DNA of 64,000 bases from a virus (IMGVR_UViG_3300003316_000301:32001-96000), one strand, 5' to 3'; shown: positions 1 to 64,000, numbered from the stretch's first letter. Numbers and translations are program-made. Notes: a model not told the origin generated them from the letters alone.

Positions 1-2869
1 CCGTGGAGCGGGTGATCCGGAAGGGGACGTCGATCTCCGCTCCGGCATCGCTCCATCGGGAGATGTCGAAGTCCGACCCGGCGTTGGAGCCCGCCTCCGA
101 GGTGGAGTTCGCCCGGACCTCCCAGCGCTGCCCGGATCCCCGGCTGAAGAACCTCAGGGCTCGGGTCGACCCCGGGGAGCCGTTGATGTCCATCCGGTCG
201 GAGTTGGAGATGGTCCCGGTGCCCGTGGAAGGGTCGATCGTGACCTGGACGATCCCGGAGGTTTTGCTGATGGCCACCGTGGTGTCGTTGTACGGACCGG
301 TGGTGCCCTCGATCCAGCCGCCGGACATCTGGACCCGGCGGGCAAACAGGGTCTGCACGCCGTACGCGGGAGACCGGGTGCCGGAGTTGTCGTCGTTGCG
401 GCCCACGTAGGCGCTGCATCCCTGGAGGATGCCGCCCGGGGCCTGGGTGCCGGAGTTGGTTCCCTGGAAGTTGAAGCCCGCCCAGGTTCCGGCGCTGCTT
501 CCGTCCCGCTTGGCCTGGCACCCGATGAGCAGCGGAGGCTTGCCGCCGTCCAGGGTGAGGAAGTTGAAGCCGTTCTTCCCGGACCGGTCGGTGTTGCAGG
601 AGGTCATGACCAGCGAGTAGTTCAGGCCGGTGAAGGTGTAGCCGTGGCCCGCGTTGAACTCCGAGCGGCAGCCGGTCATCGTCACGGCGTTGGGGTTGGC
701 CAGCACGTAGCCGTCCCCGCCGTTGCCCTGCGAGTAGCAGTTGATCATGTCGACGTCGGTCGCCCCGGCGGTCCCCGAGGTGATCGAGACGATGTTGAAG
801 CCGACCCCGCCGTTCGTGGAGCACACGACCTGATCGAAAACCATGCCCGCGCCGTCGTCGGTGCGGATCGCGTCTCCGGTGAACTGCCAGATCGAGACCT
901 TGCGGACCTGGACGTCCTTCACGCCCGCCGAGACCTTGATGCCGGTGATGTTGTTGCCGGTGATGTTGGTCGTCGACCTGCCGCTCAGGGCGAGACCCTC
1001 GATCCGGGGTCCGCCTCCGAGGGCCGAGTCGAGGTACGAGCCGCCGACGGGGGCCGGGTCCACCCGGATCAGCTCGGTGCCCAGGAAGTTGCCGATACCT
1101 GGCCGGAGATAGGCCTCGGTCATGTTCGTCCGGGGGACGAAGTGCGGGCTCCAGCCTCCGCCCCGGAGGGTCACGCCCAGGGTCAGAATGACCGTGTTGG
1201 CGAGCCGGTACTTGCCCGGCGGCACGTAGACCACGTCGCCCTGGGAAGAGGCGTCGATGGCCGCCTGGAAGGCTCCGGAGTCGTCGGTGAAGTCGTCCGC
1301 CTTGGCCCCGTAGTCCATGACGTTGCGGACCAGCGAGCCGGTCCGCACGACTCCGCCGCCCTGGGTGCGTACGGGGGCGGTGGTGGGGCCGGTCGCGTAG
1401 ACGATGTTCGCACCGAGCTGGAAGGACGTGTTGGTGCCGTCGTCGTACAGGCCTGCCGTGTTCGCGTGCAGGTAGGCGTTCTCGATCTGGACGGAGGTGT
1501 TCCCGCTGAAGGAGCCTCCGTACTGCGGGCTGTTGGTGCCCGTTCCGTTGTCGTCCGTGCCGGGGTACTGGATCCAGTCTCCGATGGTGACCGGAACCGT
1601 GCTCGCCGCCGCGCACACGCCCGCGTAGGCACCCCCTCCGGCGCCTCCGTTGCGGCCGTCCCGGCGCGTCATCAGGTTGGAGAGGACGATCGGCGCGTTG
1701 CCGGTCGCGTCGATGAACACGCCGTGCCAGCCGTTGCGGTCGGTGCCGCAGTTCGACATCTGCATGCCGCCGGAGCCCGTGCCGGTGCCCCAGGAGCCGG
1801 TGACGTAGTAGCCGTGGTTGCCGTTCCACTCGGCCCGGCAGGAGCTGAGCTGGCTGTTGGCCAGGTTGTTCAGCACGAAGCCGTTGGCCCAGTTCCCGAT
1901 CGCCTGGCAGTCGATCATCGTCAGGTCGGTCATGAGCTGGAACATGGCGCCGTGGCCGTGATTGTTGTCCAGCATCACCCGGTGCAGGCGCCAGGAGTAC
2001 GGGTAGACCCCGGCGTTCACGCCGGTGTAGATGCCGTTGCCGGTCATGTCCCGCACAGTGACGTCGTGCATGACCACGTTCTGGATGTTGCCCTTGGCCT
2101 GGATGCCGTCCAGTCCGGACGGGCCCACGGCACCGTGAATCATGATGTTCATCAGGCGCTGCTCACCCGAGATGGCCGTGTAGCCACCGGTGGGCTGGTC
2201 CAGGAAGAGGATCGCCGCAGCGCCGGTGAAGGTCGCCAGGGGCTTGATGCGCACCGCCGGGTCGTACAGACCCGGGACCTTCATCAGGTTGGTGTGCATG
2301 CCCATGAGGGTCTTGCCCGGCGGCACGACGATCGGCGAGTTGATCGCCACGTCTCCCGGCGGCAGCAGGATCACAGATCCGGCCGGAGAGGTGCTCAGCA
2401 GGGTGTTGATCGCGGGGGCGTCGTCCGTGGTGCCGTTGATGACGGCCCCGTGCTCCTTGGCGTTGTAGACGAAGGAGTCCTGGCGCATGTACCGGCCGTC
2501 GGCCGTGGCCTGGGTGATGGAGCCCAGGTCGGCTGCCGTCAGGGTCACAGAGGGGCCCGAGTAGCCGTTGACGGACTGCACGGCGGCCAGGGGGAGCCGG
2601 TTCACCGGCAGGCGCGCGGTGGAGTCCAGAGGGGCGACACCGTTGGCCACCCCGATCTGGGCCGTGGGGACCGCTCCCAGGTCGGAGGCGGTCAGGACGA
2701 CGTTGCCGAAATGCCCGTTGACGGAGGTGACCGCGCTGTCACCGAGACCCGGGATGAATGAGCTGGGGACCTTGCCGTCCGAACCGAGAGGGGCGACGCC
2801 GTTGTTGGCGCCCTTCTCGGTGACCGCGATGAAGTCCTCCGCGTCCGAGGTGGTGAGGTGCTTGGGCAT
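1..2869 (-). CDS. Tailspike/depolymerase-like protein with two tandem pectate-lyase-like beta-helix domains (3' end runs off window)
   Basis: Not in ORF track (open at window edge). ATG at 2869, MPKHLTTSDAEDF...; two beta-helix entry motifs (YNAKEHGAVINGTTDDAPAIN...LLPPG and NVMDYGAKADDFTDDSGAFQAAID...YVPPGKY); N/G-rich beta-helix repeats. Confidence 0.75.
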   Translation of the reverse strand, partial: MPKHLTTSDAEDFIAVTEKGANNGVAPLGSDGKVPSSFIPGLGDSAVTSVNGHFGNVVLTASDLGAVPTAQIGVANGVAPLDSTARLPVNRLPLAAVQSVNGYSGPSVTLTAADLGSITQATADGRYMRQDSFVYNAKEHGAVINGTTDDAPAINTLLSTSPAGSVILLPPGDVAINSPIVVPPGKTLMGMHTNLMKVPGLYDPAVRIKPLATFTGAAAILFLDQPTGGYTAISGEQRLMNIMIHGAVGPSGLDGIQAKGNIQNVVMHDVTVRDMTGNGIYTGVNAGVYPYSWRLHRVMLDNNHGHGAMFQLMTDLTMIDCQAIGNWANGFVLNNLANSQLSSCRAEWNGNHGYYVTGSWGTGTGSGGMQMSNCGTDRNGWHGVFIDATGNAPIVLSNLMTRRDGRNGGAGGGAYAGVCAAASTVPVTIGDWIQYPGTDDNGTGTNSPQYGGSFSGNTSVQIENAYLHANTAGLYDDGTNTSFQLGANIVYATGPTTAPVRTQGGGVVRTGSLVRNVMDYGAKADDFTDDSGAFQAAIDASSQGDVVYVPPGKYRLANTVILTLGVTLRGGGWSPHFVPRTNMTEAYLRPGIGNFLGTELIRVDPAPVGGSYLDSALGGGPRIEGLALSGRSTTNITGNNITGIKVSAGVKDVQVRKVSIWQFTGDAIRTDDGAGMVFDQVVCSTNGGVGFNIVSITSGTAGATDVDMINCYSQGNGGDGYVLANPNAVTMTGCRSEFNAGHGYTFTGLNYSLVMTSCNTDRSGKNGFNFLTLDGGKPPLLIGCQAKRDGSSAGTWAGFNFQGTNSGTQAPGGILQGCSAYVGRNDDNSGTRSPAYGVQTLFARRVQMSGGWIEGTTGPYNDTTVAISKTSGIVQVTIDPSTGTGTISNSDRMDINGSPGSTRALRFFSRGSGQRWEVRANSTSEAGSNAGSDFDISRWSDAGAEIDVPFRITRST

Positions 2870-3979
2870 CTAGTCCATCCAGAAGGAGCAGTTGAGGCCG
2901 AGCCACGGAGTGTTCGGGTTCGGCCCCGATCCGGCGAAGAAGACGATGTTCTGGGTGTCGGTGTCGATCTGGAAGCGAGCTGTTCCGATCTGGCCGGACC
3001 CGGTCGTACAGGTGCCGACCACGTCCTGCGGGTAGGCGACCTCGCAGTCCGAGGGCAGGGTCGCCACGACATAGCCGGTGGCCCAGTTGTTGCCGGAGAC
3101 CAGCTCGACCCGGCCCCGGATGAACACCTGGTTGCCGATCCGGCGGATCCTGGGGAGCCAGATGGCGGAGCTGCTCTGGTAGCCCCTCACACCGGAGGCG
3201 AGGGTGAGGGTGCGCCAGGCCTCCACGTACGGCAGCGGGATCCAGGAGGACCCGTTGTACTGGTAGATCGCCTTCTGGTCGGTACGGGAGCAGATCGAGC
3301 CGTTCGGAGGGCTGCTGGGCATCCCTCCCGAAGAGGACGAGACGTAGAACTTCGGGGTCACCCACTGCCCGGAGTTCGATCCCGAGGCGACCGAGGTGTA
3401 CTCCTGGTTCGCTGCCGTGGGAGTGGCGGACGGCACCACGAGGTAGGACCCCGCGAGCGAGGGGATCTGAGCCGAGGGCACCAAGCTGTTGGAGTCCAGG
3501 GAGGCCACACCGTTCGCCGCGCCCCGGGCCGACGTGGAGATCGCTCCGGCGTCCGAGGCCACCAGGGTGACCGCGCCCGTCTTGCCCGCCACCGAGGTGA
3601 CCGGGGCAGCGGGCACCTGGGCCGCCGTGAGCTTCCCGTCTCCCCCGAGTGTGGCCACACCGCCAGCAGCGCCCAGGGAGGCCGTCAGGACGACCGTGGA
3701 GGGGAGCTGGGACGCCAGGATGTGCGCGGTGGAGTCCAGGGACGCCACACCGTTCACAGCGCCTCTGGAGGCCGTTGAGAGGGCTCCTACGGTGTCCGCT
3801 GTCAGTACGACGTTGCCCACGAGGCCGTTGACCGAGTCCACCGAGCCGGTCAGCACCGTGGGGAGCTGGGAGCTGGGGACCTTGCCGTCGGAGCCGAGCT
3901 GGGCGATGCCGTTGTTGGCGCCGATGATCTCGGCGGTGACGAAGTCGCCGGTGTCGGCGGTCGTGAGGTGCTTAGGCAT
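2870..3979 (-). CDS. Tail fibre / receptor-binding protein
   Basis: Repeated SVNG/SVAGxxGxVxL and GVAxLDS fibre motifs; C-terminal RIRRIGNQVFIRG...ATLP domain; N-terminus paralogous to the adjacent tailspike. Confidence 0.7.
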   Translation of the reverse strand: MPKHLTTADTGDFVTAEIIGANNGIAQLGSDGKVPSSQLPTVLTGSVDSVNGLVGNVVLTADTVGALSTASRGAVNGVASLDSTAHILASQLPSTVVLTASLGAAGGVATLGGDGKLTAAQVPAAPVTSVAGKTGAVTLVASDAGAISTSARGAANGVASLDSNSLVPSAQIPSLAGSYLVVPSATPTAANQEYTSVASGSNSGQWVTPKFYVSSSSGGMPSSPPNGSICSRTDQKAIYQYNGSSWIPLPYVEAWRTLTLASGVRGYQSSSAIWLPRIRRIGNQVFIRGRVELVSGNNWATGYVVATLPSDCEVAYPQDVVGTCTTGSGQIGTARFQIDTDTQNIVFFAGSGPNPNTPWLGLNCSFWMD

Positions 3980-6089
3980 CCACCGTCTCCTCGTAGAACG
4001 TCTCGGGGTCCACCTCGATGTGGCGCCGGATGCCGACGACCTTCGGGGTGGCGAACTTGCCGATCGGGTCCCAGTCCTTCAGCTCCACGCCCTCGGGGAG
4101 GTCGCGGGGCTGGTGCAGCTCCCGCGCGAGCTTGCGGGTGCGTTCGGTCTGCCGGAACAGGGCTGCGGGCTTGGGCATGCCGCCCCGCTGCTCGTCGGAC
4201 TCCTCGGGGCGCGCTGCACCCTCGGAGGCCGCTTCGCCGCCCTGCTCGGTGCCGTCCACCGGGGTGGCGGGCATGCCGGGCATCGGGACCCCACCGGCGG
4301 GCTGGTTGCCCATGAGGTCCATCTGAGTGGGAGCCAGGGTCGGCGTCATCGGTCCGGAGGCCAGACCGAGCTGGGGAGTTTGGATGCCCTGAGTGGCGTC
4401 CGGCAGGGCCGGGGGCATGGCCTGCTGGGCCACCGGCTGGAAGTCGGCCCGCAGGTCGGACGGGATCGGGAGTCCGGCGTCCTTGAGCGCCTGGTAGGTC
4501 TTCTTCCGGGTCTCCTGCTCGGCCACCGCGAGGGCCACGGACTCGTCCTGGGTGCGCTCGATCTCGTCCTCGAAGTCGATGCCGGAGGCCATGAGCCGGG
4601 TCTTCATGGAGATCGGGACCCCGGCCGCGCGCAGGGCCTCGAAGAACTCCCGCTCGGCCGCCTCGTCCTTGAGGGACATCGTCTGCATGGTCAGCTCGGG
4701 GACCAGCAGCTTCGGCTGCTCGACGATGCGCTCCTCGCCGGTCTCCTCGTCGATCTCCAGGACTTCTTCCATCTTCACGTAGCGCTTGCCGTTGCGCTCG
4801 TCGTAGTCGTAGTGCTCCTGGGCCTCGGCGACCACCAGAGCCCGCTGGCGGAAGTGCTCCTTGATCATGTCCTGGTAGGTCGTCAGGAGCTGGGAGACCA
4901 GGTCGCGGTTCAGCGCGTCGGCCGCGTACGTCTCACCGGAGGAAGCACCAGACAGCATGGTCTTGGACAGGCCGAAAGCCTGAAGGATCCGGTCCTCCAG
5001 CCGCTCGAAGTCCGCCGTCATGTCGGGCATGTTCTCCCGGCCGAAGACGGGCTCCATGGTCACCGCGAAGTTGTGCACGAGAGCCCGGAAGTCGGCCGCG
5101 AGAGCGGCGTCCAGGGACTCCATGAACTCCTCCAGGTCGTCCTGGGTGGGAATCCACGGGATCTCCGTGCCGAGGTCCTTGGCGGTCGCTCCGAGCTTCA
5201 CCAGGACCAGCGGGGTGTACAGGCGGTCCGCCACGGCGTCCTGAGCCGCGTTGAGCATCTCCTCCTGCATGACCGCGCGCATGGCGCGCATGAGCAGCGG
5301 GATACCCCGCTTGGCGAAGGTGTCCGCCTCGAATTTCATCTGCTGGAGCAGGATGTTCGACACCGGCATAAGGTCGTCCGCGCCGGAGTAGCGGGACAGC
5401 TCCGGGTAGACCTTCATGATCTTCTCGTACTCCCACGCCGGAGAGCGCCGCTGCATGACCTCGCGGATCGTCTCCGGCAGGCGGATCAGGAAGCGGGGCT
5501 CACGCAGGAAGGCCGATCGCTGGACCTGGACATCGTCCGGATTGAGCAGCTCCTCGTTGTCCCAGATGCCCAGGGACTCGTTGAAGGTGGCGAACGGCCA
5601 GGCCTCGCCGACGGTCCAGTACTCCCGGCCGACGTCCAGCAGGAACTTCTTATAGTTCAGGCCCTCCTTGGTGAAGAAGAGGTCCTCGTAGAAGCGTGTG
5701 ACCTGCTCGTCCTTGCACCGCAGTTCCATGCCGAGCAGCGGGTACTTCGTGTAGATGTCGATGCAGGACGCGATGATCGGGTGGGTCTGGTACAGCAGGC
5801 GGCAGTACATCCGGAGCTGCCGGAGCTGGGCCTCGTCGTCGACCTCGTAGGGGAGGTTGTTCTGCTTCCAGTAGAACAGCGGGTCGCGCGGGCGCCCGGT
5901 GGCGAACGCAGTCGACGAGGGGCCTCCGGCCGCTGCCGTCCGGCGCATGTTCACCCGCCGGTTCTTCCGCATCTGGGCAGCTTCAGGAGTTCCGTCGGTC
6001 TGGGCAGCACCCCCGCGCACCATGCTCTTGCCCAGGCGCTGGAAGGCAGCCGCCTGGTACGCGTCCATCTGGGGGTCCTGCTCAGGCAT
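3972..6089 (-). CDS. Putative portal protein
   Basis: 705 aa helical protein in the virion module; RLLYQTHPIIASCIDIYTKYP, RGIPLLMRA and ERLEDRILQAFGLS resemble large-phage portal motifs. Confidence 0.6.
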   Translation of the reverse strand: MPEQDPQMDAYQAAAFQRLGKSMVRGGAAQTDGTPEAAQMRKNRRVNMRRTAAAGGPSSTAFATGRPRDPLFYWKQNNLPYEVDDEAQLRQLRMYCRLLYQTHPIIASCIDIYTKYPLLGMELRCKDEQVTRFYEDLFFTKEGLNYKKFLLDVGREYWTVGEAWPFATFNESLGIWDNEELLNPDDVQVQRSAFLREPRFLIRLPETIREVMQRRSPAWEYEKIMKVYPELSRYSGADDLMPVSNILLQQMKFEADTFAKRGIPLLMRAMRAVMQEEMLNAAQDAVADRLYTPLVLVKLGATAKDLGTEIPWIPTQDDLEEFMESLDAALAADFRALVHNFAVTMEPVFGRENMPDMTADFERLEDRILQAFGLSKTMLSGASSGETYAADALNRDLVSQLLTTYQDMIKEHFRQRALVVAEAQEHYDYDERNGKRYVKMEEVLEIDEETGEERIVEQPKLLVPELTMQTMSLKDEAAEREFFEALRAAGVPISMKTRLMASGIDFEDEIERTQDESVALAVAEQETRKKTYQALKDAGLPIPSDLRADFQPVAQQAMPPALPDATQGIQTPQLGLASGPMTPTLAPTQMDLMGNQPAGGVPMPGMPATPVDGTEQGGEAASEGAARPEESDEQRGGMPKPAALFRQTERTRKLARELHQPRDLPEGVELKDWDPIGKFATPKVVGIRRHIEVDPETFYEETVDA

Positions 6090-6387
6090 GGTCGTTCTCC
6101 TTGGTGTTGTCGGCGATGGCCCGGATGAGGTTCCCGAAGCACCTCTTCACGGGCCACGGCACCTCCCCCTGCTCCTGAAGCGAGGAGAGCAGCAGGACGT
6201 TGTCCCGGCAGGTGCCGCAGAGGTAGATCATCTCCCCGGGCGAGTGCGGCATCGGCAGTTGGTGGACGACCAGTGGCCTGGGGCTGTGGAACTTCGACCC
6301 CTGGCATTCGTGCTCCGTTGCGAGGATGCCGGGAAGCTCGGTCCGGGGAGCGTTCTCGATGTGCGTGAGAAGCTCCCCCGAGATCAC
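6082..6387 (-). CDS. Hypothetical protein (CxxC)
   Basis: ORF overlapping portal start; YLCGTCRD. Confidence 0.6.
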   Translation of the reverse strand: MISGELLTHIENAPRTELPGILATEHECQGSKFHSPRPLVVHQLPMPHSPGEMIYLCGTCRDNVLLLSSLQEQGEVPWPVKRCFGNLIRAIADNTKENDHA

Positions 6388-6572
6388 TCCGCGCCTTCCT
6401 TCCGGCGCCCGGAGACCTCGCGGCGGACCGGGGTCAGGGAGAGCACTCCGCGCTGGCGCAGCTCGCTGGGGAGGGTGTCCCCCTCGGCGAAGGTCACCGA
6501 CTCCCCGCGCTGGTGCTCCACCCCGTCGGGCCCCTTGTAGTCCACGACTACGTAGAACGTGCGCTCGGCCAT
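6384..6572 (-). CDS. Small hypothetical virion-region protein
   Basis: Overlaps both neighbours; GC3-biased codons. Confidence 0.6.
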   Translation of the reverse strand: MAERTFYVVVDYKGPDGVEHQRGESVTFAEGDTLPSELRQRGVLSLTPVRREVSGRRKEGAE

Positions 6573-8485
6573 TACCGTCCCTCCCGGATCTGCTCGATCA
6601 CGGCGTCCTTGTCGTCGGCGAACTTGATCGCCAGGTGTCTCACGTAGTTGTCCATCCCCAGCTCCGCGCCGGAGGCCGTGCGGAGCATGGAGCCCTTGGC
6701 GAACGGGGGAGCACTCCCGCCGCCCTCCTCGTCGTCCTCCGGCTCATCGCCCTCGTCGTCGCTGCCGGGGAAGCCCTCTCCCTCGTCCTCCTCGCCGGGG
6801 TCGCCCCCTGCACCGAAGGGATCCACGCCGCCCATGGGGTCTCCCATGGCGTCCGGAGCGGCCGGAGGACCGCCGATCTGACCGGGCATGCCGGGCACCT
6901 GCATGGGCATCCCGTCGACCGTCTGGGGGAAGGCCGGGAACTGCGGCTGGACCTGGACGGTGAAGCAGGTGTGGCAGTACTCGCACTCGGTGCTCCGGTC
7001 CGAGCGGGCGATCACCTGACCCGAACCGCAGAAGGGGCAGTGGAAGATCGTTGCCCCGTCGCCCGAGTCGTGAGCCACCTTCTGATACGGGGCCATCCGA
7101 GCCTCTTTCAGATTGTGATGAATGTGGTCCGGGAAGTCTCCGGAGGGGAAGTCCGTGTGGTGCTCGTGATGGTGATGAGCTGCGACTTCATCCGGCGACA
7201 TCTCCTTGAGCACATCGTGAAGAAAGTGATCTGGGGAGTATCCGTGATGCTCTTCGAGGTGCCGGAGATCGTGCTCCTTGCCGTGCTGTTCGGTGGAGTG
7301 ATCGGTCAGCTCATCACAATGTGAGCAGTACTCCCCGCCGAAGCTCGGCTCGTTCTCCTCGTGAGCCTCGTCCAGGTCGTGTCCGGGGGATTCGGGGTCC
7401 GCGTCGCCCCGCTCGGCTCCAGGGGCCACGTGGGCGTGCTGGACGGCCTTCTTGGCCACATGGGCCTCGTGGACGTCCGAAGCGTCGGGGAGGGCCTTGC
7501 CGCCGCTGTAGAGCGACGAGTGGTAGGGCGCCTCCTCCTTCCAGTCGCCGACGAGCTTGTCCCGATGGGTCTCGAACTCCTCGTCGTCGTTGTCCCGCTC
7601 GTCGTGGTGCTGCCGGTTGCAGCCGCCGTGCGTGATCTCGATGTCGTCTGAGGAGAGCGGGATCGCGTTGTAGTGCCCGATCGGGTCGTCCGTGTTGTTG
7701 CGGACCACGATGCCGTCGTGGCCGGAGGCCCGCAGGGAGTCCCGGTAGGCCTCCAGGCCGTACTTGCCGTCCGAGCGGTGCTGGCCCTTGGCGTACTCCA
7801 GCAATCGGCCGGAGCAGCAGCCGTGCTCGTCGCTGGCGTCGTCCCGGTGGTTTCCGACGTACTTGCCGTCGTCCTGCATGTGGCCCGAGGCGTGCAGGCG
7901 CTCGTACGCGTCATGCGTCATGTGGTCGAGCGAGTTGTAGTGCACCGGGTTCTTCATGTGCAGCTTGGCGTGGATGACCCGGTTGCCCGCGTTCGAGCCC
8001 GACATGAACTCCTTGGACATCCCGTGCAGGGACGTCCAGTGCGAGCCGATGTGGTTGTTCCAGTCCCCGGCGCCGAAGTTGCCCCAGTAGCCGTGGCCGC
8101 TCATCAGCTCAGTGGCGCTCTTGGGCGGCCCCTCGAACTGGGTCCCGGTGCCGTGGTACCACTCGTGCTCCCCCGGGCCGCCGGAGTGCATCTCGGAGTG
8201 GTGCGGGTTCGGGTAGCCCTGGGACTCGGCCGCCGTCTTGCGGGACTCGTAGAAGCGGTCCCAGACGCTCTGCGGGAGGGGCTGGAGCAGCGGGTGGTAC
8301 GTGTCGTCGGCCAGCTCCCCGGCCCAGTGATCGGCGGCCTCCCGGCGACCGGCCGTACGCTCACGCGAGACGGCCTGGGCGCACCCGGCGCACACCAGTC
8401 GGCCGTCCTCCAGCCGGGTGCGGGGAATGAACGGGGACGCCTTGGCGCCGCACCGCTCGCAGGTCCTGCCCATGACCACCTCCAC
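6572..8485 (-). CDS. Multidomain His-rich protein with ADP-ribosyltransferase-like (ART-PolyVal-type) domain and Zn ribbons
   Basis: WYHGT...GSHWTS...VIHAKLHMKNP...GHDGIVV motif order; CxxC pairs at both ends; alternative start ATG 8473. Confidence 0.55.
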   Translation of the reverse strand: MEVVMGRTCERCGAKASPFIPRTRLEDGRLVCAGCAQAVSRERTAGRREAADHWAGELADDTYHPLLQPLPQSVWDRFYESRKTAAESQGYPNPHHSEMHSGGPGEHEWYHGTGTQFEGPPKSATELMSGHGYWGNFGAGDWNNHIGSHWTSLHGMSKEFMSGSNAGNRVIHAKLHMKNPVHYNSLDHMTHDAYERLHASGHMQDDGKYVGNHRDDASDEHGCCSGRLLEYAKGQHRSDGKYGLEAYRDSLRASGHDGIVVRNNTDDPIGHYNAIPLSSDDIEITHGGCNRQHHDERDNDDEEFETHRDKLVGDWKEEAPYHSSLYSGGKALPDASDVHEAHVAKKAVQHAHVAPGAERGDADPESPGHDLDEAHEENEPSFGGEYCSHCDELTDHSTEQHGKEHDLRHLEEHHGYSPDHFLHDVLKEMSPDEVAAHHHHEHHTDFPSGDFPDHIHHNLKEARMAPYQKVAHDSGDGATIFHCPFCGSGQVIARSDRSTECEYCHTCFTVQVQPQFPAFPQTVDGMPMQVPGMPGQIGGPPAAPDAMGDPMGGVDPFGAGGDPGEEDEGEGFPGSDDEGDEPEDDEEGGGSAPPFAKGSMLRTASGAELGMDNYVRHLAIKFADDKDAVIEQIREGR

Positions 8486-8515
8486 CCCTTCGGCGGAGAT
8501 CAGGCCGTGAGGACA

Positions 8516-8998
8516 TCAGGAGGGTGTGAAGGCGTCCCGGATGAGAGCGGCGGACGCGGTCCTCAGCAGATCCTCGCGTTCGTCGTCGTCCAGATGCGAC
8601 GCCATGGCCGTGAAGGAGTCCGAGGAGCGCAGACGGGAGGCGACCAGGGTCAGCGCCTCCTCGGCGATGTCCTGGAAGGAGGCGAGCTTTCCTGCGTCGG
8701 CCATGGCGTTCAGAAGGGCGCTGGAACCGCCCTCGTCGTAGATCTGGCGGGCTGTGACGGTCCCGACGCCCGAGACCTCCAGCGAGTCGTCCAGAGCCGC
8801 TTCCACGGCCCCCTGACGGCTTCCCAGGGGGCGGAGATCGTCGGTGTCCTCCAGGGTGACCTTGCCCGCGAGGGAGCCGGTCCGCCACTGCACGTGGGCG
8901 TTGTGGCCGGACACGACGAGGACGGAGCCCTGGTCCCCCGGATCCAGGGTCTTCGTCTTCAGGCCGACGTACTCGATCCGGCTCCCGTCGCTGATCAC
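8516..8998 (-). CDS. Hypothetical head-region protein
   Basis: 160 aa ORF with AGGAG RBS. Confidence 0.65.
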   Translation of the reverse strand: MISDGSRIEYVGLKTKTLDPGDQGSVLVVSGHNAHVQWRTGSLAGKVTLEDTDDLRPLGSRQGAVEAALDDSLEVSGVGTVTARQIYDEGGSSALLNAMADAGKLASFQDIAEEALTLVASRLRSSDSFTAMASHLDDDEREDLLRTASAALIRDAFTPS

Positions 8999-9005
8999 GC
9001 TTCTC

Positions 9006-10301
9006 CTACAGGGCCAGCAGCGGGAGAAGCTCTCCCGCCTCCGCGAGGGCTGTGCCCGCTCCGGCCGCCTCTCCCGCTGCCGCGCCCCCGGCGGCGCCCG
9101 CTCCCCCTCCGGGCAGCATGCGCTTCAGGCCCGGTACGACCGGCGGAACCATCCCGCCACCCTCGGAGCCCTTGCCGCCGTCGTCCCCCTCGCCCTCCTG
9201 GCCCGTACCGCCCCCGCCGGGCCTGCCCGGCTTGAAGTCGGCCGGAGCCCAGGTCTTGACCTTGTTCGTGGCCGGGCCGTCCTCGACGCCCCCACGGTCG
9301 CCGAACAGGAGCGGGCTCATGTCCTCGGCGTGCTTGTGGAGGTAGGTCTCGTAGGCCTGGGACGCCACGTGCAGGACCTGCCGCTCGGACAGGCCCGGGT
9401 TGTACCGGCGCACCTCGGCCGCGATGGCCGCGATCTTCGCCGTGCTCGGTGGCAGGTCGTTGCCGCCCTGCTCGATGTCACCCCCGTTGAGTCCGGAGTC
9501 CGGGGTGTCGGCACCGGCGGGGTTGTCGTCGATCCCGTCCATCCCCATGCCGGGCGAGTCCATCCCGCCGCCCTCCGGCATCTGCCGGGGCTTGGTGGTC
9601 TCCGCGATCCCGCCCTCCATACCGGGCACGGGCGCCGGAGCGCCCGCATCAGCCAGTGGATCCGGGGTCGGGTTGTTCACGTCCGAGACCGGCGCCCCGT
9701 CCGCCGCTTCCTTGCGGGCGGAGCTACGGACGAAAGGGGTACCACCCCACGCCAGCGGATTCTCGCCCGCCGAGATGCGGGCGGCCAGGGACGAGAACTT
9801 CCCCGCCCACGGCGGAGCCGATCCCGAGTCCTTGTCGTCGTCCGAATCCGAGTCGGAGTCGGAGTCGTCGTCCCCGTCGGAATCGCCGTCGTCAGAGGAA
9901 TCGTCGGAGTCGTCGTCATCGTCCCCCGAGTCGTCGCTGTCGTCGGAGTCGTCCGAATCGCTGTCGTCGTCCGAGCCGTCGTCGTCTCCGTCGTCCCCGG
10001 AGTCGTCGTCCTCGTCGGAGTCGTCGTCACCTCCGGGAGGGAAGGATCCCGCCTCCGCCAGCAGGGCGAAGCGCTGGGCGAAGACGCTCTTCAGCTCTTC
10101 CTCGTCCACGCCCGCCTCGGCCGCCACTGTCTGGATCCGCTCCCCCGCGAGGGCAAGCCGGTCCTCGAACTCGGTCTGGGACGTGGCCATGGCCAGGAAG
10201 GCCCAGGTGCCGGTGGAAGCGGCCTTGGCCGTCTCCAGGGCCAGAGTGTGGCGCTCGGCGTCGAGATCGCGCGACGCCTCGCTCCACAGGTCCGTCGTCA
10301 T
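9006..10301 (-). CDS. Low-complexity acidic (D/S-rich) head-region protein, possible scaffold/internal protein
   Basis: Start MTTDLW after GAGGA RBS; about 65-aa poly-D/S tract; helical segments. Confidence 0.65.
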   Translation of the reverse strand: MTTDLWSEASRDLDAERHTLALETAKAASTGTWAFLAMATSQTEFEDRLALAGERIQTVAAEAGVDEEELKSVFAQRFALLAEAGSFPPGGDDDSDEDDDSGDDGDDDGSDDDSDSDDSDDSDDSGDDDDDSDDSSDDGDSDGDDDSDSDSDSDDDKDSGSAPPWAGKFSSLAARISAGENPLAWGGTPFVRSSARKEAADGAPVSDVNNPTPDPLADAGAPAPVPGMEGGIAETTKPRQMPEGGGMDSPGMGMDGIDDNPAGADTPDSGLNGGDIEQGGNDLPPSTAKIAAIAAEVRRYNPGLSERQVLHVASQAYETYLHKHAEDMSPLLFGDRGGVEDGPATNKVKTWAPADFKPGRPGGGGTGQEGEGDDGGKGSEGGGMVPPVVPGLKRMLPGGGAGAAGGAAAGEAAGAGTALAEAGELLPLLAL

Positions 10302-10308
10302 CTGTTCC

Positions 10309-12462
10309 TCACTTTCCCTGACGCTCGGCCAGCAGACCCGCCTGGACACGCTGACGGAAGGCCAGGGCCTGCTTGCCCATGGCCTGGTTGGTGGTCGACA
10401 TGTGCCCGCCGCCGATCAGGGCGTCTGCGGGACTCGCGGGAGACTGTCCCACACCGGGGACGACCGGCGTACCGAAGGGCTCCGCGCCGTTGTAGGGGCT
10501 CGGGCCGCCCGGAGCTGCCGCGTTCTGCTCTCCCACCAGGGGACCGGGGCGCCCGGGGCCGTTGATCGGTGTGGAGCCGTCGGCGGCCGGAGAGGTGTTG
10601 GGCGCCATGGTCGGCAGGTCCATCGAGGTGGACGCGGTGAGGTACATCCCGTTGGAGGGCACCTCGTTCTTGGAGACCACGTGCGCCGTGACCGCCTTGT
10701 GCGTGTCCACCCGCTGGCCCAGCTTCGGCCAGTTCGCCGCAGCCGTACGGTGCGCCTCCACGAACGCCCGCTGGTGTTCGGGGTTGTCGGAGATGCCCGC
10801 GTACAGGCCCGCTTCGAAGTCCGCCGAGCCCGTGGAGACCAGGCGCGTGCCCGGGGTCCAGCGGGAGCCGTAGCCGTAGCCCTTGCGGAAGTCGGGGCGC
10901 TCCCGCTCGGCCGCCGTGACGATCAGCGAGGAGACCTTGGCCCCCGCGTGGGTCACACCGTTGCCGGGGCCCGCCACCGAGGCCGGGGTGTTCTGCGGGA
11001 CACCGGCCGTCTGGTCCACCGAGGAGTAGCCCTCGGCGTACTGCTGTGCGGGCGCAGGAACGCTTGCCGAGTCGTCCCCGAAGGTCGGGGCCGCGTGGGC
11101 GCTGGCGTCGCTCCTACCGGCCGCCTGGCCCCCTCCGGCGGACGCCGGGGGCGGAGTGGTCGCCGGGCTGTTGGCCACCGGCAGACCCGTGGGGGTCGGG
11201 TGGGGCGCGTCGGAGCCGCCGAACATGTCGGCCTGCTTCTTCACCGCCGCCTTGGGAGCGGCAGGCTGGGCGTTGCCCGTGCCGTTGGTGGTCCACTCCG
11301 GCTGGAACTCCTCGTCCAGCGGGAAGGCCACGTCCTGCGGGATCGGGCTCGGCGCGTGGGGCTGGTTGTTCGCGTCTACGGTCTCCTGGATCTGCGGAAG
11401 CCCGGACGCGGCCTCCTTACGCTCTTTTCCCTGACCACCGGCCTTGGCTCGGGCCTGGAGGTAGTCGTCCATCGAGAAGGCGTAGCCGATGGCCGGGGAG
11501 GGGGCGTCGATCAGCGAGCCCTGGTGACGCGGACCGGTACCGGCGCCGCCCTCGGGGGTCGGGCCCTGGCCGTACGACAGGGGCGCGGCGGAGTCCTGCT
11601 GCATCCCCTGCGGAGGGGACCAGGACAGCTCGTCGCCGGTGGAGTGGCCGCCGGGCTTCTCCGGGGCACCGGAGTCCGCTCCGGAGCCGCCGTTGACGAT
11701 CTCCTGGAGCAGCGGGTTGCGCTCGGAGGTCTCGGTGCCGGAGACGCCCGCGTTGATGGGGTCGACCTCGGGGGCGAAGTTGTCGAAGACCTCGGTCGGG
11801 AGCGGCGTGGTCTTCGGCGAGTTGTTGGGGTCGATCGTCTGCTGGATCTGGTCCAGGCCCGAGGCCGCCTGCGCCCGCAGGAAGGCCGCGTAGTCGACGA
11901 ACGCCTTCTTGGCCGCCTCCGCCCGGGTGCCGTACTGACCGGCCAGGGAACGGGCCTTGCCCTCCGCCTGGATGCCGAACTCCTCGGCGTCGGCCTTCAC
12001 GAAGTCGGGGGTGCGGCCGAACCATGCGGCGGCCTCAGCCACCATGCGGTTCTGCCACTGCGGGTCCACGCTCGCCTCGTAGGCGAGCCAGTCCGTGGCC
12101 GCCGTGTGGTGCTCGTGGACGCGGACCGGGGTGAGGGTCTCCCCCACCACGGTGTTCGCGAGGTCCAGCTCACGGGCCTGGGCCGCCTCGGCACGGACGC
12201 CACGGTCGAACTTCTCCAGCTCGTCCAGCAGTCGCGCCTGCTCGGCCAGGCTCGAAGCCTTGTTCACGGCGCGGACGAGTTCAGCGCGCTTCTGCACGTC
12301 TCCTCCTGCGGTGGCCCGCCGCTGTCGGCGCCGGACCTTGCGGTCTTCGGGCGAGGGATTGACCCGGACCCTGGTGGTCCGGTCCCGCATGGGCTCCTGA
12401 ACGCGAGAGCCCCACTGTCCCTGCTGGAACAGCCAGTACTCGTCCTCGTCCGTCTCGTCCAT
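10309..12462 (-). CDS. Large P/G/A-rich head-region protein with internal repeat
   Basis: Repeat AASGLDQIQQTIDPNN / AASGLPQIQETVDANN; alternative GTG start at 12297 after AGGAGGAG. Confidence 0.65.
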   Translation of the reverse strand: MDETDEDEYWLFQQGQWGSRVQEPMRDRTTRVRVNPSPEDRKVRRRQRRATAGGDVQKRAELVRAVNKASSLAEQARLLDELEKFDRGVRAEAAQARELDLANTVVGETLTPVRVHEHHTAATDWLAYEASVDPQWQNRMVAEAAAWFGRTPDFVKADAEEFGIQAEGKARSLAGQYGTRAEAAKKAFVDYAAFLRAQAASGLDQIQQTIDPNNSPKTTPLPTEVFDNFAPEVDPINAGVSGTETSERNPLLQEIVNGGSGADSGAPEKPGGHSTGDELSWSPPQGMQQDSAAPLSYGQGPTPEGGAGTGPRHQGSLIDAPSPAIGYAFSMDDYLQARAKAGGQGKERKEAASGLPQIQETVDANNQPHAPSPIPQDVAFPLDEEFQPEWTTNGTGNAQPAAPKAAVKKQADMFGGSDAPHPTPTGLPVANSPATTPPPASAGGGQAAGRSDASAHAAPTFGDDSASVPAPAQQYAEGYSSVDQTAGVPQNTPASVAGPGNGVTHAGAKVSSLIVTAAERERPDFRKGYGYGSRWTPGTRLVSTGSADFEAGLYAGISDNPEHQRAFVEAHRTAAANWPKLGQRVDTHKAVTAHVVSKNEVPSNGMYLTASTSMDLPTMAPNTSPAADGSTPINGPGRPGPLVGEQNAAAPGGPSPYNGAEPFGTPVVPGVGQSPASPADALIGGGHMSTTNQAMGKQALAFRQRVQAGLLAERQGK

Positions 12463-12574
12463 GCGCTCCCTCCACCCCTTCGCCGGGAACAGGGCCTACA
12501 GGACAGCAAGAAGCCCCTCTCCGCTCCTGCCGTGCGGTGAGGGGCTCCCAGGGCCCAACCTGTTCCCGGAGAGC

Positions 12575-13150
12575 TTACGTGAGCCTGTAGCGGCTCTCGG
12601 TCGGCCCCCGCTGGCCGCAGTAGTGGCCCGTCTTGGTGTAGTCCCGCTCGGGGGCGCTCACGGGCTCGAAGACGATCTGGGCGATCGGCATGTCCGGGTA
12701 GAGCACGATGCCCCACGGGGCGAGGTTGGCGATCTCCAGCGTGATCTGGCCCTCGAAGCCGGGGTCAATGAATCCGGCGGTGATGTGGACGGCCAGGCCC
12801 AGACGGCCGAGGGAGGACTTGCCCTCCACGCGGGCGGCCATGTGCGAGGACAGCTTCACGTACTCGTTCGTGCAGGCGAGCAGGAAGGTCGAGCCCTCCA
12901 TGCGCATCCCCCGCTCAGGGATCTGGCTCTGCTGGGTGTGCGTGTGCCAGGAGGGCACCATGCCGTAGTAGCCGGTGTCCTCCTCGGTCTTCATCCCGGG
13001 ATCGATGGTGTGAACGTCGTCCCGGGGGATGCGGATCTCTCCGGAGAGGGTGAGGTCGTAGGAGACCGGCTGGAGCCGGTCCTCGGCGAAGGGCTTGATC
13101 GAGAGGTAGTCCTCCTCGATCGCCTTGCGGATCTCGAAGTCAGCGAGCAC
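12575..13150 (-). CDS. dcd: dCTP deaminase
   Basis: LQPVSYDLTL, EGKSSLGRLGL, AGFIDPGFEGQITLE, IAQIVF, YCGQRGPT motifs. Confidence 0.95.
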   Translation of the reverse strand: MLADFEIRKAIEEDYLSIKPFAEDRLQPVSYDLTLSGEIRIPRDDVHTIDPGMKTEEDTGYYGMVPSWHTHTQQSQIPERGMRMEGSTFLLACTNEYVKLSSHMAARVEGKSSLGRLGLAVHITAGFIDPGFEGQITLEIANLAPWGIVLYPDMPIAQIVFEPVSAPERDYTKTGHYCGQRGPTESRYRLT

Positions 13151-13175
13151 GGTTTTTAAAATCCTCTCTGGCGGG

Positions 13176-13379
13176 TCAGCGCTGAGCGCGGTCGGCGATC
13201 AGCGCAAGGGCGGCCTTGCGGCTCTTACCGCCCTTGGGGGTCTGCGGGGCCCTCTCCGGCAGAGGATTGCCGGGCCAGCTCTGAGATGCCGTCGCGTTGG
13301 CGTGGAAGCCGTAACAGGGCTGCGGCTTGTCGCACAGTACGGCGGAGTCAGACGGGTTCGGAGCGAGACACAGCGCCAC
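13176..13379 (-). CDS. Small hypothetical protein
   Basis: Preceded by the window's recurrent GACTCCCCAGGAGG RBS motif. Confidence 0.55.
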   Translation of the reverse strand: MALCLAPNPSDSAVLCDKPQPCYGFHANATASQSWPGNPLPERAPQTPKGGKSRKAALALIADRAQR

Positions 13380-13536
13380 GGGCTACCTCCTGGGGAGTCA
13401 GGTTCGTCGCGACCACCTCTATGTGCTCGGCCGCGATGAAGATCTTGTCGGTGTCGGGAACGATCGCCGGGTCGGCCCCCTGAGCGATCAGGAGCCGGTC
13501 CACGGTCTTGAGCAGAACGTCGAGCATGCCGTCCAC
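13348..13536 (-). CDS. Small hypothetical protein
   Basis: GGAGG RBS; downstream of promoter repeat at 13573-13601. Confidence 0.5.
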   Translation of the reverse strand: MDGMLDVLLKTVDRLLIAQGADPAIVPDTDKIFIAAEHIEVVATNLTPQEVARGAVSRSEPV

Positions 13537-13572
13537 TGGGATGACCTCCGGTGTACAGGGAAGGTCACTCTG

Positions 13573-13601
13573 ACGCTACGCACAGAATCCTTGGAGTGCA
13601 A
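13573..13601 (-). promoter_or_regulatory. Repeated promoter copy (TTGCAC-17-TAGCGT)
   Basis: Spacer contains the TCCAAGGATTC operator-like core. Confidence 0.6.
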
Positions 13602-13700
13602 GATCCTTGGAGAGGGTGGCATATGCACCGGGGGCACAGGGGGCGCACAGGAGTACGGTACTCGGTTGCTCCAGGGTTGGTTGGTAGTGCATGATGGGGA

Positions 13701-13780
13701 TCAAGCCGATGCGAACGGCGGGGGTTCCTTCAAATCTGGATTGAAAAAGACACCTCCACCATCGAGTTCTCGGCCCTTGA
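13701..13780 (+). ncRNA. Y-RNA-like unit 1 (short, no tRNA module)
   Basis: Ends pair (TCAAG/CTTGA, GCCGA/TCGGC); GATGCGAA...GGGTTCCTTC...AGTTCTCG signature shared with units 2-5; upstream of TROVE gene. Confidence 0.7.
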
Positions 13781-13797
13781 CAACTCCATATCGCGGA

Positions 13798-13966
13798 ATG
13801 TGCTGAGCCGAGGGCCAACGATGCGAATGCGCGGGTTCCTTCTTAATCCGTGTGTCAGTGGTTCGAGTCCATTCACCGGATCCTCTCGGTGTAGCTCAGT
13901 CGGATAGAGCAACGGCTTCGCGTCCCTGCGCTGATGAAGTTCTCGTTGGGCCTCGCCTCAGCACAT
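13798..13966 (+). ncRNA. YrlA-like Y RNA unit 2 with circularly permuted tRNA module
   Basis: Long terminal stem ATGTGCTGAG.../...CTCAGCACAT; T-arm GGTTCGAGTCC precedes a loop-closed acceptor stem and D-arm TAGCTCAGTCGGATAGAGC. Confidence 0.85.
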
Positions 13967-13972
13967 CCCGAA

Positions 13973-14147
13973 CTGTCGTAGTGGTGGAAGATGCTCGATG
14001 CGAATGGTCGGGCTCCTTCAATTTGTCTCGAAAACAAATCACCAGAGGTTCGAATCCTCATGTGTCCCCTCGGGGGCATAGCTCGAAGGTATCGGGCACG
14101 GTCTCCTGACCTACCCAGTCCACGAGCATCTCCCAGCGCTACGACAG
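13973..14147 (+). ncRNA. YrlA-like Y RNA unit 3 with permuted tRNA module
   Basis: Terminal stem CTGTCGTAG/CTACGACAG; GATGCGAA motif; T-arm GAGGTTCGAATCCTC, then closed acceptor and D-like arm. Confidence 0.8.
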
Positions 14148-14158
14148 CGCATACGCAT

Positions 14159-14231
14159 CCTCCCGATGCGAAGGCGCGGGTTCCTTCGTTCCATACCGAA
14201 AACACCTGCGCCACCACCAGTTCACGGGAGG
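14159..14231 (+). ncRNA. Y-RNA-like unit 4 (short, no tRNA module)
   Basis: CCTCCCG/CGGGAGG terminal stem; GATGCGAA-GGCGCGGGT-TCCTTC...ACCTGCGCC...AGTTCACG. Confidence 0.7.
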
Positions 14232-14241
14232 GTCTTGCTCC

Positions 14242-14388
14242 GTGGCTGATGCGAAGACAGGGATTACTTCAACCCGGGAGCCTGAAGTCGCTGGTTCAAA
14301 TCCAGCCCCCGTGACTCTTCGCGGGGTAGCTCAGTCCGGTAGAGCGCAGGCCTTTAGAAACGTCTCCGTCATCTCAGTTCTCAGCCGC
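14242..14388 (+). ncRNA. YrlA-like Y RNA unit 5 with permuted tRNA module
   Basis: GTGGCTGA/TCAGCCGC terminal stem; T-arm GCTGGTTCAAATCCAGC, closed acceptor, D-arm TAGCTCAGTCCGGTAGAGC. Confidence 0.85.
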
Positions 14389-14394
14389 ACCGCC

Positions 14395-14424
14395 AAGCCC
14401 CTCCTGCCCGCCAGAGAGGGGCTT
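14395..14424 (+). promoter_or_regulatory. Hairpin covering the RBS of the TROVE gene (attenuator/terminator-like)
   Basis: AAGCCCCTC...GAGGGGCTT inverted repeat ending 4 nt before ATG 14429. Confidence 0.45.
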
Positions 14425-14428
14425 TCGC

Positions 14429-16147
14429 ATGTCCAAGTTCCAGGGAAAGACGGCCGCCAAGCGGTCCGGACCGGTCAGCGTGCAGACCACGGTGGCCGAG
14501 ACCAAGACGTACGAGGGCGGCGCGGGATATACCCGTGACGTCCGCTCCGAGCTGTTCAACCTCGCCGTCGTGAACATGGTGGGCGAGTCCACCTTCTACG
14601 AGTCGGCCGAGGACCGGGACAACCGCTACGCGGACCTGATCCGCCAGGTCGCCGTCACCGAGCCCGCGTGGCTCTACCGTTTCCTCGGATGGCTGCGGAA
14701 CAAGGCGAACATGCGCTCCGCCGCGCTGGTGGGCGGTGCCGAGGCCCTCAAGGCCCGGCTGGAGGCCGGTCTCACCGACCCCTTCGAGGTCGAGCGCTCC
14801 TGGATCGGCGACACCATCCGTGTCGGCAACAAGGACTTCGTCCCGCAGGTCATGGCCCGTGCGGACGAACCGGGCGAGTTCGTCGCCTACTGGGCCTCGA
14901 AGTGGGGCAACGTCCGGGAGATCAAGCCGGGCCGCTACTCCGCGCCGGTGCTGCCGATGGCGGTCAAGCGCGGGCTCCAGCTCGCCCTCAACGACCTCTT
15001 CGACGAGTACGCCTACCAGAAGTACGGGCGCGTGGAGGAGGGCTACTCCCTGGCCGACGTGGTGGAGCTGGCGCACCCGGCACCCAAGGACGACAAGCAG
15101 GGTGCTCTGTACCGGCATGCCCTCAACGAGCGGCACAACCGCAAGGCCGAGATCCCCTCCGAGCTGGTCATGCTCCAGCGGCGCAAGGAGATCATGGCCA
15201 TCCCGGTCGGTGAGCGGCGTGCGTTCCTGGAGCTGCCCACCTCGTCCGAGAAGCTCAAGGCGGCCGGGATCACCTGGGAGCAGCTCTCGGGCTGGCTCCA
15301 GGGCCCGCTGGACGCGGCCTTCTGGGAGAAGCTGATCTTCAGCGGTGCCCTGGGCTACATGGCCATGCTCCGCAACCTGGCGAACTTCGAGAAGGCCGGG
15401 ATCTCCAAGACGGCCCGCAAGCGGGTCCAGGAGCGCCTGAGCGACCCGACGGAGGTCCTGCGGTCCCGGCAGATGCCCTACCGCTTCCTGAGCGCGTACA
15501 GGGCCGTACAGAGCGACTGGTGGGGTGAGTGCCTCTCGGACGCCCTGGACGCGTCCCTGAGCAACCTGCCGCACCTGCCGGGCACAACCCTGGTCCTCGC
15601 GGACACCTCCATGTCCATGCGCGCTCCCGTCAGCGAGAAGTCCAGGGTCCACTACGCGGACGTCGCGGCTCTGTTCGCGGTGGCCATGGCCAAGGCGGGC
15701 GACAGCTCGGCCCTGTACGGGTTCGCCGACAGAGTCTTCGAGCACAAGCTCCCCCAGGGCGGCTCGGTGCTGCGGGGGATCGAGTCGTTCGTCCAGCGCA
15801 TCGGTGAGGTGGGCGGAGGCACCGAGACGGTCAAGGCGCTGAAGCAGACCTGGAACAAGGAGTTCAGCCGGGTCATCATCGTCACGGACATGCAGGCCTT
15901 CGCCGACTACAACTGGGCCCGCAACCAGACCATCTGGTACGCGGACCGGAACGTTCCCCAGGACACCACGGCGGTCTCCACGGCCGTCCCGGAGGACGTG
16001 GTCATGTACGGCGTCGGGGGTACCGGGTACGCGACGACGGGCTTCGACCTGTCCAAGCCGAACCGGTACGAGATCTCCGGCTTCTCCGACCAGGTCTTCA
16101 CCATGATGAGCCTGCTGGAGCGCGGGAACGGCGACTGGCCGTTCTGA
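14429..16147 (+). CDS. rsr: Ro60-related TROVE domain RNA-binding protein with C-terminal vWA domain
   Basis: TYEGGAGY, ESTFYES, RADEPGE, ITWEQLS, LGYMAMLRNLANF, SRQMPYRFLSAY, vWA DTSMSM and IIVTDMQ. Confidence 0.93.
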   Translation: MSKFQGKTAAKRSGPVSVQTTVAETKTYEGGAGYTRDVRSELFNLAVVNMVGESTFYESAEDRDNRYADLIRQVAVTEPAWLYRFLGWLRNKANMRSAALVGGAEALKARLEAGLTDPFEVERSWIGDTIRVGNKDFVPQVMARADEPGEFVAYWASKWGNVREIKPGRYSAPVLPMAVKRGLQLALNDLFDEYAYQKYGRVEEGYSLADVVELAHPAPKDDKQGALYRHALNERHNRKAEIPSELVMLQRRKEIMAIPVGERRAFLELPTSSEKLKAAGITWEQLSGWLQGPLDAAFWEKLIFSGALGYMAMLRNLANFEKAGISKTARKRVQERLSDPTEVLRSRQMPYRFLSAYRAVQSDWWGECLSDALDASLSNLPHLPGTTLVLADTSMSMRAPVSEKSRVHYADVAALFAVAMAKAGDSSALYGFADRVFEHKLPQGGSVLRGIESFVQRIGEVGGGTETVKALKQTWNKEFSRVIIVTDMQAFADYNWARNQTIWYADRNVPQDTTAVSTAVPEDVVMYGVGGTGYATTGFDLSKPNRYEISGFSDQVFTMMSLLERGNGDWPF

Positions 16148-16317
16148 TGTGCCTGCTCTGCACGGCCGACGAGGTCCCGCAGCCCGTACAGCACTGTCCG
16201 GTCTGCGGGTGCCCCATCGTGATCTACGACGGGGCGTACTTCTGCACCCTGGAGAAGTGCTGGTGCGAGGACCAGCCGGACGTGGGCGACTGGCACGCCC
16301 TGAGAGACAGCCCTTGA
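16147..16317 (+). CDS. Cys-rich 56-aa Zn-ribbon-like protein coupled to rsr
   Basis: TGATG overlap with rsr stop; MCLLC...HCPVCGCP...YFCTLEKCWC. Confidence 0.55.
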   Translation: MCLLCTADEVPQPVQHCPVCGCPIVIYDGAYFCTLEKCWCEDQPDVGDWHALRDSP

Positions 16318-16340
16318 TACCATCAGGGTGAACGGCAAAG

Positions 16341-16376
16341 CGAAGGCCCCCTCCACGGCGGTAGAGGGGGCCTTCG
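16341..16376. terminator. Hairpin terminator between convergent units
   Basis: CGAAGGCCCCCTC...GAGGGGGCCTTCG inverted repeat. Confidence 0.7.
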
Positions 16377-16382
16377 TGTGTG

Positions 16383-16541
16383 TCACTGACCGGCGGGGTC
16401 GTCGTCCGGGTCGTCCGAGCCGGTCCTCGGGTTCGTCGGGAGCTGTGCGGGCTGCCCCAGGGGCCGGGCAGCAGCCCGCGCCTGGGAGTCCTCGAACTGC
16501 TTGTCCAGGCTCTCGGCCTTCTCCTCCGGTGTCTTAGCCAT
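16383..16541 (-). CDS. Small hypothetical protein (52 aa)
   Basis: MAKTPEEKAESLDK..., GAGGAGG RBS. Confidence 0.5.
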   Translation of the reverse strand: MAKTPEEKAESLDKQFEDSQARAAARPLGQPAQLPTNPRTGSDDPDDDPAGQ

Positions 16542-16686
16542 CGTCGTCCTCCTCGTCGTTCTTCTGGTTGCTGCTGGCGGTCTCGTTCGGGAGGGGTGTC
16601 CCTCCCGCTGCCGTCACCCGGGCGGCCGTGTCGGCGTATAAGGCGTCGAAGTCGTCGCCCGGGTCACTGGGTCCTGCGTGCTTCAC
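16534..16686 (-). CDS. Small hypothetical protein (50 aa, one TTA codon)
   Basis: GAGGAG RBS, GTG start. Confidence 0.35.
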   Translation of the reverse strand: MKHAGPSDPGDDFDALYADTAARVTAAGGTPLPNETASSNQKNDEEDDDG

Positions 16687-16735
16687 TGCGAGTAACTCCT
16701 CAACTACTGGAGCGCCTCACTGTACTACAGCTTCT

Positions 16736-17287
16736 TCAGCGATTGCCACCCGGAGGCGGCCCTCCGTCGGGGAGCTTCTCGTCGCCTCCCTCGCCGGGAC
16801 GCTTCTCGTCCTTCTCGGTGCTCATGGTCACCTCCTCTCCCTTCCGGATGAACAGGAAGCCGGGACAGACGTTGCGCCGGGTCCAGTCGTCGTCGGCCCA
16901 CTTGTAGTAGCGCTCGCCGCAGGTGCAGTCGATCATCGGCTCGCCCGAGGCGAAGCCGTTGCGCTCATCCCGCACCGCATGATGGATCGGGCCGACGTAC
17001 CAGCGGCACCACATCCGGTGGCCCCGGCTCGCTTCCGAGCGCAGGCCCGGGTACATGTGGCGCATGCCGGGATGCACAGCCCCGCAGGAGCACCTCCCAC
17101 GGGGCCAGCGGGCCGAGACCTCACGGAGGTCGTACAAGGGCCGCACAACGGCGTTCCAGACGTTCTGAGCCGTCCTGGGGTCGTCCACGATCCGGCTCAG
17201 CAGGAACTTGGCGACCTCACGGTCCGGCACAAGCGGCCAGACCTCGTCGAGATCCGGACGCTCGTCCTTGATGGGGTGCTCCATCAC
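16736..17287 (-). CDS. Hypothetical Cys-containing protein
   Basis: ORF overlapping upstream stop. Confidence 0.55.
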   Translation of the reverse strand: MMEHPIKDERPDLDEVWPLVPDREVAKFLLSRIVDDPRTAQNVWNAVVRPLYDLREVSARWPRGRCSCGAVHPGMRHMYPGLRSEASRGHRMWCRWYVGPIHHAVRDERNGFASGEPMIDCTCGERYYKWADDDWTRRNVCPGFLFIRKGEEVTMSTEKDEKRPGEGGDEKLPDGGPPPGGNR

Positions 17288-18096
17288 CCGAGGATCACGC
17301 CCTCGCGGGCCGTGTTCTTGCCCCAGGTGGCATTGCGGCCGACCGTGGCGTTCTGGCCGATCTCAGCGGCGTTACGGCCCTGCTGGGCCGTGTTCTGGGC
17401 TCTGGTGCCCACCAGGGCGTCGTACTGCTCGATGCCCCAGCAGATGGCGCACAGGGCCCACAGGAACCACCAGTCGTACCCCTTGGACTGCTCGAACCAC
17501 TCCCACCACTCCTCGAAGTCGAAGTCCGGCTTGTGCCGGTAGTCGAACTCCTTGGAGGGGTCGAAGTAGAACTTGAAGTCCTCCAGGCACTGGACCGCGC
17601 CCTTCTCGTCGCAGGGGTACCCGGACTCGAAGATCTCGTTCTTCAGCTCCTCCCAGAGGCGCTCCACGTGCTCCTCGGGGATGATCTCCTGCTCGATTGC
17701 GTGCTCCACCTGCTCGCGCACGGCCTTCTCGAACAGCTCCTCCTGGTAGTGGATGACGCACTCGCGGTTGGAGGTGAGCTTCTCCCGGCAGTACGAGACG
17801 TCCATGTACTTGCCGCGCCACTGGCGCCCCCGGAAGAGCTTGAGCTGGTCGTCCGTGTTCGCCGAGAAGGTGAAGGACTCGCCGTCGCCCCGGAAGAACA
17901 GATTGCCCGGCGTGGTGATGATGTCGAACCAGTAGCCGCCGGAGGACTTGCTGCGGAAGCGCAGGTGCCGGTAGAGCTGCGGGTTCTCCTCGTCCTGGGA
18001 GAGGTCCATCAGGACCTCGATCTCGTGCCCGGCGGTCTCCCGCAGGAAGCGCTCGCGCGTCTCGGCGAACGCCTCCCGGGCGTCGTGGATGCTCAC
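17284..18096 (-). CDS. Conserved phage hypothetical protein
   Basis: GTGA overlap with Thg1 gene stop; YRHLRF...YWFDIITTPGNLFFRGD motif. Confidence 0.7.
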   Translation of the reverse strand: MSIHDAREAFAETRERFLRETAGHEIEVLMDLSQDEENPQLYRHLRFRSKSSGGYWFDIITTPGNLFFRGDGESFTFSANTDDQLKLFRGRQWRGKYMDVSYCREKLTSNRECVIHYQEELFEKAVREQVEHAIEQEIIPEEHVERLWEELKNEIFESGYPCDEKGAVQCLEDFKFYFDPSKEFDYRHKPDFDFEEWWEWFEQSKGYDWWFLWALCAICWGIEQYDALVGTRAQNTAQQGRNAAEIGQNATVGRNATWGKNTAREGVILG

Positions 18097-19133
18097 GAGG
18101 TCGCATCTCCCCTCAGGTAGGCCTTGTGCGCCGCGACGACGCCCGTGATGTTGCCGTCGAGCAGCTCCAGCAGCGGGGTCCGGTCGTCCAGGAAGGGGTT
18201 CATGCCGATCATCCAGGCGCGGAACATGTGGTCCCCCATGGACTCCTGGATCTGCTTGGCCGTCCACAAGGCACCGGCGGGGTCGGTAGCCGTGTTCATG
18301 AGGGCGCTGCCCAGCACGTAGCCGAACATCTGGACCATGTCATCCGGCACGGCACCCGGTGAGGAGCCGGGGAAGAGGTTCGCCACGGCCGCGCTGTCGT
18401 ACAAGCCGAACTCCGGAGCCGCCTTGGCCCTCCACTCGGTCCGGACCTCGCGCGGAGGCCTGCCGTGCTTCTCCTGGTGCTCCTTGGGGACGTCCACGAA
18501 GTACAGCGCCTTGTGGATGAGCGCTCCCCGGCGGGCAGTGTCGGGATACTCCTTTTTAAAATTGATCCCCTTCTCCTGGAAGAGCTTCTCCTGGAGCTGG
18601 GCGGCGTCCAGTCCGTGCAGGGACTTGTGCGGGAAGTTGGCCTGAGCGGCCATGGAGACCGCGTTGCGGATCGCGTCCTCCTGGCGCCACCGGAAGTAAT
18701 TGATCACCTCGGTGCGGTCCGGGATCGTGTAGACCCGGCCGTCGAACTGGGCCGAGCGCTCAGGCCCGTGGAAGCCGGGGTGGTGCCGGTTGAAGGCCAT
18801 GGTGGCGATCGAGGCCGCCACCGAGGAGATCTTCTGGACCTGGCCGTCGAACCAGGGCTCGGTCTTGGGCTCCAGGTCGGTCAGCAGCACCGAGACCTCG
18901 TCGGACTGCTGGAAGGCGAACCGGGCGCCGGAGATCTGCATGCACAGCTCCTTGGCGACCTCCTGCATGGCGTCCATGACACCCGCGTCGAAGGGCTTCT
19001 CGGCGCCCCTCAGGTAAGTGTGGAAGGCCCTGCCGTCCACCCGGACGATCGTGTACGTACGGCGCGGCAGCGTGAGCCTGGTGACCAGCTCGTACGCCTT
19101 CATCCGGTCGCCGTACGGGTCTTTCCTGGGCAT
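18093..19133 (-). CDS. tRNA(His) guanylyltransferase Thg1-like protein with C-terminal MbcA/ParS-like extension
   Basis: RMKAYE, IVRVDGRAFHTY, QSDEVS, WFDGQVQKISS, FDGR, YFRWRQEDAIRNAVS motifs. Confidence 0.92.
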   Translation of the reverse strand: MPRKDPYGDRMKAYELVTRLTLPRRTYTIVRVDGRAFHTYLRGAEKPFDAGVMDAMQEVAKELCMQISGARFAFQQSDEVSVLLTDLEPKTEPWFDGQVQKISSVAASIATMAFNRHHPGFHGPERSAQFDGRVYTIPDRTEVINYFRWRQEDAIRNAVSMAAQANFPHKSLHGLDAAQLQEKLFQEKGINFKKEYPDTARRGALIHKALYFVDVPKEHQEKHGRPPREVRTEWRAKAAPEFGLYDSAAVANLFPGSSPGAVPDDMVQMFGYVLGSALMNTATDPAGALWTAKQIQESMGDHMFRAWMIGMNPFLDDRTPLLELLDGNITGVVAAHKAYLRGDATS

Positions 19134-19341
19134 GGGTGCCCCTCTCTGGCGGGAACGTCTCGACTGTACTACAGGGCCCTGACAGTGTCAGGGGCTTACC
19201 TCGATCGTCTCTCGATCAGCTTGCGGAGCCTTTCTCGCTCATGACATGAGCACTGACACCAGGAATGGCCGCAAGAGTTGTGCTTGTCGTCCCAGCACTG
19301 AGGGGACATGGGAACTGATTCGCGTTCCCTCTCTTCAGCGC

Positions 19342-20055
19342 TCATGGGCTTACTCGGCCGTTCTCACAGAACGCCCCGTAGGTGATGGGCATGTGCCGCG
19401 CCCACTCGATCTCCATCTTCTCGGCGATCATCTCGATCTCGCGCTGCGGGAAGGACGGGAACGTGGCCCCCTCGCTGATCGTCCGCAGGCCGAGGAAGTG
19501 CATGAGCGAGCGGGCGTTGCACGTGGCGTACATGTGCGAGAACAGGCCTACCGGCAGAACGGCACGGGCGATCTCCCGGGCCGTGCCGATGTCCAGCAGG
19601 CGCACGTATTTGCCGTAGGCGAACCGGTAGGCCTCGTCCATCTCCTTGACGACCTCAGCGTGCATCTCCAGCGACCCCGGCTTGAAGACGTAGTGGCCCG
19701 CCTTGCCCTCCTGGATCAGGTTGCGCTCGGAGCTGGGGACGTAGAACAGCGGCCCCAGCTCCATGTACCGGCCGCTGGCCTCGTTGTAGCTCCAGCCGAC
19801 CCTGTGGCGGTGGAACTCCCGGAAGGCGAAGATCGGCCCGCTGATGCGGAAGGTCATCGAGGTGTGCTCGAAGGGCGACCCGTGCCGGTTCTTCATCAGG
19901 TAGCGGATCAGGCCCTTCCGGCGGGCCTCGGGAACCTCGATCGCCGCCTGCTCGCCAAGGGTGGAGACCCTGGCCGCCCAGATCACGTCGTCGTCCGAGG
20001 CGCTGGACTTCACCAGCTCCACCCGCACGTCCTCGGCAAGAACGATCTCGCTCAT
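19342..20055 (-). CDS. thyX: Flavin-dependent thymidylate synthase
   Basis: AARVS, HGSPFEH, RHRVGWSYNEASGRY, AREIARAVLP, NARSLMHFLGLR. Confidence 0.95.
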   Translation of the reverse strand: MSEIVLAEDVRVELVKSSASDDDVIWAARVSTLGEQAAIEVPEARRKGLIRYLMKNRHGSPFEHTSMTFRISGPIFAFREFHRHRVGWSYNEASGRYMELGPLFYVPSSERNLIQEGKAGHYVFKPGSLEMHAEVVKEMDEAYRFAYGKYVRLLDIGTAREIARAVLPVGLFSHMYATCNARSLMHFLGLRTISEGATFPSFPQREIEMIAEKMEIEWARHMPITYGAFCENGRVSP

Positions 20056-21017
20056 GCGTCCTTCTTCCTGTCGTGCAGCGGGCACCCCTTGGTCTCCCAG
20101 CCGCTCACCATGTCCACCGTGTCACCCGGCCGGTCGAGGTACCGCGACTCGCCCTGATGCGTGAAGGGTCGGCACTTGCAGCCCGGCACGCCGAACTGGG
20201 GCTCGTTCTCCTGGCGCAGCTCGGCGAAGAGCTTCTCCCGGATCTCGGGCTTCAGCGGGGCGCACTTCGCCGCGATGGCGCTGTCGGCCAGACCAGCTTC
20301 CTCGCGGCGCTCCTTCAGCCACTCCCGGCGCCGGTCCTTGCGGAACGGGCCGCTCCCCCAGCACTCGCCGTGCGGGTCGTGGTCGCCGATACCTCCGCAG
20401 TGCCTCTCACGCGGGCCTCCGTGGCAGGCGCAGGTGCAGCCCTCCTCGGGCTGGCCGGGGCCGTCCTCGCAGTCCTCGTGCCGGGAGACGTAGCAGCGGT
20501 ACGAGGGCGCCGAACCGAACACGAAGAGCGTGTCCTCGTGGCTGAGATCCGGCTCCTCGTCGGGGAGCAGCGCGGGGTCCTCGGCCCAGGGCGCGTCGGC
20601 GTACTTCTCCATCACGCGCTCGCGGAAGGTCTTGCCGGACTCCCCCTCGCGCGGGCATCCGTTGCGGCTGTCCGGGCTCGGGCACGTACGCCCCTTGTAG
20701 ACGGAGTCCGTGCAGACGCACAGATGGCGCCCAGGGCCCCTCCGGGAGATGCGGTAACGCTTGTCCAGCTCCCGGACCACCGAGGACACCAGGGCGTCCC
20801 AGAAGGCCGCGAAGGGGCACGTGATGCCGTTGCCGCAGGTCTTGCAGCGGCCCTTGGCGTTCACCGGGTGACCGACATTGTCCGCCCACGAGCGGTAGTT
20901 GCCGGGGTAGTCGTCCGGCCATTCGCGGACGATCATCTCGTGCGCCTTGGGCAGCGAGTCGATGATGGCGCAGAGCCGGTCCGAGTCGGTGTTCAGCTCT
21001 GGTCGGGAAGATTCCAC
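20052..21017 (-). CDS. Hypothetical Cys/His-rich multidomain protein
   Basis: Several C/H clusters; start uncertain. Confidence 0.55.
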   Translation of the reverse strand: MESSRPELNTDSDRLCAIIDSLPKAHEMIVREWPDDYPGNYRSWADNVGHPVNAKGRCKTCGNGITCPFAAFWDALVSSVVRELDKRYRISRRGPGRHLCVCTDSVYKGRTCPSPDSRNGCPREGESGKTFRERVMEKYADAPWAEDPALLPDEEPDLSHEDTLFVFGSAPSYRCYVSRHEDCEDGPGQPEEGCTCACHGGPRERHCGGIGDHDPHGECWGSGPFRKDRRREWLKERREEAGLADSAIAAKCAPLKPEIREKLFAELRQENEPQFGVPGCKCRPFTHQGESRYLDRPGDTVDMVSGWETKGCPLHDRKKDA

Positions 21018-21325
21018 AGCGGCCTCTCGATGTGGCTCAGGTGCGCACCGCGCGAGCAGGGCCCGCAGTCGCACCGGCAGATGATCAGGTCGTGGCGGGC
21101 AGTGCATTGGCCCTTGAGGATCAGATGCTCCGGCCGCAGGATCTTGCGGACATAGCCAACGGCCACGGCGTGGCCCCGGTCGTTCACCCCGAGAGCGGCG
21201 AAGGTCAGGCGGACGTGCGTGCCGATGGTGGCCTTGCGCAGGTGCATGGCGCTGGCCAGCTCCTTGTGGCCCAGGCCGTTGGCCAGGCCTATCAGTACGT
21301 TCGTCCGCTGGCGGGAGAGCTGCAT
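20993..21325 (-). CDS. LuxR-type HTH transcriptional regulator
   Basis: LSRQRTNVLIGLANGLGHKELASAMHLRKATIGTHV...LGVNDRGHAVAVG; AAGGAG RBS. Confidence 0.8.
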   Translation of the reverse strand: MQLSRQRTNVLIGLANGLGHKELASAMHLRKATIGTHVRLTFAALGVNDRGHAVAVGYVRKILRPEHLILKGQCTARHDLIICRCDCGPCSRGAHLSHIERPLWNLPDQS

Positions 21326-21393
21326 ACGGGCTCCTTCAGACGAGGACCGGCCCGCGCCCAGGGAGCAGGCGGGGCCGGTCACGGGCGGGCTGG

Positions 21394-21873
21394 TCAGTGC
21401 TTGCACTTGGACAGGGAGCGGAAGTACTCCATGTCGGTGACCTTCGTGCCCTCGATCTCGTTCTCCCACTTGGAGTAGGTCTTCCAGGAGACCTCGTACC
21501 ACTGGTCGTTGTGGTCCTGGTCCCCCTGGACGCGGTCCAACTCCACGCACCACATGGCGCTCTTGCCGGGCTTGCCCGGGGCGTCGGTGACGGTGACGTA
21601 GGAGGTGACGTAGCGGCCGGTCTTCTTCGTGCCCCACGTCTTGCAGGAGCCGTTCTTGTTCTTGGTCTTGCAGTACGACACGGTCTCGGGCGTCTTCTGG
21701 GAGACCTGATGCGTCTTGGCCGGGACGGCCTTCACGGCCTTGACGTACTTCACGTCGTCCAGGAGGCCGGAGGTCTTCGACGGCTCCCCGCTACAGCCGG
21801 TGAGCACCAGCAGTCCGGCGGTGCCGAGGGCGAGGGCGGAGTACGAGAGGGTGAAGCGAGTGCGGTTCTGCAT
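21394..21873 (-). CDS. Lipoprotein
   Basis: Signal peptide with lipobox VLTGC. Confidence 0.7.
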   Translation of the reverse strand: MQNRTRFTLSYSALALGTAGLLVLTGCSGEPSKTSGLLDDVKYVKAVKAVPAKTHQVSQKTPETVSYCKTKNKNGSCKTWGTKKTGRYVTSYVTVTDAPGKPGKSAMWCVELDRVQGDQDHNDQWYEVSWKTYSKWENEIEGTKVTDMEYFRSLSKCKH

Positions 21874-21918
21874 GGGCAGCTCCTGGTGTCTTCTGGCGGG
21901 ATTACGTTGTGCGGGGTA

Positions 21919-21947
21919 AGTCTCTCCAAGAATCCCTGGAGTGTCAA
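21919..21947 (-). promoter_or_regulatory. Repeated promoter copy (TTGACA-17-GAGACT)
   Basis: Palindromic spacer CTCCAGGGATTCTTGGAG. Confidence 0.65.
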
Positions 21948-22546
21948 GCCGGGTTGATGAGGTCCGCCGGGAAGCGGAAGCCCTCCTTGGCCGGGTCGAG
22001 GAGCTTGATGACGGAGTGCGCACCGTCGTGCCAGCAGCCGGGCTCCCCCGACTCGGCCTCCACGCGTTCGTGCTGCTCGTCCAGCACCCCGTTCAGGGCC
22101 ACCTCGCAGATGAACCGCTGGTAGTTCAGGTAGACGTCCTCGCACAGGCCGTCTTTGAGGATCTTGTGAACCTCGCTGGGCGTCGCCGAGAAGCGGCTGA
22201 TGTACGTCCAGTCGTGCGGTTCGAAGTACCGGAGCTTCTTCAGGAGCCGGGTCATCTCCCACTCGGCCGCCAGGGCCTCTGAGCCCGGGTCAGGACTGTC
22301 CTGCACGAGGTCGGCGTGGGTCTTGTTCAGCCGGTCAGCCGCCGTGGCCACCTCGTCCAGGGCATTCAGGAGCGGCTCGAACACGGAGATGGCGGCCCGA
22401 GCGGCCATAGCCGGGGTCAGGACGTTCTCGAACTTGTTCTCGCCGGAGGCGAACCAGGTCTCCACGAACTTCTGCGTGAGCAGCTCGTAGAGCTTCGCCT
22501 CACGCTGCTCTTTCGGGGTCTGCTCGTCCTTCTTCTCTTCGTTCAC
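21944..22546 (-). CDS. Hypothetical protein
   Basis: AGGAGG RBS before GTG. Confidence 0.6.
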   Translation of the reverse strand: MNEEKKDEQTPKEQREAKLYELLTQKFVETWFASGENKFENVLTPAMAARAAISVFEPLLNALDEVATAADRLNKTHADLVQDSPDPGSEALAAEWEMTRLLKKLRYFEPHDWTYISRFSATPSEVHKILKDGLCEDVYLNYQRFICEVALNGVLDEQHERVEAESGEPGCWHDGAHSVIKLLDPAKEGFRFPADLINPA

Positions 22547-22667
22547 CAGTCGGCCCTCCTCTTGGGCTGGTTCTTCCACAACGGGCAGGACGGAGGCGGC
22601 ACGGTCTTCCACCAGATGGCGTGCCGCCGTCCGCAGAAGCAGGACCAGATGGTCATGGTCCAGCCCT

Positions 22668-23420
22668 TCATCCCCTCACCTCAGGACGGCCCGGAACAGC
22701 CTGGAAGTCCCCGATCCCCGGAAGGCCCTGGAGCAGCTCCCTGGCGGTGTTCAGGGCCGTCATGTGACCGAGCTTCATCCCGTCCACCAGGAGGTTGCAC
22801 AGGCGCTCCTGGGCCGCCCTGGCGGCCTTCTCGACCTCACGGGAGTCCAGGTACCGCGAACCCTGCGCGAAGTGCGCCGGGTGCTCCTTCTCCTTGTCGC
22901 AGTCGCGGCAGAACTGGAGCCGCCTGCCCGCCTCCTCCATGTGCCGGTCGTACGCGAACACGAAGTGGTGCCGGGCACCGTTGAGGCGCATGGAGGCAAT
23001 CAGGGCCTCCAGGTCCTTCACCCGCTGCTCCAGCCCCTCCTTGTACTCGGTGAGGTTGGTGACTGCCTCGTTCAGCTCGAAGATCAGGCCGCTCTCGTAG
23101 GCGTCCTGCCGGGCCTTCTCCTGGGCAACCTCCTGGATCAGGCGCTCGACCTGCCCCTTGAGGTCCTCGATCCGGTTGTTGTAGTCCTCGGCGTCCTCGC
23201 GCAAGGCCTCGTTCTCCTGGGCCAGCATCTCGGCGGACTCCGGCTGGTCCGGGGCACCGGAGACGATCGTGGCGTAGGCGTGGCGGGGATGGTCGTCCGA
23301 CCAGCGGTTCCCCTTGAGGGAGACGTGGCCGCCCTTGTGCCCCTTGGCCTTGAAGCAGGAGGTGTAGCCCTCTTCCTCCAGGTCCGTGAGGTACCGGGCG
23401 GTGCAGCGCGGCTTAGGCAT
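22668..23420 (-). CDS. Coiled-coil protein with N-terminal C..C..GHxGxH mini-domain
   Basis: Start MPKPRC overlaps upstream gene. Confidence 0.65.
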   Translation of the reverse strand: MPKPRCTARYLTDLEEEGYTSCFKAKGHKGGHVSLKGNRWSDDHPRHAYATIVSGAPDQPESAEMLAQENEALREDAEDYNNRIEDLKGQVERLIQEVAQEKARQDAYESGLIFELNEAVTNLTEYKEGLEQRVKDLEALIASMRLNGARHHFVFAYDRHMEEAGRRLQFCRDCDKEKEHPAHFAQGSRYLDSREVEKAARAAQERLCNLLVDGMKLGHMTALNTARELLQGLPGIGDFQAVPGRPEVRG

Positions 23421-24189
23421 CGTCGCCCTCCTTCCAGGCGCGGCGGGCGGCGTCGGCCGGGGTCCAGGTGTGCTCGTCCCGGCGGTGGTCGCCCTCGTGC
23501 CCGGCGGGCAGGAAGCACCAGATGGCCGAGTCGGCCTTGTCCGGGTCGGGGATGTTCGAGGGGCACAGCGGCGTGTCCCAGTCCTCCAGCGGCACTCCGC
23601 TCCTCTGGGCGGCCTCCCACTTCGTGTCCTGGGCACAGCTCCCGCCCCAGGTGAGCTGGCAGCCCTGCTGGGCCACGCAGGTGTCCTCGTCGCCCACGAA
23701 GTCGTGGATGTGCGAGGGGACGGCTCGGACGAGGTCCGTGGAGTAGACCTCCACGATCTCGCCGTCGTGCCAGCCGATCGAGGGGTCGCCCTCGTGGTGC
23801 ACGCCCTTGTGGCCCATCGGCAGGATGCACCAGTACCAGCCGTCCTCGGCGTCCTCGTGCGGCAGGGACGCCCCACAGCGCCTGGCGCCCTTCGCCACAG
23901 GCCGGGGAGCCTCCACGAGGTCCTCGGGTCGCACAGGGGCCGTCAGGGCCGCGTACAGCTCGGGGTCCGCGTGGACCTCGGCCGTGGCCTTCCAGGCGGC
24001 CAGCTCGGTCACCATGCGCTCGATGGACTCGTGGAGAGTGTTGCCCAGCTCCAGCGAGTTCTTGACGCTCGTGACCAGGTCGGTGAGCACCTCGGGGCGC
24101 TCGTTCTCGGGGAGCCATCCCAGCCAGGGCATGAGTTCGGTCATGCGCTCCAGCGGAGTCATGTCGTTCGGCGGGATCTCGTCGGGCAT
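23413..24189 (-). CDS. Antitoxin-like N-terminal domain fused to two CxLPxGHxGxH repeats
   Basis: PWLGWLP...AWKATAEVHADPEL resembles the C-terminal part of actinobacterial Phd-family antitoxins. Confidence 0.55.
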   Translation of the reverse strand: MPDEIPPNDMTPLERMTELMPWLGWLPENERPEVLTDLVTSVKNSLELGNTLHESIERMVTELAAWKATAEVHADPELYAALTAPVRPEDLVEAPRPVAKGARRCGASLPHEDAEDGWYWCILPMGHKGVHHEGDPSIGWHDGEIVEVYSTDLVRAVPSHIHDFVGDEDTCVAQQGCQLTWGGSCAQDTKWEAAQRSGVPLEDWDTPLCPSNIPDPDKADSAIWCFLPAGHEGDHRRDEHTWTPADAARRAWKEGDDA

Positions 24190-24197
24190 GCGCCCTC

Positions 24198-24398
24198 CTA
24201 GCAGTCGGGGTCGGACACTACGGTCGGGTCCTCACAGACGCGCACTCGGGGCGGAACGACCACGCTCGGGTGGTCCGCCGGGCCGGGCTCCCACAGCACG
24301 AACACCAGGGCCCAGACCGCGATGATCGCGGCGGCCAGCAGGTTGGCTACCAGGTGGGGCTGCTCCCTGCGGACACGCAGGGAGGGCTCGTACGTCAT
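24198..24398 (-). CDS. Small membrane protein
   Basis: One TM helix; follows promoter repeat. Confidence 0.55.
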   Translation of the reverse strand: MTYEPSLRVRREQPHLVANLLAAAIIAVWALVFVLWEPGPADHPSVVVPPRVRVCEDPTVVSDPDC

Positions 24399-24422
24399 CA
24401 GCTACAGCTCCTGACAAAGTGA

Positions 24423-24452
24423 AGACTACTACAAGGATTGTTGGGGAGACAA
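24423..24452 (-). promoter_or_regulatory. Repeated promoter copy (TTGTCT-18-TAGTCT)
   Basis: Spacer CCCCAACAATCCTTGTAG. Confidence 0.65.
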
Positions 24453-24466
24453 GCCCCAGAGACGAC

Positions 24467-24495
24467 AGAGAGCCCCGGATCTCTCCGGGGCTCTC
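24467..24495 (-). terminator. Hairpin downstream of tRNA
   Basis: GAGAGCCCCGGA...TCCGGGGCTCTC. Confidence 0.65.
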
Positions 24496-24502
24496 CTGGA
24501 AG

Positions 24503-24576
24503 TAGCGCGGACGGGAATTGAACCCGTGACCTCTGGATTATGAGCCCAGCGAGCTACCGAACTGCTCTACCGCGCG
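24503..24576 (-). tRNA. tRNA-fMet (CAT), initiator-type; CCA not encoded
   Basis: Full cloverleaf CGCGCGG-TA-GAGC-AGTTCGGTA-GCTC-G-CTGGG-CTCATAA-TCCAG-AGGTC-ACGGG-TTCAATT-CCCGT-CCGCGCT-A; C1:U72 mismatch. Confidence 0.93.
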
Positions 24577-24586
24577 GCCTCCCATA

Positions 24587-25366
24587 CTAGTGCTTCAGCG
24601 CGAACTCGTGGTGACGCCCGTACTCGGGTCGGCAGACCTGGCAGTACGCCCCGTTGGGCCCGGAGGTGCGGTGCTCGCGCCGGTCGTGCCCGCACAGGCA
24701 GCGGTCCCAGTCGGCGCAGATCGCCCCGTCGAACACATGGTCCTTGGCGATGACAGGGCCTGTCCCGGAACAGTCGCGGCAGTACGTCTGTCCGCCCTCC
24801 TCGGGCAGCGCCTCCACATGGCTGTCCTCGTGGTGGCCGCACACCCGGCAGGCCCGGAAGCAGGCCATGTCGTTGTGGCCCACGCGCATGCGGCCGTCGG
24901 GCCAGGTCTTCCCGCACTCGCACTCGACCGTGGGGTCTTCGTCCTTGACCGGCTCCGAGGGCTTACGTGCCTCCTGCTCCTGGCGCTTCAGCTCCTGGCG
25001 CTTGGCCTCCCGCGCCTTCTCCCGGGCCTGGGCGACCAGGGCAGAAGGGTCGTACGAGCGGCCGAGGAGGTTCATCAGCTCCAGAGGCTCGGAGTACACG
25101 CACTTCTGGTTGTCGTTCCGGAGCTGAACCTGCACCCGCTCGATGCGCGTGCACAGGGTGGCAATCACGCGCTCCAGCTCGTCCACGAGGCAGTCCCGGG
25201 AGAGCAGAGCTTCGTCCACCGCATCGAAGCGGCCCCTCAGCTCCTTCATCTCCTTCTCGTGCTCCAGCGCCATCTTGCTCAGCGACTCGGCGTGACGGTC
25301 GCGGAGGGTGTTGAGGGAGCGGATGATCCTCGCGAGCGGGACCGGCTCTTCTTCGTCTCGGGGCAT
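24587..25366 (-). CDS. Coiled-coil protein with C-terminal Cys/His repeats
   Basis: CxxCGH...H...CxxC repeats; AGGAGG RBS. Confidence 0.65.
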   Translation of the reverse strand: MPRDEEEPVPLARIIRSLNTLRDRHAESLSKMALEHEKEMKELRGRFDAVDEALLSRDCLVDELERVIATLCTRIERVQVQLRNDNQKCVYSEPLELMNLLGRSYDPSALVAQAREKAREAKRQELKRQEQEARKPSEPVKDEDPTVECECGKTWPDGRMRVGHNDMACFRACRVCGHHEDSHVEALPEEGGQTYCRDCSGTGPVIAKDHVFDGAICADWDRCLCGHDRREHRTSGPNGAYCQVCRPEYGRHHEFALKH

Positions 25367-25395
25367 GAGGCCTCCTCGTCTCTGGCGGAAGCCCC

Positions 25396-25424
25396 AGTCT
25401 CTCCAACAATCCCTGGAGAGTCAA
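25396..25424 (-). promoter_or_regulatory. Repeated promoter copy (TTGACT-17-GAGACT)
   Basis: Spacer CTCCAGGGATTGTTGGA. Confidence 0.65.
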
Positions 25425-25501
25425 GCTCACTCGTTTTTAAAAACGCGAAAGCCCCTCGAACACGGGGGACGGGCCGAGGGGCTTTCAGTACGACAGTACG
25501 C

Positions 25502-25690
25502 CTACAGGGCACGTGCCGTGCGGATGAGGTCGACGAGGATCCAGAAGAACAGGCCGAAGGCCACGAGGTTGCCCCATCCGGCGAACCGTGGGGCGGCCCC
25601 GTCCGGCGTGCGCCATCCCCACCCGAGGAAGGCGGCCAGCAGGAACAGGACGGCTCCCAGGACGTACAGGATCAGGTAGATGGTCAGCAT
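25502..25690 (-). CDS. Small two-TM membrane protein
   Basis: Two hydrophobic helices. Confidence 0.65.
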   Translation of the reverse strand: MLTIYLILYVLGAVLFLLAAFLGWGWRTPDGAAPRFAGWGNLVAFGLFFWILVDLIRTARAL

Positions 25691-25718
25691 GATGACCGCT
25701 TACCCGGCCCTTACATCA

Positions 25719-25940
25719 CTACACCGTGGAGGACTTGTTCACCGCCCGGATGCCCCGGGCCTCCAGGATCCCCTGCACCTCGACCTCGCTCAGCCCCAGG
25801 TTCTGGGCGAACACGGCGAAGTTCTGCACCGGCGCCAGGCGCCAGGCCTTGGCGATCTCGTCACCGATCTGGGCCTCGATCGCGGCCTTCTGCATGCGCA
25901 GGCGGGCGATGGCGTCCATCCGGTCCGTGTAGGGGTTCAT
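25719..25940 (-). CDS. Small hypothetical protein (possible HTH)
   Basis: ATGA overlap; FAQNLGLSEVEVQGIL. Confidence 0.55.
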   Translation of the reverse strand: MNPYTDRMDAIARLRMQKAAIEAQIGDEIAKAWRLAPVQNFAVFAQNLGLSEVEVQGILEARGIRAVNKSSTV

Positions 25941-26224
25941 GAGACCTTGTGTCCCTTCCGGTCGTAGTGGTCCTGGTCGTGCAGGGACACCCTCAGGATG
26001 TCCTGGGTCACCACCGACAGGGCAGCGTCCCGGCCCTTGCGCCACCACTTCAGCGGGGCGGACCAGACCTTCGGCTCCGGCATCTCGTTGATCTCCACGT
26101 GCATCGCACGGGCCACATCCGTGTCGTGCATGTTGAGCATGTGCTCGGCCTCCTCCTCGGTGAGGGCGAAGGCCAGGCGCAGGCCCATGAGGATCTTCTC
26201 CCGGCGGGTGGGCTCACTGCTCAC
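25937..26224 (-). CDS. Hypothetical protein
   Basis: Tightly packed ORF. Confidence 0.6.
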   Translation of the reverse strand: MSSEPTRREKILMGLRLAFALTEEEAEHMLNMHDTDVARAMHVEINEMPEPKVWSAPLKWWRKGRDAALSVVTQDILRVSLHDQDHYDRKGHKVS

Positions 26225-26576
26225 GCGGAACGACCTTCCGGGGCTTGCGCAGAACGCGGCTCCAGCTCTCCTGGCGCATCATCGCCTTGAAGACCCCGTC
26301 GATCGCCTTGTCGTAGCCGAACAGCCACGCGATACGGCGCTTGTACGTCCACCAGTGGTCCAGCTCCGGCGGAACATGCCCCTGGCCGGGCTTCAGCTCC
26401 TCCCACATGCGCTCCAGGACGGCCGCCTTGAAGTCGCTCACCTTGGCGTGCGCCTCGCTGACCGGGTAGCCGTTGGTGACCAGCGCCTCCTTGATCTCGC
26501 GGGTCAGCTCCCCCATGCGCTTCTGGGCCGGGGTCTCGTCCGGATCCTGGTGGGTGATCATCCCGGGTTCACTCAT
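26214..26576 (-). CDS. Hypothetical protein
   Basis: GAGGAG RBS. Confidence 0.6.
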   Translation of the reverse strand: MSEPGMITHQDPDETPAQKRMGELTREIKEALVTNGYPVSEAHAKVSDFKAAVLERMWEELKPGQGHVPPELDHWWTYKRRIAWLFGYDKAIDGVFKAMMRQESWSRVLRKPRKVVPREQ

Positions 26577-27330
26577 CGCGGTTCTCCTCGGTCGGGCTGG
26601 CGGGAAGGGTGATGCTGAACGACGGGGACGCGCTCTGCGTCTGCGTCGGCGTGGGGGTAGGGCTGCTCGGTGTCGGCGTGGGGCTCGGCGGGGGCGTGGA
26701 GGGCTTCGTGGGCGTCGGCGAGGGCTCGGGAGCCTCGCTGGTCTCCACGGGCGTCTCAGAGGCGCTGGAGGCCTCGGGAGTGGGCGTGATCACGACCACA
26801 CTCGCCTCAGGGGTGGGGCTGTACGTGGTGGGGTCGGCCACCACCTTCACCGGCGGCTTGCTCGGTGCCCTGTGCGTGGGCACCCCCGTGGTCGGCAGGA
26901 CCGTGGGCTCGTCGGTGGTCACGACGGAGACGTGAGGCTTGGCCTCATCCTCATCGGGAACCGGCCCGGCGCCCCAGCCCAGGAAGACCATCCCGTACGC
27001 CATGGTGCCCATGCCCACGGCTCCCACGGTGACGGCCACGAGGAACTTGTCCCCGGCCTTCATACGGCGCCTGGGGCGCGGGGGCAGCGGGGGCAGCGGC
27101 GGAGGGTTGAGCTGGTCGTACAGGGGCGTGTTGTCGGCGACCGGCGCGTCCATGGTCATGATCGGGTCGTTGATCAGATGGAGCGGCGGCAGCTCCACCT
27201 TGACCGGCGACACGAGCTGGATCTCCGGGAAGGGCTCACGGGCCACCGGGATCTCCTGGGTGATCACGCTCTCCTGATCGGGGATCGTCCCCTCGGGGAG
27301 CGGGACCTCCACAGTCTTGTCCTCAGGCAC
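26569..27330 (-). CDS. Membrane protein with P/T/S-rich stalk
   Basis: Single TM followed by PTPT repeats. Confidence 0.65.
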   Translation of the reverse strand: MPEDKTVEVPLPEGTIPDQESVITQEIPVAREPFPEIQLVSPVKVELPPLHLINDPIMTMDAPVADNTPLYDQLNPPPLPPLPPRPRRRMKAGDKFLVAVTVGAVGMGTMAYGMVFLGWGAGPVPDEDEAKPHVSVVTTDEPTVLPTTGVPTHRAPSKPPVKVVADPTTYSPTPEASVVVITPTPEASSASETPVETSEAPEPSPTPTKPSTPPPSPTPTPSSPTPTPTQTQSASPSFSITLPASPTEENRDE

Positions 27331-27832
27331 CCGCGCCCTCCTCGTTGAGGAACGCCAGGAACTTGCGGGCGTTCTCGATGACGTGCTCGGCGCTGGGACC
27401 GCCGGTCTGGACGGAGAAGCCGCCCACCGGCACCGTGGCGAGCTTCATGGCGTGGTCGAGCGCGGTATGCCGGTTCTGCTTCTGGCTCCACGTGTCGATA
27501 CGGGGTGCCTCGGCCTCGGTCTCCACGGGCTCGTCCAGGGACGCGTCCACGTCCTCGGTCACGCGCTCCTGCGCGGTCACGCGGTAGGTCTCGGCCTCCT
27601 TGAGCATCTGCTCGGGCGAGATCTTGTTCTCCCCCTCCACGCGGAACGAGGAGGCGTCCTCCGTCACGATCGTGTCCTCATCGACGATCTCGGCCGTGAG
27701 GTCCGCAACACCCTCGATGATCTTCTTGCGCACCACGGCCTCCTTGTGGGTCATGGGGCGGGTGTAACTAGGACCGGGCAGCTCCGCATCCTGGTAGCGC
27801 ACGCGGTACTTCTTCTCAGGGCTGTCGCCCAT
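27323..27832 (-). CDS. Hypothetical protein (RxxAL...AxxFxxFL family)
   Basis: GGAGG RBS. Confidence 0.65.
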   Translation of the reverse strand: MGDSPEKKYRVRYQDAELPGPSYTRPMTHKEAVVRKKIIEGVADLTAEIVDEDTIVTEDASSFRVEGENKISPEQMLKEAETYRVTAQERVTEDVDASLDEPVETEAEAPRIDTWSQKQNRHTALDHAMKLATVPVGGFSVQTGGPSAEHVIENARKFLAFLNEEGAGA

Positions 27833-28112
27833 GGTTCCTCCGGTGAATCGGGAAGAGACGGCCCCAGAAGGTGCCGTCCCGGGTAACGAGGGTGACGAGG
27901 GTGGCGCTGAATGCGTGGATCGCGAACATTACGGCGGCCATCAGAGGGTCCTCGTTCAGCACGGCCGAGCAGGCGAGGAGAACTGATCCCATGGCCACCG
28001 CCACCAGGAGACTGGTGGTCTCGATGATCTTCAGCGCCTTCAAGGTCACGCAGGTCGTCATGAACACGACGGCCATGACCTGCATGGTGTTCGATGCGAG
28101 GTAGAGCGTCAC
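27816..28112 (-). CDS. Membrane protein
   Basis: Three hydrophobic segments; follows promoter repeat. Confidence 0.55.
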   Translation of the reverse strand: MTLYLASNTMQVMAVVFMTTCVTLKALKIIETTSLLVAVAMGSVLLACSAVLNEDPLMAAVMFAIHAFSATLVTLVTRDGTFWGRLFPIHRRNHGRQP

Positions 28113-28150
28113 GCCGGACCTCCTGGTGGTCGTCCCCCTGGCGGACCACC

Positions 28151-28180
28151 ACGCTACCCCAAGAATCCTTGGGGCGACAG
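28151..28180 (-). promoter_or_regulatory. Repeated promoter copy (CTGTCG-18-TAGCGT)
   Basis: Near-perfect palindromic spacer CCCCAAGGATTCTTGGGG. Confidence 0.6.
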
Positions 28181-28205
28181 TCGGCCCGCCGATCCCACCA
28201 GGTTC

Positions 28206-28661
28206 TCAGGCCAGACCGTGCTGCTTCTCCTCCCACAGCGCGGTCTCGATGGGGTCGTAGTGCTCCAGGCTCACCAGGTCGAAGGCGTCCTTCCACATCC
28301 AGGTGAACATGTCGCCCACGGCCGCCGAGGACTCGTCGCCCTTCAGGGCCATCCAGTCGGCCGTCAGGGCCACGAAGACCCCCATGCCGTCCCAGTCGAC
28401 CCTGGTCTCGTGCAGCATCTCCGTGAAGACCTCGGCGTGCTTCGCGGCCAGCCTGGCCACCAGCTCGGCGTCCGGCTTGTCGAAGCCGCAGTCCTCGTGG
28501 AGGAAGTCGTGCCACTGGGAGGTCATGGCGGTGATCGTGAAGTCCTGCTTGGCGTTCGGCAGCTCCACCGTGACCAGCATGTGGCTGATGCTCAGCATGT
28601 TCTGGAGGTTGGTCCACCACTTCATGGCGGAGGGGTCTTCGTTCTTGTCGCAGTCGCACAT
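28206..28661 (-). CDS. Hypothetical protein
   Basis: Start after GACTCCTCAGGAGG motif. Confidence 0.65.
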   Translation of the reverse strand: MCDCDKNEDPSAMKWWTNLQNMLSISHMLVTVELPNAKQDFTITAMTSQWHDFLHEDCGFDKPDAELVARLAAKHAEVFTEMLHETRVDWDGMGVFVALTADWMALKGDESSAAVGDMFTWMWKDAFDLVSLEHYDPIETALWEEKQHGLA

Positions 28662-28666
28662 GGGCA

Positions 28667-28729
28667 CCTCCTGAGGAGTCGCAGGCCCTGACAAGGTCAA
28701 GACTACACCCAGGATCCTTGGAGCGCCAC
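28667..28729 (-). promoter_or_regulatory. Repeated promoter/operator/RBS element
   Basis: Operator spacer, TAGTCT, TTGACCTTGTCAG palindrome, GACTCCTCAGGAGG. Confidence 0.65.
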
Positions 28730-28777
28730 AGCAAAGCGCCCCCGGAGGATCTCCAGGGGCGCTTTGCGCGAGGGCTG

Positions 28778-29185
28778 TTACTCGCCCTCGTGGGCCCGGC
28801 GCATGGCCTCGCCGTAGCCCTCCCAGTTGTCGACGCCTTGCGCCTCCAGCTCGGCCATCTCGCGGGCGCTCTTACGCAGGGCCTTGATGTCCTCCCCGGA
28901 GCCCTTGCTCGCCCCCTCCTGCCAGTCCTCGGCGAGGAGATGGTCCAGGGTGGGGATGAAGGGCAGGAACGTGCCGTCGGCGAGCTTCACCATCAGGTAC
29001 GGCCGGAAGACAGCCACGGTGCCCTCGGGCTCTCCCGTCGCCTCGGCCGTGTTGGCATTCATGGGGATGCCGTCCGGGTAGCCCTTCTGGAGGACGACGT
29101 ACGCCCCCTTGCCCCAGACCGGCCGGGAGACGCGCTTGCCCTGCTTCAGGGCCGCCAGGGCCCAGGAGAAGCTGTGGTCGCTCAC
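28778..29185 (-). CDS. DUF2829 / Tad2-like (Thoeris anti-defence) protein with C-terminal LEAQGVDNWEGY extension
   Basis: FSWALAALKQGKRVSRPVWG...PYLMVKLADG...PTLDHLLAEDW matches the DUF2829 pattern. Confidence 0.75.
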   Translation of the reverse strand: MSDHSFSWALAALKQGKRVSRPVWGKGAYVVLQKGYPDGIPMNANTAEATGEPEGTVAVFRPYLMVKLADGTFLPFIPTLDHLLAEDWQEGASKGSGEDIKALRKSAREMAELEAQGVDNWEGYGEAMRRAHEGE

Positions 29186-29304
29186 TCGTCGTCCTCGTCT
29201 TCCCAGTGGTCGTTGCCGTCGGTGGTCCCGGACCCGCCGTCCGAGTCGCCGTCGTCGTTCTTGTCGTGGCCCTTGAGCAGCCACGGCTTGGGCGCGTTGA
29301 GCAT
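29182..29304 (-). CDS. Acidic microprotein E (40 aa)
   Basis: TGATG overlap upstream, GTGA overlap with the DUF2829 gene. Confidence 0.55.
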   Translation of the reverse strand: MLNAPKPWLLKGHDKNDDGDSDGGSGTTDGNDHWEDEDDE

Positions 29305-29459
29305 CAGCTCGCTCCGTCCTCGTCGTCTTCGTGGTGGTCGTGGTGCGCGTCGTCCAGATGCTGGCCCCGCGTGGTGCCGGAGCCGCCGTTGTCAGCGCCG
29401 TCCTCCGTGCGCCCGTGCTCGGGCTCCACCGGGTCCTTGGGTCCTCCCCAGCCGACCAT
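29304..29459 (-). CDS. Acidic/His microprotein D (51 aa)
   Basis: TGATG overlaps at both ends. Confidence 0.55.
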   Translation of the reverse strand: MVGWGGPKDPVEPEHGRTEDGADNGGSGTTRGQHLDDAHHDHHEDDEDGAS

Positions 29460-29566
29460 CAGCCGATGTCTCCCAGCGACTCGGTGGTCAGGTCGAAGAC
29501 CATGCCGGAGGTGCTGGATTCCTCCTGCGTCTCCTCGGTCTCCGGCTCTTCCTGCTCGGTGCTCAT
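29459..29566 (-). CDS. Acidic microprotein C (35 aa)
   Basis: Strong AAAGGAG RBS; TGATG overlap downstream. Confidence 0.6.
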   Translation of the reverse strand: MSTEQEEPETEETQEESSTSGMVFDLTTESLGDIG

Positions 29567-29576
29567 GTCTCTCCTT

Positions 29577-29684
29577 TCACCACGGCGGGCGGGGGATCGG
29601 GTTGGGCTTGCCCGGAGTGGGCTGCGGACCCGAAGGCCTCGGATTGGGCCTGGGCTGCGGCTGGGGCTTGGGCGGAGCGGTCAT
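29577..29684 (-). CDS. Proline-rich microprotein B (35 aa)
   Basis: TGATG overlap; MTAPPKPQPQPRPNPRPSGPQPTPGKPNPIPRPPW. Confidence 0.5.
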   Translation of the reverse strand: MTAPPKPQPQPRPNPRPSGPQPTPGKPNPIPRPPW

Positions 29685-29833
29685 CACCATCGCGGCCCGT
29701 ACACCTTGTCGGCATCAGGGCCGCTCTCCGCATCGGCCTGGACGACGATGATCTCCGGCGTGGTCTCGGCGCCGATGCAGCCCGAGTCCTCGTCGTCCGG
29801 TACGGACTCTTCCATGGGGTCTTTGTGTGCCAT
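29684..29833 (-). CDS. Acidic microprotein A (49 aa)
   Basis: AAAGGA upstream; CCGCCAGA motif at start. Confidence 0.45.
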   Translation of the reverse strand: MAHKDPMEESVPDDEDSGCIGAETTPEIIVVQADAESGPDADKVYGPRW

Positions 29834-29939
29834 CTGGCGGTTCTCGCTTCCTTTGATTCGAAGGCTCGGGCGTGGATTTCCTCAAGGCCCGGAACCCCCG
29901 TTTTTCCATGATCCACCTTGCAATCGAAGGCGGCTGTAC

Positions 29940-30227
29940 CTATTTCGCCCGAGTTGCCTGAGACGCCACCTTGTGGATCGCCTCCACGAACACCCGGTCC
30001 TTCTCCCGGACCTCCTGGGACAGCTCGCCGAAGGGGACGATGTACCAGTGGTCCGGACGCTTCCTGCTCTGGGCGATGGCCCACACGTCGTGGACGTCGG
30101 CCAGGGTCGTCTCCTCGCCCTTCGTGAGGACGAGCGCGAGGTACAGGTCCATCAGCGGACCGTCCTGCATGAGGTGGCCCAGCTCGTCCACGAGCTGCTT
30201 GCGGGCCGTCTCGATGTAGCTCTGCAT
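29940..30227 (-). CDS. Hypothetical protein, RyR-repeat-like motif
   Basis: VHDVW...HWYIVPFGELSQEVREKD. Confidence 0.6.
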   Translation of the reverse strand: MQSYIETARKQLVDELGHLMQDGPLMDLYLALVLTKGEETTLADVHDVWAIAQSRKRPDHWYIVPFGELSQEVREKDRVFVEAIHKVASQATRAK

Positions 30228-30245
30228 GGCGGGATCTCTCGTTCC

Positions 30246-30710
30246 TCAGTAGCGGCCGTAGAAGGCCCGGGGACTGCCCGCCGTGTAGTAGCGGATCTGG
30301 TGGAAGCCGACCTTCTTGCCGGGCTTGGGGGCGTCCAGCATCCAGCCGTGCCCGTCCCAGAAGCCCGCGTAGATCCCCGCGTGGTAGATCGAGCCGGAAC
30401 TGTTGCCGATGAAGATCAGGTCGCCCGGCTTGCGGTGCGAGGGCGAGACCTTCTTCGTGGAGTTGTACTGCGACTGCGCCACACGCGGGATCTTCTTGCC
30501 GACCTTCTTGTACGAGTACTGGACCAGGCCCGAGCAGTCGAACCTGTCAGGACCGGCCGCGCCGTACTTGTACGGGTCGCCGATCTGCTTCTTGGCCACG
30601 TCCATGGCCCTCGTACTGAGCGAGGGGGCCGCGTGCGCATCCGGCGCTAGGCCCACGGTCGCGGTGAAGCCGACGAGCGCGGCCAGGGAGAACTTCAGCG
30701 TGTTGTGCAT
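30246..30710 (-). CDS. Secreted NlpC/P60 (C40) peptidoglycan endopeptidase
   Basis: Signal peptide (AHA); GDPYKYGAAGPDRFDCSGLV, PGDLIF, HAGIYAG. Confidence 0.9.
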   Translation of the reverse strand: MHNTLKFSLAALVGFTATVGLAPDAHAAPSLSTRAMDVAKKQIGDPYKYGAAGPDRFDCSGLVQYSYKKVGKKIPRVAQSQYNSTKKVSPSHRKPGDLIFIGNSSGSIYHAGIYAGFWDGHGWMLDAPKPGKKVGFHQIRYYTAGSPRAFYGRY

Positions 30711-30805
30711 GGTGGATCTCCTGACGTCGTGTCCGAACGGGGGCTGTAGTACAGCACCAGCCCCCGCATGATCGTGCGTTTCGGAGCGTGAATGTGAGCT
30801 TTCGC

Positions 30806-31120
30806 TCAGTGCTGCGGGCCCCTGAGGTAGACCTCGAACTCATGGGCGAACCTCAGGGTCTGAGTCGCAACGCCCGTCCCCACCCCGCTGCTCGTGACTA
30901 CCGCAGCGGCCCTGAGGGCCTCTCTGCGGATCTCGTAGTCGCTCGGCGGCTCAGGAGCCCAGTGACGCACTGCGGAGCCGTCCTGCGGCCCCTGGAAGGT
31001 CACGGTGACCTTCTCGGCGCCCTCGGGGACATGCGGCAGGACGACCTTGCCGGTCACCGGGCCGTCGAAGACCCGGCCGCGCATGTCCACGTGGTCTCCC
31101 CCGTACGCGGCCCCGCTCAC
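30806..31120 (-). CDS. Hypothetical protein (RxxAL...AxxFxxYL family)
   Basis: GTGA overlap. Confidence 0.55.
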   Translation of the reverse strand: MSGAAYGGDHVDMRGRVFDGPVTGKVVLPHVPEGAEKVTVTFQGPQDGSAVRHWAPEPPSDYEIRREALRAAAVVTSSGVGTGVATQTLRFAHEFEVYLRGPQH

Positions 31121-31440
31121 CGGCGGAACGGCTTCAGGGAGCGCTCGATCTCGGTCCGGGTCGGCTTCTTGCCGTCCGCGACCCACTTGCCCATGAGGGC
31201 CGCGAGACCGAACAGGTGGCCGACGGCCTCCGCGCCCAGCTCGTCCTGGCCTCCCACCATCGGAGCCGTCCACGCCACGGCGAGCCGCAGGCTCTCCAGG
31301 CGGGCGTACCTGAAGTCCTCCTCCTCCATGCGGGCGCGCTGCTCGGGGGTGATCTCCGGCAGGAGAGCGATGCCCGCCGCGTCGGCGGTCTGCTTCTCCT
31401 CGTCGGTCGGCGCCTCGTACTCGATCGTGTCCTCGGACAT
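31117..31440 (-). CDS. Hypothetical protein
   Basis: GAGGAGG RBS. Confidence 0.65.
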   Translation of the reverse strand: MSEDTIEYEAPTDEEKQTADAAGIALLPEITPEQRARMEEEDFRYARLESLRLAVAWTAPMVGGQDELGAEAVGHLFGLAALMGKWVADGKKPTRTEIERSLKPFRR

Positions 31441-31481
31441 ATGTCCTCCTCGTTCTCGGTGCTGACGGGTGGTGCGGGCCG

Positions 31482-31784
31482 CTACTCGGCGGCCCTGATG
31501 ATGCGGCGCGTGTCCTCGACGATCCGGCGGAAGCGGGACTCGGCCATGGGCTGGCCGGTGGCCAGGTAGCTCTCGAAGACCATGGCCTTGGCCACCACCA
31601 CAGGCGCCGGGGCCTCGGTGTCGCTCGCCCTGATCGCGTACTCCAGCGCCATGTGGCGCTGGGCCATGGCCTCCTTGCGGGCGTTGCGCGCCTCGCGCTC
31701 CTTCTCCAGCTCGGCCAGCCGGATCTTGCGCTCCTCGTCGGTCGCGCCGTCGGAGCGCTCCACGCTCGCCATGTTCTCGCTCAT
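31482..31784 (-). CDS. Hypothetical protein (RxxAL...AxxFxxYL family)
   Basis: Coiled-coil plus family motif. Confidence 0.6.
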   Translation of the reverse strand: MSENMASVERSDGATDEERKIRLAELEKEREARNARKEAMAQRHMALEYAIRASDTEAPAPVVVAKAMVFESYLATGQPMAESRFRRIVEDTRRIIRAAE

Positions 31785-31790
31785 GAGCGA

Positions 31791-32201
31791 TCAGCCCTTC
31801 TCGTCGCCCTCAGGGCGCGTGTGCTCGATGTCGGAAAGGACGGTGTCCTCCGGGTAGGTCCAGGCGCCCACGAGGTCCTCGGCGGGCTCCTGGTCGGCCG
31901 CACGGGCCTCCTGCATCTGGGTGCCGATACGGGCCACCGCTCCCACCAGGTCGGCCAGCGGGCCCGCGACGAGCGTCCCGTGCTGCTGGAGCTGCTGGGC
32001 GATGGCCGCCAGCGCTCCCACGCGGGCCAGCTCGGTGTGCTGGGAGGCGAGCTTGAAGGCCGTGTTCGGGCCGATGTGCTCGTCCTGCTTGGGCGTGGCC
32101 CGCTCGATGTAGCGCATGGCCGCGTTCAGGTGGTGGTTCAGGAACTCGAACCCCGTGGTGAACGTGGGGGCCTGCGGCTGCTCGGGCTGCTGCTCGGTCA
32201 C
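31791..32201 (-). CDS. Hypothetical protein
   Basis: AAGGAG RBS before GTG. Confidence 0.6.
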   Translation of the reverse strand: MTEQQPEQPQAPTFTTGFEFLNHHLNAAMRYIERATPKQDEHIGPNTAFKLASQHTELARVGALAAIAQQLQQHGTLVAGPLADLVGAVARIGTQMQEARAADQEPAEDLVGAWTYPEDTVLSDIEHTRPEGDEKG

Positions 32202-32218
32202 GTACTGCTCCTTGATCT

Positions 32219-32608
32219 TCAGAGGGATGCGGAGACCATGTCGGCCGCCGTGTCGCCGTACTCCTCGCGGATGACGTCGACCCACAGCTCCTGCATGCGG
32301 GGGATGTCCAGGTCCATGCAGGCGATCACGGCGTCCGGCCCGATCTCGGTGGTGTCGGTGCCGTTCAGGCCGTCCTCGAAGGAGGAGATCGCGTAGGGAC
32401 GGATCGTGGACTTGCAGAGCATCTCCGAGGGGCTCAGCGTGTCGCCCTCGTCGGGCGTGACGCTCACCGTGTCCACGGAGGGCTCTGCCGGGGCGCTGAC
32501 GGCCTCGTTGGTGACGTCGCGTCCCGTGGAGCCCTTGTCGCCCTCACAGGCGCTCAGAGAGCCGCTCAGGGCCACGACGAGGGCGAGGGTCAGAACGGTC
32601 TTGCGCAT
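32219..32608 (-). CDS. Lipoprotein
   Basis: MRKTVLTLALVVALSGSLSAC lipobox; GACTCCCTGGGAGG RBS motif. Confidence 0.7.
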   Translation of the reverse strand: MRKTVLTLALVVALSGSLSACEGDKGSTGRDVTNEAVSAPAEPSVDTVSVTPDEGDTLSPSEMLCKSTIRPYAISSFEDGLNGTDTTEIGPDAVIACMDLDIPRMQELWVDVIREEYGDTAADMVSASL

Positions 32609-32694
32609 AGGGCCTCCCAGGGAGTCGGCGGGGTCTCTCACTGCCTCAGGCCCCGCTCCCTGGTGGGAGACGGGGCCGGGCGGGGAGGGGAGGA

Positions 32695-33357
32695 CTAGCG
32701 CAGGTGGGCCTGGGCGTTGGCGATGGCGCGGCAGGTGACCAGGTCGAACTCCTCGTTGGTCAGCTCCAGCGCGTCCTTGAGGGCCTTCTCGTCGGCGGGG
32801 AAGTCCGTGCGCTCCACGCGCTCCGTGTCGATCCAGCGGAGCTTGTCCTCGCCCGGGACCTGGATACCCGCGACGTGGCCGGGGCCGTAGGAGGACTTCA
32901 TCACGCGCATCACGTAGCCGACGACGCCCTTGTTCTTGCCGCGCGTGGTGAGGGACTTGACCTCCACGCCGGTCTTCAGCTCCTTCAGGGCTTCGAGCTT
33001 CTCGGCCTGGAGCTGCTCCTCGTACAGGCCCAGAAGCCGGTCGGCCTCCCAGGCGACCGCCTTGGCGCGGATCTCCTCGCTCGCGTCCACCTTGGCGCCG
33101 TTGTGGTAGGTCCAGCCGCGCGTGGTGGCGTAGGTGACCTTCTTGACGCTCTGGGTCTCCTCGTCCCACACCATGGCGTAGAAGTCGCTGTCGTCGTACC
33201 AGTTGTGCTCACCGAGGCGGAGCACCATGCCCTCGTACGTCGTCTCGTGCGCCAGCTCGCAGTGGTGGGCGAAGCCCTCGGCGGTGCCGCCGAACTTGTT
33301 CGGGTCGTAGTTCTCGCCGATGCCAGCGTTCGGGTTCGAGCACTCGGTGATCGCCAT
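32695..33357 (-). CDS. Hypothetical protein
   Basis: First gene after promoter repeat. Confidence 0.7.
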   Translation of the reverse strand: MAITECSNPNAGIGENYDPNKFGGTAEGFAHHCELAHETTYEGMVLRLGEHNWYDDSDFYAMVWDEETQSVKKVTYATTRGWTYHNGAKVDASEEIRAKAVAWEADRLLGLYEEQLQAEKLEALKELKTGVEVKSLTTRGKNKGVVGYVMRVMKSSYGPGHVAGIQVPGEDKLRWIDTERVERTDFPADEKALKDALELTNEEFDLVTCRAIANAQAHLR

Positions 33358-33362
33358 AAGGG

Positions 33363-33437
33363 CCTCCTGGGGAGTCGGTGTCCGGGGTGCTTCCCCCTGA
33401 CAACGTCAACACTACACCCAGGATTGTTGGAGCGCAA
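33363..33437 (-). promoter_or_regulatory. Repeated promoter/operator/RBS element (TTGCGC-17-TAGTGT)
   Basis: All sub-motifs present. Confidence 0.7.
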
Positions 33438-33506
33438 CACGAAGCCCCCACCGTTTTTAAACTCGGTGAGGGCTTGACGTGCTCGCGAAGGGCCGGAGAC
33501 GGGAGG

Positions 33507-33704
33507 CTAGTCCGCTCCGCGCTCCTGCGCCAACAGGCGCAACATCTCGGCGGACTGCTCCACCAGCATCACCAGTGCGTGAGCGATGACGATACCGACC
33601 ATCTCTTCCTCGGTGGGGGCCATGAGCTTTTCAAGGGTCTGCTCCAGCAGCTCCTTCAGCTCCTGGGGAGACTCAGGAGTCTCTGGCACTTCCTCGCTGT
33701 TCAC
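33507..33704 (-). CDS. Small hypothetical protein
   Basis: GTGA overlap. Confidence 0.5.
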   Translation of the reverse strand: MNSEEVPETPESPQELKELLEQTLEKLMAPTEEEMVGIVIAHALVMLVEQSAEMLRLLAQERGAD

Positions 33705-34075
33705 CACAGTCCTCTCATGCGTCCGTACTCGTACGCCGCTGAGCGCCTCTCTGCGGGGCTCAGGGACTCGCAGGGCTCCACAGGGCCACGGAGGTCCTGC
33801 TGGGCGTCCATGGCCACCGCGCAGGCCCATATGCGGCGCTCCTCCTCGGGCCGCCCCATGTGCTCGATCACGATGGAGAAGCCCGCCCATCCCAGCAGAC
33901 CGCACACCGTGCAGATGATCGCCCACCGCATGATCGAGAGCTTGAGGCGCAGGTGCCTGATCTCCCGCACGGCGGTCACCGTGGGGCTCTCGGTCTTCCC
34001 CCGGGGCCGCACGCGGGACGAGGGCCACAGGTCGTCCTCGGTGGTCTTGGTGCGCCCTGTGGGTCCGAGGTGCAT
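33701..34075 (-). CDS. Membrane protein
   Basis: One TM; overlaps neighbours. Confidence 0.55.
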   Translation of the reverse strand: MHLGPTGRTKTTEDDLWPSSRVRPRGKTESPTVTAVREIRHLRLKLSIMRWAIICTVCGLLGWAGFSIVIEHMGRPEEERRIWACAVAMDAQQDLRGPVEPCESLSPAERRSAAYEYGRMRGLW

Positions 34076-34200
34076 CACGACCACCAGATGGAGATCAGGC
34101 CCAGCACGACTCCGGCCACGGCCGTGACGACCGCTCCCACCGTGAGGAACTTCTGGACGCCGGGCATGTAGTCCCAGGCCTCCTTGAACGCGCCTCTCAT
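34075..34200 (-). CDS. 41-aa membrane peptide coupled to the GT2 gene
   Basis: ATGA overlap with GT2 stop. Confidence 0.45.
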   Translation of the reverse strand: MRGAFKEAWDYMPGVQKFLTVGAVVTAVAGVVLGLISIWWS

Positions 34201-35645
34201 GCGGGCACCGCATCCTTCGGCTCGATCTTCATGCCGACCTCCACGCCGCTGTCCCTCGTGCCCCACTTGCCGATCTTCCAGCACGTGAACAGGGCGTAGA
34301 AGTACATAGGCCGCAGGATCAGCAGACGCCAGATCGCGGTGACCGGCGAGGTGATGAACAGAGCCCAGCGGAACCACGCAGGCTCGTCACTGCGGTCGAT
34401 GGAGAAGAACCTCAGAGCGATCACGTAGTTCACCCCCAGGCCGACCCACATGGTGCTCCACACCAGATCCATCAGGTCTCCGGGGCGCGTCTGCTGCACC
34501 AGGGCCACAGGGATCACCAGGCTCAGGATGAGCTGGGTCAGCTCCATCACCGGCATCCAGAACGTGATGCTCGTGATCCGCATGTACTTGAACCACCAGA
34601 ACGTGCGGACGAACGTGCCCCGCATCCAGCGGAACTGCTGATTGAGGTAATGCTGGACCTTGTTGGGCACGAGGGTGAAGCACACGGACGAGGGCTGGTG
34701 CACGGCCTTGCCGTGGCCGTCCTCGGCCAGCAGGGCGTACATGGTCATGAGCGAGTCGTCGTTCATCTGCATGGGCTTGCCCCGGAAGCGCTCGTTCTCG
34801 TAGACCCCGAGGTACTTCAGCAGCGTGTCCGTGCGGTAGAAGGCCAGCGTGCCGCTGTTGACCATCACGCGCTTCAGGACGCTCTGAGCGCTCCGCAGAC
34901 CCCGGGTGAACGGCAGATACAGCATGCTCGTCATGAACGTCAGCACGTTGTCCCGGCTGTTGAGCACCACCACGTGCCCGGCGACACTGTGGACCCTGGG
35001 ATCGCTGAAGGGCTTCAGGCCCTCCTCCACCGCCTTGCGGTCCAGCACCGAGTCCGAGTCCAGGGTCATGAAGATCTCGCTGCGCCCTGAGCCCTTGAGC
35101 AGAGCCGCCTCCCGCCTCAGGGAGTTGGCCTGGGCGTGGCGCTTGCCCTGGTTCACCTGGCGGTCCCACACCCCGTGGATGCCCAGGCGCTTGGTCTCGG
35201 TGAGGAACCACCGGCGGATCTCGGCGTAGTCGATGACGCGGTCGGTCGCCTTGTCCTTCGACCCGTCGTCCACCACGTAGATGCGGTTGGGGCGCCGGGC
35301 CTGGTCGAACAGGCTCTGGATGCAGAGCCTCAGGGCGCTCTCGTCCTCGTTGTACGCCGGGATCTGCACGGCCACATAGAGCAGGTCCAACTGGGCCTGC
35401 TGGCGGGGTGTGGCCTTCACGGGCCTCTCCAGCCACGCCAGGGGCACCCACCACAGGAGCAGGAAGCTCAGGGCCCATGCGGTGGCCAGCCGGTTGCCGT
35501 GGCCGTCGAAGGCCTGCATGACCGCGAGGGCGTGCCATACGCCCCAGGCCACGAAGGCGATGAGAGGAAGCAGTCCCAGCAGAGCGATACGGGACATGCC
35601 CGCGAACTCGGAAGTGGGAATGCTGGACTGGCGGGATCTCGTCAT
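34197..35645 (-). CDS. Processive GT2 glycosyltransferase (hyaluronan synthase/NodC-like)
   Basis: IPAYNE, VVDDGS, NQGKRHA, LDSDS, NDD acceptor motif, QQFRW (QxxRW), KWGTR; N- and C-terminal TMs. Confidence 0.9.
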   Translation of the reverse strand: MTRSRQSSIPTSEFAGMSRIALLGLLPLIAFVAWGVWHALAVMQAFDGHGNRLATAWALSFLLLWWVPLAWLERPVKATPRQQAQLDLLYVAVQIPAYNEDESALRLCIQSLFDQARRPNRIYVVDDGSKDKATDRVIDYAEIRRWFLTETKRLGIHGVWDRQVNQGKRHAQANSLRREAALLKGSGRSEIFMTLDSDSVLDRKAVEEGLKPFSDPRVHSVAGHVVVLNSRDNVLTFMTSMLYLPFTRGLRSAQSVLKRVMVNSGTLAFYRTDTLLKYLGVYENERFRGKPMQMNDDSLMTMYALLAEDGHGKAVHQPSSVCFTLVPNKVQHYLNQQFRWMRGTFVRTFWWFKYMRITSITFWMPVMELTQLILSLVIPVALVQQTRPGDLMDLVWSTMWVGLGVNYVIALRFFSIDRSDEPAWFRWALFITSPVTAIWRLLILRPMYFYALFTCWKIGKWGTRDSGVEVGMKIEPKDAVPA

Positions 35646-35647
35646 GC

Positions 35648-35809
35648 TCAGACCTCCTGCGGACTCTTGCCGCGCCGGAAGGCGAAGCGGATGACGAGGG
35701 CACCGGCGACGACGAGACCTGCGGCGATGCCGACGATCTGCATCTGGTCGAAAGCGATGCCGAAGATGCTGACGGTGGCTCCGGTGCTGGCCATGGATCC
35801 GTAACCCAT
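35648..35809 (-). CDS. 53-aa peptide resembling a sortase sorting signal
   Basis: MASTG + TM + RRGK tail; TAGGAGG RBS. Confidence 0.6.
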   Translation of the reverse strand: MGYGSMASTGATVSIFGIAFDQMQIVGIAAGLVVAGALVIRFAFRRGKSPQEV

Positions 35810-35869
35810 GAGAGACCTCCTAAGGGTCTGTGGCGGGATGAATGAACCGAACAGGGCATATGCCTTGCC

Positions 35870-35908
35870 GTTGACGCTGTCAGGGCCATGCTACAGGAAT
35901 TCCTGTAG
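35870..35908. promoter_or_regulatory. Perfect operator-like palindrome upstream of the GT2 unit
   Basis: CTACAGGAATTCCTGTAG (35891-35908) plus TTGACGCTGTCAG. Confidence 0.6.
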
Positions 35909-36012
35909 TGATGGTAGTCCAGCTCTGGACTACCTGCGCCCGATGAGGAACTTCCACGTGTGGTAGCACCCCACCAGCGCCATGGAGTTCCACAGGACGT
36001 TGCCGACCGTGC

Positions 36013-36408
36013 TCACGAGCCGCCCTCCACCTGGCGCCTCAGGCGCTCCACCTCGGCCTCCAGGGCGGCGTTGACGAGCTTGGCCTCCTCGCCCTCGGGA
36101 CGGGGATCACGGGCCAGGCGGAACACGGGCACCGCGATGGGCCACGACAGCACCACGAACAGCGCGAGGACCAGCACCTCCCCCTGGCCGTTCTTGTCCT
36201 TCTCCCACCTCTTGCGCAGGACGGCGAGGGTGTCCTCGGCCGTCTCGGACCTGCGGGTCTTGGCGAGCCACTTGTAGCGCTCGCGGATCTTCTCGTCGAA
36301 CCACTTGCGGTGGCCCTCGATGTAGAACTCCCGGCCGTACTTGGCGCCCACGCCCAGGTAGGCCACCAGGGTTCCCAGGACCGCCATGACGATGAAGAAC
36401 CCGGTCAC
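36013..36408 (-). CDS. Two-TM membrane protein
   Basis: AGGAGG RBS, GTGA overlap. Confidence 0.6.
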   Translation of the reverse strand: MTGFFIVMAVLGTLVAYLGVGAKYGREFYIEGHRKWFDEKIRERYKWLAKTRRSETAEDTLAVLRKRWEKDKNGQGEVLVLALFVVLSWPIAVPVFRLARDPRPEGEEAKLVNAALEAEVERLRRQVEGGS

Positions 36409-36866
36409 CGGCCCCTCCTGGTCTCACGGGCCTTCGGGGTCACACCCAGCAGGAGGGCGTGCAGGTCCTCGGGGATCTCCGTGCGCTCCATCAGATCGGT
36501 GACCGCGTCCCAGTCCGGCGTGGAGCCCGTCCCGCTGTTGGTGTAGAGGTCCTCCAGCTCCGCGTACTTGTCCGCGATGATCGCGGTCACCAGGCTCCAC
36601 GTCGCCCGCACGATCTCCTCGGTCTGGGTGTCGAAGACGTTGATGCCCACGGCCTTGCGGAAGCGGATCTGGAGCGCGATGAACGCGCTCTTGGCGTACT
36701 TGCCCGTCAGGGCCCACGGGACCGTGCTCTGCGGCTCGTCCTTGGGCTTCAGGGCGTCCACCATGTCCACGAGGACCGCGAACTCCTTGCCGCCCCCGTG
36801 CTCGCTCACCAGAGGCGCGAGGGCCTCAATGGCCTTGCGGCCCTTGCTGTAATCCGTCTCGCTCAT
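36405..36866 (-). CDS. Hypothetical protein
   Basis: AGGAGG RBS, ATGA overlap. Confidence 0.6.
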   Translation of the reverse strand: MSETDYSKGRKAIEALAPLVSEHGGGKEFAVLVDMVDALKPKDEPQSTVPWALTGKYAKSAFIALQIRFRKAVGINVFDTQTEEIVRATWSLVTAIIADKYAELEDLYTNSGTGSTPDWDAVTDLMERTEIPEDLHALLLGVTPKARETRRGR

Positions 36867-37207
36867 GCGTCCTCCTGGATCGTGGCGGGATCGTCGGTGT
36901 TCTTCTCGTGAACCAGCACCAGCAGGTCCATCAGGCTCGGCATTGGCCGGTCGTCCGGCCAGACGTGCCAGCCCTGCTTGCCCTTGGAACCCTCGGCCCT
37001 CTGGCCCTCGATGCGCACCAGGTACGCCGGGCCCACCACGTACACGCCGTGAGAGCCCGCGTAGGCCTTCTGTGCGGTCCTGTACGGGGCCACGAGGGCG
37101 TTGAGGGCATCCATGCACTCGGCGGCGTCCGCAGGGCTCGTGGAGGCCCTCAGGACGTACGCCAGATGGTCGTAGAGGTCCTGAAGGTCCTGAGGCAGGT
37201 CGGTCAC
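36863..37207 (-). CDS. Hypothetical protein
   Basis: GTGA overlap. Confidence 0.6.
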   Translation of the reverse strand: MTDLPQDLQDLYDHLAYVLRASTSPADAAECMDALNALVAPYRTAQKAYAGSHGVYVVGPAYLVRIEGQRAEGSKGKQGWHVWPDDRPMPSLMDLLVLVHEKNTDDPATIQEDA

Positions 37208-37536
37208 GGGTTCACTCCCAGCTTCTTGGCCATGAACATGCGCATGATCTGCATCTTCAGCTCGTCGGGGTACAGGTCCAGCGGAGTAGGACGCACAGCG
37301 GTGCAGCCCTCCTCGTAGCAGCGCTGCATGGGGGCGCTCAGAAAGCCGCCCTCCGGGCCCAGACGGTACGAGGTGACCCATTGGTGCTGAGCGTCCTCCA
37401 GGTCGCCCTGAGGCGCCTTGCGGAGCTGCTCGGGGGTGAGCGAGCGCACGTACTCCAGCTCGGGGTACTGGGCGATCCTGGCGTTACACAGAGGGCTCAT
37501 GCCGACGAAGAAGCCGTACTTGAAAACCCTTTTCAC
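37204..37536 (-). CDS. Hypothetical protein
   Basis: GTGA overlap. Confidence 0.6.
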   Translation of the reverse strand: MKRVFKYGFFVGMSPLCNARIAQYPELEYVRSLTPEQLRKAPQGDLEDAQHQWVTSYRLGPEGGFLSAPMQRCYEEGCTAVRPTPLDLYPDELKMQIMRMFMAKKLGVNP

Positions 37537-38009
37537 TTCGCCACCTGCTCGATGCCCTCAGTGCCCGTGACGAACTCCCAGGCGTAGTTGCGGCCCCAGG
37601 TCTCCAGGGCGTCCGGGTAGTGCGTCCACGCGGTCGCGCAGCTCTTGGGGAAGTACGCGAGGGAGAAGGCGTGGACGAAGTCCGCGTCGTCCTCCAGCTC
37701 GGGGTGCTCGGCGAAGAGCTTCTCCTTGAGCGCGAAGCCCTGGTCCTTGTTGAGGTTCTTGAAGACCGCGCGCCACATGAGCTGGATCTCGCGGCCGGTG
37801 AGGGCCACCGGGTGGCTGAACGCCCGCGCGTAGAGGCGCACGGAGGTCACCAGGGTGCGGGGGTGTGCGGTGGCGCACTCCTTGCCCTCGTCCTTGAGGC
37901 GTTCGATCACCTCGGCGATCAGCGCCCTGGTGATGACGACCTTGCGCTCACGGGCCTCCGCGACGATGTGGGACGCCGCGCGCTGGGCCTTCTCGGTGGG
38001 AGTGAGCAT
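37533..38009 (-). CDS. Hypothetical protein
   Basis: First gene after promoter repeat. Confidence 0.65.
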   Translation of the reverse strand: MLTPTEKAQRAASHIVAEARERKVVITRALIAEVIERLKDEGKECATAHPRTLVTSVRLYARAFSHPVALTGREIQLMWRAVFKNLNKDQGFALKEKLFAEHPELEDDADFVHAFSLAYFPKSCATAWTHYPDALETWGRNYAWEFVTGTEGIEQVAK

Positions 38010-38013
38010 GATG

Positions 38014-38077
38014 CCTCCCGAGGAGTCGAGTGGTCCTGACAGAGTCAAGGTTACTACAAGGATCCTTGGAGAATCAA
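38014..38077 (-). promoter_or_regulatory. Repeated promoter/operator/RBS element (TTGATT-18-TAACCT)
   Basis: Spacer CTCCAAGGATCCTTGTAG. Confidence 0.7.
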
Positions 38078-38388
38078 GCGAGAGAGTCGGGGACCACGAA
38101 GAACAGGTCCTTCGCCTCGTCGTACCGGCTCAGGGTGTAGCCCTTGCGGCGCAGGAGTTCCGCGATCCGGCGCAGCTCCTCGTGCAAGGGGCGGCCCTCC
38201 ACCATGTTGCTCGGCGTGCCGTCCGGCTCGGTGCCCGCGTACGCCCGGGAGATGAGCGCCACCGGCACCATGTCCCACAGAACCTCGGAGCACGTGAAGC
38301 CCCCGCGCCCCACGGTCATGTCCGCCGGGGTGAGCCGCAGCTCCTTGATGATCATGTCCTTGATGACCTTCGCGCTGACCTTGTCCAT
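38074..38388 (-). CDS. Hypothetical protein
   Basis: GACTCCTCAGGAGG RBS motif. Confidence 0.65.
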   Translation of the reverse strand: MDKVSAKVIKDMIIKELRLTPADMTVGRGGFTCSEVLWDMVPVALISRAYAGTEPDGTPSNMVEGRPLHEELRRIAELLRRKGYTLSRYDEAKDLFFVVPDSLA

Positions 38389-38423
38389 GAGGACCTCCTG
38401 AGGAGTCGTTCGAGTGGGCTGAG

Positions 38424-38512
38424 AACCCCCGGCAGGGATCGAACCTGCCCGGCTGTACATGGCCTGTACGGGGCCACCGTCTCCCCGAGCCGTCCGGCCG
38501 TGGAGCGGGGGT
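38424..38512 (-). ncRNA. Non-canonical tRNA-like RNA A
   Basis: 7-bp acceptor-like stem ACCCCCG/CGGGGGT, T-arm GCAGG-TTCGATC-CCTGC; atypical D and anticodon arms. Confidence 0.5.
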
Positions 38513-38549
38513 GTGAGGCGGGATCAGGGCTCCCGCCAAGCCCTCGTGC

Positions 38550-39167
38550 TCAGGCGAGGCCGACGGCCTTCAGGGCCTCCAGGTAGAGCGGCAGAGCCGC
38601 CTTGACCTCCTCGGCCACGTCGTTCTGGTTGTTCATGTGCTCGGCCGGGTTCTTGCGGAAGGCCTTCACCCAGGAGTCGAACTTCTCGGGGGCGTAGTAG
38701 CCGTCGCTCATGGAGTGGCCGTAGCCGACGTAGCCGTGGTACGCGGCCTTCTCAAAGGCGCGGGGGTCGAAGTGCGCCCCCAGCTCCTTGCGCTCGCCCT
38801 CGCGGCTGATGAAGACGACCTTCTTGCCCCGGGCACCGGCGAACGCCCAGGCGCCCTCGCGGCTCATCTCGCCGAAGCCCATCCAGTTCATCCAGTGGGA
38901 GTTCTTCGGCGCGACCTCGGTGATCTCGACGAAGTCCTCCAGCTCCACGACCTTGAAGCAGCGGTACTCGACCTTGGTCAGGTAGCTCCAGGGGAGACCG
39001 ATCTTCACGATCTTCGGCAGGCCCAGGACCTCCACCTTGGCGACCGAGGGCGTGCTGCCCTCCAGGACGATGCCCTGCGTTTCCTGGGGCTCGTAGCCGG
39101 GGACCGCGTACTGGAAGGTCACGCGGGTGCCGGTGGCGATGGGGAGCTGGATGGTGGTGTTGGTCAT
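38550..39167 (-). CDS. Hypothetical protein
   Basis: First gene after promoter repeat. Confidence 0.7.
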   Translation of the reverse strand: MTNTTIQLPIATGTRVTFQYAVPGYEPQETQGIVLEGSTPSVAKVEVLGLPKIVKIGLPWSYLTKVEYRCFKVVELEDFVEITEVAPKNSHWMNWMGFGEMSREGAWAFAGARGKKVVFISREGERKELGAHFDPRAFEKAAYHGYVGYGHSMSDGYYAPEKFDSWVKAFRKNPAEHMNNQNDVAEEVKAALPLYLEALKAVGLA

Positions 39168-39172
39168 GGCCG

Positions 39173-39237
39173 CCTCCTGAGGAGTCTTCGTCGTGCTGAC
39201 AAGAAGAACTCTACCCCCAGGAATTGTTGGAGCGCAA
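39173..39237 (-). promoter_or_regulatory. Repeated promoter/operator/RBS element (TTGCGC-18-TAGAGT)
   Basis: 44 bp (39194-39237) identical to 57830-57873. Confidence 0.7.
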
Positions 39238-39245
39238 CCCCTCCA

Positions 39246-39536
39246 CTAAGAATTGTTGGGGAGCCAGTGCCTCAGGATGTCCTGCACGGTGATGTGCCCC
39301 TGGGAGGCCCGGTTGTACCGATCCCGGAGCAGCTCCATCAGCTCGTCCACCAGGCCGTTGTTCTGGTTGCCCAGGAACAAGCCCGCCACGAGGATCACGG
39401 CCTCCTTGTCGGCGTACGAGCCCGGGAGCCACTCCCCCTTCCAGGAGAGGGTCCATCCGTCCATGGAGGTGCCCTCCACGGGCCCCCAGAACTTGAAGGG
39501 GCCGAACTCCTCGGGCTCGGGCTGCTGATGCGTCAT
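39246..39536 (-). CDS. Hypothetical protein
   Basis: AGGAGG RBS. Confidence 0.65.
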   Translation of the reverse strand: MTHQQPEPEEFGPFKFWGPVEGTSMDGWTLSWKGEWLPGSYADKEAVILVAGLFLGNQNNGLVDELMELLRDRYNRASQGHITVQDILRHWLPNNS

Positions 39537-39577
39537 ACGTCCTCCTGAGGCCTCTGGCGGTTTTTAAATACGGGTTC

Positions 39578-39874
39578 TCAGCGCAGCCCCATCGAGGCCT
39601 CGATGAGGTCGCCCTCCTCGTCGATGTCCTGCTGGCACATCTCGCAGGGGTCGATCTCGCGGCACTCGGTGCCCCAGGGCTGGCCGTTGGGGCACACCTC
39701 GGACTCTTCCTCGATCACCGTGACGGAGGACCAGTTGTCCGTCAGGACCACGGAGCCGTCCTCCAGCTCCACGCGGACCTTGATGGACTTCACCTTGCCG
39801 CGCGCCTTGCCCTCGCCGAAGTCGACCTTCTGGCCGGTACGGAGCAGGGAGACGGTGGTCTCGATCTTCTTCAT
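39578..39874 (-). CDS. Hypothetical protein with C-terminal Cys cluster
   Basis: GACTCCCCAGGAGG RBS motif. Confidence 0.65.
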   Translation of the reverse strand: MKKIETTVSLLRTGQKVDFGEGKARGKVKSIKVRVELEDGSVVLTDNWSSVTVIEEESEVCPNGQPWGTECREIDPCEMCQQDIDEEGDLIEASMGLR

Positions 39875-40199
39875 GGGTCCTCCTGGGGAGTCGCAGAGTT
39901 CGAAAGCGCTGGGGTGCCCGCCCAGCTCCCGGCATGTCGTCCATGGGGGCCTCGCCGTCGCGGTGTGCACCCCGTTCAGGTCCGTCCTAGTCCACATCCG
40001 GCCCATACGGGGATCGGTGCGGCTGTGCGGCCGTCCTGCCCGCGCCCTGGTGGTCACCGGAGACGTATCCGGGCCACCGAGGAAGAAAGTGCAGGGCCCG
40101 CTACTACGAGTCAGGGATCTTGCACCGGGGCCCATTGCCGTGAGCTTGCCGGAGTTGGCCTCCCTGCCGGAGGGTAAGGGTTCCTCCAGTCACCTGCCG

Positions 40200-40348
40200 T
40201 GGAGAGGAAGGGATTCGAACCCCTCTGCGCGGTTCCCGCATCACCTGGCGTCTCGACCTCGCGGGCAATCCTTTTCGGGGGCCTGAGCCCCACACCCCTA
40301 CCTCGGGGACGACAGGAGTTGAACCTGTCTACGCTCGCCGTTCTCTCC
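40200..40348 (-). ncRNA. Non-canonical tRNA-like RNA B with two T-loop hairpins
   Basis: GGAGAG/CTCTCC acceptor-like stem, terminal T-arm AGGGG-TTCGAAT-CCCTT, second T-loop hairpin GACAGG-TTCAACT-CCTGTC. Confidence 0.5.
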
Positions 40349-40387
40349 TTGTACCGGGGATCAGGGCTCCCCGGCGGCCCGTGGTGC

Positions 40388-40561
40388 TCAGTGGTGGAGG
40401 CGGTCCACCTGGCGCTTGACCACCGGCAGCTCCCCGCCGAAACGAAGCTCGTGCCGGGTCTCCGCCCGGAAGCGCTTGTTCACCATGCGCTGGAGGCTCT
40501 TGCGAGAGCCGTCGCCGGGGAACGTCGCGTACTTCTCGTTCTTGCGGTAGGTGCGCGCCAT
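40388..40561 (-). CDS. 57-aa basic Arg/Lys-rich protein
   Basis: First gene after promoter repeat; MARTYRKNEK...NKRFRAETRHELR. Confidence 0.65.
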   Translation of the reverse strand: MARTYRKNEKYATFPGDGSRKSLQRMVNKRFRAETRHELRFGGELPVVKRQVDRLHH

Positions 40562-40566
40562 GTGGG

Positions 40567-40631
40567 CCTCCTGTGGAGTCGTTGTCGCCTTGACGTTGTC
40601 AAGGTTACACCCAGGATTGTTGGAGCGTCAA
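40567..40631 (-). promoter_or_regulatory. Repeated promoter/operator/RBS element (TTGACG-18-TAACCT)
   Basis: All sub-motifs present. Confidence 0.75.
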
Positions 40632-40641
40632 GCCCCTTTTC

Positions 40642-40833
40642 TCAGTGGATCGTTACGTGCTGGCCGATCTTGTCCAGCACCAGGTAGAGCACCCACCAGA
40701 CGACAGATCCGACGCAGAAGAGGTAGATCGGAACAAGGATTCCGATCTCCCACTGCCGGACACAGGCCCAGACGAACTGGAGGGCACAGAAGACGGTGAG
40801 GGCCACCCAGACCCAGAAGAAGACCTCGGTCAT
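40642..40833 (-). CDS. Small two-TM membrane protein
   Basis: ATGA overlap. Confidence 0.6.
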   Translation of the reverse strand: MTEVFFWVWVALTVFCALQFVWACVRQWEIGILVPIYLFCVGSVVWWVLYLVLDKIGQHVTIH

Positions 40834-41702
40834 GCGGAGAGGGCCCTCCGTCGTCCGCCCACCTCGTTGATGCCGAGCTGAGCCCGCCGCCCGTCCCGCC
40901 GACCAGCGCTCACACCGTCCTCGGACGTGACCACGATCCTGCGCGCGGAGCGGAGCTTGGCATCCGGCCCGAACTGCTCCTTGTGCCAGGCCTCCTGAGC
41001 CGCCTTGGAGCGCTTGGAGTCGTCCACGAGCACGATCTCCTTGCCCGTCTCCGCACTGGCCTCACGGGCCGCCTGCTGGCGCCCTGCGGTCATGCGGGCC
41101 CCCACGGTGTGCCCCCAGGCCACGATGTAGCTCTTGCGGAAGTCGCGAATGAGCTTGTTGACCTCGTTCTTGTAGAGCCACTGGCGCTCCAGCTCCCGCC
41201 GGTGCTGCCGGACGGCGACGGCCAGGCCTGTCTCCATCTGCATGGTGAGAGAGGCGATCAGCATCTTGGCGAAGTCGACGACGTCCTCGGAGACGAAGAC
41301 GACCAGGCGCGTGTCCTGCTTGGTGGAGTGGCTGGAGGACCACCACTTGATCGTGGTGCCTCCCAGCGGCACGGCCACCGAACGGTGGATGGCCGACGCC
41401 CGCACACCGCCGAGGTTGAACTTGTTCGAGAGCCAGACCTCGAACTCCACGATCTTCGCCGGGCCGGTGTTGTTCTTCTGCCGCAGTGCGGTGACGTCGA
41501 TCTGGTGACGGGCGATGAGGTTGGAGAGCATCCGCATCGCGGTGTCGCGCTCTTCCTCCGGCGTGGTCGGGTTGTCCACCAGCGCCATGAGCAGGCGGAC
41601 CTTCTGCTCGCGGTTGTAGCGCTTCTTGTCCTCCGGCGAGAGCTTGGCCTGCTCCGCGTCGCTGAGGATCTCGCCGGTGTTGAAGCTGCGGTACTCGCCC
41701 AT
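40830..41702 (-). CDS. DUF2786-like domain protein
   Basis: KVRLLMALVDNPTTPEEERDTAMRMLSNLIARHQID; C-terminal GRRDGRRAQL. Confidence 0.7.
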   Translation of the reverse strand: MGEYRSFNTGEILSDAEQAKLSPEDKKRYNREQKVRLLMALVDNPTTPEEERDTAMRMLSNLIARHQIDVTALRQKNNTGPAKIVEFEVWLSNKFNLGGVRASAIHRSVAVPLGGTTIKWWSSSHSTKQDTRLVVFVSEDVVDFAKMLIASLTMQMETGLAVAVRQHRRELERQWLYKNEVNKLIRDFRKSYIVAWGHTVGARMTAGRQQAAREASAETGKEIVLVDDSKRSKAAQEAWHKEQFGPDAKLRSARRIVVTSEDGVSAGRRDGRRAQLGINEVGGRRRALSA

Positions 41703-41707
41703 AGGGG

Positions 41708-41776
41708 CCTCCTAAGGAGTCGGGTTCTGGCGGGGTCTTGCAAGAAGATTCTCTCCAACTTTTCTTGGAGAGTCAA
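41708..41776 (-). promoter_or_regulatory. Repeated promoter/operator/RBS element
   Basis: TTGACT, spacer CTCCAAGAAAAGTTGGAG, CCGCCAGA, GACTCCTTAGGAGG. Confidence 0.65.
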
Positions 41777-42093
41777 CCCATCGGGATGGCGCGGTCCGTG
41801 TGCAGATAGATGAACGGGGTGTCGGCGTACCTGCTGAGGGCGTAGCCCCGCTCCACGAACCACTGGTCGGCCTCGTCGGTCGGCCGGTACACCGCGTCTC
41901 CGCTGATGTCGTCTCCCGCGACCATGCGGGCCAGCCCGCGCCTGCGGAGAGACATCATGATCAGGTGGGCCCGGGGAGTGCCGGGGAGCTTGTCCGCTGC
42001 CCGCCACTCCCCCTCGGTGACCAGGTCACGGAGCACGAGCATCTGCACGCGCCCCATGCCCTTGACCCCGTCCGTGGGACGGCCGTCGGCCAT
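41773..42093 (-). CDS. Hypothetical protein (winged-helix-like)
   Basis: TGATG overlap; LRRRGLA...YRPT. Confidence 0.55.
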   Translation of the reverse strand: MADGRPTDGVKGMGRVQMLVLRDLVTEGEWRAADKLPGTPRAHLIMMSLRRRGLARMVAGDDISGDAVYRPTDEADQWFVERGYALSRYADTPFIYLHTDRAIPMG

Positions 42094-42767
42094 CAGTACT
42101 CCTCGTCCATGAGCAGGTCGGGGTTGTAGCCCGCCTCGCGGGCCGCGTCGTACCCGTCGCCCTTGAGGCCGTAGGTGTCACCACTGGACGCCACGAGACC
42201 ATGAGAGACCAGGACGGCCAGGCACAGCCGCGTCAGCTTGATGTTGCGGTACCACCATCCGGCGCGCGGAGACCACTCGCCGCCCTGCTCGGCCAGCATC
42301 ACGAGGACGGCCTTGACCTCCTCCTCGCTCACCATGACCGGCTTGTTGAACTGGCGGTGGCCCAGGTCGCTCAGCGCGTAGCGCTCGTTGTAGGGCTTGT
42401 CGCTGGTGCGGATCACGACGCCCTTGCGCACGAGGCCATCCAGGTGGCGGATCGTGCTGGAGCGGTTCGCCCAGTGCCACCCGCAGCCCGGGTACCAGTC
42501 GCCGCGATCCACCAGGCACTTGACGATGTGCTCCTGGGTCTCGGTGAGCGCGACCGGCTTGCCGTCGGGCCCCCACTCGGCGTGGCACTCACGGCCCGAG
42601 TAACGCCATGCCCCGCTCGTGTCCGTCTTCAGCAGCCACGGCTGCGGGTCGCCCTTGCGACGCGGGGAGTAGACCACCTCGCCGTCGCTGACGGGTCCGA
42701 TCGAGCGCACGATCTTCGCGCCCTCCGCCTGGGCCTTGAGCAGTTCCTTCGAGTACGCACGGGCCAT
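42093..42767 (-). CDS. Hypothetical protein with two winged-helix-like repeats
   Basis: GDWYPGCGWHW...LVRKGVV / GEWSPRAGWWY...LVSHGLV. Confidence 0.65.
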   Translation of the reverse strand: MARAYSKELLKAQAEGAKIVRSIGPVSDGEVVYSPRRKGDPQPWLLKTDTSGAWRYSGRECHAEWGPDGKPVALTETQEHIVKCLVDRGDWYPGCGWHWANRSSTIRHLDGLVRKGVVIRTSDKPYNERYALSDLGHRQFNKPVMVSEEEVKAVLVMLAEQGGEWSPRAGWWYRNIKLTRLCLAVLVSHGLVASSGDTYGLKGDGYDAAREAGYNPDLLMDEEY

Positions 42768-42772
42768 GAGGT

Positions 42773-42837
42773 CCTCCTGGGGAGTCGTTGTGCTCTTGAC
42801 GTTGTCAAGGTTACTACAAGGATTCTTGGAGAGTCAA
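42773..42837 (-). promoter_or_regulatory. Repeated promoter/operator/RBS element (TTGACT-18-TAACCT), consensus-like copy
   Basis: TTGACT CTCCAAGAATCCTTGTAG TAACCT TGACAACGTCAA ... GACTCCCCAGGAGG. Confidence 0.8.
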
Positions 42838-42840
42838 GGC

Positions 42841-43473
42841 CTACTTCGCCGTGACGAGCAGCACCTTGCTGTACAGACCGCGCGTGACCACCTCAACCTT
42901 GTACCGCGCCTCCAGGGCCTTCTTGAGCACGTCCAGCCGGGCCTCGCGGTCGGCCGCGCTGTGCTCCCGGTGGTCGAAGGACGCCCAGTTGAAGTCCACC
43001 TGGACGCCCTTGTAGGTCTTCTTGACCTCGAAGCCCTCGGTCCAGCGGCCCCAGCCCTTGACGCGCGTGGTCGAGTAGACCGAGCGTCCGATGCCCGTCT
43101 CCCCCACGATGCCGCCCAGGAACCTGCTGACGGTCTGGGACGTCACCTCGACCGCCGCCTTCTCCTTCCGGCCGGTGACCTTCAGGTACGAGCCCATGTC
43201 CTTGACCTGGTACTCCCAGTCCAGGACCTTCTTGAGGCCGTCCAGGGCCTTGCGGTACTCCTTGGCCTGGAAGGCCGGAGAGCCGCCCTGGTGCGAGCCG
43301 CCGGTGTAGCGGACGCTCACGTCGTGGTCCCCGAAGCCCTTGACCTCGTAGCCCGCGCTCCAGCTCGCCTTGTTGCGGCCGGTTCCCGGCTTGCGGACGG
43401 AGCGCTCGACCCCACTGAAGCGGCTGTTGTTGCCGAGGTAGCGGCTGATGTCGACGGGACGGATAGCGGCCAT
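42841..43473 (-). CDS. Hypothetical protein with duplicated domain
   Basis: Two SRxLG...G[YF]EV...V.V repeats. Confidence 0.7.
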   Translation of the reverse strand: MAAIRPVDISRYLGNNSRFSGVERSVRKPGTGRNKASWSAGYEVKGFGDHDVSVRYTGGSHQGGSPAFQAKEYRKALDGLKKVLDWEYQVKDMGSYLKVTGRKEKAAVEVTSQTVSRFLGGIVGETGIGRSVYSTTRVKGWGRWTEGFEVKKTYKGVQVDFNWASFDHREHSAADREARLDVLKKALEARYKVEVVTRGLYSKVLLVTAK

Positions 43474-43478
43474 AAGAG

Positions 43479-43543
43479 CCTCCTAGGGAGTCGGTGTCGC
43501 CCTGACAACGTCAAGGTTATACCCAGAATCCTTGGAGTGGCAA
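43479..43543 (-). promoter_or_regulatory. Repeated promoter/operator/RBS element (TTGCCA-18-TAACCT)
   Basis: All sub-motifs present. Confidence 0.7.
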
Positions 43544-43600
43544 GTCCCAATTTTAAAAATGGTGAGCCCCCTGGTGGGACCGCACCAGGGGGCTCGGGGA

Positions 43601-44086
43601 TCAGGCTAGGCGCCCGCGAAGCTCTTCGAGATACCTCAGGGTCTCCCGCGTCCGCTCGATCGCCTTGTCCAGCTCGGCCAACTCCACGCGGGACTGTTCG
43701 TCCGGCCGCTGAGGGGGTACAGGAGCCTCTTCCGGCTCCTCCGTGGCATCCAGGTCCGGGAGACCTCCGAGAGCCGCGTACAGAGGCGTACGGGCGATCC
43801 ACTCGCGGGCGTTCTCCTCGCTGGCCATGATGTGCTCGGCCTCGGCCTCACCGCGCTCCACTTCCCACTGGGCCTGCTCGCCGGACGGATAGCCGTAGGC
43901 GTACAGGTCCTTGAAGACCGCGTGGGCGATGGGCAGTGCAAGACGGAGGAGACGATCAGCGGCAGCCGCCTTGAAGAACGGCTCCATCTCCGCGATCTTC
44001 CACCACTTTCCGTTGGAGTCGCCGTACCAGGTGTCCTGGTCGAGCGTCTCCGAGAGATGCGTGGGCTTGTCGTCAGGCTGCGACAT
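43601..44086 (-). CDS. Hypothetical protein
   Basis: GC3-biased ORF followed by a hairpin. Confidence 0.6.
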   Translation of the reverse strand: MSQPDDKPTHLSETLDQDTWYGDSNGKWWKIAEMEPFFKAAAADRLLRLALPIAHAVFKDLYAYGYPSGEQAQWEVERGEAEAEHIMASEENAREWIARTPLYAALGGLPDLDATEEPEEAPVPPQRPDEQSRVELAELDKAIERTRETLRYLEELRGRLA

Positions 44087-44687
44087 CCCACCACCCCCGC
44101 ACCTCGAACAGCTCGAAGAGGTCACCGGGCGTGACGTCCTGGTTCAGACGGGCGTCGGTGAAGAGGTTCATGTCGATCATCTCCTCCACCTTGTCCACGG
44201 CCTGGGAGCAGATCATGTGGCCGGAGGTCTTCACCGCGTCCCGCAGCCACACCGGGCGGAAGCCGAAGCGCCACAGGGCCAGGTAGACGTAGTCCAGGAA
44301 GCTGTAGGGCGTGCCCACCAGCGATGTGGCGATGGGGAGCACCCTGTCCCGCTGCTCGTTGGTCAGCGGGATCTTGGCGAACAGGATCGGCCTCCCGGCG
44401 TACCGGGTCATGGAGCCGATCCGGGCTCCGCCGGGCTGCGCCTCGAAGATCATGCCGTTAGGCAGCACCACGAACGCGTGGGTGGGGAAGCCCCGGGGGA
44501 GCTTGACCTTCTTCCCGCTCGCGATCCGGATCAGCTTGCGGGCCTGCCGGATCCGGGCCCACGGCCACAGGCCGCCGTCTCCCGCCAGCCACTGGCCGAG
44601 CGAGACCCAGAAGCCGGTCCAGCCGGTGATCCAGGTCAGCCCGACGTCGCCGGGCTCAGGGGCAGGGAATTCATCGGTCAGTGCCAT
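44073..44687 (-). CDS. Permuted papain-like NlpC/P60 (YiiX/YebB-like) amidase
   Basis: PGDVG...THAFVV...EAQPGG...VGTPYSFLDY...MICSQAV (His before Cys). Confidence 0.75.
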   Translation of the reverse strand: MALTDEFPAPEPGDVGLTWITGWTGFWVSLGQWLAGDGGLWPWARIRQARKLIRIASGKKVKLPRGFPTHAFVVLPNGMIFEAQPGGARIGSMTRYAGRPILFAKIPLTNEQRDRVLPIATSLVGTPYSFLDYVYLALWRFGFRPVWLRDAVKTSGHMICSQAVDKVEEMIDMNLFTDARLNQDVTPGDLFELFEVRGWWDVAA

Positions 44688-44701
44688 GGGTCCTCCTCGG
44701 T

Positions 44702-45277
44702 TCAGCCCCGCAGGGCGTCCTTCAGCTCCTGGAGCGTGGGGCGCTTGGTCGGCTTGTCGTCGCGCATGTCCTGGGCCACCTGGGCGAAGACCTCGGCCAC
44801 GGTGCCCAGGATGGTTCCCTTGACCGAACCGGCCTTCGCGGCGCGCTTGTTCAAGCCCTCGGCCAGGCCGTCCAGGTTCACGGGGGCCTGGGCCCGCAGG
44901 AACCGCTTGTACTGCTCCAGCGAGAGGATCACGGTCACCGGTCCGAAGTCCTCGCCGGAGTCCTGGCCTACGCTCGCCACGCTGTACGAGCCCTCGGGGA
45001 AGATCAGACGCACCGAGGCGTCCGGGCGGTCCGAGGACCGGCGCACCATGGGCTTCACGACGGGCTTGATGTCCGCCGGACGGGAGCCGTCGGTGGTCAC
45101 CGTGCCCCGCAGGGTGTCGAGCGTGAAGTCCTCCTGGGCGCCCGTGTCTCCCAGGCCGTTGGCCTGCTTGGCCGAGACGTACGAGGTAAGAGTCACCTCC
45201 TGCCACGCCCCCTCGCTGCCGAAGAGCAGGAAGAACCGGGGGTCCTGGGGCTTGTCCTTGTCGTAGCTGATGCTCAT
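44702..45277 (-). CDS. Hypothetical protein
   Basis: AGGAGG RBS, ATGA overlap. Confidence 0.6.
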   Translation of the reverse strand: MSISYDKDKPQDPRFFLLFGSEGAWQEVTLTSYVSAKQANGLGDTGAQEDFTLDTLRGTVTTDGSRPADIKPVVKPMVRRSSDRPDASVRLIFPEGSYSVASVGQDSGEDFGPVTVILSLEQYKRFLRAQAPVNLDGLAEGLNKRAAKAGSVKGTILGTVAEVFAQVAQDMRDDKPTKRPTLQELKDALRG

Positions 45278-45450
45278 GCGCCCTCCTGAGGCGTCGTGCG
45301 GCGCCATGTGGCGTCCCGCTGGTCGTACATCTCCTGGGATCCCTGGCGGTCGCTCACAAAGGCCCTCAGGGCCTCCAGGGAGAAGTTCTCGCGGAGAGCG
45401 CGCAGCTCCTGGAGGGACTGCGCGCTCTCCTGCTCTCTCCAGTCCGTCAC
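45274..45450 (-). CDS. Small hypothetical protein
   Basis: GTGA overlap. Confidence 0.45.
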   Translation of the reverse strand: MTDWREQESAQSLQELRALRENFSLEALRAFVSDRQGSQEMYDQRDATWRRTTPQEGA

Positions 45451-46409
45451 GCGGACGGCCGGTGGAGCATGAGGTAGTTCGAGGCGTGCAGCGTGCTCGC
45501 ACGCGGCCGGGTGGTGGTGAAGATCCGCTTCTCCCGCAGGGAGCGGATGGTCGAGCCGTGCGTGTCCCGGCAGCAGTCCTGCTGGCCCCGGTAGCCCCGG
45601 TAGTCGGACACGACGTGGCCGAGCGCGATGTGCTCCAACAGGACCTTCTGCTTCTCCGGCAGCTTCTTGTACTCGGGCCGGGTCTTCCACAGCTCCAGCC
45701 GCTCGGCCTGCTCCTCGAAGAACTCCTTCTCGGTGTCCCGCACCAGCGGGGTCACGAGCTTCTGGACGTCCGACAGCAGCAGTGTGGCGCCCGAGGTCCA
45801 CGGGTCCTTGTTGAGGTGGTCGAGCACCTGCTCCGGCTTACGGGCGTTCCTGCGGGTGTACTCCGAGTCGCTCTCGATGTCCTTCTCGTACTTGTCCTGC
45901 TCGATCTTGGCGTGCCGGAGGTACTCGGCGATCCGGGCACGGGCAGGAGCCGCGTCGTCCCGGCGCTTCTTCAGCGCGAGCGCCATGGCCGCCATGTCGG
46001 CAGGAATGCCCATGAGGTGCTCGGCGTAGATCTCCGCCGTCTCGGCGAGGAGATCGATCAGCTCGTCCTCGGTCAGCTCCAGGTACTGGCGGGACTTCTC
46101 CTCCAGGGCGCCGGTCTTGTTCACCGGCGCGATCTGGTCCAGGACGTACCGGCCGTCGGCGCTGAGCTGGATGCCGAACTCGCCGTGGCCGTCCACACCC
46201 ACGATGTAGGTCGCCAGGCCCTTGATGACGAGGGGCTCGCACTGGTCCCGGGGCGCGAAGCGCTGCTGGTCCACGGGGACCGCCGGGCCCTTGAAGATCA
46301 TGTCGTACTCGGAGCCGGTGTCGGCGTCCCGCATGCGGTTCAGGATGATCTTCTCGTTCTCGGAGAGAGCGACGCGGCCACCGTTGCGGAGCTGGAAGTT
46401 GTCGAGCAT
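45447..46409 (-). CDS. Hypothetical protein with winged-helix-like ends
   Basis: First gene after promoter repeat. Confidence 0.65.
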   Translation of the reverse strand: MLDNFQLRNGGRVALSENEKIILNRMRDADTGSEYDMIFKGPAVPVDQQRFAPRDQCEPLVIKGLATYIVGVDGHGEFGIQLSADGRYVLDQIAPVNKTGALEEKSRQYLELTEDELIDLLAETAEIYAEHLMGIPADMAAMALALKKRRDDAAPARARIAEYLRHAKIEQDKYEKDIESDSEYTRRNARKPEQVLDHLNKDPWTSGATLLLSDVQKLVTPLVRDTEKEFFEEQAERLELWKTRPEYKKLPEKQKVLLEHIALGHVVSDYRGYRGQQDCCRDTHGSTIRSLREKRIFTTTRPRASTLHASNYLMLHRPSA

Positions 46410-46413
46410 GGCG

Positions 46414-46476
46414 CCTCCTGGGGAGTCGGTTCTGGCGGATGAGGAGAATCTACTACAAGGATTGTTGGGGCGTCAA
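46414..46476 (-). promoter_or_regulatory. Repeated promoter/operator/RBS element (TTGACG-18-TAGATT)
   Basis: Includes CCGCCAGA and GACTCCCCAGGAGG. Confidence 0.75.
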
Positions 46477-46829
46477 CCCTTGCCCTTCCCGAACCTCTCG
46501 TCGTCGTCCGGGACGAGGATCGGGCGCTTGGTGGGGACGAAGACCCAGTCGCCCATGTAGACGTAGCCGTCCCGCTGGTCCACGTAGCAGGGACTGACGC
46601 CCTTACTGATCGAGTCCCAGTAGGAGTCCTCCAGGTCGGCCGGGTGGGCACAGGCGACCCCGCCGTCCTTCATGAGAGGGCCGCCGGTGCGGTTGCCCGC
46701 GTGCTCGGCCGCCTTGAGGAAAAGGGCCTTCTCGCGCTCCGAGGCCAGGGCCATGGCGACCGCGACCAGGGAGAACTTGGCGGCAGTGTGGTGGATCTCG
46801 TAGTTGAACTGCTGGGGTACGGCAGGCAT
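46473..46829 (-). CDS. Hypothetical protein
   Basis: AGGAGG RBS. Confidence 0.6.
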   Translation of the reverse strand: MPAVPQQFNYEIHHTAAKFSLVAVAMALASEREKALFLKAAEHAGNRTGGPLMKDGGVACAHPADLEDSYWDSISKGVSPCYVDQRDGYVYMGDWVFVPTKRPILVPDDDERFGKGKG

Positions 46830-46886
46830 GCCGACCTCCTCTCAGGCCGAGGGGCCGCCCTCCGGGGCGGCCCACTGGATCACCGG

Positions 46887-47804
46887 TCAGTCCCGCAGCT
46901 CGTGGCCGATCTCCTCGACCAGGAAGGGGATGTTGTAGAACTCCCGCATCGGACCTCCGAACCGGGGGCTGAGCTTGTACACCCCGCCGGAGTAGAAGAC
47001 CTCGCAGCGGCGGACCTTGTCCTTGAAGGGAACCAGGTAGTACACGAAGACCGAGTGGTCTCCGGCCTTGCGGGTCATGTAGGCCACGTCGTTGGCCTCC
47101 ACGGCCTCCCGCAGCTCCGTCAGGGCCTTCTTGACCTCGTCCGGCTTGTCCTGAGAGGGGAAGTGCCCCGGGGCGCCCACGAGGACGCTCCAGCCGTCGT
47201 TCTCCTCGTACTCGATCCAGGTGGAGTACCCGGCCTGCACGAGGCTGGTGGCGTAGCTCTCCACGGCGCTCACGGCGTACGCCTCACGGCCGCCGGTCAC
47301 CAGGGCGTAGCTGGTGTGCGGGTGGTCCTTGTACGAGACCCGGACCAGGCCGTCGCGGGGGAACTCCGCCCGCTCGACGACGTACCCGGCACCCGCGAGC
47401 TTCGGCGCCTCGGTGTACTCGTAGCGGCCGACCGAGATGACCTTCTTGACCTCCGCGATCGTGACCGCGTGCGGGGACTCCTCGGCCATCTGCTCCTTAG
47501 CCTCGGGGGTGTCGTGCTCCGGCCGACGGGCCTCTACGAGGACGTGGACGGTGCCGTAGTCGCCGGTGACCTTGGCCGCGTGGTACTTGCGGTCCACCCG
47601 GCCGTTGATGACACTCGCGATCCGGTCGAGCGAAGCCTGGACCGTCTCGTGGTCGTTGGCCTGGTAGTGGACGTGCACCTCCGGGCCGTATCCGGTGACC
47701 AAGTACCCGACGCCCCAGGTGTTGCTGGTGGGAGCCTTCCTCAGGCTGGTGGTGCTGGAGAGGATGCGGGAGATCGCTGCGGCGGAGATGTTCGCTCGGG
47801 TCAT
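46887..47804 (-). CDS. Hypothetical protein, repeated domain related to 42841-43473
   Basis: ISRIL...GYLV...VHVHY; GYVV...VRVSY. Confidence 0.7.
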   Translation of the reverse strand: MTRANISAAAISRILSSTTSLRKAPTSNTWGVGYLVTGYGPEVHVHYQANDHETVQASLDRIASVINGRVDRKYHAAKVTGDYGTVHVLVEARRPEHDTPEAKEQMAEESPHAVTIAEVKKVISVGRYEYTEAPKLAGAGYVVERAEFPRDGLVRVSYKDHPHTSYALVTGGREAYAVSAVESYATSLVQAGYSTWIEYEENDGWSVLVGAPGHFPSQDKPDEVKKALTELREAVEANDVAYMTRKAGDHSVFVYYLVPFKDKVRRCEVFYSGGVYKLSPRFGGPMREFYNIPFLVEEIGHELRD

Positions 47805-47808
47805 GGGT

Positions 47809-47872
47809 CCTCCTGCGGAGTCGCTGTCGTCCTGACAACGTCAAGGTTACACACAGGATTGTTGGAGCGCAA
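47809..47872 (-). promoter_or_regulatory. Repeated promoter/operator/RBS element (TTGCGC-17-TAACCT)
   Basis: All sub-motifs present; adjacent hairpin 47873-47903 holds another operator-like copy. Confidence 0.75.
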
Positions 47873-47914
47873 GAGGCTCCCCAGGGATTCCTGGAGAGCC
47901 TCTCTTCGTGCAGC

Positions 47915-48112
47915 TCAGATGCGCTTGACGTCCGTCACGCAGTCCCAGCAGGACGCCACCGAGTCGCCGCCGATGTACCCGGCCTTGTCGCCCGCGAGGA
48001 TCATCTCCCCGCACGGGCACTCGGACTCGTAGTCGGCCTCGAAGGTCCTGACCGGCGTGGGCTCCTCGTGCTGGGCCCGCCGCATCATGGCCTCGATCTC
48101 CTCCGGCTTCAT
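47915..48112 (-). CDS. Small Zn-binding hypothetical protein
   Basis: CPCG...CWDC; ATGA overlap. Confidence 0.6.
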   Translation of the reverse strand: MKPEEIEAMMRRAQHEEPTPVRTFEADYESECPCGEMILAGDKAGYIGGDSVASCWDCVTDVKRI

Positions 48113-48960
48113 CCGATAATCTCCCCCGCCTTGTCCATGCGGAGGAGTTGGCCTGCCGCGCCGATCCTCTCCACCCGCTCCCCGGCGTTCGAGGTGTTCT
48201 CCATGAGGGTGCTGAAGGCCATGTTGACCATGCCGGTGCCGCCCGTCTTGGAGAGGTTCACGCCGTCACTGGCCAGGTTCTTCGCACCCTCGTTGACCGG
48301 CACCCAGTCCTTCCTGACGGGCTTCGGAAGGGATTCCCAGACCTTGGGGTCGAGGTGCATCTCCATCTGGGCCAGACCGCGCAGCTTCTCCTTCTCCCGG
48401 GCGAACCTCCAGTCCTCGGGCGTGATGCGCCGGGAGGTGTACGGAGCGTGGTACTCGTCGGTGCTGGTGAGCCTCAGCGTCAGGTTCTGCCGCAACCACC
48501 GGATCGCCCGGTTGTGCAAGTCCTGGTAAGGCTCCCGGAGATGGTCCAGCGACCCGGTGAGCATGTCCATCTTCACGGCGCCGCTCGGTCCCACATCGAA
48601 CCGCCCCAGAGCCAGGCCCTTCAGGTGAGCACTGAACCGAGTGGATCCGCAGTAGTTGATCTGAACATCTTCGAAGAGCTTCTCGAAGACCTTCATCATC
48701 GCCATGTCCCCGACCTGGTCTGCGGGAACCGCGATCTTCCCCTTCAGCACCGTGGGACTGCCCTGGAGGGACATCTCCCAGAGGTGGGTGCGCGTCCCCT
48801 CCATCGGCTCTCCCAGGGCCCTGGGGGCACGCGCAGTCATCATCCCCCGGAGGATCCGTTCGGCCTCCATCTTCTTCCCGGCCTGCCGGGCACGGTCCGC
48901 CCTGGAGAACATCAGGCTGTCGTCCAGCTCGTCCTCAGGGCCGTAGTCGTACCTACTCAT
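48109..48960 (-). CDS. Hypothetical protein
   Basis: Start MSRYDYG overlaps upstream gene. Confidence 0.6.
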   Translation of the reverse strand: MSRYDYGPEDELDDSLMFSRADRARQAGKKMEAERILRGMMTARAPRALGEPMEGTRTHLWEMSLQGSPTVLKGKIAVPADQVGDMAMMKVFEKLFEDVQINYCGSTRFSAHLKGLALGRFDVGPSGAVKMDMLTGSLDHLREPYQDLHNRAIRWLRQNLTLRLTSTDEYHAPYTSRRITPEDWRFAREKEKLRGLAQMEMHLDPKVWESLPKPVRKDWVPVNEGAKNLASDGVNLSKTGGTGMVNMAFSTLMENTSNAGERVERIGAAGQLLRMDKAGEIIG

Positions 48961-49528
48961 CAGTTTCGATCTCCTTCGCCGCCCGCAGGTATGCCCCGGG
49001 GAGGTAGTCCGAGGGCACGGCCCTCGTCGCCTCCACCCGCTGGAGCACATGCGACGCCAGGTTGTATGTGTGCAGCCCCACCTTGTGCAGGGCCATGCCG
49101 AAGGTGAGGTTCTCGTCCTTCTCACGGACGGCCTCCTGGGCGAGGGCCTCGTAGCGCTCTGCGGCGTCCCAGGCCGCGTACCGGCCCATCGGGCTCATGA
49201 GCCGGAGCTTGGCCCCCACGCTGGTCTGTGCGAGGTCGTAGAAGGGGTCCAGGAAGCTCACGCTGGAGTCCCTCAGGGAGTCGCCGACGCGCATCACGTG
49301 CTCATGTGCCGGACGGCCTCCGTACGTGCCGACGTAGTAGATCAGCACCACGGCCTCGTCGGGCGTGAACTTCTCCACGGCGCCAAGAGAGTCCTCCAGC
49401 ATGGCGTACCAGCGCTCCACGTCCCTCTTGGCCGTGGCGCCGGGGTACCGGCTCTTCTGGGGGTCCCTGGCGCGGATCTTCTCCAGCAGGTCGGGCTGAG
49501 CCCGGAAGCTGATGTTCTGAGAGGGCAC
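48953..49528 (-). CDS. Possible ribbon-helix-helix DNA-binding protein
   Basis: N-terminal SQNISFRAQPDLLEKI...AKRDVERWYAML; GGAGG RBS. Confidence 0.5.
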   Translation of the reverse strand: MPSQNISFRAQPDLLEKIRARDPQKSRYPGATAKRDVERWYAMLEDSLGAVEKFTPDEAVVLIYYVGTYGGRPAHEHVMRVGDSLRDSSVSFLDPFYDLAQTSVGAKLRLMSPMGRYAAWDAAERYEALAQEAVREKDENLTFGMALHKVGLHTYNLASHVLQRVEATRAVPSDYLPGAYLRAAKEIETDE

Positions 49529-49530
49529 GA

Positions 49531-49899
49531 TCAGTCCTCCACCTTCACGCAGAAGCCGTCCCAGACCAGGACGTCGCCGACCTGGGCGAGGAAGAGGGGC
49601 TCGTTCCGACGCCCGTAGAGCACTCCGGGCTTGCCGACGACCTTCGTGCCCCCGAAGAACTGACCGTTGGCGCCGCCCGGGATGCTCAGGGGCTCGTACG
49701 AGGGGGAGACGATGGCGGTTCTGTACCCCCGTCCCTCCAGCCAGGCGAGGGTCTCCTCCATCATCACGGCAGGGGCGATGACATGTCGGTTGTCGACGGT
49801 GCTCACGGGGGTCCTTTCTGTGGAACGCCTGAAGGCCCACCTCCACATCGAGCGGAAGTGGACCATCGGGCCGGGCGGGAATCTCACCTCAGGACGCAT
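49531..49899 (-). CDS. Hypothetical protein
   Basis: Start uncertain. Confidence 0.5.
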   Translation of the reverse strand: MRPEVRFPPGPMVHFRSMWRWAFRRSTERTPVSTVDNRHVIAPAVMMEETLAWLEGRGYRTAIVSPSYEPLSIPGGANGQFFGGTKVVGKPGVLYGRRNEPLFLAQVGDVLVWDGFCVKVED

Positions 49900-50165
49900 C
49901 CTCGGTGAGGGCTGACGTGAACCCAGATGTCCGGGTACTCGGCCGACCGCTGGCACTTCTCCGTGCGCTCGGCGAGGCCCTCGGTCTCCTCCTGCACCAT
50001 CTTGCGGTGCTGCTCGTCCACCCAGGGCTTGAGCTTCGCGATGAAGTCCCACTCGCCCTTGGTCTCGTCGATGACCGTGATCAGCTCCATCAGGTCCTCG
50101 TACGACCAGTCAGCCAGTTCCCGGGCGAGCGAATCGAGGTCGTACTCCAGCGTGATCTTCGGCAT
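49884..50165 (-). CDS. Hypothetical protein
   Basis: TGATG overlap, AAGGAG RBS. Confidence 0.6.
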   Translation of the reverse strand: MPKITLEYDLDSLARELADWSYEDLMELITVIDETKGEWDFIAKLKPWVDEQHRKMVQEETEGLAERTEKCQRSAEYPDIWVHVSPHRGCVLR

Positions 50166-50473
50166 CAGGACTCCTTGCACTTCGGGCACTCGGGATGGGG
50201 CTCCAGGCGCACCTTGCGGTTGCGCCGGACGAAGAGCACTCCGCCCCTCAGGCGGATGCCGATCGTGTCGTTGCAGTACTCGTCTCCGCCACCGAGCCAG
50301 AGAATCTTCCTCTGGTACTCCTCGGTGATGGTCTCGGTCGGCCACCAGAAGAACCGGCGCAGCAGGGGCGGGATGGCGCGCTCCGCCTCCTTGTGCGCGT
50401 CCTTGGCCCCCTCCAGGTACGCGTCCTGCCACGCCTCCGGCTGGGCCGACCACTGCTCCAGGGTCCTGATCAC
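50165..50473 (-). CDS. Hypothetical protein
   Basis: GTGA overlap. Confidence 0.55.
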   Translation of the reverse strand: MIRTLEQWSAQPEAWQDAYLEGAKDAHKEAERAIPPLLRRFFWWPTETITEEYQRKILWLGGGDEYCNDTIGIRLRGGVLFVRRNRKVRLEPHPECPKCKES

Positions 50474-51003
50474 GCGCCCTCCCACAGCTCCGTGAGCTTC
50501 ACGCGGTCGTTGCCGTAGCGCTCGTAGAGCATCCCCGCGACCTTGATCAGAGCCTCCTCGTACGTCGGGGCGCCCGTGTCCAGCTCGGTGTCGTGGAGGC
50601 GGATGTCGCCCTTCCCGCGCGTCAGGGAGGCCGGGAAGACCTCTACCCAGATCTCGACCTCGCGGTTCTTCCAGGGGCCCTCAGTCCGCCGGGTCTTCTT
50701 GTTGACCATGGCGGGCTGAAGCTCCAGCCCCTCGTGGACCCCACGCGTCTCCGCCAGGGTGGAGATGTGCCGCCGCTCCTCGTGGCCGTGGTACCAGAAA
50801 ACCGGGTGGTAGGCCAGCCACATCCAGGCCCGGTAGAGGTCCTGCGGGTTCTCCTCGTAGGCGACGACGGTCTCCGTCCAGCGCCTCCGGGTGGACGCCC
50901 AGGAGTCGACATAGAGCGTCGGCCAGGACTCGGCCATCATGCTGCGGGGCTTCCCCGAGGTGTCCATCTCGGGAAAGACGATCTGCTTCTTCGGCTCAGC
51001 CAT
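50470..51003 (-). CDS. Hypothetical protein
   Basis: GC3-biased ORF. Confidence 0.65.
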   Translation of the reverse strand: MAEPKKQIVFPEMDTSGKPRSMMAESWPTLYVDSWASTRRRWTETVVAYEENPQDLYRAWMWLAYHPVFWYHGHEERRHISTLAETRGVHEGLELQPAMVNKKTRRTEGPWKNREVEIWVEVFPASLTRGKGDIRLHDTELDTGAPTYEEALIKVAGMLYERYGNDRVKLTELWEGA

Positions 51004-51301
51004 AGGTGCGGCCCTCGTCCAGGTCCCGCTGGCGCACCCAGCCCTCGGGCATCTCGGCGAAGCTGTCCTCGATCCGCTCGGCCAGCGCCCGGATCTTGTC
51101 CGGGGTGCAGCCGGGGTCCGGGGCGCGGCGGTCCATGGCCCGCAGCCGACGGCCGGAGGCCGATCCGGTGGTCAGGGTGTCGACTGCCAGCTTGGCCAGG
51201 TCGATCAGGTCCTGCTGGTCGATGGGGGCGCCCTCGGCCCGGCGGTGGTTGATGAACCGGGAGTAGACCCGGCGCTCCAGGTCAGTCAGTGCTTCCGCCA
51301 T
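50996..51301 (-). CDS. Hypothetical protein
   Basis: AGGAGG RBS plus CCGCCAGA. Confidence 0.6.
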   Translation of the reverse strand: MAEALTDLERRVYSRFINHRRAEGAPIDQQDLIDLAKLAVDTLTTGSASGRRLRAMDRRAPDPGCTPDKIRALAERIEDSFAEMPEGWVRQRDLDEGRTYG

Positions 51302-51515
51302 GGGAAGCCTCCTCGATCTTGGATCTCTGGCGGGTGATGATCATGATGGTCGGACACGGGGCGGGACGGCCGCAGCCGAGGCAGTACCCCGTCTCCTGGA
51401 CCCCTCCCTCGTCGGCGTCGTACACACGTTCCGTGTGCTCACGCTCGATCAGGTCCAGGGTGTCCTGAAGCGCGTCCAACTGGTCGTCGGTGACCAGGGA
51501 CGCGGTGATTCTCAA
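51282..51515 (-). CDS. Small hypothetical protein (H...CxxC...PCPT)
   Basis: TTGA overlap; start uncertain. Confidence 0.5.
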   Translation of the reverse strand: MRITASLVTDDQLDALQDTLDLIEREHTERVYDADEGGVQETGYCLGCGRPAPCPTIMIITRQRSKIEEASHGGSTD

Positions 51516-51877
51516 TCGGAGCCCTTCACGGCTTCGGCCTCCCTCTTGCGCTTCTCCTGGAGGGCGATCATCCGGGCCAGCCGCCGGTCCCACCGGCGCT
51601 TCAGACTCTGCGCCTGTCTCTCGGCAATCGGGAGTGCGACCTCCAGCGGCATGCGGGACGCGTTTTTAAATTTCGTCGTCCGGCTGCTGGGGCTGCGCTC
51701 GAACACCCACCGGCGCCCCTTGGGCTGGTAGCAGTAGGGACTGTCGACGATGGCCCAGATGTCTTCCCCGGCCCGCCCCCGGCGCTCCACGGTGATGTAC
51801 CGGTACTCGTACTCCGTGTGGATGTAGGGGAACTCGAACCGGCTGATATTCCCCTCGTACGCGTGCAGGTCGATCAT
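51512..51877 (-). CDS. Hypothetical protein
   Basis: WAIVD...WVFERSPSSR. Confidence 0.6.
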   Translation of the reverse strand: MIDLHAYEGNISRFEFPYIHTEYEYRYITVERRGRAGEDIWAIVDSPYCYQPKGRRWVFERSPSSRTTKFKNASRMPLEVALPIAERQAQSLKRRWDRRLARMIALQEKRKREAEAVKGSD

Positions 51878-51935
51878 GGGAACTCCGGAGTGGGCGGGAT
51901 CTCGATGGACTGTATCAGCCTGTAGTACAGGGCGC

Positions 51936-52247
51936 CTAGCCCTCGTCCGGCTCGACGAAGAGCGGCACGGGCATCTGCTGCGTCCGCTCCCCCTCGGCCT
52001 CCTGGGGCACCACCGGCGTGACGGCCTGGATCGGCATGGCGGACACCGGCACGATGCGCCCCAGGAGGCCCTGTGCGGGCCTGTGAGCGTCCTGCACGTC
52101 CTCGGGGACCTCCTGGGTCAGGACGACCTCCGGAAGCTCCTCCTCGCCCTCAGGAGTGCCGGGGAAGCGTCCGTCCCGCTCGGCCAGCATGCGGGCGAAG
52201 ATCGGCGTTTCTCTTCGGTATGCCTCGGGGTCAACTCGTCTCGGCAT
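51936..52247 (-). CDS. Hypothetical protein
   Basis: GAGGAG RBS. Confidence 0.5.
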   Translation of the reverse strand: MPRRVDPEAYRRETPIFARMLAERDGRFPGTPEGEEELPEVVLTQEVPEDVQDAHRPAQGLLGRIVPVSAMPIQAVTPVVPQEAEGERTQQMPVPLFVEPDEG

Positions 52248-52740
52248 CGGTGGGCTCCTCCCACAGCTTGAATGTCGGCTCGGTCTCCTCTTCAGACCCC
52301 TCGTAGCCCACGAGGACCTTCAGAGGTCCGGTGATCTTCGTCCCGTCAGGGATGTCTTCAAGGAAGTACTCCGGCTCGAAGTCGGAATTCGGCACAGCCA
52401 CCGTGGCGAACCAGCACTCCTCGGTGCGGTGCCAGCGGTGGCCGCCGTGGACCTCGTTCTCCCAGTGGTCCCGGGCGGCCTCGAACTTCTCCCAGTCCTC
52501 GCGGGAAGCCGGGGCCGCCTCGTGGTAGTCGCTCGGCGCCATGGGAAACAGCTCGCAGCCCCACTTGGCCACGTCCTTCTCCGTGCCGTTGCACTCCTCC
52601 ACGAGGCCGCACTCCCGGGGGCCCTCGTAGGGGCACTGCATCGTCCACTTGATCCCGGCATACCAGTGCGTGTCGATGACGGGGATCAGGAGGTGCGGAA
52701 GCCGGTTGGACCCCGTTCCCTGCTCGTCGTAGTGCTTCAC
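52231..52740 (-). CDS. Hypothetical protein
   Basis: GTGA overlap. Confidence 0.6.
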   Translation of the reverse strand: MKHYDEQGTGSNRLPHLLIPVIDTHWYAGIKWTMQCPYEGPRECGLVEECNGTEKDVAKWGCELFPMAPSDYHEAAPASREDWEKFEAARDHWENEVHGGHRWHRTEECWFATVAVPNSDFEPEYFLEDIPDGTKITGPLKVLVGYEGSEEETEPTFKLWEEPTDAETS

Positions 52741-53465
52741 TGGCCGATCTCCGGGGGCTTGAGGACCTCGTAGGTCCGGCGGTTCAGTTCGTAGCGGATC
52801 ATCTGCGTCGACAGCTCCGCGCCCCGGGAGTTGCTCACCCAGCGGTTCGGGCTGGCGTGCAGGTAGACCCAGGGCTCCCGCTCCTTGCGGTTGCGGGTGA
52901 CCACCACGGTGCCCAGCCCGAGGCGCTCCGGGACACGGGGCTCGGCCAGGTGCCAGGAGTTGCGCAGGATCCGTGCCCGGCCCTGCTTCAGCTCGACCAG
53001 GACCTCCGCGTCTCCCATGGGGAGCCAGGGAGCCGCCGTGGGCATCCAGGCCCGGGTGTGCCGGACCAGGACCGTGGAGTGCTGAGGCAGGTCGGCCATC
53101 AGCATGACGACATCCCCCACGGCGAGCGTCCAGTTGCGGCCCTGGTCCTTCTGGACGGGCTCCACCCGCACCCGCGTGGACCACGCCAGGGGGTCGAAGC
53201 GCATGCGGCGGACCTCACGGCTCACGACGTTCCGGACGGACATCAGGGAGCCACGGCAGGAGGACGCCTTGCGCACGATGCAGAAGGTGCCCTCGGGCGT
53301 GGAGATGACGTCTCCCTCCTGGAGGGACTCCATCCGCACCTTGATGTAGGAGCCGACCTGCCGGAAGGCGTTGATGGACTTCATGCGGGCCTGCTCAACG
53401 CGGTTGAGGCCCTTCACGGGGCGAGCCCCGGTGGTTACCGGGGCTCGATGTGCTGCTGTGCTCAC
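52737..53465 (-). CDS. Hypothetical protein
   Basis: GTGA overlap; alternative ATG downstream (MKSINAF). Confidence 0.55.
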   Translation of the reverse strand: MSTAAHRAPVTTGARPVKGLNRVEQARMKSINAFRQVGSYIKVRMESLQEGDVISTPEGTFCIVRKASSCRGSLMSVRNVVSREVRRMRFDPLAWSTRVRVEPVQKDQGRNWTLAVGDVVMLMADLPQHSTVLVRHTRAWMPTAAPWLPMGDAEVLVELKQGRARILRNSWHLAEPRVPERLGLGTVVVTRNRKEREPWVYLHASPNRWVSNSRGAELSTQMIRYELNRRTYEVLKPPEIGQ

Positions 53466-54229
53466 TGACCACTTCCCTTCTCGGCCAGCGCGAGGAGCTT
53501 CAGGAGCGTCTCCTCGCTGACCTCGTATGTGGTGCTGATGCCACTGGAGGTGTCCTTGCGGTGCAGGTCGTACCGCTCGCCCCGGCTGCTGAGACGCTCC
53601 TCGCCGAGGAGGTTCTGCACCCGGTTGCGGATCTCGGAGGCGACGAGGTTGTTCTGCGCCCGGCGCCTGCTCTCGGCCTCGTTGTGCAGGATCTCCTGCT
53701 CGGCCTGCTCCTTCTTGCGGGCGGCGTGGGAGTTCCAGCCGTCGATCAGGGCCTGCGGCCGGACGAACTCCAGCGTGACCTTGACGCTCCGGGTGGACCC
53801 GTCGCTCATGGGGACCTCCACCGTGGTGCGGGCGGAGATGTCGCCGGTGAAGCGGCCGTCGTGGCCCTCCTCCACGAGCTTGTGCGGGTTCATCTGGGCC
53901 CAGGCCTTGGCGAAGATCACAAAGGGCAGCTCCATGATCCGCGTCTTGGCCGAGACCCACATGTAGTCCATCTCGTCGATGATGAGGACCGGAACCCCGA
54001 CGGCCCAGCTCCTGGCGCTCCAGGAGTCGGACCGGCCCGCACGGTCGCCCTTCTGGGCCCGGGTGACGACGGTCTGCTTGGTGCGCTTCTCGGCTCCGTC
54101 CCAGTAGCCCCAGACCTCGTCTCGGCGCCACAGCTTCGGCTCGACGACCTTCGCGGGCCGTGCGACGTCCTCCGAGGTGCGGGGGCGGTACGCGTAGATG
54201 AGCTTGTCTTCGAGTTCGGCGAGCTTCAT
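53462..54229 (-). CDS. Hypothetical protein
   Basis: First gene after promoter repeat. Confidence 0.7.
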   Translation of the reverse strand: MKLAELEDKLIYAYRPRTSEDVARPAKVVEPKLWRRDEVWGYWDGAEKRTKQTVVTRAQKGDRAGRSDSWSARSWAVGVPVLIIDEMDYMWVSAKTRIMELPFVIFAKAWAQMNPHKLVEEGHDGRFTGDISARTTVEVPMSDGSTRSVKVTLEFVRPQALIDGWNSHAARKKEQAEQEILHNEAESRRRAQNNLVASEIRNRVQNLLGEERLSSRGERYDLHRKDTSSGISTTYEVSEETLLKLLALAEKGSGQ

Positions 54230-54233
54230 GAGG

Positions 54234-54297
54234 CCTCCTGGGGAGTCGATTGGCCTTGACGTCGTCAAGGTTACTACAAGGATTCTTGGAGGGTCAA
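54234..54297 (-). promoter_or_regulatory. Repeated promoter/operator/RBS element (TTGACC-18-TAACCT)
   Basis: All sub-motifs present. Confidence 0.8.
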
Positions 54298-54301
54298 CCC
54301 C

Positions 54302-54511
54302 TCATTCGAGGATCTTCGAGATGAACCACATAAACCCCCGGGGGATCGCCAGGGCGATGTCCACGATCAGCTCACCGAGGTCCTCGCCCCAGTCGCTGTC
54401 CCGGCGCCTGCGCGGGGCCCTGGAGACCGCTCCACGGCCGTGCAGGCGGTCGTAGGCCCTGCGGGCCTTGGCGGCCTTCTTCGCCTCTCTGCGGCGCTTC
54501 CAGGCGCTCAT
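54302..54511 (-). CDS. Small basic protein with hydrophobic C-terminus
   Basis: ATGA overlap. Confidence 0.5.
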   Translation of the reverse strand: MSAWKRRREAKKAAKARRAYDRLHGRGAVSRAPRRRRDSDWGEDLGELIVDIALAIPRGFMWFISKILE

Positions 54512-54876
54512 GCGGCGACCGGCACACTGGCTCGCTGGGACAGGTCGAGCAGCGTGGCCACCAGCTCCTCGGCCGACAGGGTGAACTCGAAGTCCTCGGG
54601 GAAGTCCTCGGCGTCCGTCTCGGCGTCGTAGTTGTTGTCCTCGGCGTACTCGGCCGCCAGCATGATGACCGCGTGCAGCTCGGCGCACTCGGCCGGGCTC
54701 AGCAGGTCGTAGTGGTGGTGGTGGACGCGGACCAGCTCCTCCCAGCGGGAGGCCAGGTCGCTGATCAGTACCCCGTTCAGGTCCCCGTCCTCGGGCTCCG
54801 CGATGTTCGCGGCGATCTGGACGCCGGTCTTGACGTGCTCGATCAGGTGGTCGGGAAGGCCGTACACAGCGCTCAT
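54508..54876 (-). CDS. Acidic hypothetical protein
   Basis: GGAGG RBS after promoter. Confidence 0.65.
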   Translation of the reverse strand: MSAVYGLPDHLIEHVKTGVQIAANIAEPEDGDLNGVLISDLASRWEELVRVHHHHYDLLSPAECAELHAVIMLAAEYAEDNNYDAETDAEDFPEDFEFTLSAEELVATLLDLSQRASVPVAA

Positions 54877-54914
54877 GGCTACCTCCAGTGACTGTCTCTG
54901 GCGGGACGTCACTG

Positions 54915-54944
54915 AAACTACTCCAACGATTGTTGGGGCGTCAA
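54915..54944 (-). promoter_or_regulatory. Repeated promoter copy (TTGACG-18-TAGTTT)
   Basis: Spacer CCCCAACAATCGTTGGAG. Confidence 0.7.
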
Positions 54945-55297
54945 GCCCCCGGTGCCCAACGGGCCTTGGCCTCGTCCTCCGTGATCGCCAGTCCCTCCTG
55001 GAGCACGCTGTAGCTGGCCATGCCGTCCAGCAGGTCCACGAGCTTGATCGAGAGGTTCGCGGCCTCCTGGTCGTCGACCAGCTTCTGGGCCGCCAGGGCA
55101 ATCCGGCGCAGGACCTCCGTCTCCGAGGCGTCGAAGACCAGGGCCGTCCAGACCTCCGGCTCGCCCTGCTCGGTCACGTAGTCGAGTTCGCCCTCCCCCG
55201 GCATCAGGGCGAACATGGCCGCCGTCTTGTTGGTCTTCACCTGCATGCCGAAGAGGTCGGCCACCAGGATGCCCTCTTCGTTCGTCCGTACCGTCAT
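54941..55297 (-). CDS. Hypothetical protein
   Basis: GGGAG RBS. Confidence 0.6.
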   Translation of the reverse strand: MTVRTNEEGILVADLFGMQVKTNKTAAMFALMPGEGELDYVTEQGEPEVWTALVFDASETEVLRRIALAAQKLVDDQEAANLSIKLVDLLDGMASYSVLQEGLAITEDEAKARWAPGA

Positions 55298-55355
55298 GGC
55301 TTCTCCCACGCAAAAGCCCCGGCGGGATGCCGGGGCTTCGCACTGTAGTACCGAC

Positions 55356-55715
55356 CTACCGGGGCGTGTAGGAGATGAAGCCGTGATCCCCGTCGTGGTT
55401 CGCGGGGAGATTGCAGTACTCGGCCGGGCACCGGTTCGTCCCGGTGACCACACCGAGCCCCTGGAGAAGCCGGATCGCCACGTCGACCGGCGACTCCGGC
55501 CTCACGATGTTCGAGCGCGTCATCTCCTGCGGGAAGGACGTCATCAGGAACGTCTGGAGCCGGTTCAGCTCGGCCGCGTAGGGGTTGCGCAGGGCCTCCC
55601 CAGGATCGGAGATGGGCGCCCCGTGGATCTGGGAGGGCGTCTCGTCCGAGGTGTCCTGGACGAAGCCGCTGGTGACCTGTGAGGGCACCTGGGAGCCGTC
55701 GGCAGCACTGGTCAT
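55356..55715 (-). CDS. Hypothetical protein with C-terminal CNLPANHDGDH mini-domain
   Basis: ATGA overlap. Confidence 0.6.
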   Translation of the reverse strand: MTSAADGSQVPSQVTSGFVQDTSDETPSQIHGAPISDPGEALRNPYAAELNRLQTFLMTSFPQEMTRSNIVRPESPVDVAIRLLQGLGVVTGTNRCPAEYCNLPANHDGDHGFISYTPR

Positions 55716-55924
55716 GGGGTCTGGGCCTCCTGGGCGCTCTGTGCCCCCTCAGGGGCCTTCTGCTGGTCCTCCCAGATCTCCCGGCGCTGTACCGAGTCCT
55801 GGACCGAGAGGGACACGCACGGGCCCTTGTGGAGATCGGGGAGTTCACAGGCGTAGGACTGGTACCGCCCCCACACCGGCTCGCGGCATGAGCGCTCCGG
55901 CCACTGCGCCTTCCGAATCTCCAT
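55712..55924 (-). CDS. Small protein with CELPDLHKGPC motif
   Basis: GAGGAGG RBS. Confidence 0.55.
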   Translation of the reverse strand: MEIRKAQWPERSCREPVWGRYQSYACELPDLHKGPCVSLSVQDSVQRREIWEDQQKAPEGAQSAQEAQTP

Positions 55925-55990
55925 GGTCCTCCTCAAACGACTACAGGCCCGTACCGCGAGGGTACGGGCCCTGATGCCGTCAGGGGAAGC

Positions 55991-56356
55991 TCAGTCGGCC
56001 TGGATATCGATCTTCAGACAGGTGGCCGGGTCCTCGGGGTCCCGGGACCACTCCCCCTCGGGGTTGGCCGCCTGATACGACCACTTGCCGTTCGGGTCGT
56101 CCGAGGTGGCATGGTGCAGGAAGCGGGGGACGTCGAAGTCAGGCTGTCCCGTCAGGACGAGCGCCAGGTCCTGAGCGAGCTGCTGTCGCCCGTGGACCAT
56201 CCCGCCGGTGAGAGAGTGGATCACGATCGTCTCCAGCCCCGGAGTGACCGGCAGGATCAGCACCGTGCGGAGCAGGGCCTTGAAGTCCTCCTCGGGGGAG
56301 TCGAACTTCCGGACATGCTCCGCCAGGTCGATCCAGGCGCGGCGGTAATCGGTCAT
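55991..56356 (-). CDS. Hypothetical protein
   Basis: GGAGG RBS. Confidence 0.6.
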   Translation of the reverse strand: MTDYRRAWIDLAEHVRKFDSPEEDFKALLRTVLILPVTPGLETIVIHSLTGGMVHGRQQLAQDLALVLTGQPDFDVPRFLHHATSDDPNGKWSYQAANPEGEWSRDPEDPATCLKIDIQAD

Positions 56357-56384
56357 AGGGCCTCCAGGGCACTCGTTTTTAAAA

Positions 56385-56606
56385 TCAGTCAGCGGTAGCG
56401 ATCTCCACGTGGTCGCCGCACTCGGGGCACTCCGCCTCAGCGGTCTCGAAGCCGTTCGCGGTGAACTCCATCTCACCCTCGAAGCCGCACTCGTCGTTGC
56501 CGCACTCGGCCTCGCGGGTGAAGTCGGCGGAGACGCCGAACTTGCGGGCGCTCAGCTCAGCGGCGACGGAGACGGTGATCGGGTCGGCGGAGAGGAAGTT
56601 CGACAT
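56385..56606 (-). CDS. Small acidic Zn-ribbon protein
   Basis: CGNDEC...CPECG; first gene after promoter repeat. Confidence 0.65.
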   Translation of the reverse strand: MSNFLSADPITVSVAAELSARKFGVSADFTREAECGNDECGFEGEMEFTANGFETAEAECPECGDHVEIATAD

Positions 56607-56611
56607 GAGGG

Positions 56612-56673
56612 CCTCCTGAGGAGTCGTGGTCCTGACTCCGTCAAGGTTACTACAAGGATCCTTGGAGAGTCAA
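56612..56673 (-). promoter_or_regulatory. Repeated promoter/operator/RBS element (TTGACT-18-TAACCT)
   Basis: All sub-motifs present. Confidence 0.8.
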
Positions 56674-56861
56674 GCTCAATCTCAGTGCGGTCCGACAACG
56701 GGCTCCCAGCCCCAGGAGCCCAGCAGCAGCCACCCCAGACGCGGGTGACGGACGAACAGACGACCCCCGAACACGACCTTCGAGGGTCCCTTCTCCAGCG
56801 AAACGGCCATGGGCCACCTCCGGTGAATCGGGCCGGGGGCCGAAGCCCCCGGCGGATCGGA

Positions 56862-57803
56862 CTACTTGTTCCACTCGCGCTGGAGCTTGCGGAACTTCGC
56901 CTGAGCCTTCTTCTCGTGGGTCTCGAAGACCTCCTGGATGCTCAGGCCCTTCTTCGCCGCAATCGATCGGATCAGGAGACCGGCGTGGCGCAGGTTCTCG
57001 ATCTGGCGCTGCTCGCGGGGCATCCGGGCGTTGTAGTGCGCCCAGTCCTCCTGGCCCACGCGCCACTCGTCCAGCAGGTAGTCCAGCAGGGCGTCCGTAG
57101 CCGCGATCTCGGCGGTACGGAGGGTCTTGCAGACGGTCCAGGAGTCGTTGCTCTTGCCCTCGTAGAGCTTGTCGCCCTCCGGGGTGGTGATGCTCTTGTC
57201 GGCCGCCGCCTTGGCCTTGCGGGCCCGCTCGGCTTCGCGCTCGGCGCGGGCCTTGGCGGCCTCCTCCTCGTCCGGCGTGAACATCTTGGTGCCCTTGGCG
57301 TTGACCGGGGCGGAGGGGTAGCAGGTGGTGCAGGCGCGCTCACCGGCGTCGGCGACGATCTCCGCCTCCGACTTGCCGGAGTACTGGATCAGCCAGGCGA
57401 AGCCCGTGCGGTACTCGCCGTGGTGGCAGGTGGAGCACTCGGTGCCCTTGTGGGCGTGGCCGTTGCTGCTGGTGGCCAGGAAAACGCGGTTCCAGCCTCC
57501 CCGGCGGGTGTACTCGGCCTCGTAAGGGAGCGCCTCGGCCTCCAGGGCCATCAGCTTGTTGCCCTCGGCGACGATGAAGCGACCGAGCCGGGCCAGGTCC
57601 TCCATCAGCTCGATACCGTCCAGCACGGTGGCGAGCCCGGGGACTCGCAGGCCCTTCTTGATCTTCTCGATCTTCGCGTAGGTCTCGGACTCGACCTTCT
57701 TGTACCGCAGGATCTGGGCCTGGACGACCGCCTGGCGCTCCCAGATCGGAGCGAGGAGGGTGTCGATCTCGACGGGGGTGAGGTTCGCGAGGTTCTGGGT
57801 CAT
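56862..57803 (-). CDS. Conserved actinophage-type Zn-binding hypothetical protein
   Basis: GWNRVF...GHAH...CSTC...AGERACTTCYPSAP. Confidence 0.7.
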   Translation of the reverse strand: MTQNLANLTPVEIDTLLAPIWERQAVVQAQILRYKKVESETYAKIEKIKKGLRVPGLATVLDGIELMEDLARLGRFIVAEGNKLMALEAEALPYEAEYTRRGGWNRVFLATSSNGHAHKGTECSTCHHGEYRTGFAWLIQYSGKSEAEIVADAGERACTTCYPSAPVNAKGTKMFTPDEEEAAKARAEREAERARKAKAAADKSITTPEGDKLYEGKSNDSWTVCKTLRTAEIAATDALLDYLLDEWRVGQEDWAHYNARMPREQRQIENLRHAGLLIRSIAAKKGLSIQEVFETHEKKAQAKFRKLQREWNK

Positions 57804-57808
57804 GTGCG

Positions 57809-57873
57809 CCTCCTGAGGAGTCCTTGTCCTGCTGACAAGAAGAACTCTACCCCCAGGAATTGTTGGAGCGCAA
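57809..57873 (-). promoter_or_regulatory. Repeated promoter/operator/RBS element (TTGCGC-18-TAGAGT)
   Basis: Near-duplicate of 39173-39237. Confidence 0.7.
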
Positions 57874-57962
57874 GTACCTCTACAAGAAAAGTACGAGAGC
57901 TACGATGATCGGGGTCCAGAAGACCGCAAGGAGGATCAGTGCTGATCCCCATGCACGAGGGC

Positions 57963-58322
57963 TCATAGGTGCTCCTCCAGTTCCAGGATCCGCAGCACCT
58001 TGGCCGGGTCCAGCGTCCATGACGTGGGCGTAGGAGGCGAGCACTTCCCACTGCATTCGTCCGGGCAGTAGCACCAGTCGATGTACACGCCCACGCGGGC
58101 CGACTCGGCCAGAGCCTTGACGCTCAGCAGAGTCTGGCAGTCCTGGCACTCGACCTGGCGCCCCTCCCCCTCGGAGTCGTACCCGATGGACTCCAGCGGG
58201 TGCCCGCACGGCGGAACGTACTTCTCGCAGCCCTCCTTCTCCGTGTGGCCCCCGGCGTCCCAGCACGTCCGGCGGCAGCCCCAGTACTCCTCCGGGATCG
58301 GCCCGGGTCTACGTGCGGTCAC
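57963..58322 (-). CDS. Cys-rich hypothetical protein
   Basis: Multiple Cys clusters; start uncertain. Confidence 0.5.
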   Translation of the reverse strand: MTARRPGPIPEEYWGCRRTCWDAGGHTEKEGCEKYVPPCGHPLESIGYDSEGEGRQVECQDCQTLLSVKALAESARVGVYIDWCYCPDECSGKCSPPTPTSWTLDPAKVLRILELEEHL

Positions 58323-58563
58323 GAGATGTCTCCTCTCGCTTTTTAAAAACGATCTGAAGCCTCTCCCCGTCACCGAAGACGCGGATGTCGCTGTCGAACA
58401 GCTCTGCACCGGGCTTACGCCCCTCCATCAGTTCGTTGCGAGCGAGCCCGAAGAGCTTGCTCAGCTCGGCGAAGGGCGCCCCGTTGTCCATCGAGTAGGA
58501 CACCGTGGTCGTCACGGTCTCCTCGCGGTCGTAGCTCTGCATGAGGTCCTCCAGGTACGGCAC
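58309..58563 (-). CDS. Hypothetical protein
   Basis: ORF; likely start at internal Met after GGAGG. Confidence 0.55.
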   Translation of the reverse strand: MPYLEDLMQSYDREETVTTTVSYSMDNGAPFAELSKLFGLARNELMEGRKPGAELFDSDIRVFGDGERLQIVFKKREETSRDRT

Positions 58564-58614
58564 AGGGCCGGATCCCGTCGTGGGGACCGGCCCTGTGCGG
58601 CAGGCGTTCGAGCT

Positions 58615-59388
58615 TCAGGCGGAGGCGTCGGCCGCGTCGGCCTGGGTGTTGTCCACCAGGGTGACGCCGTCGGAGAGACGCTCCACCGAGTCGACCTTGT
58701 CCTCCGGGACGATGTACTCGGTGCGGGAGTCCGCGCCGCGCACGTTGGTGACCAGCGAGTAGCGGCCCGGCTTGTCGCCGGAGCCCGCCTGGAACAGGAC
58801 GTGGTCGGCCTTGACGTCCTTGGTGGTGCCGTCGGCCAGGTTGACCCGGTAGACGTGCTTGCCCTCGACCTTGACGTCCAGCTCGGGCTTCGGGACGACG
58901 CGGTACTCGTCGACCGAGTCGGCCTTGATGGACTTCACCACCGTGGTGCCGTTGTAGTCGTCGACACCCTCGACGTAGCCGTGGAAGGTCAGACGGCCGT
59001 CGGCCTCGGTGACGGTCTGGGCCTTGACGACCTCGTTGGGGCGGTCGTCGGCGTAGACGATCTCGAAGGCCTTGGTGTTGCGCTCGCTCATGGGTTTCTC
59101 CTGCTTCCCGGGCGCCTTGGTGGCGCCTGCTTCGGTTCGGATCGGACTGGCGGGCTGTTCGCTGACGAACATGCGATTGGTGCTCGAATCCAGGTAGATC
59201 TTGCCCGAAGGCACGAGATTCGACATCTGGATGATCGCGTCCGACAGTTGCGAACTGGTGATGGGCGAGTACGAGAGGTTCGTCGAGGTGACCCCCTCGT
59301 ACGTTCTGACCGCCCCCTGGTTCACGGCCCTGGCTGCAATGGCCTCGAACTCGGCGGCGTTGCTCCACTCTTCCAAGCTGGGCTCCAA
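58615..59388 (-). CDS. Hypothetical protein with two beta-rich repeats
   Basis: Alternative ATG at 59091 (MSERNTK, AGGAG RBS). Confidence 0.6.
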   Translation of the reverse strand: MEPSLEEWSNAAEFEAIAARAVNQGAVRTYEGVTSTNLSYSPITSSQLSDAIIQMSNLVPSGKIYLDSSTNRMFVSEQPASPIRTEAGATKAPGKQEKPMSERNTKAFEIVYADDRPNEVVKAQTVTEADGRLTFHGYVEGVDDYNGTTVVKSIKADSVDEYRVVPKPELDVKVEGKHVYRVNLADGTTKDVKADHVLFQAGSGDKPGRYSLVTNVRGADSRTEYIVPEDKVDSVERLSDGVTLVDNTQADAADASA

Positions 59389-59413
59389 GGACCTTCGGGT
59401 GAATGCGGATCAC

Positions 59414-59443
59414 ACCCTACTCGAAGGATCCTTGGTTGCTCAA
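59414..59443 (-). promoter_or_regulatory. Degenerate promoter repeat copy (TTGAGC-18-TAGGGT)
   Basis: Spacer core CAAGGATCCTT. Confidence 0.55.
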
Positions 59444-59929
59444 CTAGACGAGGGAGACGATCTCCTCGTCGGCAAGGCCCTCGCCGTCCCATCGGACGAA
59501 GGTCTTGCCCTTGTAGACCTTGAAGGTCGACGTGTCGGCCCCCGGCTCGGTCCACACCTTGAGCCGCTTGGCCTGGGTGAAGTCCTCGTGGATGGCCGTG
59601 ATCTCGCCGTCCCAGTTGTGCCCCGGCAGGTTGTCCCGCAGCGGGTAGAAGGTCTCGAACAGGTCGTTGTGCATGGAGACCCGGTCGTGCGAGGGGACGA
59701 GGGCGATACCCCGGACGACGTGCAGCGTGCCCTCGTCCGTCTCCTTGTCGAACTCGTCCAGCATGATCTTCAGCGGGAAGTACTCCGAGAAGACGTTCTC
59801 CGGGGTGGCGTACCTCTCCTGGTAGGACTTCAGCCGCCTCATCATGACCTCGGCGGCCTTCTTCAGCTCCTTCGCGCTCAGCGCCGGGGTGATGTTGATC
59901 GTGCCGCTGATGTGCCATTCAGTGCCCAT
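59444..59929 (-). CDS. Hypothetical protein (paralog of 61747-62232)
   Basis: MGTEWHISGTINITPAL; GACTCCCCAGGAGG RBS. Confidence 0.65.
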   Translation of the reverse strand: MGTEWHISGTINITPALSAKELKKAAEVMMRRLKSYQERYATPENVFSEYFPLKIMLDEFDKETDEGTLHVVRGIALVPSHDRVSMHNDLFETFYPLRDNLPGHNWDGEITAIHEDFTQAKRLKVWTEPGADTSTFKVYKGKTFVRWDGEGLADEEIVSLV

Positions 59930-59958
59930 GGGACCTCCTGGGGAGTCGGGATGGTGGA

Positions 59959-60342
59959 TCAGATGATGAGGGCGGCCCTGAGGGCGCCCAGGCCGTCCGT
60001 GGAGGACTCCCGGACGATGCGCCGGGCCTCGGCCTTGCGCTTGGCGGCCTGACGGGCCTTGACGAACTCGCGCTCGTACACGGAGCCGTAGACGCCCTCG
60101 GGAAGCTCCTCGCGGAAGATGTGCGCCATGTCCGAGGAGATCATGCAGGCCATCTTCCAGGTCAGGCCCTCGATGTCCTCGATCACCGGCTCCTCGCCCT
60201 GCTTGCCGTTGGCGTACCAGGAACGGAGATCCTCGATCGCGAGGAGCTGGGCCCGCGCGGCCTTCGTGTTCCCCATCGCTGCTTCCAGCATCTCCTTGAC
60301 GAAGTCGTGCCGGTCGCGCTCGCTGTGGGCGAAGTTCTTCAT
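59959..60342 (-). CDS. Hypothetical protein
   Basis: First gene after promoter repeat. Confidence 0.7.
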   Translation of the reverse strand: MKNFAHSERDRHDFVKEMLEAAMGNTKAARAQLLAIEDLRSWYANGKQGEEPVIEDIEGLTWKMACMISSDMAHIFREELPEGVYGSVYEREFVKARQAAKRKAEARRIVRESSTDGLGALRAALII

Positions 60343-60347
60343 GCGGG

Positions 60348-60420
60348 CCTCCTGAGGAGTCGGTTCCGGGGCTTCCCCCTGACAACGTCAAGGTTACTAC
60401 GGGAATTCCTGGGGCGTCAA
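60348..60420 (-). promoter_or_regulatory. Repeated promoter/operator/RBS element (TTGACG-18-TAACCT)
   Basis: All sub-motifs present. Confidence 0.75.
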
Positions 60421-60776
60421 GCCCTCTCTTCGAACTCCTCGTGGAGCTGGGAGAGCTTCTCCGTGGGGATCCAGCAGTTCGAGAACGGAGCCCGGCTCCA
60501 GTCGTCGGCGGCCAGGGTGCACAGGCCTTCAGCGGCCACACGGGCCTTCTCCACGGCGTTCGCACGCTTCTGGCTCAGACCCTCCAGGCCCGCGTCCGGA
60601 GTGCGCACGAGGACCTTGGGGTCGCCGTACCGCTGGTAGTGCAGTTCGGCCCGCAAGTAGCGGTTCTCCCTGCTGACGATGAAGAAGATCACCGGGCACT
60701 TCAGGTGCTCGGCCAGCCGTCGGCCGTTGGTGATCCCCTTGGCCTTCAGGGCCTCGCGCAGCTCCGCCCCGGTCAT
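60417..60776 (-). CDS. Hypothetical protein
   Basis: ATGA overlap. Confidence 0.6.
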   Translation of the reverse strand: MTGAELREALKAKGITNGRRLAEHLKCPVIFFIVSRENRYLRAELHYQRYGDPKVLVRTPDAGLEGLSQKRANAVEKARVAAEGLCTLAADDWSRAPFSNCWIPTEKLSQLHEEFEERA

Positions 60777-61261
60777 CGCTTGCTCCACTGGATGCCGATG
60801 TTCAGGGCGTTCTCCGTGACGAACTTCCACAGGGCGTGACCACGCATCCAGTGCGGCCCCTCCCACTCCGGCGTGGGAACGACGTGCGTCGCGCTGATCT
60901 TGCCCTCGCCTGAGCGGACGGTCAGCTCGAAGACGGCACCAACGCCCGGGAACATGGGGTCCCGGGTGAGCGGCGGCTCGGGGCTGTCCTCGCTCGGGAC
61001 CTCAGCCTCCCAGATGAGCTGGTCGGTGGTCTCGAAGTTCAGCCCTCGGTAGGGGTCGTCCGCCGGGTTGGCGGAGATGTCGGAGTGCGAGGAGCCGTAG
61101 AGGTACGTACGGGCGTACCAGCGCTCCTCGCCCTCATCGCCCCACCAGACGTCCGAGACGTCTCTGCGGTCGCGGAGGTGCTCCTCCAGGACCGCCTGAG
61201 CGCTCCTCCAGTCGGTCCGGAAGCCCGGCTTGCCGTTGACGGTGAACAGGTAGATCTTCAT
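60773..61261 (-). CDS. Hypothetical protein
   Basis: First gene after promoter repeat. Confidence 0.65.
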   Translation of the reverse strand: MKIYLFTVNGKPGFRTDWRSAQAVLEEHLRDRRDVSDVWWGDEGEERWYARTYLYGSSHSDISANPADDPYRGLNFETTDQLIWEAEVPSEDSPEPPLTRDPMFPGVGAVFELTVRSGEGKISATHVVPTPEWEGPHWMRGHALWKFVTENALNIGIQWSKR

Positions 61262-61265
61262 GAGT

Positions 61266-61348
61266 CCTCCTGGGGAGTCGGTGCTGACGGCCTCCTGGGT
61301 AACGTCCTGACACCGTCAAGGTTACCCCAGGAATCCTTGTAGCGAAAC
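61266..61348 (-). promoter_or_regulatory. Repeated promoter/operator/RBS element (weak -35)
   Basis: CTACAAGGATTCCTGGGG-TAACCT-TGACGGTGTCAG...GACTCCCCAGGAGG. Confidence 0.65.
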
Positions 61349-61351
61349 CCC

Positions 61352-61750
61352 CTAGCGGGGTCGGCCTCCGTGGAACCGCTGCTCATGGTCCATCATCGAC
61401 GCCACGGCGTTGAGCATGTTGGCCCCCACGGCCAGGGCCTCGTTGTCCGGCAGCTCCTCGCTGACGCTCGACGTCGCCACCAGCGTGCGGGGATCCACCA
61501 GACCGGCCTTGCCCTGGTAGCAGTCCTTGCAGGCCACGTACGCGTGGACCTTCCAGGGGCCGTCCTCGGACTCCAGACCGTGCTCCACGCCGAAGACGTA
61601 CCGGTCCAGCCGCAGGTTGATCAGAGCAAGCCGGAACAGCTCGTTCTTGCGTCGCTTCTCCCGGGCCGCCCTGGCCTCCTGGTGGCGCCGGAGGTTGAAC
61701 TCCGGCCAGCTCTCCCCCTCGCGGGGGCGGCTCTCGATGGCGGTGCTCAT
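61352..61750 (-). CDS. Hypothetical protein
   Basis: ATGA overlap. Confidence 0.55.
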   Translation of the reverse strand: MSTAIESRPREGESWPEFNLRRHQEARAAREKRRKNELFRLALINLRLDRYVFGVEHGLESEDGPWKVHAYVACKDCYQGKAGLVDPRTLVATSSVSEELPDNEALAVGANMLNAVASMMDHEQRFHGGRPR

Positions 61751-62232
61751 TCCGGCTCGCCGATCTTGACCGTGGTGACCTCGTTGTCCTGGACCTTGAT
61801 CTGCCAGGCCTCTCCCCCGCCCATGCCGGTCATGATGCCGTTGACCGTGTGGTCGAAGGTGAAGCCGTGCAGGAGGTCGTCCTCGGCGACGAGCTTGGCC
61901 TTCTCGGCGAAGATCCCGGCAGGCCTCAGGAAGTAGTCGATCACGTACCGGATCCAGGGCTCCAGGTCCCCGGCACCCTCCTGGCCGTCCCACTCCAGCA
62001 GGCCGGGCCCGTTCAGGCGCAGGCTGGCGTACAGGGTCGGCATGTCCTGGGCGGGCCGGTTCCAGTCGATCACGTCCGGGTGGGACGCGGTGAGGCTCTT
62101 GCGGATGTCCAGGGGTCCGTGCACGGTCGTCATGTGCCGGGCGTCCAGGAACAGGCGCAGGGCCTTGAACTCGGTCGGGTTCAGCGGCGGCTCGATGTGG
62201 AGCTGGCCCTTGTACTGTGCGTCGAATCCCAT
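61747..62232 (-). CDS. Conserved phage hypothetical protein
   Basis: MGFDAQYKGQLHIEPPLN...LEWDGQE...WIRYVIDYFL. Confidence 0.7.
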   Translation of the reverse strand: MGFDAQYKGQLHIEPPLNPTEFKALRLFLDARHMTTVHGPLDIRKSLTASHPDVIDWNRPAQDMPTLYASLRLNGPGLLEWDGQEGAGDLEPWIRYVIDYFLRPAGIFAEKAKLVAEDDLLHGFTFDHTVNGIMTGMGGGEAWQIKVQDNEVTTVKIGEPE

Positions 62233-62234
62233 GG

Positions 62235-62585
62235 TCAGATGTCCTTCTGGGGGAACTGGTCGAGCAGGATCTTGAGGTCGTCCAGCAGGAGCTTCTTGCC
62301 CGGCGGCCCCGCGAGGGCCTGGATGTCCTGCTCCATGTTGTCCGCGACACGGGCCACACGGCTGGCGGGGTCGTAGCCCTCGGCCTCGCGCACCTTGGCG
62401 ATGTGCTCCACCTCGATGAGCACATCGGCCTCGTACGCCTTCACGAACGCGGTCACCCGGCGCCGGACGTCCTGGAGGATCTCTGTGCGGTCCATGGCCT
62501 TGGCCACGCGCTCGATGATCTCCTCCCCGTTCTCACGGGCCTTCTGGACGTCCGTCTGCTGGTAGTCGTCGTAGGTCTTCGCCAT
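62235..62585 (-). CDS. Hypothetical helical protein
   Basis: GACTCCCCAGGAGG RBS motif. Confidence 0.65.
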   Translation of the reverse strand: MAKTYDDYQQTDVQKARENGEEIIERVAKAMDRTEILQDVRRRVTAFVKAYEADVLIEVEHIAKVREAEGYDPASRVARVADNMEQDIQALAGPPGKKLLLDDLKILLDQFPQKDI

Positions 62586-62669
62586 AGCTCCTCCTGGGGA
62601 GTCTCGGGGGTCTGAACGGCCGTACAGGGGGCGCCTGGGGTGAAGGCCCAGGAGCCCGCAGAGCGGCCG

Positions 62670-63347
62670 TCAGCGGGGCAGCAGGACGCCCTGGGTCTGG
62701 AGCACGGTCGCGGCCACGTCCACCGCGTCCTCGGTCCCGCTCACCACGGCCACGAGGGCGAGGTAGTAGAGGTGGCCCTCCATGCGGCGGGCGGCCTCCG
62801 GGTCGGTCTTCGCGGTCTCCCGGATCGTCCGCACGTGCTCGTCGGCGTCCTCCGGCGTCACCAGCGGCACGAAGGGGAACGCTCCGCGCTTCGGGTCGGT
62901 CTCGCCCGAGGGGGTCTCCACAGAGGCCTCCTCGGTCTCCTGCGGGGCCACCAGGTCCTCGCTCTCGGGAATGTCCGACCGGCGCGCGGGAGCCCCGGAG
63001 ACGGCCAGGAAGCTGTTGTCGGTCTTGCCGGTGTCCTCGTTCCAGCCCCACACGACGAAGTAGCCGACCGTCTTGAGGTCCTCCATCATGTCCGCCACGC
63101 GCTCCAGGCGGGCCTTCTCGCGCTCGGCCGCCTTGCGGGCCTGGACGCCCTTCAGCTCCCGGGAGACGCCCTCGTAGGAGACGCGGACGATCTTGCCGCC
63201 CTCGGTGTCGGACTGTCCCGGCCACTCGCGGACGATGTATCCCCCGTACCGGGTCTCGTGCGCGCCGTACGGGTTGTAGCCGAGTCGGCGGAGCTGTTTG
63301 GACACGGCGGATGCGTGGGTCCGCCCGGTGGTCTGGTGCTTGGCCAT
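62670..63347 (-). CDS. Hypothetical protein (domain related to 42841/46887 proteins)
   Basis: AVSKQL...GYIV...VRVSY; AGGAGG RBS plus CCGCCAGA. Confidence 0.65.
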   Translation of the reverse strand: MAKHQTTGRTHASAVSKQLRRLGYNPYGAHETRYGGYIVREWPGQSDTEGGKIVRVSYEGVSRELKGVQARKAAEREKARLERVADMMEDLKTVGYFVVWGWNEDTGKTDNSFLAVSGAPARRSDIPESEDLVAPQETEEASVETPSGETDPKRGAFPFVPLVTPEDADEHVRTIRETAKTDPEAARRMEGHLYYLALVAVVSGTEDAVDVAATVLQTQGVLLPR

Positions 63348-63417
63348 ACGGCCCTCCTGCTGGTCTCTGGCGGGAAGCCGGGGCCCGTGAGGACCCCGGC
63401 GGGTAGGTACTGCTGGA

Positions 63418-64000
63418 TCACATGCCGATCGCGGCGCGGAGCAGGGAACGGAAGTCTCCCTGGGTCAGGCGTCCCGCCGTGTTGATGACCTCCAGCGTCC
63501 AGGAGAGGCCCTGGCGCTCGGCCTTCGCGATGCCCATGAAGTTGCCGGTGGCCAGCAGGGACGGCTGGATCATGGCGACCTTGTCAGAGCTGCCGCCGGT
63601 GGCGTCGTAGACCGAGACGCGCACGTTCTTGGCCTGGCCGAAGTCCGTGCCCTTCTTGAAGGCCACGAAGGCGAACAGGATCGAGGTGATGTTGTTCGGG
63701 ATCCGGGAGAAGTCGACGGTGATCACCTCGTCGTCACCGGCCTTCTTGCCCCGGTGCTCATCTCCCGAGTGCGTGATGGCGCCGGTCTCCGTCGGGTCCA
63801 GGTTGTCCAGACCCGCGTACATGACCGGGTCCTCGCCCTGCATCAGGACGGCGACGAGGTCCAGGTCCGTGCCGATGAAGTTCTTGATGGCTCCCAGGAC
63901 ACGACCGGAGCCGCCGGTGGACGTGTCCCAGGCCCCGCCGATCTGGAGCTTCTGGACACCGGTGAGGTCGTTGCGGCCGTCGTCCTTGGTGAGTACGTGC
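63418..64000 (-). CDS. TerD-family stress protein (start just outside window)
   Basis: Frame open to window edge: GGAWD...TDLDL...HSGD...GDDEVITVDFSRIP...F. Confidence 0.8.
   Translation of the reverse strand, partial: HVLTKDDGRNDLTGVQKLQIGGAWDTSTGGSGRVLGAIKNFIGTDLDLVAVLMQGEDPVMYAGLDNLDPTETGAITHSGDEHRGKKAGDDEVITVDFSRIPNNITSILFAFVAFKKGTDFGQAKNVRVSVYDATGGSSDKVAMIQPSLLATGNFMGIAKAERQGLSWTLEVINTAGRLTQGDFRSLLRAAIGM

Follow-up and report, generated by a model that had tools for sequence, protein, structure and literature searches.

What the tRNA-like half of bacterial Y RNAs interacts with has been a question since 2014, and the published picture is that of a tRNA mimic without an anticodon loop. 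For YrlA, the absence of this loop was reported by Wang et al. (10.1101/312249) and holds for the Salmonella RNA that they solved. The drawing of Chen et al. 2014 includes, on the 5' side of the T arm, a stem-loop of lower conservation named "V", which was read as a variable arm (PMC4201824). The locus analyzed here, an array of Y RNA units beside a phage Ro60 gene, raises the question of whether such a hairpin is an anticodon arm and, if so, what reads it. The analyzed stretch of DNA (the window; IMGVR_UViG_3300003316_000301:32001-96000, 64,000 nt) comes from a complete IMG/VR virus record of 155,979 bp with ~67% G+C. The initial annotation of the window had proposed that each of the five units displays a different anticodon-loop-like hairpin and that the RNAs, as mimics that cannot be charged because of their closed acceptor, could titrate tRNA-cleaving or tRNA-modifying enzymes.

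Y RNA array upstream of the phage Ro60 gene

The window carries a gene for a 572-aa Ro60 ortholog with TROVE and vWA domains (14429..16147, + strand; Pfam PF05731, 9.6e-19, and PF13519, 3.6e-07). Relatives of this protein were found in 77 phage records, and those from cultured Streptomyces, Gordonia and Arthrobacter phages carry the label "Ro-like RNA binding protein". Upstream of this gene and on the same strand, positions 13705-14386 hold what is, by its sequence motifs, an operon-like array of five predicted Ro60-partner Y RNAs of the YrlA/YrlB kind. All five units begin with CGAUGCGAA and are closed by a basal stem, the 3' strand of which comes after a conserved AGUUCNCG-like motif. Common to all units are the Ro-site motif UGCGAA(N)G at the 5' end, a stem that closes the unit and a linker of the form YUAY-UUC. 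The 5' motif, UGCGAA(N0-1)G in 5/5 units, contains the CGAA core and the trailing G of the consensus GNCGAAN0-1G of Chen et al. 2014 but has U in place of the first G; in relatives, it reads GUGCG(A/C/U)N.

The array resembles YrlA (RF02553; PMC4201824; 10.1101/312249) in its position upstream of Ro60 on the same strand, in the CGAA 5' motif and the YUAY element, in the permuted T arm, closed acceptor stem and D arm, and in the presence of several Y RNAs per locus. It also lies within the distance used to define YrlA, namely less than ~4 kb from a Ro60 ortholog on the same strand. Unlike Rfam YrlA, for which the gathering score is 69 bits, the window units score 36-38 bits: no match to RF02553 was obtained at the gathering threshold, the best matches being local ones of 37.7 and 36.3 bits. 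ARAGORN with default settings called no tRNA within the array. The assignment of the region to the Y RNA arrays known beside bacterial and mycobacteriophage Ro60 genes (PMC4201824) therefore comes from the unit motifs together with the sub-threshold YrlA matches. The array itself is thus of an already known kind; what appears to be new is the anticodon loop, the variability of its triplet and the coupling between positions 36 and 37, of which no description for Y RNAs was found in the searchable literature.

A scan of the array for sigma-70 promoters and intrinsic terminators found none. Four sequence blocks upstream of unit 1 (window 13560-13700), ACGCUACGC, GGCAUAUGC, GGUUGCUCCA and UUGGUAGUGCAU, are common to the window and a 58%-identical relative (L002:2150-2290). 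Downstream of the array, a G+C-rich hairpin (14396..14423, + strand) ends 5 nt ahead of the Ro60 start codon and is kept in L002 (2952-2988); it may occlude the ribosome-binding site or form the end of the Y RNA transcript. The Y RNA/Ro60 block is a + strand island amid - strand genes, with genes for dCTP deaminase and ThyX thymidylate synthase on its flanks (window 12575-13150 and 19342-20085, both on the - strand). A gene of the Thg1-like tRNA-His guanylyltransferase family (18093-19133, - strand; Pfam PF04446, 1e-27; PHROG 4717), the product type of which acts in tRNA 5'-end repair, is located 2 kb from Ro60 in a phage genome with one ordinary tRNA only, the tRNA-Met(CAU) at window 24502-24576 (- strand), which is the sole canonical tRNA of the whole 156 kb. 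Neither a nuclease nor an RNA ligase was found in this phage neighborhood of Ro60, in which nucleotide-metabolism genes and the Thg1-like gene are present, and the genes flanking bacterial Ro60 loci include no nuclease, ligase or other telling partner.

Anticodon-arm mimics in units 1 and 3

Two of the hairpins described in the initial annotation were reproduced exactly by folding. The first belongs to unit 3 (13990..14130, + strand), in which a 6-bp stem at 14021..14039 (+ strand) presents the loop C32 U33 C34 G35 A36 A37 A38, similar to that of tRNA-Ser(CGA). On its 3' side, this hairpin is followed by 4-5 nt, a T arm (14044-14060), a closed acceptor-like stem (14061-14080) and a D arm (14081-14097), the Y stem being formed by 14006-14012/14105-14111; the order of the arms is permuted relative to the canonical tRNA cloverleaf. 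The Rfam tRNA model (RF00005) aligns the hairpin as an anticodon arm, together with the T arm, at 18.9 bits (E = 0.69), below the 29-bit threshold, and ARAGORN calls the unit tRNA-Ser(cga) in the relaxed run and in the re-permuted run alike. Unit 3 is a permuted tRNA mimic retaining a closed anticodon arm.

The second hairpin belongs to unit 1 (13705..13774, + strand), a short, YrlB-like RNA composed of a basal stem GCCGA/UCGGC, the UGCGAA motif (13710-13715), an upper stem (13717-13725/13752-13760) and UUCC (13725-13728). Here, a 5-bp stem at 13729..13745 (+ strand) presents the loop A32 U33 C34 U35 G36 G37 A38, which is Gln-CUG-like with G37. Neither a T arm nor a D or acceptor arm is present, and unit 1 can be described as a minimal Y RNA in which the Ro-binding stem bears nothing but an anticodon arm. 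Its ortholog in two relatives (L002 and L013) has the loop UUCUGGU and a compensatory A-U to G-C change in the stem. Real phage tRNA-Gln(CUG) loops, CUCUGGA and UUCUGGU, match the unit-1-type loops.

Units 1 and 4 resemble YrlB of Salmonella and M. smegmatis (PMC4201824) in a short Ro-site stem with one apical hairpin and, putatively, in processing from the same array. For M. smegmatis YrlB, a possible T arm was reported (PMC4201824), whereas window unit 1 has an anticodon arm instead. When all units were tested for a tRNA-type arm (5-bp stem, 7-nt loop, U33 and purine 37), units 1 and 3 passed and units 2, 4 and 5 failed. The family-wide statistics given below uphold the hairpins of units 1 and 3 as anticodon-arm mimics.

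Units without a canonical displayed loop

Units 2 (13813..13952, + strand) and 5 (14244..14386, + strand) are open modules of the classic YrlA type, which align to positions 23-85 of the YrlA model, i.e., to its T arm, closed acceptor stem and D arm. In unit 2, these elements occupy 13857-13873, 13874-13891 and 13894-13910 within the enclosing stem CCGU/ACGG (13848-13851/13912-13915), and the local Rfam match spans 13849-13914 (36.3 bits); no closed anticodon arm is present. In unit 5, they occupy 14290-14306, 14307-14326 (an acceptor stem of 7 bp) and 14329-14345 within the enclosing stem CCUG/CAGG, and the local match spans 14282-14349 (37.7 bits). Both units are classic permuted tRNA mimics, in which the anticodon stem opens toward the Ro-binding stem. 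The Lys-like CUU-AA proposed for unit 2 sits in a single-stranded internal loop (UCUUAA, 13841-13846), and the Pro-like CC-CGG-GA proposed for unit 5 (14273-14279), located 13 nt past UUAC, is in the right register but has C33 and one of five stem pairs.

Unit 4 (14159..14231, + strand; fold z = -3.3) is short and YrlB-like, without a T arm, D arm or acceptor-like stem. The hairpin claimed at 14185-14200 does exist; however, its 4-bp stem and 8-nt loop UUCCAUAC are non-canonical and allow no 5-bp/7-nt reading, and the CCA and CAU triplets pointed out in this loop are both missing from its counterpart in the closest relative, L002, the 8-nt loop AUUCAAAC. The proposal that each unit displays an anticodon-like loop thus held for two of the five window units (1 and 3) and failed for units 2, 4 and 5. 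These three units, with no hairpin or an 8-nt loop and with motifs that are not kept in relatives, are what chance resemblance of short loops would produce. For units 1 and 3, chance is excluded by the family-wide statistics, and as an account of the array it deserves hardly any credence.

Family-wide conservation of the anticodon arm

More than 1,000 Ro60 loci were reported by the scans. The loci analyzed here were drawn from cultured actinophages, from IMG/VR and from bacteria at one genome per species, all bacterial loci being from Actinomycetota. A motif-based finder, which demands the YUAC-UUC motif, collected 417 units: 73 phage loci contributed 230 distinct ones, and 76 bacterial loci contributed the other 187. 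RNAalifold applied to a MAFFT alignment of 79 units recovered the T arm alone, the alignment being out of register, and a covariance model and pair counts were used instead.

The arm begins at the conserved UUC, which corresponds to tRNA positions 27-29. In most of the units with a T arm, the T stem starts 21-22 nt past this UUC (the one after YUAC), a spacing equal to that between positions 27 and 49 of a tRNA, which places the hairpin at positions 27-43. An in-register 5-bp stem with 5/5 pairs and a 7-nt loop was found in 55/226 phage units, compared to 8.8 expected from other TTC sites and 6.6 from shuffles. U33 together with purine 37 was found in 82/119 cases versus 88/704 controls (Fisher, 1.6e-36, related sequences being treated as independent here and in all other family statistics). 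Four pair types occur at the two variable positions of the stem, which are paired in 96% versus 46% when permuted, as counted in the alignment to the covariance model, which had been seeded with arm-positive units. Among 62 units, the loop frame (C32.74, U33.90, R37.97, A38.97) is indistinguishable from that of real tRNAs of the same loci. In phage units, G37 is nearly confined to loops with G36 (20/22 versus 2/58, p = 1e-14); the same coupling is seen in bacterial units (p = 2e-5), and the corresponding counts for 197 real tRNAs are 28/41 and 8/156.

An arm with the kept loop frame and a changing triplet is present in about 130 related phage and bacterial loci; mimicry of the anticodon arm is thus a genuine property of the whole Y RNA family of actinophages and actinobacteria rather than a phage-specific one. 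Since it is equally common in bacterial chromosomes (57/76 actinobacterial loci) and in phages, the arm cannot be a phage invention, and its interpretation as a phage adaptation does not hold; the phage probably borrowed a host system. In 42/107 short phage units, window unit 1 among them, the arm is present without a tRNA core, as the sole element on the Ro-binding stem, which speaks against a role that is purely architectural within such a core. A third class of short Y RNAs, represented by 13 bacterial and 4 phage cases (for instance, L097:2112, L099:2268, L117:2186, L036:1874 and L073:1710), has a T-loop hairpin alone, with a UUCGAUU-type loop, right after UUC.

Anticodon arm or variable arm

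In class II tRNAs, the variable arm sits between the anticodon stem and the T stem and leaves 1-2 nt before the T stem. The hairpin was considered as such an arm, and this candidate was rejected, since a full variable loop of 4-5 nt, ending in a pyrimidine, comes after the hairpin. Long variable arms as a class II sign were sought across the units and found in one real case, L003:2652, which carries the arm and, apart from it, a long variable arm, along with a D loop resembling that of class II tRNAs; the coexistence of both arms in one unit means that the hairpin is not the variable arm. This unit (L003:2652-2810) resembles a permuted serine tRNA, with the loop CUUGACA, the long variable arm, a T arm and a closed acceptor stem; its ARAGORN call is tRNA-Ser(tga).

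When the units were re-permuted to tRNA order, ARAGORN called 100/109 of them tRNA and placed the hairpin triplet as the anticodon in 93/109. Since an arm-shuffled control scored 95/109, recognition as tRNA is no evidence in itself, and the placement of the anticodon alone is informative. The anticodon-arm reading is favored by the 17-nt size and the loop frame, the ordinary variable loop, the L003:2652 unit, and the tRNA finders taking the triplet as the anticodon. The hairpin corresponds to the element that Chen et al. 2014 named "V", which we re-read as an anticodon arm in the actinobacterial branch. Unlike published YrlA, these RNAs have a 17-nt arm at positions 27-43, a normal variable loop of 4-5 nt, a tRNA loop frame and a hypervariable triplet. 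A further difference from published YrlA concerns the Ro-binding stem, which in the modeled fold would exit between positions 26 and 27, via the YUAC linker, and not through the anticodon stem.

[quoted passage not shown] Such a cut in the acceptor loop, followed by CCA addition, could even turn closed-arm units into two-piece tRNAs that are charged and used. The 82-nt 5' half of the M. smegmatis RNA is long enough to contain the hairpin (PMC4201824), and both the ARAGORN placement of the anticodon and the single ordinary tRNA of the window phage would suit a working tRNA. We nevertheless regard this scenario as highly improbable: unit 3 has one linker base for U8-A9 and no serine-type long variable arm, unit 1 has no acceptor at all, the shuffled-arm control is called tRNA nearly as often as the units themselves, and triplets that differ between sister species would be intolerable for a working tRNA.

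Variability of the triplet at positions 34-36

In homologous arrays, U33 and purine 37, as well as C32 and A38, are kept while the triplet varies widely, as expected under the initial annotation. Distinct triplets number 28 in phage units and 29 in bacterial units, and stop-type (UCA) and A34 triplets are among them. In 615 pairs of related units from different loci, the mismatch frequencies are.62/.64/.38 at positions 34/35/36, versus.21/.08/.23/.01 at positions 32/33/37/38 and.05-.18 in the flanks. In one cluster, 54 units that have virtually the same stem sequence carry 21 triplets. In the three closest phages, unit 3 has the triplets CGA, GAA and GAU, and unit 2 is open or has GCU or CUU (it is closed in L013 and L057, whereas window units 2 and 5 are open); for unit 1, two of these phages retain CUG, and the stem shows a compensatory change. 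Triplets do not repeat within 8/8 arrays versus 7.6 expected by chance, a comparison that is uninformative on repeat avoidance. An enrichment of known VapC-target triplets in phage units (about 21% versus about 11% expected) was considered and rejected, as it is driven by related CUG units.

The clearest view of this turnover is offered by orthologous YrlA RNAs of eleven Lentzea species, which are 89% identical, with the first 33 columns and both arm strands invariant, and which have seven kinds of triplet (CCU, UUU, GCA, GUU, GUA, UGA and CGG). The CGG copy is the only one with G37, a coupled change within one genus on unchanged stems. Nucleotide diversity (pi) reaches 0.60 in the triplet, the most rapidly changing segment of the RNA, compared to 0.28 for the four-fold sites in the neighboring Ro60 gene and 0.09 in the remaining RNA. 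The triplet columns vary about as much as those of the apical acceptor loop, the most variable and presumably neutral ones; the triplet thus appears to change at least as fast as neutral sequence, and we make no claim of positive or diversifying selection.

A rate close to that of the acceptor-loop columns could also be expected from a structural relic, that is, a "V" hairpin left from an ancestral tRNA, which aids folding or nuclease resistance only and the triplet of which drifts unread. The existence of nonsense-type and A34 triplets, the switching between closed and open forms among close relatives, and the model of YrlA origin from dimeric tRNA transcripts (Wang et al., 10.1101/312249) would agree with such a history. 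However, a mere stabilizing hairpin needs no C32, U33, R37 and A38, which are kept as strongly as in tRNAs, and would not account for G37 tracking G36, including the coupled change in Lentzea, or for the persistence of the arm in short units, where there is no tRNA core that it could stabilize. We therefore consider a relic rather unlikely.

Possible function of the arm

The conserved frame and the 36-37 grammar imply a reader that treats the loop as that of a tRNA, and the free triplet implies that this reader either ignores positions 34-36 or has a specificity that keeps changing. Docking at the decoding site is one conceivable form of reading: at the matching codon, the arm would attach the Ro60-Y RNA particle to 30S subunits or stalled ribosomes and so deliver Ro60, together with the exonucleases that partner it, to particular messages or ribosomes. 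The G36-G37 and U36-A37 grammar is a decoding-fidelity feature of tRNAs, and the Y units keep it. Chen et al. allow for contacts with the ribosome or translation factors, and D. radiodurans Rsr sediments with ribosomal subunits (PMC4201824). This association is, however, independent of Y RNA (PMC4201824), a Ro-binding stem at the 26/27 junction with its 60-kDa ring may clash with the ribosome, and stop-type triplets exist; docking at the decoding site is, in our view, quite improbable.

The explanation that we favor, with moderate confidence, is that the array of Ro60-partner Y RNAs carries a family-wide anticodon-arm module serving as a surface or bait for anticodon-loop readers. The arm would present a surface recognized by anticodon-loop-reading proteins and would not itself decode, and its triplet would set which tRNA is imitated. 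Tethered to Ro60, it would most likely serve endonucleases of the anticodon loop, or the enzymes modifying positions 34/37 that prepare their targets, as a bait or competing substrate. A bait or competitor is favored because such nucleases are abundant in Actinomycetota, phage tRNAs are proposed to evade them (PMC10264068), the rsr-yrlBA-rtcBA operon of Salmonella is switched on by tRNAs cleaved in the anticodon loop (PMC7790460), and YrlA has already been put forward, as a speculation, as a competitive inhibitor of an anticodon nuclease (Hughes et al. 2020, PMC7790460). Anticodon nucleases of actinobacteria include enzymes that cut tRNAs Gln-CUG and Ser-CGA (PMC5175351), and the VapC targets cited in the initial annotation, Gln-CUG, Ser-CGA/UGA and Trp-CCA, are confirmed in print in the same source. 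From that annotation, arm mimicry in units 1 and 3 and the conserved frame with a variable triplet are retained, whereas display by each unit is abandoned and the inability to be charged is regarded as unsafe.

The favored explanation shares with the Salmonella proposal (PMC7790460) a tRNA-like domain of a Y RNA competing for an anticodon nuclease. Salmonella YrlA has no anticodon loop and is not cleaved (PMC7790460), whereas in window-type units the loop is present and variable. The units are also comparable to phage tRNAs that evade the cleavage of tRNAs or replace the cut ones (PMC10264068; PMC11555353), with which they have in common anticodon loops, a setting of tRNA-cleavage conflict and actinobacterial hosts rich in VapC-type nucleases. 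The phage tRNAs are, however, working tRNAs, whereas the window RNAs are mimics, presumably tethered to Ro60, of which two lack an acceptor end, and arrays of this design are found in chromosomes of Actinomycetota too. As a tentative and less likely extension, the triplet might be a hypervariable specificity cassette held under tRNA loop grammar; the RNAs would then be Ro60-tethered baits, competitive inhibitors or cleavage-triggered fuses for anticodon-loop nucleases, with arms-race turnover of the triplets in Actinomycetota as well as in their phages, and the phage array would be a counter-defense bank.

In the branch found in actinobacteria and actinophages, the anticodon arm is complete, the 36-37 grammar is of the tRNA type and the triplet differs between sister species, which directs the search for the partner of the tRNA-like half toward factors reading anticodon loops. 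Units 1 and 3 also provide defined RNAs with which the competitive-inhibitor idea can be tested directly on VapC11-type (Gln-CUG) and VapC28/30-type (Ser-CGA) enzymes.

Y RNA units annotated as tRNA genes

Across the surveyed loci, ARAGORN with default settings produced 54 "tRNA" calls on top of Y RNA units. In GenBank, tRNA-Ser(gct), tRNA-Arg(cct), tRNA-Pro(tgg) and tRNA-Arg(tct) genes are annotated directly upstream of Ro60 in the records of Streptomyces phages Alone3, GiJojo and Frankenweenie and Gordonia phage VanLee (L007:2274-2347, L006:2269-2343, L009:2180-2251 and L008:2245-2335), and each of them overlaps a Y RNA unit with YUAC-UUC, the anticodon arm, the T arm and the closed acceptor stem. 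As a consequence of these ARAGORN and GenBank calls, tRNA counts beside Ro60 genes are inflated. In four loci (L005, L006, L007 and L010), Ro60 and its Y RNAs are located amid large clusters of tRNA genes, and Arthrobacter phage Atuin has at least 17 tRNAs within 4 kb.
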